Assembly: GCF_018398935.1 (NCBI RefSeq)
Contig: NZ_CP074694.1
Location: 4,740,001-4,772,000, forward strand
Length of the DNA stretch: 32,000 bases
Direction: 5' to 3'
DNA from: Telmatocola sphagniphila
GTDB lineage: Bacteria; Planctomycetota; Planctomycetia; Gemmatales; Gemmataceae
Shown here: piece by piece, positions 1-32,000 of the stretch
How the letters are laid out: every line of letters starts with the position of its first letter
How positions within the stretch are numbered: position 1 is the stretch's first letter
The notes under the pieces: model-generated
What the model was told of the DNA's origin: nothing
Database searches by the model: none
The model's input: the letters and a program-made list of their open reading frames with translations, nothing else
Made by a program: the position numbers and the translations under genes

Positions 1-9
1 CTCGCTCAA

Positions 10-513
10 TCAGGAGGGATCGACGCGGAAGAGGACCTGATCGTATTCCACCGCACCGCCGTTTTGCACCAGGACTTCCACAATCGTGCCGTTGAGACCG
101 GCGGTCAGATCGTTGAAGATCTTCATGGCTTCGACTTTGCAGACCACGGTGTCCTTGGTGACCTTCGAACCGACCTTCACGTAATCGTCTTTATCGGGAG
201 CGGGCTTGGCGTAGTACGTGCCGACCATGGGACTCTTGATTTCCAAATACTTCTTGGTGTCGGCGGCGGGAGCGGGAGCCGCAGTCGGCCCACCGGCCGC
301 GGGCTGAGGATACGACGCCGGTGCGGCCATCGGGACGGGCGCCGCAAGGGGAGCGGCCGCGACCAGCCGGGCACCGCGCCGAAGCCGGATGCGTTGATCT
401 CCCTCGGAGAGATCGACTTCACTGAGATCGAAACGCTTCATCAACCGTACGAGTTGACGGATGGCATCCAGGTCGAATGGTCCTGTACCCGAGGTTTTGC
501 TGTCATCGGCCAC
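10..513 (-). CDS. accB: Acetyl-CoA carboxylase biotin carboxyl carrier protein (BCCP)
   Basis: 167-aa ORF. The C-terminal biotinyl domain carries the biotinylation motif CKVEAMKIFNDL. A Pro/Ala-rich linker (AAAPLAAPVPMAAPASYPQPAAGGPTAAPAPAA) is typical of BCCP. Confidence 0.9.
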   Translation of the reverse strand: MADDSKTSGTGPFDLDAIRQLVRLMKRFDLSEVDLSEGDQRIRLRRGARLVAAAPLAAPVPMAAPASYPQPAAGGPTAAPAPAADTKKYLEIKSPMVGTYYAKPAPDKDDYVKVGSKVTKDTVVCKVEAMKIFNDLTAGLNGTIVEVLVQNGGAVEYDQVLFRVDPS

Positions 514-531
514 GTGGGGCCCTCCCGTGAT

Positions 532-1641
532 TTATCCTTCAAAGAATGCCCAGTCCCGGGGCAAACTGCTGAGTCGTTCCGCTCCGTCGGGCGTGATCAG
601 GAAGTCGTCTTCCATTCGCACCCCGGCGAATCCCTGGAGATAGACGCCGGGTTCCAGCGTCACCACCATATTTGCCTGAAGCACATCCTCGGAATTACTG
701 CGAATCTGCGGTGCTTCGTGAATTTCCAAACCGAAACCGTGACCTAAGCCGTGGTTGAATTCCCGACTGTAGCCCTGCTCGGCCAGGTATCCGCGAGCGG
801 CAATGTCCACCTCGCGAACGTGGACGCCCGGTCGTAGTTTCGCCGCGGCGCGAGCCTGCGCTTCGGATACCATTTTGTATAAATCATGTAAGCGATTTTC
901 AATCATCCGATATCTGGCCGAGTTTGCATAGGGCGACTTGATAACCCTCGTCAGATCGCTCTTGTATCCTTCGTAGGAAGCTCCCCAATCCATCAGGAGA
1001 AAATCCGCTTCTTCCAATTTCTTCGAACTCGGCGGGCAGTGCGGCAAAGCCGAGCGTTCACCCACGCCGGCAATAATCTCGAAGGCGCTCTTGGTTCCCC
1101 CCGCCCAACGGATCGCGAATTCCATTCGATTCACCAGATCGAATTCCGAATCCTGGGGCTGAATGTGGTTCCGAAAGTTCGTAAACGCTTCCTCAGCTAT
1201 GCTTATAGCCCGTCGAATCGTCAGGATCTCGCTGGCATCCTTGATCGCCCGCAAAGATTCGATCCAGCCCGATCTGGGGACAAAAGTGGCCGTCGGGACC
1301 AATTCCTGAAATTTTTCGAGTCCGGCCACTGGCATATACGCCGCCTCGATGCCAATTTTGCGAACCCCCAGTTTACTGAGGACCTCGCCCAGTAATTGCG
1401 GCGTGGAACGGTCGTGTCCTCGAATTTGGACTTCCAGATGGGGGCACTCGTCCTGAATCTGGATGGCAAACCGATCATCACTCAGAAGGATCGCCCGGTC
1501 CCGAGTGACTAGTAAATAAGAAGAATCGCCGGTAAAGCCACTCAAGTAAGTGACATGATGGACAGCCGAAACGATATAAGCATCCAAGTCCGCTTGGATG
1601 ATCTCGGCGGTCAGTTTCTGCAAGCGAGATTCTGTACTCAT
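532..1641 (-). CDS. M24-family Xaa-Pro aminopeptidase (aminopeptidase P-like)
   Basis: 369 aa. Creatinase/prolidase-type N-domain plus pita-bread catalytic domain. Metal-ligand motifs HGLGHGFGLEIHEAP and VVTLEPGVY...VRMEDD are present. It lies immediately upstream of accB on the same strand. Confidence 0.85.
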   Translation of the reverse strand: MSTESRLQKLTAEIIQADLDAYIVSAVHHVTYLSGFTGDSSYLLVTRDRAILLSDDRFAIQIQDECPHLEVQIRGHDRSTPQLLGEVLSKLGVRKIGIEAAYMPVAGLEKFQELVPTATFVPRSGWIESLRAIKDASEILTIRRAISIAEEAFTNFRNHIQPQDSEFDLVNRMEFAIRWAGGTKSAFEIIAGVGERSALPHCPPSSKKLEEADFLLMDWGASYEGYKSDLTRVIKSPYANSARYRMIENRLHDLYKMVSEAQARAAAKLRPGVHVREVDIAARGYLAEQGYSREFNHGLGHGFGLEIHEAPQIRSNSEDVLQANMVVTLEPGVYLQGFAGVRMEDDFLITPDGAERLSSLPRDWAFFEG

Positions 1642-1751
1642 GCTCGGCTCCCATTTTTGAAATAGCTTACAAAATTCTCTTCCCCCTAGACCGGGTATGA
1701 GGCAAACTAGGTGAATTCCTTCCGCCTTGTCTCCTCGTCGGAGTTCGGTTC

Positions 1752-3014
1752 ATGGATCGTCGCGCTTTTGTGTTAACCTCCGCTTCCGCGCTCGCTTTAT
1801 CTGCCACTTCCTATGGGAAAATACTCGGCGCCAATGATCGCCTTCAGCTGGGGATTATGGGAATGGGCGGCCGGGGTAACGAGATGGCACCGGTCTGGGC
1901 CAAGCTGAATAACGTGGAGATCGCCTATTTTGCCGATCCCGATAAAGATCGACTGACGGCGGCGGGTGCCAAGTTTGAAAAAGCGACCAAGAAACCCGTT
2001 CCGAAGTTGGCTAAAGATTTTCGCTCTTTCCTCGATGACAAGAATGTCGATGCCATGTTCTGCTCGGCCCCGAACCACTGGCATGCTCCGGGAGCAATCG
2101 CCGCTTTGAATGCCGGAAAGCACGTTTATGTCGAGAAACCCTGTAGCCATAACGGCCAGGAGGGCGAATGGCTGGTCACTGCGGCCGAGAAGCACAAAAA
2201 ACTCGTGCAGATGGGAAATCAGAGGCGAAGTTTCGAGAAGATTCAAGAAGCTATCAAGCTGATTCATGAAGGCGAACTCGGGCGGGTTTATCTGGCCCAA
2301 TGCTGGTATCAGAATTCCCGGGGAGCTACCGGAACCGGCATGGCCAAGGATCCGCCGGCAGCCCTCGATTACGATCTCTGGCAGGGACCGGCGACCCGCA
2401 AGCCCTTTCGAAGCAACTATCTTCACTACACCTGGCACTGGTTCTGGCACTGGGGCAACGGCGAACTGGGCAATAACGGCATTCATATGATCGACGTCTG
2501 CCGTTGGGGCTTGCAGGCCGAGTATCCGATTCAGGTGACCAGCACCGGCGGGCGCTATCGCTTCCAGGACGATCAGGAGACCCCCGATACCAATCTTGTT
2601 ACCATCGTCTATCCGGATCGCAAGTCGATTGTCTGGGAAGGACTATCCTGCAATCGGTTCCCGGAAGGAAAGACACCCGATGTGCTGTTCCATGGCGAAA
2701 AGGGTTCGCTTTCCATTTCGGGCGGCGGCTACCGAATCTATGACGAAAAAGGCAAAGAAAAGAAAAAGGTCGATGGATCGGCGGATATTACGCCGCACGT
2801 TCAGAATTTTGTCGATGCCGTGCGGGGCTCGGCCAAGCTGAATAGTCCTATAACCGAGGGCCACAAGAGCACTCTGGTTTGCCATCTCGGTAACATCGCT
2901 TATCGCTTGGGACGGCTCGTCAACGTCGACTCTGAAACCGGCCGGCCGGTCGATGAGGAAGCCGCGAAGTTGTGGGGAAAACAATACGAAAAAGGCTGGG
3001 AACCGAAGGTCTGA
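1752..3014 (+). CDS. Gfo/Idh/MocA-family NAD(P)-dependent oxidoreductase with twin-arginine (Tat) signal
   Basis: 420 aa. N-terminus MDRRAFVLTSASALALSA is Tat-like. Rossmann motif LGIMGMGGRGNEM and the family-typical VYVEKP motif are present. Confidence 0.85.
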   Translation: MDRRAFVLTSASALALSATSYGKILGANDRLQLGIMGMGGRGNEMAPVWAKLNNVEIAYFADPDKDRLTAAGAKFEKATKKPVPKLAKDFRSFLDDKNVDAMFCSAPNHWHAPGAIAALNAGKHVYVEKPCSHNGQEGEWLVTAAEKHKKLVQMGNQRRSFEKIQEAIKLIHEGELGRVYLAQCWYQNSRGATGTGMAKDPPAALDYDLWQGPATRKPFRSNYLHYTWHWFWHWGNGELGNNGIHMIDVCRWGLQAEYPIQVTSTGGRYRFQDDQETPDTNLVTIVYPDRKSIVWEGLSCNRFPEGKTPDVLFHGEKGSLSISGGGYRIYDEKGKEKKKVDGSADITPHVQNFVDAVRGSAKLNSPITEGHKSTLVCHLGNIAYRLGRLVNVDSETGRPVDEEAAKLWGKQYEKGWEPKV

Positions 3015-3135
3015 GAGCTCCGCACTTTTTGCCAAAACGGGAATTGCTTTCCTTAGGCCGAAATTAGAGTACCCTTTTGCCATCCGGAGCACTTAACATA
3101 TCTGCATACTCCTGTTTCGATATAGGAACTCTCTT

Positions 3136-5997
3136 ATGGTGCGGATTGGTCTCGCGGGAATTCTGCTCGGTCTTGTGGCTTTACTCGGCCTATGGTCGCG
3201 TGGGAACGCCTCCTGGCTCGTCTCGTCCGACGAAAATTCGCTGCAGAAGAGTACCGTTGCGCCGACCGCTTTCGAGTGCCGTTTCACCGAGACACCCCCA
3301 AAAATCGACGGCAATCCGAACGATGAGTGCTGGAAGCAGGCTCAGGAAATCTCCTGCTTTCGCAAGCACTGGAAACAGGGCGAAGAACAGACGCCCAAGA
3401 GTAAAACCAAAGCGAAACTGCTCTGGGATCGGGAATATATTTACTTCCTGGCCGAGATGGAGGATGAGGATCTCTTTGCCGACATCACCGAACACGACGG
3501 CAACACCTGGTTCAACGATGTGTTCGAACTGTTCCTAAAACCGGACGAGAAGAAGCCGGGCTATTACGAATTTCAGGTCAACGCCGCGAATACGATCTTC
3601 GATTGCTACTTTCCCGAAAGAGGTAAAGGCAACTTCGATCAGATCAAGAAGGCCGATACTTTTCACATCGATGCCAAAGTGAAACTCGACGGCACGCTCA
3701 ACAAGCGCGACGACAAGGACAAAGGCTGGGTGGTCGAGGGCCGCATTCCCTGGAGTGATTTCGCCAAATCGGGCGGCCGACCGGAAGTGAATGCGATCTG
3801 GAAGACGAACCTCAGCCGCTACGATTACAACATTCACTGGAAGGAGCCCGATACCTCTTCCGCGGCTCCGCTGACCAAGCCCGATTTTCACCGCTATGAA
3901 GATTTCGCCGATCTGAAATTCACCGGCCCGGCTAAAGCTGATGGCCCGAAGCGAGTCGCCGGTACGACTTCCAAGGTGACTGGATTTCCCGAACCGCCGC
4001 CGCCTTACCGGATCAAGCGAGTTCATCCCGGCGTGACACTCGAATATCCAATCGCCGTGGTGAATCAGCCGAAGACCGACCTTTTGTGGGTCATCACGGA
4101 AGAATCTCGCTACGGCCCCACCAAAGTGGTCCGCCTGAAAGATCAGCCAGACGTGAAGGATTTTCAAGTTCTGCTCACTGACATTGGCGTGGCTTACAAT
4201 ATCTGCTTTCACCCGAAATTCTTGGAAAACGGCTACGTCTACCTCGGCCACAACATCGGCACACCCAAGGGAAATGCCACCCGAATCACCCGTTACACCG
4301 TCGATTTGAAAGAACCTAACAAAGTCGATCCGGCCTCGGCGAAGATCATCATCGAAGCGTTGTGCGATGGCCATAATGGCGGGGCGATCTGCTTCGGTAA
4401 TGACGGCATGATGTATGTGACCTTCGGAGATGGCACGGCCGATTCCGACCGCAATCTGAAGGGGCAGGATATGACCTCCCTCCTGGCCAAGGTGCTACGC
4501 CTAGATGTCGATCATCCCGACGAAGGCAAGCCCTACTCCGTTCCCAAGGATAATCCCTTCGTCGGCCAGAAAGATATCGTGCCGGAAACCTGGGCCTACG
4601 GCATGCGCAATCCCTGGCGAATGACTTGCGATCCGGTCACCGGTCATATCTGGGTAGGGCAGAATGGGCAGGATCTCTGGGAACAGGTCTATCTCATTCA
4701 CAAAGGCGATAACTGCGGTTGGAGCATTCAGGAAGGGAGCCATCCTTTTTATCCGGATCGCAAGCGCGGCCCTACGCCGATCGTTAATCCCACTTTCGAA
4801 CATAGCCATGCGGAATCTCGTTCGCTGACCGGCGGGCTGGTCTATTACGGCAAGAAGTTCCCGGAATTGCGCGGAGCTTACATTTACGGCGATTACAGCA
4901 CCGGCCGAATCTGGGCCGGCAAGCACGATGGTACTAAAGTTCTCTGGCACAAGCTCTTGGCAGTAACGCCGATGCTGATTACCTATTTCGGATTGGATAA
5001 AGACGGCGAAATTTTGATCTGCGATCATCAGCCTCCGGGACAGGGGGGCTTCTACACACTGGAGTCGACGCCGTCAGACGATTCGTATTTGCGCTTTCCG
5101 AAGAAGCTCAGCGAAACCGGCCTCTTTAAGGACATCAAGACCCATACGCTGCAGCCGAGCGTTTATCCCTACTCGATCAACGCCCCCTTCTGGTCGGATG
5201 GCTCGGCCAAATCCCGCTTCTTCTATCTACCGGGCGATACGCAGATCGATTACAAGAGCAAGGATGGTTGGGAATTTCCCGATGATGCAGTCACCATCAA
5301 ATCTTTCTCTCTGGAAACCGCTCAAGGGAAGAAGTGGATTGAAACTCGCCTGATGAGCCGGCAGATGGGCCAGTGGTACGGCTATTCCTATATCTGGAAT
5401 CCGGAGCAGACGGATGCCGATCTCGTGGAAGCAACCGGCCGGGATGTGAAGTACAATTTGGCCGATGGCAGCACGCAGGTCTGGCATTATCCAAGCCGGG
5501 CCGATTGCCTGGTCTGTCATAGCCGGGCGGCCAATTTCGTGCTAGGACTCAGCGAGTTACAGGCGAACAAAGGCGATCAGTTGCGGCAGTTCGAAAGCCT
5601 GGGCTTATTAAAAACCGGTCTGCTACCAAACCCTCCAGAGAAGTTGAAAAAGTTGGTCGATCCGTTCGATCCCAAGCAAGATTTGAACCTTCGGGCGAGA
5701 GCCTGGCTGCATAGCAATTGCGCCAGTTGTCACGTGGAGGCCGGTGGAGGCAATGCTCAATTCGATGCGCATTTCGAAACTGAAGTTCAGAAGATGAAGT
5801 TGATGAACGTGGCACCTATGCATCACAAATTCGGGGTGGAAGATGCCAAACTCATTTACCCCGGCGAGCCGGATAAATCGGTGATTCTCAAGCGAATCGA
5901 ACAGCGCAAGGAAGGTTTCATGCCGCCGTTGGGTTCGGTGAAGACCGACGAGCGAGCGGTGGAACTGATCCGGGAGTGGATCAAGAGTTTAAAATAG
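3136..5997 (+). CDS. Exported multidomain protein: CBM9/DOMON-like N-domain, PQQ-dependent sugar (glucose/sorbosone) dehydrogenase-like beta-propeller, and C-terminal c-type cytochrome region
   Basis: 953 aa. N-terminal hydrophobic anchor MVRIGLAGILLGLVALLGLWS. The PPKIDGNPNDECW segment is typical of CBM9-like domains. Propeller motifs are HNGGAICFGNDGMMYVTFGDG, GMRNPWRMTCDP and GDNCGWSIQEG. Two heme-binding CxxCH motifs are present (CLVCH, CASCH). Confidence 0.75.
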   Translation: MVRIGLAGILLGLVALLGLWSRGNASWLVSSDENSLQKSTVAPTAFECRFTETPPKIDGNPNDECWKQAQEISCFRKHWKQGEEQTPKSKTKAKLLWDREYIYFLAEMEDEDLFADITEHDGNTWFNDVFELFLKPDEKKPGYYEFQVNAANTIFDCYFPERGKGNFDQIKKADTFHIDAKVKLDGTLNKRDDKDKGWVVEGRIPWSDFAKSGGRPEVNAIWKTNLSRYDYNIHWKEPDTSSAAPLTKPDFHRYEDFADLKFTGPAKADGPKRVAGTTSKVTGFPEPPPPYRIKRVHPGVTLEYPIAVVNQPKTDLLWVITEESRYGPTKVVRLKDQPDVKDFQVLLTDIGVAYNICFHPKFLENGYVYLGHNIGTPKGNATRITRYTVDLKEPNKVDPASAKIIIEALCDGHNGGAICFGNDGMMYVTFGDGTADSDRNLKGQDMTSLLAKVLRLDVDHPDEGKPYSVPKDNPFVGQKDIVPETWAYGMRNPWRMTCDPVTGHIWVGQNGQDLWEQVYLIHKGDNCGWSIQEGSHPFYPDRKRGPTPIVNPTFEHSHAESRSLTGGLVYYGKKFPELRGAYIYGDYSTGRIWAGKHDGTKVLWHKLLAVTPMLITYFGLDKDGEILICDHQPPGQGGFYTLESTPSDDSYLRFPKKLSETGLFKDIKTHTLQPSVYPYSINAPFWSDGSAKSRFFYLPGDTQIDYKSKDGWEFPDDAVTIKSFSLETAQGKKWIETRLMSRQMGQWYGYSYIWNPEQTDADLVEATGRDVKYNLADGSTQVWHYPSRADCLVCHSRAANFVLGLSELQANKGDQLRQFESLGLLKTGLLPNPPEKLKKLVDPFDPKQDLNLRARAWLHSNCASCHVEAGGGNAQFDAHFETEVQKMKLMNVAPMHHKFGVEDAKLIYPGEPDKSVILKRIEQRKEGFMPPLGSVKTDERAVELIREWIKSLK

Positions 5998-6010
5998 GCT
6001 CGGTTTAGCG

Positions 6011-6038
6011 ACGCATCGGAGCGCTAGCGCAGATGCGT
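6011..6038. terminator. Candidate bidirectional hairpin between convergent genes
   Basis: acgcatc...gatgcgt 7-bp inverted repeat enclosing the perfect palindrome gcgctagcgc. It lies between the stop of the 953-aa gene (5997) and the stop of carB (6181). There is no clear U-tract. Confidence 0.3.
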
Positions 6039-6180
6039 GAAGGCCTGCATACCGAACCGCCTCCCACGATGCATGGCCCAATCATGATACGATTGATGCC
6101 TCATTCGCTATACGCATCTCCGCAAAGCCTACGATGCATCGCTAATGAGTAGAAATTGGGCGAGACGTGAAAATGATTCG

Positions 6181-9100
6181 TTACTTCGTAAACCGGTCCT
6201 GCAGCGCGCAGACCGTCAGCTCTTTCTGCCGGAGCGCTCGACAGGCTTCCACCGCCGCCTGAGCCGCGGCCATCGTTGTGATGCAAGTCACGCGCTGAGC
6301 CACCGCACTCGAACGAATCTTCCCTTCATCGGTACGCCGGCCTTTACCACTCGGTGTATTCAGAATCATGGCGATCTCGCCATTCTTCATCTTGTCCAGC
6401 AGATTGGGCCGGCCTTCCTGAATCTTCAATACTTCCTGAACGGTGATACCTTCATTCCGCAGGAACTTGGCAGTACCGCGTGTTGCCAGTAACTGGTAGC
6501 CCAGATCGGCCAGATCCTTGGCAATCGGAATCATCTCCTGCTTGTCCCGATCGTTGACCGAGATGAAGATGGTCCCCTTGGCCGGTAGCGGAGAATTCGC
6601 GGCCAGCTGCGACTTGTAAAAGGCCATCGGGAAAGAATCGTCGATGCCCATCACTTCACCGGTCGAGCGCATTTCCGGGCCGAGGATAATATCCACTCCC
6701 GGGAATTTGTTGAACGGGAAGACCGATTCCTTGACCGAGTAGTGCTTGGGCACCACCTCATCGGCCACATTCAACTCATCCAGGGTCATACCCGCCATAA
6801 CCAGCGCGGCCAGCCGGGCGAGAGGTACGCCGATGGCTTTCGACACGAACGGAATGGTTCGCGAAGCTCGCGGATTGGCTTCCAGAATGTAGATTTCCGG
6901 GGCCGGTCCCCAGGTGTTCGCAATCGCGAACTGAATGTTCATCAAGCCCTTCACCTTCAAGGCGCTGGTCAGCACCCGGGCCTGACGTTTGATCTCGTCG
7001 ATCACCGCCATCGAGAGACTGTGCGGCGGCAGCACGCAGGCTGAATCGCCCGAGTGAATCCCGGCTTCTTCAATGTGCTGCATTACGCCGCCGATAACAA
7101 CGCGTTTGCCATCACTGAGGCAATCGACGTCCACTTCCACGGCGTCTTCGAGGAATTTATCGATCAGGATCGGCTTGCCGGGCGAAGCTTCCATCGCCTT
7201 CTTCACGTAACGTTCCAACGAGCTTTCATCGTGGACGATTTCCATGGCCCGGCCGCCGAGCACGAAGCTGGGCCGGACCAGAACCGGGAAGCCAATCTTG
7301 CGCGAAGTATGCAGAGCACCCTGATAATCGAGCGAGGTACTGCTGGGCGGTTGCTTCAACTTCAATTCGTCGATCAGTTTGCTGAAGAGTTCCCGGTCCT
7401 CCGCCATGTCGATGCTTTCGACGCTGGTCCCGATGATCGGCACACCTTGAGCTTTCAGAGCCTTGGCTAGATTCAACGGCGTCTGACCGCCAAATTGCAC
7501 AATCACACCAGCCGGTTGCATGCGGTCGCAGATGTTCATCACATCCTCGGCCGTCAGCGGTTCGAAGAACAGATGATCGGAAGTATCGTAATCGGTACTG
7601 ACGGTTTCCGGGTTCGAGTTGACCATGATGGTTTCGAAGCCCGCTTTGCGTAACGCCACCACTGCTTGAACGCAGCAGTAATCGAACTCGATCCCCTGGC
7701 CGATACGGTTGGGGCCGCCACCGAGAATCATGATTCGCTTTTTGCCGCTGGTCGGACGAATTTCGTCCTCGAGTTCCATCGAAAACGTTCCATCCGGCAT
7801 CCGGACCAGAAAAGGCGTTTCGTACGTGGAGTAGTAGTAGGGAGTGAACGCTTCGAACTCCGCGGCACAGGTATCAACCAGTTTGAAAACTGCCTTCACA
7901 CCAAAGGTTTTGCGGAGTTTGCGGACTTCGGTTTCGGAAGTTTCCCAGAGGTTGGCCAGTTGCCGGTCGATGAAACCCATCTGCTTGGCTTCCAGCATCA
8001 AAGCCGGGGTGACATCTTGGAGCTTGGTGTTGCGAATCACATCTTCGTATTTCACCAGTTCTTCGATTTGGCGAAGGAACCACGGATCGATGTGAGTGCG
8101 GGCATGGATATCCTCGACGCTCAGTCCGGACTTCAAACCGTAGCGAATGAACCAGATGCGTTCGGCATTCGGTTTCGCCAGCTTGTTATTGATTTCTTCC
8201 ATCGTCGGCTGGTCGGGGGTGCCCCAGCGGTCGAGACGGTCGCAGCCGAGACCGAAGCGGGAAACTTCGAGGCCGCGCAAGGCTTTTTGCAGCGATTCCT
8301 TGAAAGTCCGACCGATGGCCATGGTCTCGCCGACCGATTTCATCTGAGTCGTGAGTGTCGGGTCGGCATCGGGGAATTTTTCGAAATTGAAGCGGGGGAC
8401 CTTGGTCACCACATAATCGATAGTCGGCTCGAAGCTGGCCGGGGTATCGCGGGTGATATCGTTTTTCAATTCATCGAGCGTGAAGCCGACGGCCAGCTTG
8501 GCGGCTATCTTGGCGATCGGGAAGCCGGTGGCCTTGGAGGCCAGAGCGCTCGAGCGGCTGACGCGCGGATTCATTTCGATAACGATCATCCGGCCGGTGG
8601 CCGGGTTGACGGCGAATTGAATGTTGGAACCGCCCGTTTCCACGCCGATTTCGCGAATGATGGCCTTGGCCGCATCGCGCATCCGCTGATATTCCTTGTC
8701 CGAAAGCGTCTGAATCGGGGCAACGGTGATGCTGTCGCCGGTGTGCACACCCATCGGATCTAGGTTTTCGATGGAGCAAATGATAATGACGTTATCGGCC
8801 TTATCGCGCACGACTTCGAGTTCGAATTCCTTCCAGCCGATGATGCTTTCTTCGATGAGCACTTCGCCGACCGGGCTCAGTTCCAAGCCCAGGGTGAGCA
8901 TGGAAATGAATTCTTCGCGGTTGTAAGCGATGCCGCCGCCGGTGCCTCCCATAGTGAAGCTGGGGCGCAGCACGCAGGGCAGTCCGATGGTTTCGACGAT
9001 TTTATTTCCCTCGGCGAGGCTCTTGGCCACGCCCGATTGGGGAACATCCAAACCGATTTTAAGAATGGCTTCCTTGAATTTGAAGCGATCCTCGGCCTTG

Positions 9101-9480
9101 TCGATAACGTCGGCTTTGGCGCCGATCATTTCGACGTTGTATTTTTCCAGAACGCCATGTTTGTACAGGTCCATGGCGGTGTTCAGACCGGTTTGACCAC
9201 CGAGGGTCGGGAGAAGCGCATCGGGCCGCTCTTTGGCGATGATTTTTTCCACTACCTGCCAGGTAATTGGCTCGATGTAGGTGCGATCCGCCGTATCCGG
9301 ATCGGTCATGATCGTGGCCGGGTTCGAATTAACGAGTACGACCTCGTACCCTTCTTCGCGGAGGGCCTTGCAGGCCTGGGTGCCAGAATAATCGAATTCA
9401 CAGGCCTGACCGATGATGATGGGACCGGAACCAATTAGCAGGATTTTCTTGATGTCTGTACGTTTCGGCATGGTGCTCAA
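6181..9480 (-). CDS. carB: Carbamoyl-phosphate synthase large subunit
   Basis: 1099 aa. Canonical N-terminus [57 protein letters not shown]. The ATP-grasp halves are duplicated (second half [20 protein letters not shown]). A C-terminal MGS-like allosteric domain is present. Confidence 0.97.
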
Positions 9481-9624
9481 AGTAGAGATTTCGAATCGAA
9501 ACTCGAATCATCTTACGGAGTCGGGCAAAATCTGTCTTGGAGTGTTTTGACGAATCGGCCTAAACGTCAACTATCGAAGAAAAAAACTGGCTTTTATACC
9601 GCCGGGCGAGCTCCCCGAGTGCCA

Positions 9625-10257
9625 TTATTCCGCTGAAGCAGAGTTTGTAGAACCATGGAGCGCCTTGGCAATCAATTCATCGAAATACGCAGGGCGACGT
9701 AGGGGAATGACGACCATCACGAGACCGAATACGAAAAAGGCCATACCGACGAGTTTTGTGATCATTCCTGCGTAAGGGAAGGTTGGCAGCTTACCGGTGA
9801 TGTTGCCATCGCGAAGGATAAGGCTGGCAATCAAAACGCCGCTTCCCAAAATCATTAGCACGCTGCCCAAGACAACACTTAGTCTAGGATGAATGTGCGA
9901 CCAGGGGACATGAACCATATCGTGCGCCGTAGCCTTCGCAGTTTCCAAATCGACGCCACCGCTGATCAAAAGTTGGGTCGCTTCGTTTGCGTTCAACCCG
10001 GCGGCCACTTTTTTGGCTGTTTCCGAAAGTAATATTTCCCGCCGGGCCTTCTGAAGAATCCAGTCGACATTTTCGGGACGCATCTTCTCGGCAAGCAGAC
10101 GTTCTTTTATTTGTTCGGAGTTGGCTGAAGATTTCAGAGCATCCTGAGCCAAGTTCATAATCCGTTTGACTTTACGACCGTTCTGCCAAAAAGCAAAACC
10201 AATAAGACTGAGGATTCCCAAACCACCGCAAATGGATATCGCCGGTAAGTATTCCAT
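9625..10257 (-). CDS. Hypothetical integral membrane protein
   Basis: 210 aa. One N-terminal and two C-terminal hydrophobic helices flank a charged helical middle region. I recognised no family. Confidence 0.6.
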   Translation of the reverse strand: MEYLPAISICGGLGILSLIGFAFWQNGRKVKRIMNLAQDALKSSANSEQIKERLLAEKMRPENVDWILQKARREILLSETAKKVAAGLNANEATQLLISGGVDLETAKATAHDMVHVPWSHIHPRLSVVLGSVLMILGSGVLIASLILRDGNITGKLPTFPYAGMITKLVGMAFFVFGLVMVVIPLRRPAYFDELIAKALHGSTNSASAE

Positions 10258-10391
10258 GGGGCAACCTGACGCATTGGGCTAAGAAAAATTTTGTGGATGA
10301 TCGCCTGTTAAAAAACACATCGCGATTGGCATATTTATATGAACTTTTTCTTATCTTTTGAAGCTCCCCTGCTTTTGAATCACCAATTTCT

Positions 10392-10790
10392 CCCCGGGTA
10401 GACCGAAACGGTCAACCCGAGGCTCACCCCTCGCTTTGCCCTCCGGGAAAAGAAAATATTGTGCTGTGTACCATGCCCGGAGCTTCGAGCCCCGGGTAGA
10501 CCGAAACGGTCAACCCGGGACTCACCCCTCTCTTTGCCCTCCGGGAAAAGAAAATTTTGTCGTGTATACCATGCCCGGAGGGCAGGCAGATATTAGACCC
10601 AGGTTGCTCGCTTCGAGCCCCGGGTAGACCGAAACGGTCAACCCGAGGCTCACCCCTCTCTTTGCCCTCCGGGAAAAGAAAATTTTGTGCTGTATACCAT
10701 GCCCGGAGGGCATGCAGATATTAGACCCGGGTTGCTCGCTTCGAGCTACCCGGGGATTGAATATCCAGGTTGACCGTTTCGATCAACCCA
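10392..10790. repeat. Tandem array (3 copies plus one degenerate inverted end) of a composite palindromic repeat, REP/BIME- or MITE-like
   Basis: Units start at 10392, 10490 and 10618, giving periods of 98 and 128 bp. The first copy lacks a 30-nt internal segment. Each unit has the hairpin cccgggtagacc-gaaac-ggtcaacccg(a/g)g and a 10-bp stem gccctccggg/cccggagggc around an AT-rich 28-nt loop. A degenerate inverted copy (ggttgaccgtttcgatcaaccc) lies at 10768-10790. Confidence 0.9.
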
Positions 10791-10925
10791 TGGGAATCGC
10801 CTCCCCCCCTTTTTCAAAATTCTTTGACTACGCACTTGGGCAAACTCGAGAACCTCAAGTAAAGTATACGCATGTACACTACTTGATTGGTGTACGAGTG
10901 GAACAACGATGCGACCCTTCCTGCG

Positions 10926-10970
10926 CCGGGCGGGGGACGAAACGTCTAGGGAGCCCACGCCCCCGCCCGG
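10926..10970 (+). promoter_or_regulatory. Very stable GC-only hairpin upstream of the portal gene
   Basis: ccgggcggggg (10926-10936) pairs perfectly with cccccgcccgg (10960-10970) over 11 bp, with a 23-nt loop. It sits 66 nt upstream of the portal ATG and is followed by T-rich sequence. A second 6-bp hairpin, gtacac...gtgtac, lies at about 10874-10895. Confidence 0.5.
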
Positions 10971-11036
10971 TCCTGTCTCATTCGGTTTGTGAAGCGATTT
11001 TTAGCCCCTGGCGGAATTTCCTTTTCGAGGTGCGGT

Positions 11037-12251
11037 ATGGCTTTTTCCTGGTTACGCAAAGCGCTGGGGCCCAAGGCCTCCCGATTACGGATCGGCTCGC
11101 TTTGGAGCACGCCCACCCCAAACGCCGGCTGGTGGCGCGACGATCCGACCGAGCAGCTACGGCAGTATCAATCCTGGGTCTATGCCGCCGTGAATGCGAT
11201 TGCTCAGGAAATCGGTCGGCAACGCCCCTACTGCTACCGCAACTGGGGACAGGCCGAGCACGAGCAGACACCCCTGGTGGCAAATCATCCGCTGGTTCAA
11301 CTGCTGGAACATCCCAATCCGAAGATGACCCCCTGGGAACTCTGGTACCTGACGGTGCTTTATCTGGAGTTGACGGGCAACTGCTACTGGCATGTGGCCA
11401 GTCGCGGCGATGGACTACCCGGCGAACTTTGGATCATTCCCACTCACTGGATTCGCATTGTCACCCATACATCGGTTTATGCTTATGCGTATGAATTGCG
11501 CGTACCTGGCGCACCGGCCGAGTATTTCAGCCCGGAAGAGATTATTCATCTGAAATATCCCAATCCGTTGGATGTCTATTACGGCTTGTCGCCGTTGCAG
11601 GCGAACGCGCTCACGATAGATGCCAATGCCGAATTGCAGCGCAGCCGGTGGCAGACCTTTCAGGCCGGTCAACGGCCCGGAATGGTTTTGCAGACCGATC
11701 AAACCTTAAACGATGCCACGGTCGTACGACTGGAAGAGAAACTGCAATCCAAATTCTCCGGCCGGGAAAACTGGCAACGACCGCTGGTGCTTGAGCAAGG
11801 GTTGAAAGCCAGTCCCTGGACCTTCACCCCCGCCGAGATGGACTATTTGAACTCCTGTCGGCTGACGCGCGATGAAATTTTCGCACTCTTTCGAGTGCCG
11901 CCGCCGGTGGCCGGGATGATCGAGACGGTGGGCCTGGGCGCGGATATCTGGCACGGGGCGAGGACGATCTTCTGCGAAGGAACGATTCAACCGAAGCTCG
12001 ATTTGATTGCTCAGGCATTGACCCGAGATCTGGCCCGGCGCTTCGATGCCGATCTGGTGATCGCGTTTCCGGATTGTTCGCCGCGCAATCAGGATCAACG
12101 TCGGCTGGACGATGAACTCGATGCTCGGCTCGGTCTACGAACCGTGAATGAAATCCGCCGGGCGCGCGGCCTGAAACCCTTCAGCGATGGCAAATTCGAC
12201 CAGCCGCGGTGTTTGGGTCACGTCGCGGAACGGCCATCATTGGGAAATTGA
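11037..12251 (+). CDS. Phage portal protein, HK97 family
   Basis: About 404 aa from ATG 11037, which is preceded by GAGGTG. The ORF opens at 10989. Typical portal segments are WVYAAVNAIAQEI and LLEHPNPKMTPWELWYLTVLYLELTGNCYWHV. Confidence 0.9.
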   Translation: MAFSWLRKALGPKASRLRIGSLWSTPTPNAGWWRDDPTEQLRQYQSWVYAAVNAIAQEIGRQRPYCYRNWGQAEHEQTPLVANHPLVQLLEHPNPKMTPWELWYLTVLYLELTGNCYWHVASRGDGLPGELWIIPTHWIRIVTHTSVYAYAYELRVPGAPAEYFSPEEIIHLKYPNPLDVYYGLSPLQANALTIDANAELQRSRWQTFQAGQRPGMVLQTDQTLNDATVVRLEEKLQSKFSGRENWQRPLVLEQGLKASPWTFTPAEMDYLNSCRLTRDEIFALFRVPPPVAGMIETVGLGADIWHGARTIFCEGTIQPKLDLIAQALTRDLARRFDADLVIAFPDCSPRNQDQRRLDDELDARLGLRTVNEIRRARGLKPFSDGKFDQPRCLGHVAERPSLGN

Positions 12252-12279
12252 ATCGAAAGCATTCCAAAGGAACACATCC

Positions 12280-12816
12280 ATGAAATTGCATATGTCTGTG
12301 GACGCGACTCCATTATCCATTGATACCGAAAATCACACGGTGCGATCCGTGATTAGTACATCGCAAGTCGACCGGCGCGGCGATGTCATCCTGCCCGCCG
12401 GTTTGAGTAACGCGGCCGAGTATTTGAAGAACCCCGTCGTTCTCTGGGCGCATCAGCGGAACGTACCGCCGATTGGTACCTGCACCAAACTCGAAGTGCT
12501 ACCCGATCAAATCGTTGCGGAAACGCAGTTTTCTCAGGCCACACCGCTCGCACGCGATTTGTTTCGACTCTACGCCGAAGGGACGCTGCGTGGCTGGTCG
12601 ATCGGCTTCGTTCCGAAAAGTGCCCGACCGCGACGACGGCAGCGTGAGGAACCCGCCGGGCTGTTTTTCGATTCCTGGGAACTGCTCGAATATAGTGCGG
12701 TGCCGATCCCGGATAATCCTCAGGCCCTGACGCTGGCGATTCAGAAAGGTCAGATCGAGGATTCCCACTTGATCGATTACCTGCGCCGGGATGTTCTCGG
12801 CGGGCTGTTGAAATAA
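12280..12816 (+). CDS. HK97-family prohead maturation protease (S78/U35-like)
   Basis: About 178 aa from ATG 12280; the ORF opens at 12187 and would overlap the portal gene. Family-like segments are VISTSQVDRRGDVILPAGL, PVVLWAHQRNVPPIG and LRGWSIGFVP. Its position immediately after the portal gene fits. Confidence 0.85.
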   Translation: MKLHMSVDATPLSIDTENHTVRSVISTSQVDRRGDVILPAGLSNAAEYLKNPVVLWAHQRNVPPIGTCTKLEVLPDQIVAETQFSQATPLARDLFRLYAEGTLRGWSIGFVPKSARPRRRQREEPAGLFFDSWELLEYSAVPIPDNPQALTLAIQKGQIEDSHLIDYLRRDVLGGLLK

Positions 12817-12873
12817 CGGCTCTTACCTTCCCTTAACCGAATTTTTTGTGCCCTTTCTCCTGGAGATATTTTC

Positions 12874-14262
12874 ATGACGACGACTGAAACGACTTCCACT
12901 ACCATCCCCAACGACCGCTTTCAAACTCGCGATGAGCTTGTGCAGTTCATCGAACAGAAAACCAGCGATGCGATCGAAAAAAGCCGGGTCGACCGCCGGG
13001 TGCCCTGGGCGACCAGTGGCCCGGTCGGCCGGGATTCCGACGGCTACAGTGTTCTGAAGGCGGCCGCCTACGCCCTGGGTTATATCGGGGCGGATCAGGC
13101 TAAAGAAGAGATTCACACGCATCAACAGTTGCGCGATCTCTATTCCACTTATGGGTTCGTACCGCACTGCGGCGCGCAATCTTTCCTGATCCCCCTCTCG
13201 ACCAATCATCTGCCGGCTTTCGAAAGCCGCGGCGCGAAACTGCGCGATGAGATCCGCTGCAAAATGACGGCCCAGGCCGATAAGTTCGATCCGGATGAGG
13301 CCCGCTGGCTGAACCGTCGCCTGAACCTTCAGACTAAATCGCTGGGAACCATCACCGATACCGCCGGCGGAACGCTGGTCCGTTATCCCGTGCTCGGCGA
13401 GATCATCGATCTGCAGCGGAATCTGGAAGTCTTTTCGATGGCCGGGGCCCAGGAAATCGCCCTGCCTCCCAACGGCCGCATTCAATTTCCCAAACTCACC
13501 GGGGGCAGCACGGCTTACTGGGTCGGCGAAGCGACTGCGATCACCGAAAGCCAACCGACCACCGGTAACCTCGATCTGCAAGCCAAGAAACTCGGCGTAC
13601 TGGTGAAGGTAAACAACGAATTGTTGCGCTTTGCCAGTCCTTCCGCGGAAGGCCTGATCCGCTACGATATGGCCCGCAGTGTGGCGCTGAAGGCCGATCT
13701 GTCGATGCTGGAAGGCAACGGCAGCACGCAGATTAAAGGGCTGCTGACGTACGGTGGCATCACCCAGCACACCGCCAGCACACTAGGAACCAACGGCAAT
13801 ACCTTCGAGCCGCAGGATGTGGCCCTGATGGAAGGAAAGCTGCCCGATGCCGTCGGCGCCCCAACGGCCTGGCTGATGCGAAAAAATATGTTCGCGGCCC
13901 TGATGAACCGGCGGGCGGATGCCGTGAACGCCAACGATGGGAAAGGGCCTTTCCTGTTCCATCCCATGCGGAGTGCGGCCGATGCTCCGCCGAGCGAGAT
14001 CTACGGCACCCGAGTGGTTCGCTCCTCGCAGGTCAGTACTACCCGCACCAAGGGTTCCGGTTCCAATCTTACCTATGTCCTGTTGGGGTACTTCCCCGAT
14101 TGGGTCATCGCCCGCATGGGAGTGATGGAGTTCATGGCCAGCGGTTTGGGAGATTCTGCCCTGACCAACGATCAGACTTATCTGCGCGGCATCCAGCATA
14201 TCGATGCCGGCCCTCGAAACATCAGCAGCTTCGTACTCTGCGACCAACTGGTCGCGGCCTGA
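12874..14262 (+). CDS. Phage major capsid protein, HK97 family, with long N-terminal (delta/scaffold-like) extension
   Basis: 462 aa, with GGAG 8 nt upstream of the ATG. Characteristic stretch: STAYWVGEATAITESQPTTGNLDLQAKKLGVLVKVNNELLRFASPSAEGLIRYDMARSVALKADLSMLEGNGSTQIKGLL. No separate scaffold gene is present. Confidence 0.9.
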   Translation: MTTTETTSTTIPNDRFQTRDELVQFIEQKTSDAIEKSRVDRRVPWATSGPVGRDSDGYSVLKAAAYALGYIGADQAKEEIHTHQQLRDLYSTYGFVPHCGAQSFLIPLSTNHLPAFESRGAKLRDEIRCKMTAQADKFDPDEARWLNRRLNLQTKSLGTITDTAGGTLVRYPVLGEIIDLQRNLEVFSMAGAQEIALPPNGRIQFPKLTGGSTAYWVGEATAITESQPTTGNLDLQAKKLGVLVKVNNELLRFASPSAEGLIRYDMARSVALKADLSMLEGNGSTQIKGLLTYGGITQHTASTLGTNGNTFEPQDVALMEGKLPDAVGAPTAWLMRKNMFAALMNRRADAVNANDGKGPFLFHPMRSAADAPPSEIYGTRVVRSSQVSTTRTKGSGSNLTYVLLGYFPDWVIARMGVMEFMASGLGDSALTNDQTYLRGIQHIDAGPRNISSFVLCDQLVAA

Positions 14263-14342
14263 TCGCCCGCGCGGGTGGGACGAAGGATCTTTCCCGCCCG
14301 CGTTTTTCTCATTTTTTACTGATGTCTCCTTCGGAGTTTTCC

Positions 14343-14717
14343 ATGTCCACCTTACTTCACGATGTCGCCAGCGCCGTCGCCCTGCAATCGGTCGTTCAGG
14401 CCAATTCTCTATCGGAAGACGGATCGACCATCGTTGATATGATCGATTCCGATGGAGCCTGTTTCGCGATTCAATCCATCGGCCAGCTCAGCAGCAGTGC
14501 GTTTCTGGGTAAGTTTCAGGAGTCGTCCGACAGGATCAATTGGACCGACATCCCCGGCGGTTCATTCGAACCGGTCAAAGGGTTAAACAGTCTGCAAATC
14601 ATCTCGTTCGTGCGCTCGCAGCGTTATCTGCGCTACCAGTATATCTTCGAAGATGGCGATCTTGCCAGTTGCTTCGGCAGCGTCGTGCTAGCCACTCAGA
14701 AAAAATTAGTTCCCTGA
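14343..14717 (+). CDS. Hypothetical protein between capsid and connector genes
   Basis: About 124 aa from ATG 14343 (GGAG 7 nt upstream); an alternative ATG is at 14322. I recognised no family. It is co-oriented within the head module. Confidence 0.5.
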   Translation: MSTLLHDVASAVALQSVVQANSLSEDGSTIVDMIDSDGACFAIQSIGQLSSSAFLGKFQESSDRINWTDIPGGSFEPVKGLNSLQIISFVRSQRYLRYQYIFEDGDLASCFGSVVLATQKKLVP

Positions 14718-14748
14718 ATTCGCCCGATTTCACAGCGGAGATTGGATC

Positions 14749-15363
14749 ATGGCACTCGATACACTGGCGAACATCAAAGCGCGGCTGGGGATCTCCGGTA
14801 GCGAGGATGATAGTTTGCTCGGCAAAATTCAATCTTCCGCGGAAGCATTGATCGCCGAGCATACCGGTCGAAAATTCGAAGGGGGAACCTTCACCGAAGA
14901 TTTCTCGGCCGCGCTGCGTTCTGTGCAGCTGAAAAATTATCCGGTGGCAAACCTGAATGTCTACGTCGATAATCTCGGCGAGTTCGGCCTGCAAACTGAA
15001 ATCCCCGCGATCGCCTATAAGGTGGATGCCGTCCGGGGTATCGTCAGGTCGTTGTGCGGACCTTTCTACCAGACCCGCTTTTACACGGCCTTTCAGGAAC
15101 TTCGACCGGTCTGGGAAAGCTTTCCAGGCATGGTCCGGGTCATCTACACCGTCAGTGCACCGGTACCGCAGCAGATCCAGGAAGCTTTAGCTCTCCTGGT
15201 CGGTTTCTCTTATCGGAAAGTGAAGACGAATCAGGCGTCCAATCAGCGAAATATTCTGCAGGAACGGGTAGGCGATTCATTCGTGATGTTCGAGAGCAAT
15301 AAAGACGATTCGTATCGGCAAGCGCTCGATCTTTTGGAACCGTTTCGGCAGCCCAGTCTTTGA
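14749..15363 (+). CDS. Head-tail connector protein, gp6-like (long form)
   Basis: 204 aa, with GGAG upstream. The N-terminus MALDTLANIKARLGISGSEDDSLLGKIQSSAEALIAEHTGRKF and the C-terminal ...ALDLLEPFRQ match the usual pattern of gp6-like (SPP1 gp15 / HK97 gp6 type) connector proteins. Confidence 0.65.
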   Translation: MALDTLANIKARLGISGSEDDSLLGKIQSSAEALIAEHTGRKFEGGTFTEDFSAALRSVQLKNYPVANLNVYVDNLGEFGLQTEIPAIAYKVDAVRGIVRSLCGPFYQTRFYTAFQELRPVWESFPGMVRVIYTVSAPVPQQIQEALALLVGFSYRKVKTNQASNQRNILQERVGDSFVMFESNKDDSYRQALDLLEPFRQPSL

Positions 15364-15382
15364 AAAGTCCCCGAGAGTCAAC

Positions 15383-15727
15383 ATGAGTACCGCACCGATT
15401 CCCATTCCGTATCCCGAGACCACGGCCATCTATCGCCCCTTCGGTTCGCCTACACCGATCGCTACAGAGATCTCCGGCCACTTGATCGCCGATAGTTCCG
15501 GTCTGAATTCGACACGGACACTGAAATGGACTCACATTCTGGAAACGGCTTCTTCCACGGATCTACGCGATGGTTGCTCGCGGACGGCGGGAACCAATGC
15601 GATCGTGTACGCCGATGGCGATGAAGTTCGCATGGGCGGCAATAGATTTGTCGTCGTCTGGGTGGAAATCGTAAACCCCGGAAGTTCCTTCGAGCGGAAA
15701 CGGGCCTATCTGATGCGCCATTCCTGA
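15383..15727 (+). CDS. Putative head-closure / head-tail adaptor protein
   Basis: 114 aa. The call rests on position after the gp6-like gene and on C-terminal beta-rich sequence (DGDEVRMGGNRFVVVWVEIVNPG...RAYLMR) that resembles head-closure proteins. It is tentative. Confidence 0.4.
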   Translation: MSTAPIPIPYPETTAIYRPFGSPTPIATEISGHLIADSSGLNSTRTLKWTHILETASSTDLRDGCSRTAGTNAIVYADGDEVRMGGNRFVVVWVEIVNPGSSFERKRAYLMRHS

Positions 15728-15776
15728 AAGATTGACTAACGCTTCTTCTTCAACATTTCCCGGCCTTTGCACCATC

Positions 15777-16292
15777 ATGCGCCAGCGAAAAAACTCGCGA
15801 ACGAGCGTTCAGCGACTTCTGACTCGGCTGGCCGGCTATCGAGCCCGCGGGCTGAGTTGGAAGACTTGCACCAGCAAGTTGGGAGAGACCAGAAAACATC
15901 TGGATGAACTGATCTATGCTCACCCGGGATTATGGAGTCGTGCCCTGACGCTGGCATTGAAAGATTCAGCCGCCGAGTTCCGCCTCGAATGCATTTCCTG
16001 GATGCGCCGACAGCTGCGGGAGCAGGATGCCAAAACCGCGATTGCCAGTGCAAAGGTACTCATCTCTCTACTCAATCCGCTATGGAAAGAGGGCCAATCT
16101 CCGGAGAGGGAGGGGCTGGACCCGCTACAAATTTTCGCCCGCGGTTTACTGAGGTGCCCCGATGAACAGCTCGAAGCGCTCGCGGCAGAACTCACTGCGA
16201 AAATGGCATCTGATTCAACAGGAAAAGAATCGACGTCAGGCTCGTCAGGATCCCAATGCATTTCTGGAACTGGTTCTCAGTCAGCCGGATAA
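15777..16292 (+). CDS. Small HTH-like protein; small terminase subunit candidate by position only
   Basis: About 171 aa from ATG 15777; the ORF opens with TTG at 15732. It has a basic N-terminus and an HTH-like segment (RARGLSWKTCTSKLGETRKHLDELI). Its 3' end overlaps the TerL ORF by 131 nt in another frame. Confidence 0.35.
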   Translation: MRQRKNSRTSVQRLLTRLAGYRARGLSWKTCTSKLGETRKHLDELIYAHPGLWSRALTLALKDSAAEFRLECISWMRRQLREQDAKTAIASAKVLISLLNPLWKEGQSPEREGLDPLQIFARGLLRCPDEQLEALAAELTAKMASDSTGKESTSGSSGSQCISGTGSQSAG

Positions 16293-17547
16293 ACCATTCC
16301 GGCAGGCGATGATTCACAAAGAATTGCAGGATTTCCTGACTCGGAATCCGCGGGCGCTCATCGAATTGCCGCGCGATCACGGCAAGAGTACGCAGGTCTG
16401 CGCCCGCGTTCTCTGGGAGTTGGGAAGGCAGCCGAATCTGCGCATCGTCCTGGTGTGCGGCAACGAAAAGATTGCCCTGGAACGAAGCGGGTTTATCCGC
16501 CAGCAACTGCAAACTAATCCCTGGCTGTTTCCTCTGTTTCCTCACTTGCGGCCTGGCCGGCCCTGGGGTACGAAATGCTTTCACATAGCGGGGCAGCGCG
16601 CTCGCATTGGCCCGAGTGTTACGGCTCTCGGTATCGGGGCCGGGTCCACCGGTGTGCGCGCCGATCTGCTCATCTGCGATGACATCGTCGATGTGAAATC
16701 GCTTTACAGTGCTCGCGAACGGCGGCGCGTCGAAAGTTACTTTCGCGAAAACCTGATGAACTTGCTCGAACCGCAGGGCCGGCTCTGGAATCTGTTCACG
16801 CCCTGGCATCAGGACGATTTGAACGCTCGCTTGAAAGCCAGTTCCGCGTACGCGCATTTTCGACGGGCGATCGATGAAGATTTGACACCGCTGTGGCCGG
16901 AGCACTGGCCCAGAGAACGGCTGCTCCAACGCCGACGCGAGATCGGGACGATTCCGTTTGCCCGAGCCTATCATCTGAAACCGCTGGTGGAAGCGGACAC
17001 CTTGATACTGCTGAAATGGATCCGTTTTCGCGAGCGGGACAAGAGTTATTCCAAAATCGTTCTCGCCATCGACCCGGCCATCAGCACGACGGCCCAGGCC
17101 GATTGCAGCGCATTAGTCGTGCTCGGTTTGCGCGACAATCGGGAAATGGATTGTCTGGAAGCGCTCGGCCGAAGAATTCGCCCACCCGAACTGATCGAAC
17201 TGATTCGCCAGTTCGATGCACTTTGGAAGCCGGATGCGATTCTTTTTGAGCAGAATGGGGCGTTCCGCGCCGTGTTTGAGATGCTGCAAAGCCAGGCAGG
17301 TTTCGCGGGTCGATTAATCGGCATCACGCAGTCCGTCAGCAAGCTGGCACGAGTGCAGGCGTTCAGTGTTTTGGTGGAAACCGGCCGATTCTATCTGAGA
17401 GGTCAGAACAACGAGGTATCGCCGGAGCAAAAACCGTTGTTCGATGAAATGATTTCCTTCCCGCTCGGCGATCACGATGACCTTCTGGATGCCGCCGCGA
17501 TGGCCGCGCAATGGCTGAGTACGAAAACCGAGTTGCGCGTCTGGTAA
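16162..17547 (+). CDS. Phage terminase large subunit
   Basis: 461 aa; ATG 16162 is preceded by GAGGTG. Walker A is PRDHGKST and Walker B is DLLICDDIVD. Nuclease-domain acidic motifs are IVLAIDPA and GDHDDLLDAAAMA. Confidence 0.9.
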   Translation: MNSSKRSRQNSLRKWHLIQQEKNRRQARQDPNAFLELVLSQPDKPFRQAMIHKELQDFLTRNPRALIELPRDHGKSTQVCARVLWELGRQPNLRIVLVCGNEKIALERSGFIRQQLQTNPWLFPLFPHLRPGRPWGTKCFHIAGQRARIGPSVTALGIGAGSTGVRADLLICDDIVDVKSLYSARERRRVESYFRENLMNLLEPQGRLWNLFTPWHQDDLNARLKASSAYAHFRRAIDEDLTPLWPEHWPRERLLQRRREIGTIPFARAYHLKPLVEADTLILLKWIRFRERDKSYSKIVLAIDPAISTTAQADCSALVVLGLRDNREMDCLEALGRRIRPPELIELIRQFDALWKPDAILFEQNGAFRAVFEMLQSQAGFAGRLIGITQSVSKLARVQAFSVLVETGRFYLRGQNNEVSPEQKPLFDEMISFPLGDHDDLLDAAAMAAQWLSTKTELRVW

Positions 17548-17581
17548 TACTTTTCTATTTTCACTTTTCGGGATCGCCCGC

Positions 17582-18769
17582 ATGATCTCCATTCGATTTC
17601 CTTTCTTACCGCAGCGCCGTTCACTCTGGTCTAATCAGGTCTGCGATCTGTTCGGCCTCTCGGACGAAGAACCCCCAATAACGGTTGCGGAAAATTTTTC
17701 GCTCGATTTGCAGCCGGGACAAATTGCCTTGTTTCATGGCCCTTCCGGCAGCGGGAAATCTTCGTTGTTGCGAACCTTGGGACAATCCTGGAACGCACGA
17801 GACGCCCAGCAGATTTTGCTGCCGGACATTCCTCTGATCGATGCGCTGGAAGGTTCACTGGAAAAACGTCTGGGTGAACTATCCGCATGCGGCCTCGGCG
17901 AAGCCCGCTTGATGCTGCGCACGCCGAGCGAGTTGTCGGAGGGTCAACGCTTTCGATTCCGCCTAGCGTACGCGATGTCTCTATCGCAAACCGTGATGGT
18001 GGATGAATTCTCGGCGGTTCTCGATCGCACTCTGGCGAAAGTTGTGGCTTATAATCTGCGCAAGCAAGTCCAACGCTGGAAGGGCCGGCTACTACTGGCC
18101 ACTAGCCACGAGGACGTTCTCGAAGATTTGCAGCCGGATGTACGAGTGGAATGTCGAGGCGACGGCGATATTCGGATTTTTCGCTCGGAAAACCGAGTTT
18201 CCAAGCCGATATCCTTTGCCGATGAATTGAAAATTCGAGAAGGAACGCTGGCGGATTGGAAATATTTCGCGCGCTGGCATTATCGAAGCCGTACAGTTGC
18301 GTTCGTCCGCCGGGTGGTCGTGCTGGAGCATCTCCATCAGCCGATCGGCATTTGCATCTTCTGCTGCCCGGCGGCCTCCCTGACTCTGCGCACCCGCTAT
18401 TTCGGACTGCAACGTCCGCAATCTCCCCGGATGATGCAACGCATGAACAAGTCTTTATGGGTATTATCGCGAGTAGTTTTGCACCCGACTTATCGAGGGG
18501 CGGGCATCGCGGCCCGGTTTATTGCCGAAGCTTGCGATAGTTGCCCGGTGGAGTGGATCGAAACTCTTTCGGCTATGGGTCGAGTGAATCCGGTTTTCGA
18601 AAAGGCGGGATTTCAAAAAATCGGCTTGATTCGACGGAATGGCAAGCGACCGAGCCGGGCGTACAAAAATCGCAAGAGCAACAAAAATCCGAATGAGGAT
18701 CGACAAAACCAATTCAGCGAACCGGTTTACTTCATTCGGAAAACTTTTCGCGGCCCGACGTGGGGTTAA
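17582..18769 (+). CDS. ABC-type ATPase domain fused to C-terminal GNAT-like acetyltransferase domain (COG2401-like architecture)
   Basis: 395 aa. Walker A GPSGSGKSS, ABC signature LSEGQRFR, Walker B VMVDEFSAVLD and H-loop LLLATSHE are present. The C-terminal half has a GNAT motif-A-like RVVLHPTYRGAGIAARFI and a terminal FEKAGFQKIG. The gene starts 34 nt after TerL. Confidence 0.75.
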   Translation: MISIRFPFLPQRRSLWSNQVCDLFGLSDEEPPITVAENFSLDLQPGQIALFHGPSGSGKSSLLRTLGQSWNARDAQQILLPDIPLIDALEGSLEKRLGELSACGLGEARLMLRTPSELSEGQRFRFRLAYAMSLSQTVMVDEFSAVLDRTLAKVVAYNLRKQVQRWKGRLLLATSHEDVLEDLQPDVRVECRGDGDIRIFRSENRVSKPISFADELKIREGTLADWKYFARWHYRSRTVAFVRRVVVLEHLHQPIGICIFCCPAASLTLRTRYFGLQRPQSPRMMQRMNKSLWVLSRVVLHPTYRGAGIAARFIAEACDSCPVEWIETLSAMGRVNPVFEKAGFQKIGLIRRNGKRPSRAYKNRKSNKNPNEDRQNQFSEPVYFIRKTFRGPTWG

Positions 18770-19215
18770 TCGACGGATGAGTCTTTATCTTTGGATGGTT
18801 CGCCAGGATTTACGCTCGTCGGTTGTTCCGCTTTACGTTCGCGAAGGACTACTCCGGTAATTGCATCTATCAGCAATTCCGGTCCATTCGCCACCGCCTG
18901 GATGCGCAGAACTTTTCGGCCTTCGACGATTTCTTCCCGCACCAGATGCAAAAGTTCGGAGCCGGGAAACGAAGGTTCATCGATCGCCCGTTGGGAAGGC
19001 AATTCCCGCACTTGGGTCAGTAGCGGGATCTCTGGAAGTAGCGGCTGCTTAGCGCTTTCTACAAAGGACTGCGCTCCCTCATGCGGATGTCGGGTGAGCA
19101 GCACAAAGACACTTAATAGACCGACTGCCCCTATTGTCGCAACCCAAGGTCGACTGAGGCAATGTATCAGCGCTTCCCAGTGCTTGCTCGTGGGGCGAAT
19201 CCTATTCATGACCAT
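18766..19215 (-). CDS. Small membrane-anchored protein, PepSY-like C-terminal domain (tentative)
   Basis: About 149 aa from ATG 19215; the ORF opens with TTG at 19233. It has one TM helix (WVATIGAVGLLSVFVLL). The C-terminal VLRIQAVANGPELLIDAITGVVLRE resembles PepSY. Its stop codon overlaps the stop of the ABC/GNAT gene (18766-18769). Confidence 0.5.
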   Translation of the reverse strand: MVMNRIRPTSKHWEALIHCLSRPWVATIGAVGLLSVFVLLTRHPHEGAQSFVESAKQPLLPEIPLLTQVRELPSQRAIDEPSFPGSELLHLVREEIVEGRKVLRIQAVANGPELLIDAITGVVLRERKAEQPTSVNPGEPSKDKDSSVD

Positions 19216-19289
19216 TCCCTTCTTATTGTGCAATCCTGCGGCCTGTTACTCATCTCAGTGAATGTAAGAATGAGTACATTGAGAGCGGA

Positions 19290-19325
19290 TGATAAAAATT
19301 CAATTCGAGGGTTTACCCTCGAATT
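19290..19325 (-). terminator. Intrinsic terminator of the 19337..19741 gene
   Basis: Perfect 10-bp stem aattcgaggg/ccctcgaatt (19302-19311 and 19316-19325) with a 4-nt loop. On the minus strand it is followed by GAAUUUUUAUC, 12 nt after the stop codon. Confidence 0.7.
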
Positions 19326-19336
19326 GCCAGCGACCT

Positions 19337-19741
19337 TTAGTCGACCGTCCGAAATTTCATCGTGGGATCTTCCATTTTTGCTTCCGTGATTAGTTCCCCC
19401 GATTTGGCATCGAGAGTGATTACGGAGTTACTGGAGCCGATGAAAATTTTGAGCACTTCCCGGCCCTGCTCCAGAATTTTCCGAACGTTGAGGGTCTTGG
19501 CATCGTCCATCGAGGACAAATTTCGATACTTTTCGATGCGTTCCTGAAGTACATCCTTGTCCAAATTGACGATGTCTGGATTCGCGACAAATTGCTTGGA
19601 GGTTGGCTTCGGAGTGGTTAGCACCAATAGGAGGCCAATTCCCACAAAAACAGCCAAGCTGAGCACCAGATTCTGCCAGCCATTCCAATTGTTAAACTTG
19701 TCCCAGAATGTCATGGCCACTTTAGGAGAGTGATTGACCAT
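19337..19741 (-). CDS. Small membrane-anchored protein, PepSY-like, paralog of 18766..19215
   Basis: 134 aa. It has one TM helix (LVLSLAVFVGIGLLLVL). The C-terminal VLKIFIGSSNSVITLDAKSGELITE parallels the neighbouring protein. GC is visibly lower than in the flanks. Confidence 0.5.
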   Translation of the reverse strand: MVNHSPKVAMTFWDKFNNWNGWQNLVLSLAVFVGIGLLLVLTTPKPTSKQFVANPDIVNLDKDVLQERIEKYRNLSSMDDAKTLNVRKILEQGREVLKIFIGSSNSVITLDAKSGELITEAKMEDPTMKFRTVD

Positions 19742-19978
19742 ACTAATCCTTCGCTATTTCAAAACAGAGTCCGGCAAAGAATGTGCATCTTAGATTGCGA
19801 GTCCGATGGCCCCATTCCCTACAAGGTATATAGCTCTCTAACACCGAATATTTCAGGGAGTTCCTGTGTCAGACAAAAATCTCACTTTTTACTCATTTCC
19901 CGGATCTTTTCGAGCAGATATCTGACGAGGGGGAAACGGGTACCTAACCGGACTGCTTCGGCGCTTTACAATTGCTGA

Positions 19979-20905
19979 ATGAGCTCGCTAGGATACCTGC
20001 AAAAATTGACGGCGGATTTAGTCGATGGGGTAGATCGGCTTCCCGCCGCTTTTCGGGAAAGGCACATAAATTGGCTGACTGCCAACCAGAATCCCGATGG
20101 CGGTTTCAGTGGCCGCGAAGGGGGCTCCGATCTCTACTACACCGGTTTCGGCTTACGCAGCTTAGCCATTTTGCAGGGACTAACTCCCACGATTTGTGAA
20201 AAAGCGGGTGGCTTCCTCAAATCCAAATTGAATCAGCCCGCCAGTGTCATCGATCTTTTTAGTCTGCTCGTCGGTTCTTTCCTGGTCCGGCTCGGCGGCT
20301 ACGATGTGTTTGCCGAAGCCCCCGCCGACTGGCCCGAACGGGTGGCCCAAAGCCTCGAACAATTTCGTACCGCCGACGGCGGTTACGCCAAAACGCCCGA
20401 CGCCAGCTACGGCAGTACCTACCATTCCTTTCTGGTGGCCCTGGCGATTGAACTGCTCGAGAAGCCGATCCCCAATATTGAAGCCCTGGTCGAGTTCACT
20501 CGTCAGCGTCGACGGGACGATGGCGGCTACGTTGAAATCCCGGCCATGCGTCGCTGCGGGACCAACCCGACGGCGGCCGGGGTGGGCCTACTGCAAATCG
20601 CGAATGCTCTGGATGACTCTTCGCGAAACCTCGTGATTGATTTTCTCTTCCGATTAGTTGGGGAATTCGAAGGCGGTTTCCGGGCGAATGACCGCATCCC
20701 CACGGCCGATCTGCTCTCGACCTTCACGGCGTCCTGGACACTGGCCCAGTTGGGAGCCAAAGATCGCATCGACGTGGCCAACGTGGTCGCTTACGCGCAG
20801 TCGCTGGAAAGTTCCACCGGCGGTTTCAAAGGCGGCCTCTGGGATACCGCTCTCGATGTGGAATATACGTTCTATGGGATTGGTGTGATGGGATTGTTTG
20901 CCTGA
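19979..20905 (+). CDS. Prenyltransferase/squalene-oxidase-repeat protein (alpha/alpha-toroid, protein prenyltransferase beta-subunit-like)
   Basis: 308 aa with five repeats of the DGGF/GGY type: NPDGGFSGREGGSDLYYT, TADGGYAKTPDASYGSTYHS, RRDDGGYVEIPAM, FEGGFRANDRIPTADLLST and STGGFKGGLWDTALDVEYT. Confidence 0.75.
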   Translation: MSSLGYLQKLTADLVDGVDRLPAAFRERHINWLTANQNPDGGFSGREGGSDLYYTGFGLRSLAILQGLTPTICEKAGGFLKSKLNQPASVIDLFSLLVGSFLVRLGGYDVFAEAPADWPERVAQSLEQFRTADGGYAKTPDASYGSTYHSFLVALAIELLEKPIPNIEALVEFTRQRRRDDGGYVEIPAMRRCGTNPTAAGVGLLQIANALDDSSRNLVIDFLFRLVGEFEGGFRANDRIPTADLLSTFTASWTLAQLGAKDRIDVANVVAYAQSLESSTGGFKGGLWDTALDVEYTFYGIGVMGLFA

Positions 20906-20906
20906 G

Positions 20907-21884
20907 CTAAGCAGCGAACAAATCCTGACAGCCGAAGCGGTCGGTTTTCTGAATGGGATGGCCGCGCAGAAAATCGGAAGGGTTCATTTTCTTTTTCCCC
21001 GCCGGTTGCAATTCGAGAATTTCCAAAGCGCCGGGACTGCAATGCACAACTAACTTTTTTCCATCCGGGGAAAAAAGCGTGCTCGGCTCGCCGTGACCTT
21101 CGGTAAGGACACACCGCGCAATCATCACCCGCATCGGTTCTTTACCTTCGCGATGCAGAAACGTGTACGCCGTCGGCCAGGGCTGCATGGCCTGGATCTG
21201 CCGGGCCACCGCTTCCGCCGGGCGATTCCAGTCGATTAAACCATCTTCTTTCTTCAGCTTGGGCGCCTTGGTCACCAGGGCTTTATCCTGCGGCGTGCCC
21301 ACCACGGGTCCCTGCTTCATCTGAGCGATGACATCCAGAGCCATTTGTGCGCCGATGGGGGCGAGGCGGGCTTCCAGTTCCCCGGCGGTTTCCATGGGTT
21401 GAATGAGGACCGATTTCTGAGCCAGCATATTCCCGGCATCCAGTCCGACCGACATGCGGATAATGGTGACGCCGGTTTCCGCCTCGCCGTGATAGATGGC
21501 CCAGGCGATAGGGGCGGCCCCACGATACTTAGGCAACAGAGAGGCATGAACGTTGATCGCCCCGATGGAGGGCAGGCCCAGGACTTCCTTGGAAAGAATC
21601 TGACCGTAGGCCGCGACGACTAAAAGATCGGGATTCAAATCTTTCAGCAGAGCCACCCCTTCCGGACTATTGATGCTCTCCGGTTGAAAGACTGGTACAT
21701 TCTTCTCGGCAGCGATTTCTTTCATGCCGCGGCCGACCTGCCGCGTGGAACCGCGCTTGACGCCGGTTTCGCGGTCGGGCTGAGTGAACACCCCAACGAC
21801 TGGATCGGGACCTTGCAGAAGATGTTCCAGGGTGGGCTCGGCAAAGGTGCCGGTGCCCATCATCACGATACGAATGGGGTTCAT
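20907..21884 (-). CDS. fmt: Methionyl-tRNA formyltransferase
   Basis: About 325 aa from ATG 21884; the ORF opens with TTG at 21899. Motifs are RIVMMGTGTFAEPTLEHLL and INVHASLLPKYRGAAPIAWAI, with the C-terminal Fmt domain present. Confidence 0.9.
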   Translation of the reverse strand: MNPIRIVMMGTGTFAEPTLEHLLQGPDPVVGVFTQPDRETGVKRGSTRQVGRGMKEIAAEKNVPVFQPESINSPEGVALLKDLNPDLLVVAAYGQILSKEVLGLPSIGAINVHASLLPKYRGAAPIAWAIYHGEAETGVTIIRMSVGLDAGNMLAQKSVLIQPMETAGELEARLAPIGAQMALDVIAQMKQGPVVGTPQDKALVTKAPKLKKEDGLIDWNRPAEAVARQIQAMQPWPTAYTFLHREGKEPMRVMIARCVLTEGHGEPSTLFSPDGKKLVVHCSPGALEILELQPAGKKKMNPSDFLRGHPIQKTDRFGCQDLFAA

Positions 21885-21923
21885 AGAGCAAGCAACCAAC
21901 TAAAAGATTGAAGACCGATTCGA

Positions 21924-22580
21924 TTATTTCTTCGTCCATTCCGTCAGGAATTTCAGAATCGCTTCTTCACTATAGCTGCTTCCTTTTTCCAATTCGTCCG
22001 TGTTTTTGGATTTCAGAAGTTTGCCGTCGGTGTCGAGAACGTAGATATGCGGGTAGCCTTTGATCGCGGGATACTTGGAAAGGAATTCCTCGTTATGCTG
22101 TTCTTCCGTCCAGGTCACTTTCATCAAGAGGAAATTATCGGTCAAAACTTTATTTAACGCTGGAGTCTTTTCGAGGAAGGCAGTCAAGATCTTGCACCAT
22201 GGGCACCAGTCGCCGCCGACCTGCACCAGAATCCGTTTGTTTTCTTTCTTGGCACGTTGAATCGTGTCTTCGAGATCTTTGGCGGGGTTGCGCATTTCAT
22301 CGTAATGAGCCACGGTATAAAAGGGGGCATCGCCCGTCGAGGCTTTCTCCGGGGCGGCTTCCTTATTCGGCTTAACTCCCGCGTCCTTGGCACTCGGGGG
22401 AACCGCGGCAGTGGCTTTCTCAGGCGTGCTTTCGCTGCTGGTCTTGGCTGGCAAGTCTTTCGGCTCACTTGTCACAACGCGCTGGGAGGGTGTAGAGGCC
22501 ACCTCCTGTTTAGCACAGCCCGTCAGTCCTACGCAGAAGCCAGTACAGGCCAGGAAAATCGCCGTTCTTGAAAACTTCAT
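21924..22580 (-). CDS. Thioredoxin-fold lipoprotein
   Basis: 218 aa. Lipobox LTGC follows the signal peptide, then a low-complexity linker. The thioredoxin-like motif is ILVQVGGDWCPWCK (CxxC). Confidence 0.75.
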   Translation of the reverse strand: MKFSRTAIFLACTGFCVGLTGCAKQEVASTPSQRVVTSEPKDLPAKTSSESTPEKATAAVPPSAKDAGVKPNKEAAPEKASTGDAPFYTVAHYDEMRNPAKDLEDTIQRAKKENKRILVQVGGDWCPWCKILTAFLEKTPALNKVLTDNFLLMKVTWTEEQHNEEFLSKYPAIKGYPHIYVLDTDGKLLKSKNTDELEKGSSYSEEAILKFLTEWTKK

Positions 22581-22797
22581 AACAGAACCTCCCAGGAGTC
22601 GATGGTCTAAGAAATATTTCGCTCTCTTGCATTGTAGGGCATCGGGAATTTCCGCCGAGATTAAGGGATGTCTGTAAAAACACTGGATTTTTGGCTCGCG
22701 ATCAAATAACTTTCACTTCGGGTGTACATAGAACACCCTGCTCAATGCCTTCAGGAATCTCAATTTTAATTCTGTGAATCGACACATTGGAGAGTGC

Positions 22798-23877
22798 ATG
22801 TACCGCTTCCCCGGACTGGCGTTGCTCGCGTTGGCAATGACCTTCACCACCACTGCGCAAGACAAAAAAGAAACCAAATGGGAACCGCCGACTCCACCGA
22901 AAGGCTGGAAACTGGTTTCGAGCAAGGAGGGGACGTATCGCTGGTTCATCCCCGAGGATGTGAAACGCAGCGGCAGCCGGGATCGCACGATGACCGTCTC
23001 GGGAATCCGCGAACGAATTCAGATCAACGACTACTCTCTGAAAAACGGCGCCACCCTGGAAGTCTATAGCAGCGCGCTGAGCGGCCCCGCCCTGAAAGGC
23101 GTCAAAGTCAACGATGTGCTCGATATTTTCGTGAAGCAAGAGAAGGAAGACGGCTACAAAGTTTCGGAGCCCAAGGAAACCAAAGTTGGCGAGTTGAAGG
23201 CCAAGGAATATCGTCTCACCAAAGACAGCGCCGAAAAGCGGATGGTCCTGCTTTTTGCCCGGCCTCGTGTTTATGAATTCAGCGTGCAATCGACGGATAA
23301 GGCCTTCTTGGAATCTGAAACGGCCGACACCTTTTTGAAATCGCTGGTTTTAGTCCCGACCGAAGTTCTGCAGGCGGAGGCCAAAGCCCGTGCGGCCAAA
23401 GACGATGAAATCAACAAAGAGAACATGAAGAAGCTCGGCGCCAAATGGACCATGGACCTGAAGGAAATGACGCCGCCCGAAGGGGATGTGGTGGGCATGA
23501 TTCATGGGAAAGAATTCAAATATGACATCGTGGAATTCAAAGGCAGCCGTTTGGTTCTCAAGAAGGGTAAAGATGTTTTCCCGGAATTTGAAGTAGTGGT
23601 GACGACGTTTCTGAAAGCGGATGAATCTCTGGAAGGCAAGACCTACAGCATCGCCCGAGCGCGATCCAATCCGCCGCAATCGCCCCATATCTCCATCTCG
23701 TCCAAGGACGCCGCCTCCAAACTTCCCAAAACCGATCTCTTCGTGGCCAATTACGCTCTGAAGCTGACATTTGGCACCAAGAACGATAAGGGAGAAATCC
23801 CAGGAACGATTTATCTCTCGACTTCCGATGCCTTCAAATCGTTCATCGCCGGTTCCTTCAAGATCCCGGCCAAGTAA
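22798..23877 (+). CDS. Hypothetical secreted protein
   Basis: About 359 aa from ATG 22798, with signal peptide MYRFPGLALLALAMTFTTTAQ. I recognised no family. It is followed by a strong terminator. Confidence 0.6.
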   Translation: MYRFPGLALLALAMTFTTTAQDKKETKWEPPTPPKGWKLVSSKEGTYRWFIPEDVKRSGSRDRTMTVSGIRERIQINDYSLKNGATLEVYSSALSGPALKGVKVNDVLDIFVKQEKEDGYKVSEPKETKVGELKAKEYRLTKDSAEKRMVLLFARPRVYEFSVQSTDKAFLESETADTFLKSLVLVPTEVLQAEAKARAAKDDEINKENMKKLGAKWTMDLKEMTPPEGDVVGMIHGKEFKYDIVEFKGSRLVLKKGKDVFPEFEVVVTTFLKADESLEGKTYSIARARSNPPQSPHISISSKDAASKLPKTDLFVANYALKLTFGTKNDKGEIPGTIYLSTSDAFKSFIAGSFKIPAK

Positions 23878-23894
23878 CCAATTTAGAAACACCA

Positions 23895-23925
23895 ACACCC
23901 GCCTTTTTCCGGCGGGTGTTTCCGT
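23895..23925 (+). terminator. Intrinsic terminator, possibly bidirectional between convergent genes
   Basis: 9-bp stem acacccgcc/ggcgggtgt (23895-23903 and 23911-23919), loop tttttcc, followed by ttccgtt. It lies 18 nt after the stop at 23877. Confidence 0.7.
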
Positions 23926-23948
23926 TCATCAGTTTCTGAATTCCGCGT

Positions 23949-25367
23949 CTACGCCCGGGTCAGATCCTTCAGATCGGCCCGCTTATCCTCGTAAGTCGTG
24001 TTGTACGCCAGAACCGCCGGATTGGGGTCTTCCCCCCACTTGGCACAGGCCTGCTTGTAGATCGACGGCCACCAGTTGGTATGTTCGGTCAGTCCGGTCT
24101 CTTTCACCTGTTTCCAGTTGCTGACAATCTTGCTCCAGCACTGATCGCCGAAGGCCAAAGCTTCGTGAATGTCCTTGAACTGAGTGATGTACCAGCGCCG
24201 GCCAATCGCGGCGTGTAAGACCTCATCGGCCCAATCAAAATCCTGTATCGTCTTCATCAGCGGGATGCCACTCTCGGCCGCCGTTTCAAATTCGTAGCGC
24301 TTGCCGGTCTTCGGCATCAGGCCCTGCTCGATGAAATAGAGCACGCCGTGACGTTCCAGAGGCTTGCATTCGGTGTTCAAGCGCAGTGACCAGTTGTGGG
24401 TAATGCGGGCCTGGGTCCAATCGACTCCCATGGCCACAAAGCCGACTTCCCCCATCATGGTGTGGCGCGCTTCGTCCCAAAGCTGCCGGCTCATCTCCAG
24501 GTAATAACCCCAGGGTTTGCCCGGTGTCTGGATGATGATGCTCGCCATCATCTCCGGCACGTCGATTTCTCGAATCCGCTTGAAGAGCATCATCAGCGCC
24601 TTGGGCTTGGCGGGATACTGCTTGTCGTAAAGGAAGGCTTCCGGATTGACGCCCTGATTGTAAAGATCCTGAAAGCGTTCATCGCGTTTAGGTACCGCAT
24701 CGTAAACGTACGGCGTCTGAGAATACCGCCGTTCACAGGGTTGATCTAGCGCCGGCCGACTGCCGCCGAGCCCCCCGGCGATCTGGAGTAACTCGCTCAG
24801 ATATTTCGACCAGGGCTCCAGCGTCTGACGAACGCCCGGCTCTTCCAGACAGGCAATGGCTTCCCGCCCGTACTTCAGCATGTCTTGAATTTCGATACCG
24901 GCGTATCGGCAGACGCGATTCGAAGGGGCATCGGTCAGCGGGTTGGTCACTTGCATGTAATCCTGCAAGGCCCCCGTCAGCGCGGGTAGAGCGGTTTCGT
25001 AAAGACCGAAGAGCAATTCGAATGTTGTGGGGGCACAGAGGATTTCATCGAAGAAAATCTGCAACGCTTCGTGGGGAATATCTTCCAGACCCAACGGCGG
25101 TTCGCGCATTTCGCCGACACGGGTTCGCAAGGCCGAAACATGCTCGGCACAGAGATAAGCATGGTAGGAAAAAGCGGTCTTCAGTTCGTAGATCGGCTCG
25201 GAGGTGATCTTGGCGGTCAGAATTTCATGGAGCCGTTTGAACGCATAATGAAAGCGTTTCAGCCGGGTCACGCACTCTTCGATTCCCAGCCCGGGCTTCG
25301 CCGCTTGTTCCATGGAAGCCAGGCCGGCGAGAGGCGGAAGATTCCGATAGGTTTGATAGGATTTCAT
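23949..25367 (-). CDS. Hypothetical protein with ferritin-like (di-iron carboxylate) motif pattern in the C-terminal half
   Basis: 472 aa. The ordered pattern is EIDVPEMMASI ... WDEARHTMMGE ... YFIEQGLMP ... WADEVLHAAIG, that is E / ExxH / E / ExxH, as in di-iron four-helix-bundle proteins. The N-terminal half is helical and of unknown family. Confidence 0.45.
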   Translation of the reverse strand: MKSYQTYRNLPPLAGLASMEQAAKPGLGIEECVTRLKRFHYAFKRLHEILTAKITSEPIYELKTAFSYHAYLCAEHVSALRTRVGEMREPPLGLEDIPHEALQIFFDEILCAPTTFELLFGLYETALPALTGALQDYMQVTNPLTDAPSNRVCRYAGIEIQDMLKYGREAIACLEEPGVRQTLEPWSKYLSELLQIAGGLGGSRPALDQPCERRYSQTPYVYDAVPKRDERFQDLYNQGVNPEAFLYDKQYPAKPKALMMLFKRIREIDVPEMMASIIIQTPGKPWGYYLEMSRQLWDEARHTMMGEVGFVAMGVDWTQARITHNWSLRLNTECKPLERHGVLYFIEQGLMPKTGKRYEFETAAESGIPLMKTIQDFDWADEVLHAAIGRRWYITQFKDIHEALAFGDQCWSKIVSNWKQVKETGLTEHTNWWPSIYKQACAKWGEDPNPAVLAYNTTYEDKRADLKDLTRA

Positions 25368-25447
25368 CGCAGCTGATCTTTCGACAGGGGAGAGAAATTC
25401 AAAGACGTCGTTAAGTTGAATCAGCCTATTCCAAAATCGCCGCCGGG

Positions 25448-26158
25448 TTAGTGAGCTTTCAGGGACACCTTCAAATCGGGGGAGACCACAATCCCGGAGC
25501 GCGGTATCGCATTGTTAGGCTCGGCTACTTCCAGCCAGACGACGAGTTCGTTGACACCCTCGAGAATGTTGTCTTTGGGTATGCTGAATTCAATGTTGGT
25601 GGTATCGGCTTTTCGAAGTATCTGCGGATCGACGAAATACATTCGAGTAATCTGGCCCAGTCGAACTCGCAGTACGGGCTGGCGTTCAAAAAATCCGGCT
25701 TGCAGTTTGTTCGCCTTCAGATGAAAGGTGCGAAGAGCGCCATCGGGAGAAGGAACTTCTTCCGGTTCGAACAATTCGTAGCTCATGATCTGGCGCGGCT
25801 GTTGGGCCCGCATCGGAGCAAAGCCCGGCCCGAATCCAGGTCCCCCTCGGCCGGGCTGAGGAAAGCCGAAGGCCTGCGCCGGGGCAGCGGGATTCGGCTG
25901 TTTGCCGTGTCTGCCGAGGGCAATCAGGATGAGAATGACTTTCGCAAACAGAATCGTCCCGATGATGGCGTTGCGAAGGGTGTGATTTTTCGGGGGCTGC
26001 TGTTCGTCCTGTTGCGGCTGGTTTTTTTTCGCCGGGGTTCGAGACTTGGTTTTGCTATCGGCGCGCAGCGGAGATTCGCACCGAAAACAGCTCGGTTTAC
26101 CGTTCGACTCGTAGCTCCAGTCGTTATCCGCTCCGCAGGCCGGGCAAGTAATAAGCAT
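25448..26158 (-). CDS. Hypothetical membrane protein with N-terminal zinc-ribbon
   Basis: 236 aa. The zinc-ribbon segment is MLITCPACGADN...CFRCESPL (CxxC...CxxC). A basic linker, one TM helix (AIIGTILFAKVILILIAL), a Gly/Pro-rich segment and a C-terminal beta-rich domain follow. Confidence 0.6.
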   Translation of the reverse strand: MLITCPACGADNDWSYESNGKPSCFRCESPLRADSKTKSRTPAKKNQPQQDEQQPPKNHTLRNAIIGTILFAKVILILIALGRHGKQPNPAAPAQAFGFPQPGRGGPGFGPGFAPMRAQQPRQIMSYELFEPEEVPSPDGALRTFHLKANKLQAGFFERQPVLRVRLGQITRMYFVDPQILRKADTTNIEFSIPKDNILEGVNELVVWLEVAEPNNAIPRSGIVVSPDLKVSLKAH

Positions 26159-26256
26159 TGTTTCTGGTTCTCAAAATCGAAGAGCTTCTTGGATACTGAA
26201 GCCACTTCTGCTAATTATAATCGAAATTCCCCCTGTCAATCCACCTGTAGGTTTTA

Positions 26257-27222
26257 ATGCTCCGAATCGATCATGAAACTCGGTTGAGTTATTCCGAAGC
26301 GGTTATCGAGTCGGTCATTGAAGTGCGGATGACTCCGCCTTCTAACGAAGATCAGACTATTTTGGGGCATAAGATCCGCATCTCCCCGAGTGCCGCTCTG
26401 ACGATCTTCCGGGACGGCTTCGGGAACCAGGCGCAGCTGTTTAGCGTGGTGCCGCCGCACAGTGAGGTTTTAATTCAAGCGGCCACTTGCGTCCGGGTCC
26501 ATCGTCGCGACCCGCGAAAAATCCTGTCCGGTGCTCCGTGGCCGATCGACCAGAATCTCTCGGTAGAAGCAGTCGAATTTCTTCGCCCCAGCCCGTTAAC
26601 CGAACCGTGTGATTCACTGCGGGCCTTCGCGGCCGAGTTACCTAAACTTCCCGGCACCCTTTTGGACGCCGTGCAGCTTCTGCTCGATACCGTTCGGGCA
26701 CGACTAAATTATACCAAGCAGGTGACCGATGCTTCCACACCTGTTTCCAAAGCTCTGGAATTGGGACAGGGGGTCTGCCAGGATTTCTCGCACCTGTTCA
26801 TCGCCGCAAGCCGGCAGCTCGGCCTGCCCGCCCGCTATGTGAGCGGCTACGTGAACGAACCGGGGGAGATTGCCACGCACGCCTGGTGCCAGATCTGGGC
26901 GGGGGCCGGGGTGGGCTGGGTCGATGTCGATCCGACCCGGAAGATTTTCTGCGGCAACGATCATATCCTGACGGCGGTCGGCCGCGATTTCAGCGATGTG
27001 CCGCCGAACAAGGGAGTCTGGAAAGGCGCCGGAGCTAAAGAAACGATCTCGGTTCTGGTGAACGTGCAAAAGATCGACCGGGTGCCTACGGAACTGACTG
27101 AATTGGCCTCTCCGGCCTGGACCAGCACCAGTGCGGAACAGGTGGGAACCAACAACCGGGCGTTCTTTCATCAGCAGCGCCGGATCATTTATCGCCAGCA
27201 GCAGAGCCAGCAGCAGCAGTGA
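26257..27222 (+). CDS. Transglutaminase-like family protein (bacterial N-terminal region plus transglutaminase core)
   Basis: 321 aa. The catalytic triad context is GVCQDFSHLFIAASRQLGLPARYVSGY (Cys), HAWCQIW (His) and WVDVDPT (Asp). It ends in a poly-Gln tail QQQSQQQQ. Confidence 0.85.
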   Translation: MLRIDHETRLSYSEAVIESVIEVRMTPPSNEDQTILGHKIRISPSAALTIFRDGFGNQAQLFSVVPPHSEVLIQAATCVRVHRRDPRKILSGAPWPIDQNLSVEAVEFLRPSPLTEPCDSLRAFAAELPKLPGTLLDAVQLLLDTVRARLNYTKQVTDASTPVSKALELGQGVCQDFSHLFIAASRQLGLPARYVSGYVNEPGEIATHAWCQIWAGAGVGWVDVDPTRKIFCGNDHILTAVGRDFSDVPPNKGVWKGAGAKETISVLVNVQKIDRVPTELTELASPAWTSTSAEQVGTNNRAFFHQQRRIIYRQQQSQQQQ

Positions 27223-27230
27223 GGCTATCC

Positions 27231-27393
27231 GCCCCGGGTTTTATTTTGCCCCGGTAGGAAACCCATTTGATTGCCCCGGGTAGGAAACCCGAGGCTCGAA
27301 TCTGGAACCCCTCCGGGGTTCTAAAAATATTCATGGAAGCCCGGAGGGCTTCCAGAGAACAGACCCGGGTTGACCGCTTCGGTCTACCCGGGG
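27231..27393. repeat. Palindromic composite repeat: one full copy plus a partial copy, same superfamily as 10392-10790 but opposite orientation
   Basis: Full copy at about 27267-27393. It contains the hairpins gaacccc-tcc-ggggttc and ggaagccc-gga-gggcttcc. The terminal hairpin cccgggttgacc-gcttc-ggtctacccggg is the near reverse complement of the hairpin in the 10.4-kb array. Confidence 0.9.
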
Positions 27394-27496
27394 AGAGATT
27401 CAATTCGGGAAACCGGGTGCCAAGGCGTAGCCAAGCCGAAATGCATAGTTGAATTCTCTTGGAAATTGACAGAAAAAAACCGTTTCGAGGCGCAAA

Positions 27497-27847
27497 TTGC
27501 GATATTCGCAACCGGAACCAATAAGCCGATATAAAGCTGAGCAGATATTCGAATCATCTGAAGCCACGAATCCCAAAATAGATGCTTTGCTATCGGTAAC
27601 TTTTCACGATCCAGACTACTTGTGGGTCGAATCGAAATGCATACAGATCTACGATAGCTCAGACCTTGAGCTGAAACGTATAGCGATAACATGTCTTGGA
27701 CACCTTGCAAGGATTCATGGGAGAATATCCCCTAAAGCCGAGGAGATAATCAGAACAAGCCTTTCGAATGATTATCTCAAAGCTTATGCGGAGGATTCAC
27801 TAGATGATGTGATGATGTTTACGAAAAAAGTTAATCGCGAAGACTGA
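27497..27847 (+). CDS. Small hypothetical protein with HEAT/armadillo-like helical repeat (TTG start, or a 5'-truncated fragment)
   Basis: 116 aa. The only in-frame start after the upstream stop (27467) is TTG 27497. The segment DLELKRIAITCLGHLARIHGRISPKAEEIIRTSL resembles a HEAT repeat. Confidence 0.35.
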   Translation: MRYSQPEPISRYKAEQIFESSEATNPKIDALLSVTFHDPDYLWVESKCIQIYDSSDLELKRIAITCLGHLARIHGRISPKAEEIIRTSLSNDYLKAYAEDSLDDVMMFTKKVNRED

Positions 27848-27993
27848 AATAAAAAGGTTCCAAGGCTTGTGCTAGGTGCCAATGGCTAGGTAATTGGCAG
27901 TGCATTCATAAAAAATTGCTCACAAGATAAGCTTGGAAGCACTCCGCGAACTTCATTAGCATCTGGATTATTACAACCAGTAGAGATCAGCAT

Positions 27994-28305
27994 ATGATCG
28001 CTCAAAGAAGACTCGGGAAATCTGCTTTATTACTGGTTATGAGTTGCGGAATTGGCTACGCTCTTTCTACCGTGGTTGCCAACTTGGAACGCTACCAATT
28101 TTACACTGTTCGAAGCATCGTCACTGGTAAAACGTCTATCAATCTTATTGTGGAAGATCCTGGCGATAAAGATGCCTATCTCATGATAGTTACCTTTTTT
28201 CTCTCTCTTGGATTCCTACTTTCAATCGGAATTTTAAAGCTCTACTCAAAACTCAGAGTCTGTTCCAAAAGCCGGGATGAACCCTACAAATCCATGAGAA
28301 ATTAG
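27994..28305 (+). CDS. Small two-TM membrane protein, hypothetical
   Basis: 103 aa with hydrophobic helices SALLLVMSCGIGYALSTVVA and YLMIVTFFLSLGFLLSIGIL. Its 3' end lies inside a 17-bp perfect inverted repeat. Confidence 0.45.
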   Translation: MIAQRRLGKSALLLVMSCGIGYALSTVVANLERYQFYTVRSIVTGKTSINLIVEDPGDKDAYLMIVTFFLSLGFLLSIGILKLYSKLRVCSKSRDEPYKSMRN

Positions 28306-28380
28306 CCCGAAATAGGGACTTTTGGAACAGACTCTCAGTAAAACATAAAATTGTGGTTTAATCTCCAAGGCTGGTAACTC

Positions 28381-28779
28381 ATGAACTTTCTCTACGAATC
28401 CGAATCTGGAACTAGATTAGAAGGACCTTCAATAAGCAACCTTAATGAACTTCTGTCTTTACTCGATGGGAAACGAAATAGCTACGCTTACCTTACTCGT
28501 TCGGATGGAAGCTATGTGCAAGTCGGAGGTGGACCAACCGATTTCACTGTCGAGGAACGGGAGATCTTTCCCGACGGCTCATTCAGACATAAAAAGGCAA
28601 CCTTACCGGGTAATGATAAAAAGGAATGTCGACTAACTATAGGCGGAATGAGCGTCTCCGTGCGAGCAGATCAATTACTCAATCTCGCTTTGGTACAGCA
28701 AATCTTCCATACCTTCCGCCATGGAATCAAAACATCCGATTCATTACTTTGGGAAGATATGACAGCAATGTTTCAATAG
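28381..28779 (+). CDS. Small cytoplasmic hypothetical protein
   Basis: 132 aa with an ATG start and no TM segment. The segment SYAYLTRSDGSYVQVGGGPTDFTVEERE reminds me of small immunity-type proteins, but I could not verify any family. Confidence 0.5.
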   Translation: MNFLYESESGTRLEGPSISNLNELLSLLDGKRNSYAYLTRSDGSYVQVGGGPTDFTVEEREIFPDGSFRHKKATLPGNDKKECRLTIGGMSVSVRADQLLNLALVQQIFHTFRHGIKTSDSLLWEDMTAMFQ

Positions 28780-28916
28780 TGACTTTAATTTCAGACGGGA
28801 GCACTGCTTCCGGAGCATAAAATTGAAGCCGGATGAAAAGATCATCCAATTTCTGACATAAAAATATCAAATATTCTTGTCTCAAGGGATTTAATCCGAA
28901 GAGATCAAAAAACTAA

Positions 28917-29357
28917 CAAATTTCATTCGTATCATTTTGCCCCGGGTAAAAAACCCGAGGCTCAGTTCTGGAACCCCTCCGGGGTTCTAAAAATATTCAT
29001 GGAAGCCCGGAGGGCTTCCAGTGGACAGACCCGGGTTGACCGCTTCGGGCTACCCGGGGGAGAAAACCAATTTCATTCGAATCCTAATGCCCCGGGTAAA
29101 AAACCCGAGGCTCAAATCTGGAAACCATCCGGGCTTCCAGACAACAGACCCGGGTTGACCGCTTCGGGCTACCCGGGGGGGAACAAATAAACCAATTTCA
29201 TTCGAATCCTAATGCCCCGGGTAAGAAACCCAGGGCTCAGTTCTGGAACCCCTCCGGGGTTCTAAAAATATTCATGGAAGCCCGGAGGGCTTCCAGAGGA
29301 CAGACCCGGGTTGACCGCTTCGGTCTACCCGGGTGTAGATTTCGGTCTACCCGGGGG
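28917..29357. repeat. Tandem array (3 copies plus a partial copy) of the palindromic composite repeat
   Basis: Units begin at about 28917, 29067 and 29192, giving periods of 150 and 125 bp. The middle copy lacks the gaacccc/ggggttc and AT-rich segment. Each ends in cccgggttgaccgcttcgg(g/t)ctacccggg. An extra half-hairpin ttcggtctacccggggg lies at 29341-29357. The array abuts the stop of the 29365..31152 gene. Confidence 0.9.
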
Positions 29358-29364
29358 AGGGAAA

Positions 29365-31152
29365 TCACTCCCCCCACCCCGGCGGCGGGGCCTCAAAAGT
29401 CACCAGCTTCTGATCCTGGGGATGCGTGAAAGTCAATTTCCACGCGTGTAAACACAACGGCTGATCGTCTCGACCCAGCGTCTGAACTTCTCCCAATTCG
29501 CGATTCGGCCGATACATCGGATCGCCCACAATCGGCAGACCCAAATACCAGAGATGCACCCGAATCTGATTGGTCCGGCCCGTATACGGCGTCACCTTCA
29601 AAAGCGTCGTGCCATCTTCGAAAGATCGACTCAGTTCAAATTCGGTATGGGCCGGTAGACCATTCTCCTCATCAATAATCCTCGCGCCGCAATGTCCGGT
29701 GCTGGTTCCGATTGCGGCCCGGCATTCAAAATGTTTGGCCATCGGCGTTCCCTGCACTCGCGCCAAATAAACCTTCTGCACTTCCCCTCGTTCGAACTGC
29801 GGCTGCAAAATCTGGGCAAAACTCGCCTTCCGCGTAAACACGGCCACGCCGGAGGTATTGGCATCCAGCCGATGCGCCGGCCGCGGCTTCTGCGGAGCGT
29901 AGACTTCCCGCAAAATCGATTGCAGTGTATTGCGATTGAACCGGCCACTGGGATGCATAGGCAAAGGAACCGGTTTATTCAAAACGATCAATGCCGCATC
30001 TTCGTAAAGAATGCCGATATCGCCATTCACTTCCGGTTCGATTTGCAAACGCTCGCAGGTGTAGTACTGTTCGCCGGGATGAACGATCTGCGTTTCCACT
30101 ACCGGTCGATGCTCGGCATCGACCACATTGCCTGCGGCACAACGCGATTGCCATTCTTCTCTCGGCAGATGGCCCAGTACATCGCAAAGAAATTCGAGGA
30201 TCTGCCAGCCATCGTGCCGGGCATGGATTTTCAGAGGCCGATAATTATCCTTGGGTACACTTCCCGGCAACGGCGCGGTGACTTGTTTCAACCTTAGCCG
30301 ATGTTCCGCGAGAGTTAATTCCTGTTGCTCTTGGGGTGTCCTGAAACAATGAGGACAGGAGACCCCTTCGACGTAATGCGGGTCGGCCACCTCCTCGGCC
30401 GAGAGTACGCGCTGGCAGACGAAGCAGAGGCCGCGGCCGGTTTCTTCGAGATCGGTCGCCAGACCGACACGCTTATCGAAAACAAAACATTCCCCGTCAT
30501 AGTGTTCGCTGCCACACTCCTCGAAGTATTTCAGGATGCCGCCGTCAAGTTGATAGACGTGTTGAAAGCCCTGTTGCAGAAGAAAGGGGGCCGCTTTTTC
30601 GCAGCGAATTCCACCGGTACAGAAGGTGACCATCGGCTGCTCGGCCGAGGGTCGCGGCAGTTTATCGATGGCCGCGGGAAAATCGCGAAAATGTTGAATA
30701 CCGATGGGTAGCGCATTGCGGAATGTTCCGAGATGCACTTCGAAATCGTTTCGGGTATCCAACAGCGTCACGGCCCGTCCTTCATCCAGCCAGCGTTTTA
30801 ATTCCGTCGCGGAAATTCGCGGCGCCGGCTGACGGGCCGGATCGATGCCGGGAACCCCAAAAGCGATAATCTCTTTCTTTATCTTCACCAGCATCCGCGT
30901 GAACGGCTGATCTTCGCTTTCACTGATTTTGGGTTCCAGCATTTCCAGACCGGGAACGGAGCGGAGCGAGGCCAACAGCCGGTCGATATCGGCGGCCAGC
31001 CCGGCGACAAAGAGATTGATTCCTTCGGTGCTTAAAAGAATGGTTCCTTTAAGTCCCCAGGCCCGGCAATCGGCAATCAGTTGTTGGCGCAGAGTTTTCA
31101 GATCCGTCAGCGGAGCGAATTTATAAGCCGATATGTTGATCACTGCTGGCAC
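29365..31152 (-). CDS. Fusion protein: rhodanese-type tRNA U34 hydroxylase (TrhO/YceA, UPF0176) N-terminal half plus RluA-family pseudouridine synthase C-terminal half
   Basis: 595 aa with a GTG start. The N-terminal INISAYKF...GTILLSTEGINLFVAG and rhodanese active-site loop FCTGGIRCEKA match TrhO. A Cys-rich linker follows (CFVCQ...CPHCF). The C-terminal RluA motifs are HRLDANTSGVAVFTRK, KVYLARVQG and GRTNQIRVH. Confidence 0.85.
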   Translation of the reverse strand: MPAVINISAYKFAPLTDLKTLRQQLIADCRAWGLKGTILLSTEGINLFVAGLAADIDRLLASLRSVPGLEMLEPKISESEDQPFTRMLVKIKKEIIAFGVPGIDPARQPAPRISATELKRWLDEGRAVTLLDTRNDFEVHLGTFRNALPIGIQHFRDFPAAIDKLPRPSAEQPMVTFCTGGIRCEKAAPFLLQQGFQHVYQLDGGILKYFEECGSEHYDGECFVFDKRVGLATDLEETGRGLCFVCQRVLSAEEVADPHYVEGVSCPHCFRTPQEQQELTLAEHRLRLKQVTAPLPGSVPKDNYRPLKIHARHDGWQILEFLCDVLGHLPREEWQSRCAAGNVVDAEHRPVVETQIVHPGEQYYTCERLQIEPEVNGDIGILYEDAALIVLNKPVPLPMHPSGRFNRNTLQSILREVYAPQKPRPAHRLDANTSGVAVFTRKASFAQILQPQFERGEVQKVYLARVQGTPMAKHFECRAAIGTSTGHCGARIIDEENGLPAHTEFELSRSFEDGTTLLKVTPYTGRTNQIRVHLWYLGLPIVGDPMYRPNRELGEVQTLGRDDQPLCLHAWKLTFTHPQDQKLVTFEAPPPGWGE

Positions 31153-31357
31153 CGACCAAGTCTCCCATCTACTTCGTTACTCCTAATCAGCGTAGCAAAA
31201 GTGGAAAAAATACGTAGAAATTGAACGCGAATGGATAGCTCTTTAAGGGCTTTTTGGTTGCACATCCATTCTTCTCTGCGCTCTCGGCGTGCTCTGCGGT
31301 TTCCCGAATTTGTCGATTTAAAATTCAGATATGGAGATTGATTTGCTACCGCTACTC

Positions 31358-31382
31358 AGAAAAGAGCTGGGCGAAAGCCAGC
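31358..31382 (-). terminator. Candidate intrinsic terminator of the 31385..31828 gene
   Basis: On the minus strand, GCUGGC-UUUC-GCC(C)AGC forms a 6-bp stem with one bulge, 2 nt after the TAA stop. It is followed by UCUUUUCU. Confidence 0.5.
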
Positions 31383-31384
31383 GC

Positions 31385-31828
31385 TTACTGAGCGGCACTG
31401 GCTTTTTTCAACGCTGCGTCCACAGCTTCCTTTTCGGTTCGACCAAACGCTTCCACCCGCCCCTTGGCCGTGAAGAAGGAGAAGGAGTATTTATCGCCTT
31501 GCTGATCGAGTGCAAAGCGGGTTGCCCCGAGTTGGGCGAGTTGCTTGCGCACCAAAGACCAGTCGGGAGCTTCCTCCAGCACTTCCGTCTTCAGTCCGAT
31601 CCCTAACTCTTCGGGAGTCGGGATGCGGAATTCCCGGCGCGGTTTTTCCTCGGCGGTCTTGGCCCGGGCCGCGGGATTCTGCGCGCCCTTGGTCCCCTTC
31701 AGCAAGGGCGGGACATAAGTAGACTGTGCCCGCGCATCGAGCGGCGCTTGTCCCGTCGGATGCTGCGACAGTAAACCGGGGGAGTAAGGATAGCCAGGTA
31801 TTTGTTGGAGAATGGGCGGACCGCCCAC
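31385..31828 (-). CDS. Hypothetical protein; possibly the body of a longer secreted protein interrupted by an in-frame TGA
   Basis: 147 aa from GTG 31828. It has a Pro/Gly-rich N-terminal region and a C-terminal alpha/beta-like domain. The same frame continues upstream, across a TGA at 31856-31858, into a 28-codon signal-peptide-like ORF (31859-31942). Confidence 0.5.
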   Translation of the reverse strand: MGGPPILQQIPGYPYSPGLLSQHPTGQAPLDARAQSTYVPPLLKGTKGAQNPAARAKTAEEKPRREFRIPTPEELGIGLKTEVLEEAPDWSLVRKQLAQLGATRFALDQQGDKYSFSFFTAKGRVEAFGRTEKEAVDAALKKASAAQ

Positions 31829-31855
31829 GTCTGGTCCACAAGGGACGCCCGGCGT

Positions 31856-31942
31856 TCACCCCGAGGCGGAAGCACGTTCCGCCACTCCGGCCAGACAGGC
31901 CAAAACACCTGCGATGACGATGATCTTCCGCAAAGCATCCAT
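31856..31942 (-). other. 28-codon signal-peptide-like mini-ORF, in frame with the downstream hypothetical gene
   Basis: I translated this by hand from ATG 31942: MDALRKIIVIAGVLACLAGVAERASASG followed by TGA. This is a classical n-h-c signal peptide layout. Confidence 0.4.
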
Positions 31943-32000
31943 GCTGAAGCGGATTTCCTCTTCAAAAGAATTGGGCGAGTTCCGTAAGAAGAACAGTAAT

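Follow-up and report, generated by a model that had tools for sequence, protein, structure and literature searches.

A locus in the chromosome of the planctomycete Telmatocola sphagniphila raises the question of whether a set of phage head genes in a bacterium is the debris of a prophage, a mobile satellite, or a head and packaging system that the bacterium has made its own. In the window, the stretch of 32,000 nucleotides that was analysed (contig NZ_CP074694.1, positions 4,740,001 to 4,772,000), nine closely spaced ORFs at window positions 11037-18769 encode, in this order, a portal, a prohead protease, an HK97-type capsid protein, a 131-aa protein, a gp6-like adaptor, a stopper-fold protein, an HTH (TerS-like) protein, the large terminase subunit TerL, and a fusion of an ABC-ATPase with a GNAT-like domain. 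All nine are intact and lie on the + strand, as the initial annotation had stated in reporting co-directional genes without frameshifts, and housekeeping genes flank the cluster on both sides. Its further statement that the 32 kb contain no tail, lysis, integrase, or replication gene agrees with Pfam and PHROGs searches over the window, in which no other ORF matched such families. No tRNA, flanking direct repeats, or compositional break was found in the window, and comparison with PADLOC gave no match to known defence families.

The left edge had been placed at 10791; this position falls at an array of four REP-like palindromes (10384-10790, no strand assigned) upstream of the portal gene, and the first gene of the cluster begins at 11037. 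The palindrome motif CCCGGGTAGMCCGAARCGGTCAACCCGRG occurs in eight copies in the window against none expected, including at 27364 and 29030-29333, and the repeats are thus a dispersed family, not specific to the head and packaging module. Shine-Dalgarno-like GAGGTG or GGAG sequences, which had been noted before most starts, were found before the portal, capsid, adaptor, and TerL genes, but not before all nine starts.

Profile-HMM searches (Pfam/PHROGs) of the module proteins, a check that the initial annotation had proposed, supported the identities of portal, protease, capsid, adaptor, and TerL. The portal protein (11037-12251, + strand; 404 aa, QVL30931.1) matches PF04860 (E 1e-57) and phrog_2662 (7e-65), and its start was confirmed by exact protein look-up. 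The prohead serine protease of the S78/HK97 gp4-like type (12187-12816, +) matches PF04586 (Peptidase_S78, 2e-9), phrog_80 (4e-24), and TIGR01543; its true start may be the ATG at 12280, and it shares 49-61% identity with its orthologues. The major capsid protein of HK97 fold (12874-14262, +; 462 aa, QVL30933.1) matches PF05065 (9e-31) and TIGR01554. Since the TIGR01554 alignment begins only at residue 148, about 147 N-terminal residues stand in for the HK97 delta domain, in line with the long N-terminal extension claimed earlier. The protein of about 131 aa that follows (14322-14717, +) is a conserved head-module protein without an assigned role, with a weak match to phrog_5707. It is conserved in relatives and related phages: almost every related locus has an orthologue of about 124 aa, roughly 30-45% identical, after its capsid gene, and a homologue (42%) is encoded on L018, a contig of the nearest tailed phage. 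Other genomes have a small protein of 69-96 aa in front of the portal; the Telmatocola window lacks it.

The gp6-like head-tail adaptor (14749-15363, +; 204 aa, QVL30935.1) matches PF05135 (4e-8), phrog_442 (2e-13), and TIGR01560, and the adaptor of the L018 phage falls in the same PHROG. The next protein, KIH39_19060 (15383-15727, +; 114 aa), has 190 homologues and gave no match in sequence-level family searches. Its AlphaFold model (pLDDT 83) found its best Foldseek matches in the PDB among the T1 stopper, SPP1 gp16, XkdH, the R4C stopper, and neck proteins of SaPI1 and RcGTA (best E 6e-3; TM 0.43-0.53), which makes it a candidate stopper or head-closure protein.

The packaging genes follow directly. 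The small HTH protein (15732-16292, +), a candidate small terminase subunit, overlaps the start of TerL by 131 nt, may begin at the ATG at 15777, and carries no GenBank annotation, KIH39_19060 and the TerL gene KIH39_19065 being consecutive locus tags. It aligns along its whole length with a family of small proteins whose genes, in most metagenomic TerL loci, lie immediately before TerL or overlap it; nine of 13 members of this family match HTH_23. TerL itself (16162-17547, +; 461 aa, QVL30937.1) matches phrog_38 (3e-81), Terminase_6C, and the T7-type TerL model NF033889 (4e-32). Its catalytic motifs had been described as intact, and the motifs PRDHGKS, LLICDD, TPW, IDPA, FEQN, and HDDLLDAA are indeed present; the ATPase and nuclease motifs are conserved in full-length homologues of 45-55% identity. 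The eight parts named in the initial annotation stand, and the ninth gene, which it left unnamed (17582-18769, +; 395 aa, QVL30938.1), encodes not a terminase but an ABC-type ATPase fused to a GNAT-like domain, with matches to ABC_tran (3e-9), phrog_11143 (1e-35), phrog_886, and phrog_293 and weak ones to Acetyltransf_7/10. The N-terminal half of its AlphaFold model (pLDDT 83) resembles ABC nucleotide-binding domains.

Comparison with related genomes bears most directly on whether these genes are debris. Hundreds of capsid homologues at 72-78% identity carry the names Gemmataceae, Gemmata, Fimbriiglobus, or Frigoriglobus. The head genes of Gemmataceae fall into a single tight clade, with identities of 66-78% for the capsid and 62-76% for the portal, in a capsid neighbour-joining tree, computed without support values and read without a species tree beside it. 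From pairs with unsaturated synonymous sites, dN/dS was 0.01-0.04 for the portal, 0.015-0.07 for the capsid, 0.04-0.08 for the protease, 0.02 for the stopper, and 0.04-0.27 for the adaptor; values of 0.26-0.48 for TerL and the ABC/GNAT protein point to weaker constraint, as estimated by NG86 only and in very GC-rich genomes. This comparison of synteny and dN/dS, likewise proposed at the outset, places the main head genes at 0.01-0.08 and shows them to be more conserved than their syntenic cellular neighbours. No protein of these neighbourhoods is better conserved than capsid and portal (for example, 86% and 83% vs 41-76% for flanking genes), and the head genes diverge in step with neighbouring cellular genes, but more slowly. 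Some copies look damaged: the portal of the P0131 contig is split over two ORFs, L016, a locus from a MAG, has frame breaks that may be sequencing errors, and the capsid gene of one contig is interrupted by a prophage. Collectively, these results indicate that the head and packaging system is vertically inherited and selectively maintained, and is not debris. Selection of this strength across the family suggests that the bacteria use these genes and do not merely carry a dead virus.

Outside Telmatocola, the conserved core consists of the 69-96-aa protein, portal, protease, capsid, 124-aa protein, adaptor, and in some cases stopper, followed directly by unrelated cellular genes. The cluster stops in this way, at the adaptor or the stopper, in 16 of the 17 other loci with at least 2 kb of sequence past the last head gene, and within the Gemmata group it has the same flanks. 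Elsewhere in the chromosome, a second operon, conserved in 24 of 25 loci, unites the HTH, TerL, and ABC/GNAT genes; in 24 of the 25, TerL is followed by the ABC/GNAT gene, and in most the HTH gene precedes TerL. One contig of 1,215,991 bp probably carries both, roughly 150-230 kb apart depending on orientation. The head cluster adjoins the TerL operon in four cases, Telmatocola included, and the head-then-terminase order described for this locus is real and recurs in four lineages. No integrase gene was found in more than 17 independent head loci, and nowhere in the loci examined were lysis or replication genes linked to the head or packaging genes. Tail genes were linked to the head cluster in none of more than 17 loci and to the TerL operon in none of 80, and no locus retrieved, with about 10 kb of flank each, held a homologue of the L018 tail proteins. 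'Tail-less' holds for linked DNA only.

Relatives with capsid identity of 57% or less lie on tailed-phage contigs of 15-67 kb, with the canonical TerL-portal order and portals only 24-34% identical, and sequence comparison thus places a clear break between the Gemmataceae-type head genes and real phages. Capsids of extant tailed phages are still 54-57% identical to that of Telmatocola, and gene exchange with phages is therefore conceivable.

We consider it probable that the locus is a phage-derived head-assembly and DNA-packaging system fixed in Gemmataceae chromosomes and kept by selection, that is, a domesticated element of the 'viriform' type. That the genes are a domesticated capsid and packaging system, and not the debris of a prophage, as had been proposed, finds good support in the family-wide conservation, the single clade, and the very low dN/dS, and is further backed by head genes more conserved than their cellular neighbours and by the many independent loci free of tail and integrase genes. 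To judge from the predicted proteins, the set covers all parts known to be needed for building and sealing an HK97-type head filled with DNA: a portal, the maturation protease, a capsid protein that brings its own delta or scaffold-like domain, an adaptor, and a stopper-fold protein. The packaging operon adds the small HTH protein, TerL, and the fusion of ABC-ATPase and GNAT-like domain. The cell would make proheads under some condition; the HTH protein, TerL, and their ABC/GNAT partner would drive double-stranded DNA through the portal, and adaptor and stopper would close the filled head to give a 'tail-ready' head. The packaged DNA would be that of the host, as in gene transfer agents, because the system lacks replication and integration genes of its own; alternatively, it could be the DNA of an infecting phage. 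Tails may come from genes elsewhere or from phages, or there may be none.

Other explanations differ mainly in what becomes of the head. It is possible, though we would not expect it, that the locus is one part of a complete gene transfer agent, with genes for tail, lysis, and regulation dispersed through the chromosome and tailed particles that would carry random pieces of host DNA from cell to cell. RcGTA and other known gene transfer agents are also spread over several loci, the TerL operon and head cluster demonstrably lie at distant loci in most genomes, and strong purifying selection acts on the adaptor and stopper, the surface at which tails dock; however, tail genes are linked to neither part in the loci examined, and the lack of L018 tail-protein homologues within about 10 kb of flank per locus adds a weak negative. 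An unlikely reading likens the locus to the capsid-forming phage satellites, as a counterpart fixed in the chromosome whose filled heads would take the tails of infecting siphoviruses and so interfere with phages, transduce host DNA, or both. Its gene content equals the head and packaging module of such islands, contemporary tailed phages have a similar capsid and the same adaptor PHROG, and the prophage integrated into one capsid gene suggests conflict with phages. Against it stand the missing integrase, replication, and regulatory island genes, vertical inheritance at fixed or split chromosomal sites, the lack of PADLOC matches, and the divergence of related-phage portals, which leaves neck compatibility uncertain.

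Three further readings are very improbable. HK97-fold shells have been domesticated as encapsulins, and the capsid protein is the most conserved of the set, but a shell re-purposed as a protein compartment with no role in DNA would hardly keep portal, adaptor, stopper, TerL, and HTH protein under purifying selection, and no cargo-type enzyme is conserved beside the capsid gene. The remnant of an ordinary prophage in decay, or a misassembly that hides the rest of a prophage, is already largely refuted: many of the loci are entered in IMG/VR as viral contigs and some copies appear damaged, yet the nine ORFs are intact, dN/dS is very low for the main head genes, the single clade spans genera and its clusters are cut off at the same point behind the stopper gene, and the window is part of a 6.59-Mb contig of finished size. 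Least credible is the active minimal satellite of about 8 kb that would excise and circularise, as proposed initially, to restore the TerS-TerL-portal order. Circular permutation does turn the canonical gene order into the one seen here, and repeats are arrayed at the left edge, but the REP-like family recurs at 27.4 and 29 kb, flanking direct repeats, integrase, and tRNA are lacking, the two halves lie at different sites in most relatives, and the distribution is clade-wide rather than sporadic. The order would be better explained by the map of an ancestral prophage from which an internal deletion removed the middle, from the tail to the replication genes; the two halves would later have been parted by chromosomal rearrangement in most relatives.

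Compared to gene transfer agents (RcGTA-type and other viriforms), the domesticated system proposed here shares structural and packaging genes of phage origin that are fixed at more than one locus of the host chromosome, vertical inheritance under purifying selection without integrase or replication genes, and an HK97-type portal, protease, capsid, adaptor, and stopper. It differs in its host lineage (Planctomycetota/Gemmataceae), in the lack of linked tail genes in any of about 100 related loci examined, in a TerL apart from the head genes in most genomes, and in the ABC-ATPase/GNAT partner of TerL, of which we know no description in gene transfer agents; its particles and DNA transfer are predictions from the genes. 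Homologues of this partner sit in the packaging operon (two ParB-like genes, ABC ATPase, GNAT-like protein, then TerL and portal) of four phage groups, SSU5-like, Nickievirus, and RHEph10-like phages among them. There, the ABC ATPase (35-41% identity) and C-terminal domain (25-30%) are also encoded beside TerL, but as separate genes upstream of it with ParB-like nucleases (phages SSU5, hairong, BUCTxx99, and RHph_Y2_11), whereas the Gemmataceae protein is a single fusion encoded downstream of TerL without ParB genes; tblastn detected no similarity between the TerL proteins of the two. Encapsulins are likewise domesticated HK97-fold shell proteins conserved in bacterial chromosomes, but they load protein cargo and lack the portal, protease, terminase, and connectors that the Gemmataceae system retains. 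The capsid-forming islands (cf-PICIs) are mobile and sporadically distributed, with integrase, regulators, replication genes, and att sites, whereas the Gemmataceae system has none of these, is vertical across a bacterial family, and is usually split over two chromosomal sites. Both encode a small terminase-like protein, TerL, portal, protease, capsid, and head-tail connectors without tail genes, and from this shared repertoire the expected product is a tail-less but tail-ready head.

We conclude that the module represents a phage head and packaging system that has been domesticated in the Gemmataceae. Its nine genes are co-directional on the forward strand of the window. The genes for the portal (11037–12251, PF04860), S78 prohead protease (from 12187 or 12280 to 12816), HK97-type major capsid protein (12874–14262, PF05065) and gp6-like adaptor (14749–15363) form one cluster, and the matches of all four exceed the Pfam gathering scores. 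With the addition of a head-closure (stopper) protein recognized at the level of fold, these are the features of an HK97-type head module. The large terminase gene (TerL, 16162–17547), also identified by a profile match, is followed by the ninth gene (17582–18769), which the initial annotation had left unnamed and which encodes an ABC-type ATPase fused to a GNAT-like domain (ABC/GNAT). The module begins at the portal gene, whose start matches QVL30931.1 exactly, and not at 10791 as initially placed, a position that lies inside a repeat array. Pfam and PHROGs match no further phage family among the remaining open reading frames, in agreement with the original description of the region as free of tail and integrase genes, and its statement that frameshifts and internal stops are absent was borne out by nine intact reading frames.

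The surroundings of the module are cellular in character. On its left are carB (6181–9480, minus strand) and a membrane protein gene; on its right are genes for two small membrane proteins, a prenyltransferase-like gene and fmt. The 32-kb window has a G+C content of about 55% with no compositional break, no tRNA and no Rfam match, and a promoter and terminator scan of it gave results at chance level. Directly downstream of the module, on the opposite strand, 18766–19233 and 19337–19741 encode small proteins that each carry a hydrophobic N-terminal segment and are distant paralogues (25% identity, E 3e-6) with no Pfam or PHROG family match. The window also contains eight intergenic copies of the REP-like palindrome CCCGGGTAGMCCGAARCGGTCAACCCGRG, compared to zero expected, at 10393–10421, 10491–10519, 10619–10647, 10726–10754, 27364–27392, 29030–29058, 29149–29177 and 29305–29333 (the last five on the minus strand), partly arranged in tandem units of 98–128 bp. 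In the copy at 10726, the inner hairpin is kept by compensatory changes (GACCG...CGGTC to GCTCG...CGAGC). The palindrome has no Rfam match and is probably a genome-wide repeat family of Telmatocola. A role of the array 5′ of the portal gene as a packaging or attachment site was ruled out, as the same palindrome recurs at 27.4 and 29 kb.

Several of the module's proteins could be assigned further. Alignment of the capsid protein to the HK97 model starts only at residue 148, indicating an N-terminal extension the size of a delta domain and confirming the long extension noted initially. The 131-aa protein encoded 3′ of the capsid gene is kept in relatives and in a related tailed phage. The 114-aa protein encoded 3′ of the adaptor gene (15383–15727) has 190 homologues, and its AlphaFold model (pLDDT 83) finds its best PDB matches by Foldseek in the T1 stopper, SPP1 gp16, PBSX XkdH, the R4C stopper, the SaPI1 neck and an RcGTA chain, with modest scores (best E 6e-3, TM 0.43–0.53). 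The modeled structure suggests a candidate head-closure protein at the fold level only. No sequence-family match was found for it in Pfam, PHROGs, a PDB sequence-profile search or a Pfam search of its homologues, and hhalign detected no similarity between its family and the positional analogue in L018, a related tailed-phage contig.

The protein encoded at 15732–16292 aligns end to end with a family whose genes, in most related loci, lie immediately 5′ of TerL or overlap it; among the longer TerL loci listed, most have a gene of this family ahead of TerL. Of 13 family members, nine match HTH_23, with the window member itself below threshold, and a PDB sequence-profile search of the family returned designed repeat proteins only. 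The position and architecture are those of a small terminase subunit and make this HTH protein a candidate TerS. Its gene overlaps the start of TerL by 131 nt, with similar overlaps in relatives (e.g., the TerL loci L096 and L103), and is absent from the GenBank annotation, in which the tags KIH39_19060 and KIH39_19065 are consecutive.

The head genes are widespread in the family. Capsid homologues at 72–78% identity number in the hundreds and come from Gemmata, Frigoriglobus, Fimbriiglobus and entries named Gemmataceae bacterium. A genome scan with a single capsid sequence returned 10 loci; for the capsid representatives P0242 and P0246, the flanking sequence is too short to be informative. 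A core order of a 69–96-aa protein, portal, protease, capsid, a protein of about 124 aa, adaptor and often stopper was found in 13 longer loci and in some 20 short contigs of IMG/VR. The 69–96-aa protein precedes the portal in most Gemmataceae loci (L005 7518–7808, L006 7612–7887, L019 7598–7807 and others) and carries the motif EFLxAIxxYQKRxxRRYPTWxEVLxxLxxLGYRKV; a PDB sequence-profile search gave no useful match. A search of the window for this protein gave one weak, probably chance match (19829–19945), and its place there is taken by the REP-like array. Among 17 other loci that include an adaptor and continue for at least 2 kb more, the head cluster passes straight into cellular genes in 16, for example those for sigma factors, MoxR/BatA, radical-SAM enzymes and kinases, and none of the 17 has tail, lysis or integrase genes beside the cluster. 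Most loci share an identical gene set and end point. Over distances of up to about 10 kb, no tail gene was found near the head cluster in more than 17 loci or near the TerL operon in 80 loci, and replication, integration and lysogeny-control genes are absent from the window and the related loci examined. One contig labeled "uncultured Alcaligenaceae" (CAZFDX010000083.1) bears a head cluster nearly identical to that of a Gemmataceae MAG (capsid 97%, stopper 99%) and is most likely a mis-binned planctomycete contig.

The TerL operon, consisting of the genes for the HTH protein, TerL and ABC/GNAT, behaves as a separate unit. Homologues of ABC/GNAT (about 55% identical) are abundant in Gemmataceae, and on long contigs each is preceded, a few kilobases upstream, by a full-length TerL 50% identical to that of the window, in surroundings of respiratory and other housekeeping genes that include no head genes. 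A metagenome scan with a TerL profile yielded 80 loci, only one with a head gene nearby; where at least 5 kb of downstream sequence was available, ABC/GNAT followed TerL on the same strand at a distance of 41–4416 bp in 24 of 25 loci. Many genomes carry, between the two, an antisense gene of the Uma2 family (PD-(D/E)xK-like), which is 51–69% identical among loci (L001 9382–9936, L002 9390–9941 and L003 9408–9956, all minus strand, and many of L087–L166). The window has no such gene, and the gap from TerL to ABC/GNAT is 35 bp. A TerL locus (L123) and a head locus (L005) are each on a contig of 1,215,991 bp, presumably the same MAG contig, on which they would be about 150–230 kb apart depending on orientation. 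The two units adjoin each other in four cases only, namely the window, L042, L058 and L156; in the capsid tree, the window and L042 are placed in separate sub-clades. We infer that adjacency is ancestral and the split secondary.

Evidence for constraint came from orthologue pairs with unsaturated synonymous sites. The dN/dS values were 0.01–0.04 for the portal, 0.015–0.07 for the capsid, 0.04–0.08 for the protease, 0.02 for the stopper and 0.04–0.27 for the adaptor; constraint on TerL and ABC/GNAT was weaker (0.26–0.48, by the Nei-Gojobori NG86 method in GC-rich genomes). Flanking genes are syntenic within the Gemmata group, and no other protein in these neighborhoods is as conserved as the capsid and portal: between the head loci L006 and L010, the capsid is 86% and the portal 83% identical, compared to 41–76% for flanking genes. 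In a neighbor-joining tree without support values, all capsids of the Gemmataceae type group into a single clade within those of phages. The phage relatives, with capsid identities of at most 57%, are contigs of 15–67 kb that carry tape-measure and tail-completion genes, portals 24–34% identical and the canonical TerL–portal order. This pattern of conservation, with its sharp break from the phages, rejects random decay, and as read from these sequences it is consistent with one old acquisition and subsequent vertical descent under constraint. The comparison of dN/dS and synteny proposed at the outset favors domestication, with low values in the main head genes and shared flanks within the Gemmata group.

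Some copies are interrupted or possibly damaged. In IMG/VR contig 3300037479_000622 (30,264 bp), an insertion of some 24 kb breaks a capsid gene of the Gemmataceae type near codon 245 (halves at L055 2013–2735 and L058 10001–10660). At the start of the insertion lies a large serine recombinase gene (L055 2662–4746, minus strand); the insertion further encodes its own TerL, which belongs to a different family, along with a C5 DNA methylase and a tail-completion gp17 protein. From this content, it appears to be a real prophage using the domesticated capsid gene as its attachment site, which recalls excisable elements that interrupt host genes. Frame breaks in portal or capsid genes at L016 (7705–11367) and on the P0131 contig, where the portal is represented by ORFs of 132 and 238 aa, reflect either MAG sequencing error or real decay in these lineages. 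In Tuwongella immobilis, a Phage_capsid protein (GMBLW1_32700, 47.9 kDa) was detected in three of three replicates of one cell fraction under ordinary growth (PMC8567305, supplement file 3). Terminase, portal and protease genes adjoin this capsid gene (GMBLW1_32660–32710) and hisB flanks them. The order there is TerL–portal–x–protease–capsid and the protein sizes differ from those of the Gemmataceae cluster, so orthology is not established and the detection was left out as evidence; the Tuwongella cluster could represent a diverged form of it or a separate element.

The ninth gene has counterparts in isolated phages, in which the two parts are separate genes (ABC part 35–41% identical, C-terminal part 25–30%). 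In Salmonella SSU5, Pseudomonas hairong, Stenotrophomonas BUCTxx99 and Rhizobium RHph_Y2_11, the operon runs from two ParB-like nucleases through the ABC ATPase, a small gene, the GNAT-like gene and two small genes to TerL, portal and capsid. In tblastn searches, the TerLs of these phages had no detectable similarity to that of the window, so the pairing of ABC/GNAT with TerL recurs across unrelated terminases, and this recurrence argues for a role of ABC/GNAT in packaging. PADLOC gave generic P-loop matches only and no defense-system family for the ABC protein, and Foldseek of the ABC/GNAT model returned ABC nucleotide-binding domains only. GNAT-fold enzymes can modify DNA, as in the case of Mom of phage Mu. 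The finding points to an uncharacterized ABC-ATPase/GNAT partner of large terminases that is common to a group of phages and phage-plasmids of about 100 kb.

The genes retained are exactly those that form a DNA-filled head and close it, as far as the surface at which a tail would dock, together with a packaging operon of three genes. Proheads would assemble on the portal by means of the capsid's own scaffold-like domain and be matured by the protease; the HTH protein, TerL and ABC/GNAT would translocate DNA, and the adaptor and stopper would close the filled head. As the system itself lacks genes for replication and integration, the packaged DNA would most plausibly be host DNA. The head might later receive tails encoded at unlinked loci, as in a true gene transfer agent, or tails from infecting phages, as an immobile analogue of capsid-forming satellites, or it might act independently of tails.

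Other kinds of element were weighed against a domesticated system. A decaying prophage remnant would account for the few possibly damaged copies, but it is largely refuted by the intact reading frames, low dN/dS and the gene set and end point shared by most loci. An encapsulin has a shell in common with the module and is made unlikely by the conserved portal, TerL and connectors and by the lack of a conserved cargo gene beside the capsid. The initial annotation had also considered a circularly permuted element and a minimal satellite. Its description of the gene order was correct, but no sign of a present-day circular element was seen: flanking repeats, integrase and tRNA are absent, the repeats at the left edge belong to a dispersed REP-like family and most genomes have the two halves at separate sites. 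An internal deletion in an ancestral prophage map, from the tail to the replication genes, would yield the same head-then-terminase order. The satellite reading gained no support either, as there are no integrase, regulators or att sites and the distribution is clade-wide rather than sporadic. The alternative named with it, a domesticated capsid and packaging system, gained support from the single clade, the low dN/dS and a conservation exceeding that of syntenic cellular genes.

Domesticated phage parts are known as tail-only systems (tailocins and contractile injection systems), shell-only systems (encapsulins) and whole particles (gene transfer agents). A family-wide head-plus-terminase set without linked tails was not described in the literature searched, the coverage of which was incomplete; terminase genes of Gemmata have been remarked on only as resembling undescribed prophage genes (PMC5707555). 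If DNA-filled capsids are made, they would give Planctomycetota one more way of exchanging genes or of interfering with phages. These bacteria are abundant in soil, peat and water, and to our knowledge almost nothing is known of their phages and gene transfer. Telmatocola and Gemmata are culturable and genetic tools for Gemmata exist, which makes the system testable.

A tentative proposal, which we consider rather unlikely to hold in full, is that the Gemmataceae possess a host-fixed "head-only" packaging machine, separate from gene transfer agents and forming a viriform class of its own, in which sealed, tail-ready capsids are made with no tail encoded and use phage tails or tail-independent release and delivery of DNA, and the ABC-ATPase/GNAT protein is a previously unrecognized terminase accessory factor shared with SSU5-like phages. 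If this head-only reading is true and phage tails are captured, the system would be an immobile, defense-like or transduction-promoting analogue of capsid-forming satellites.

Compared to gene transfer agents, the system is alike in that its particle genes are host-fixed, vertically inherited and under purifying selection (a single clade, low dN/dS) and lack replication, integration and lysogeny control of their own. It differs in being head-only in linked DNA and in being split into two loci. Capsid-forming phage-inducible chromosomal islands likewise have their own terminase, portal, protease, capsid and connectors without linked tail genes. However, their integrase, AlpA/repressor, primase or replication genes and att sites are absent from the window and related loci, and, whereas these islands are mobile and sporadic, the Gemmataceae system is clade-wide, with flanks held in common within the Gemmata group.
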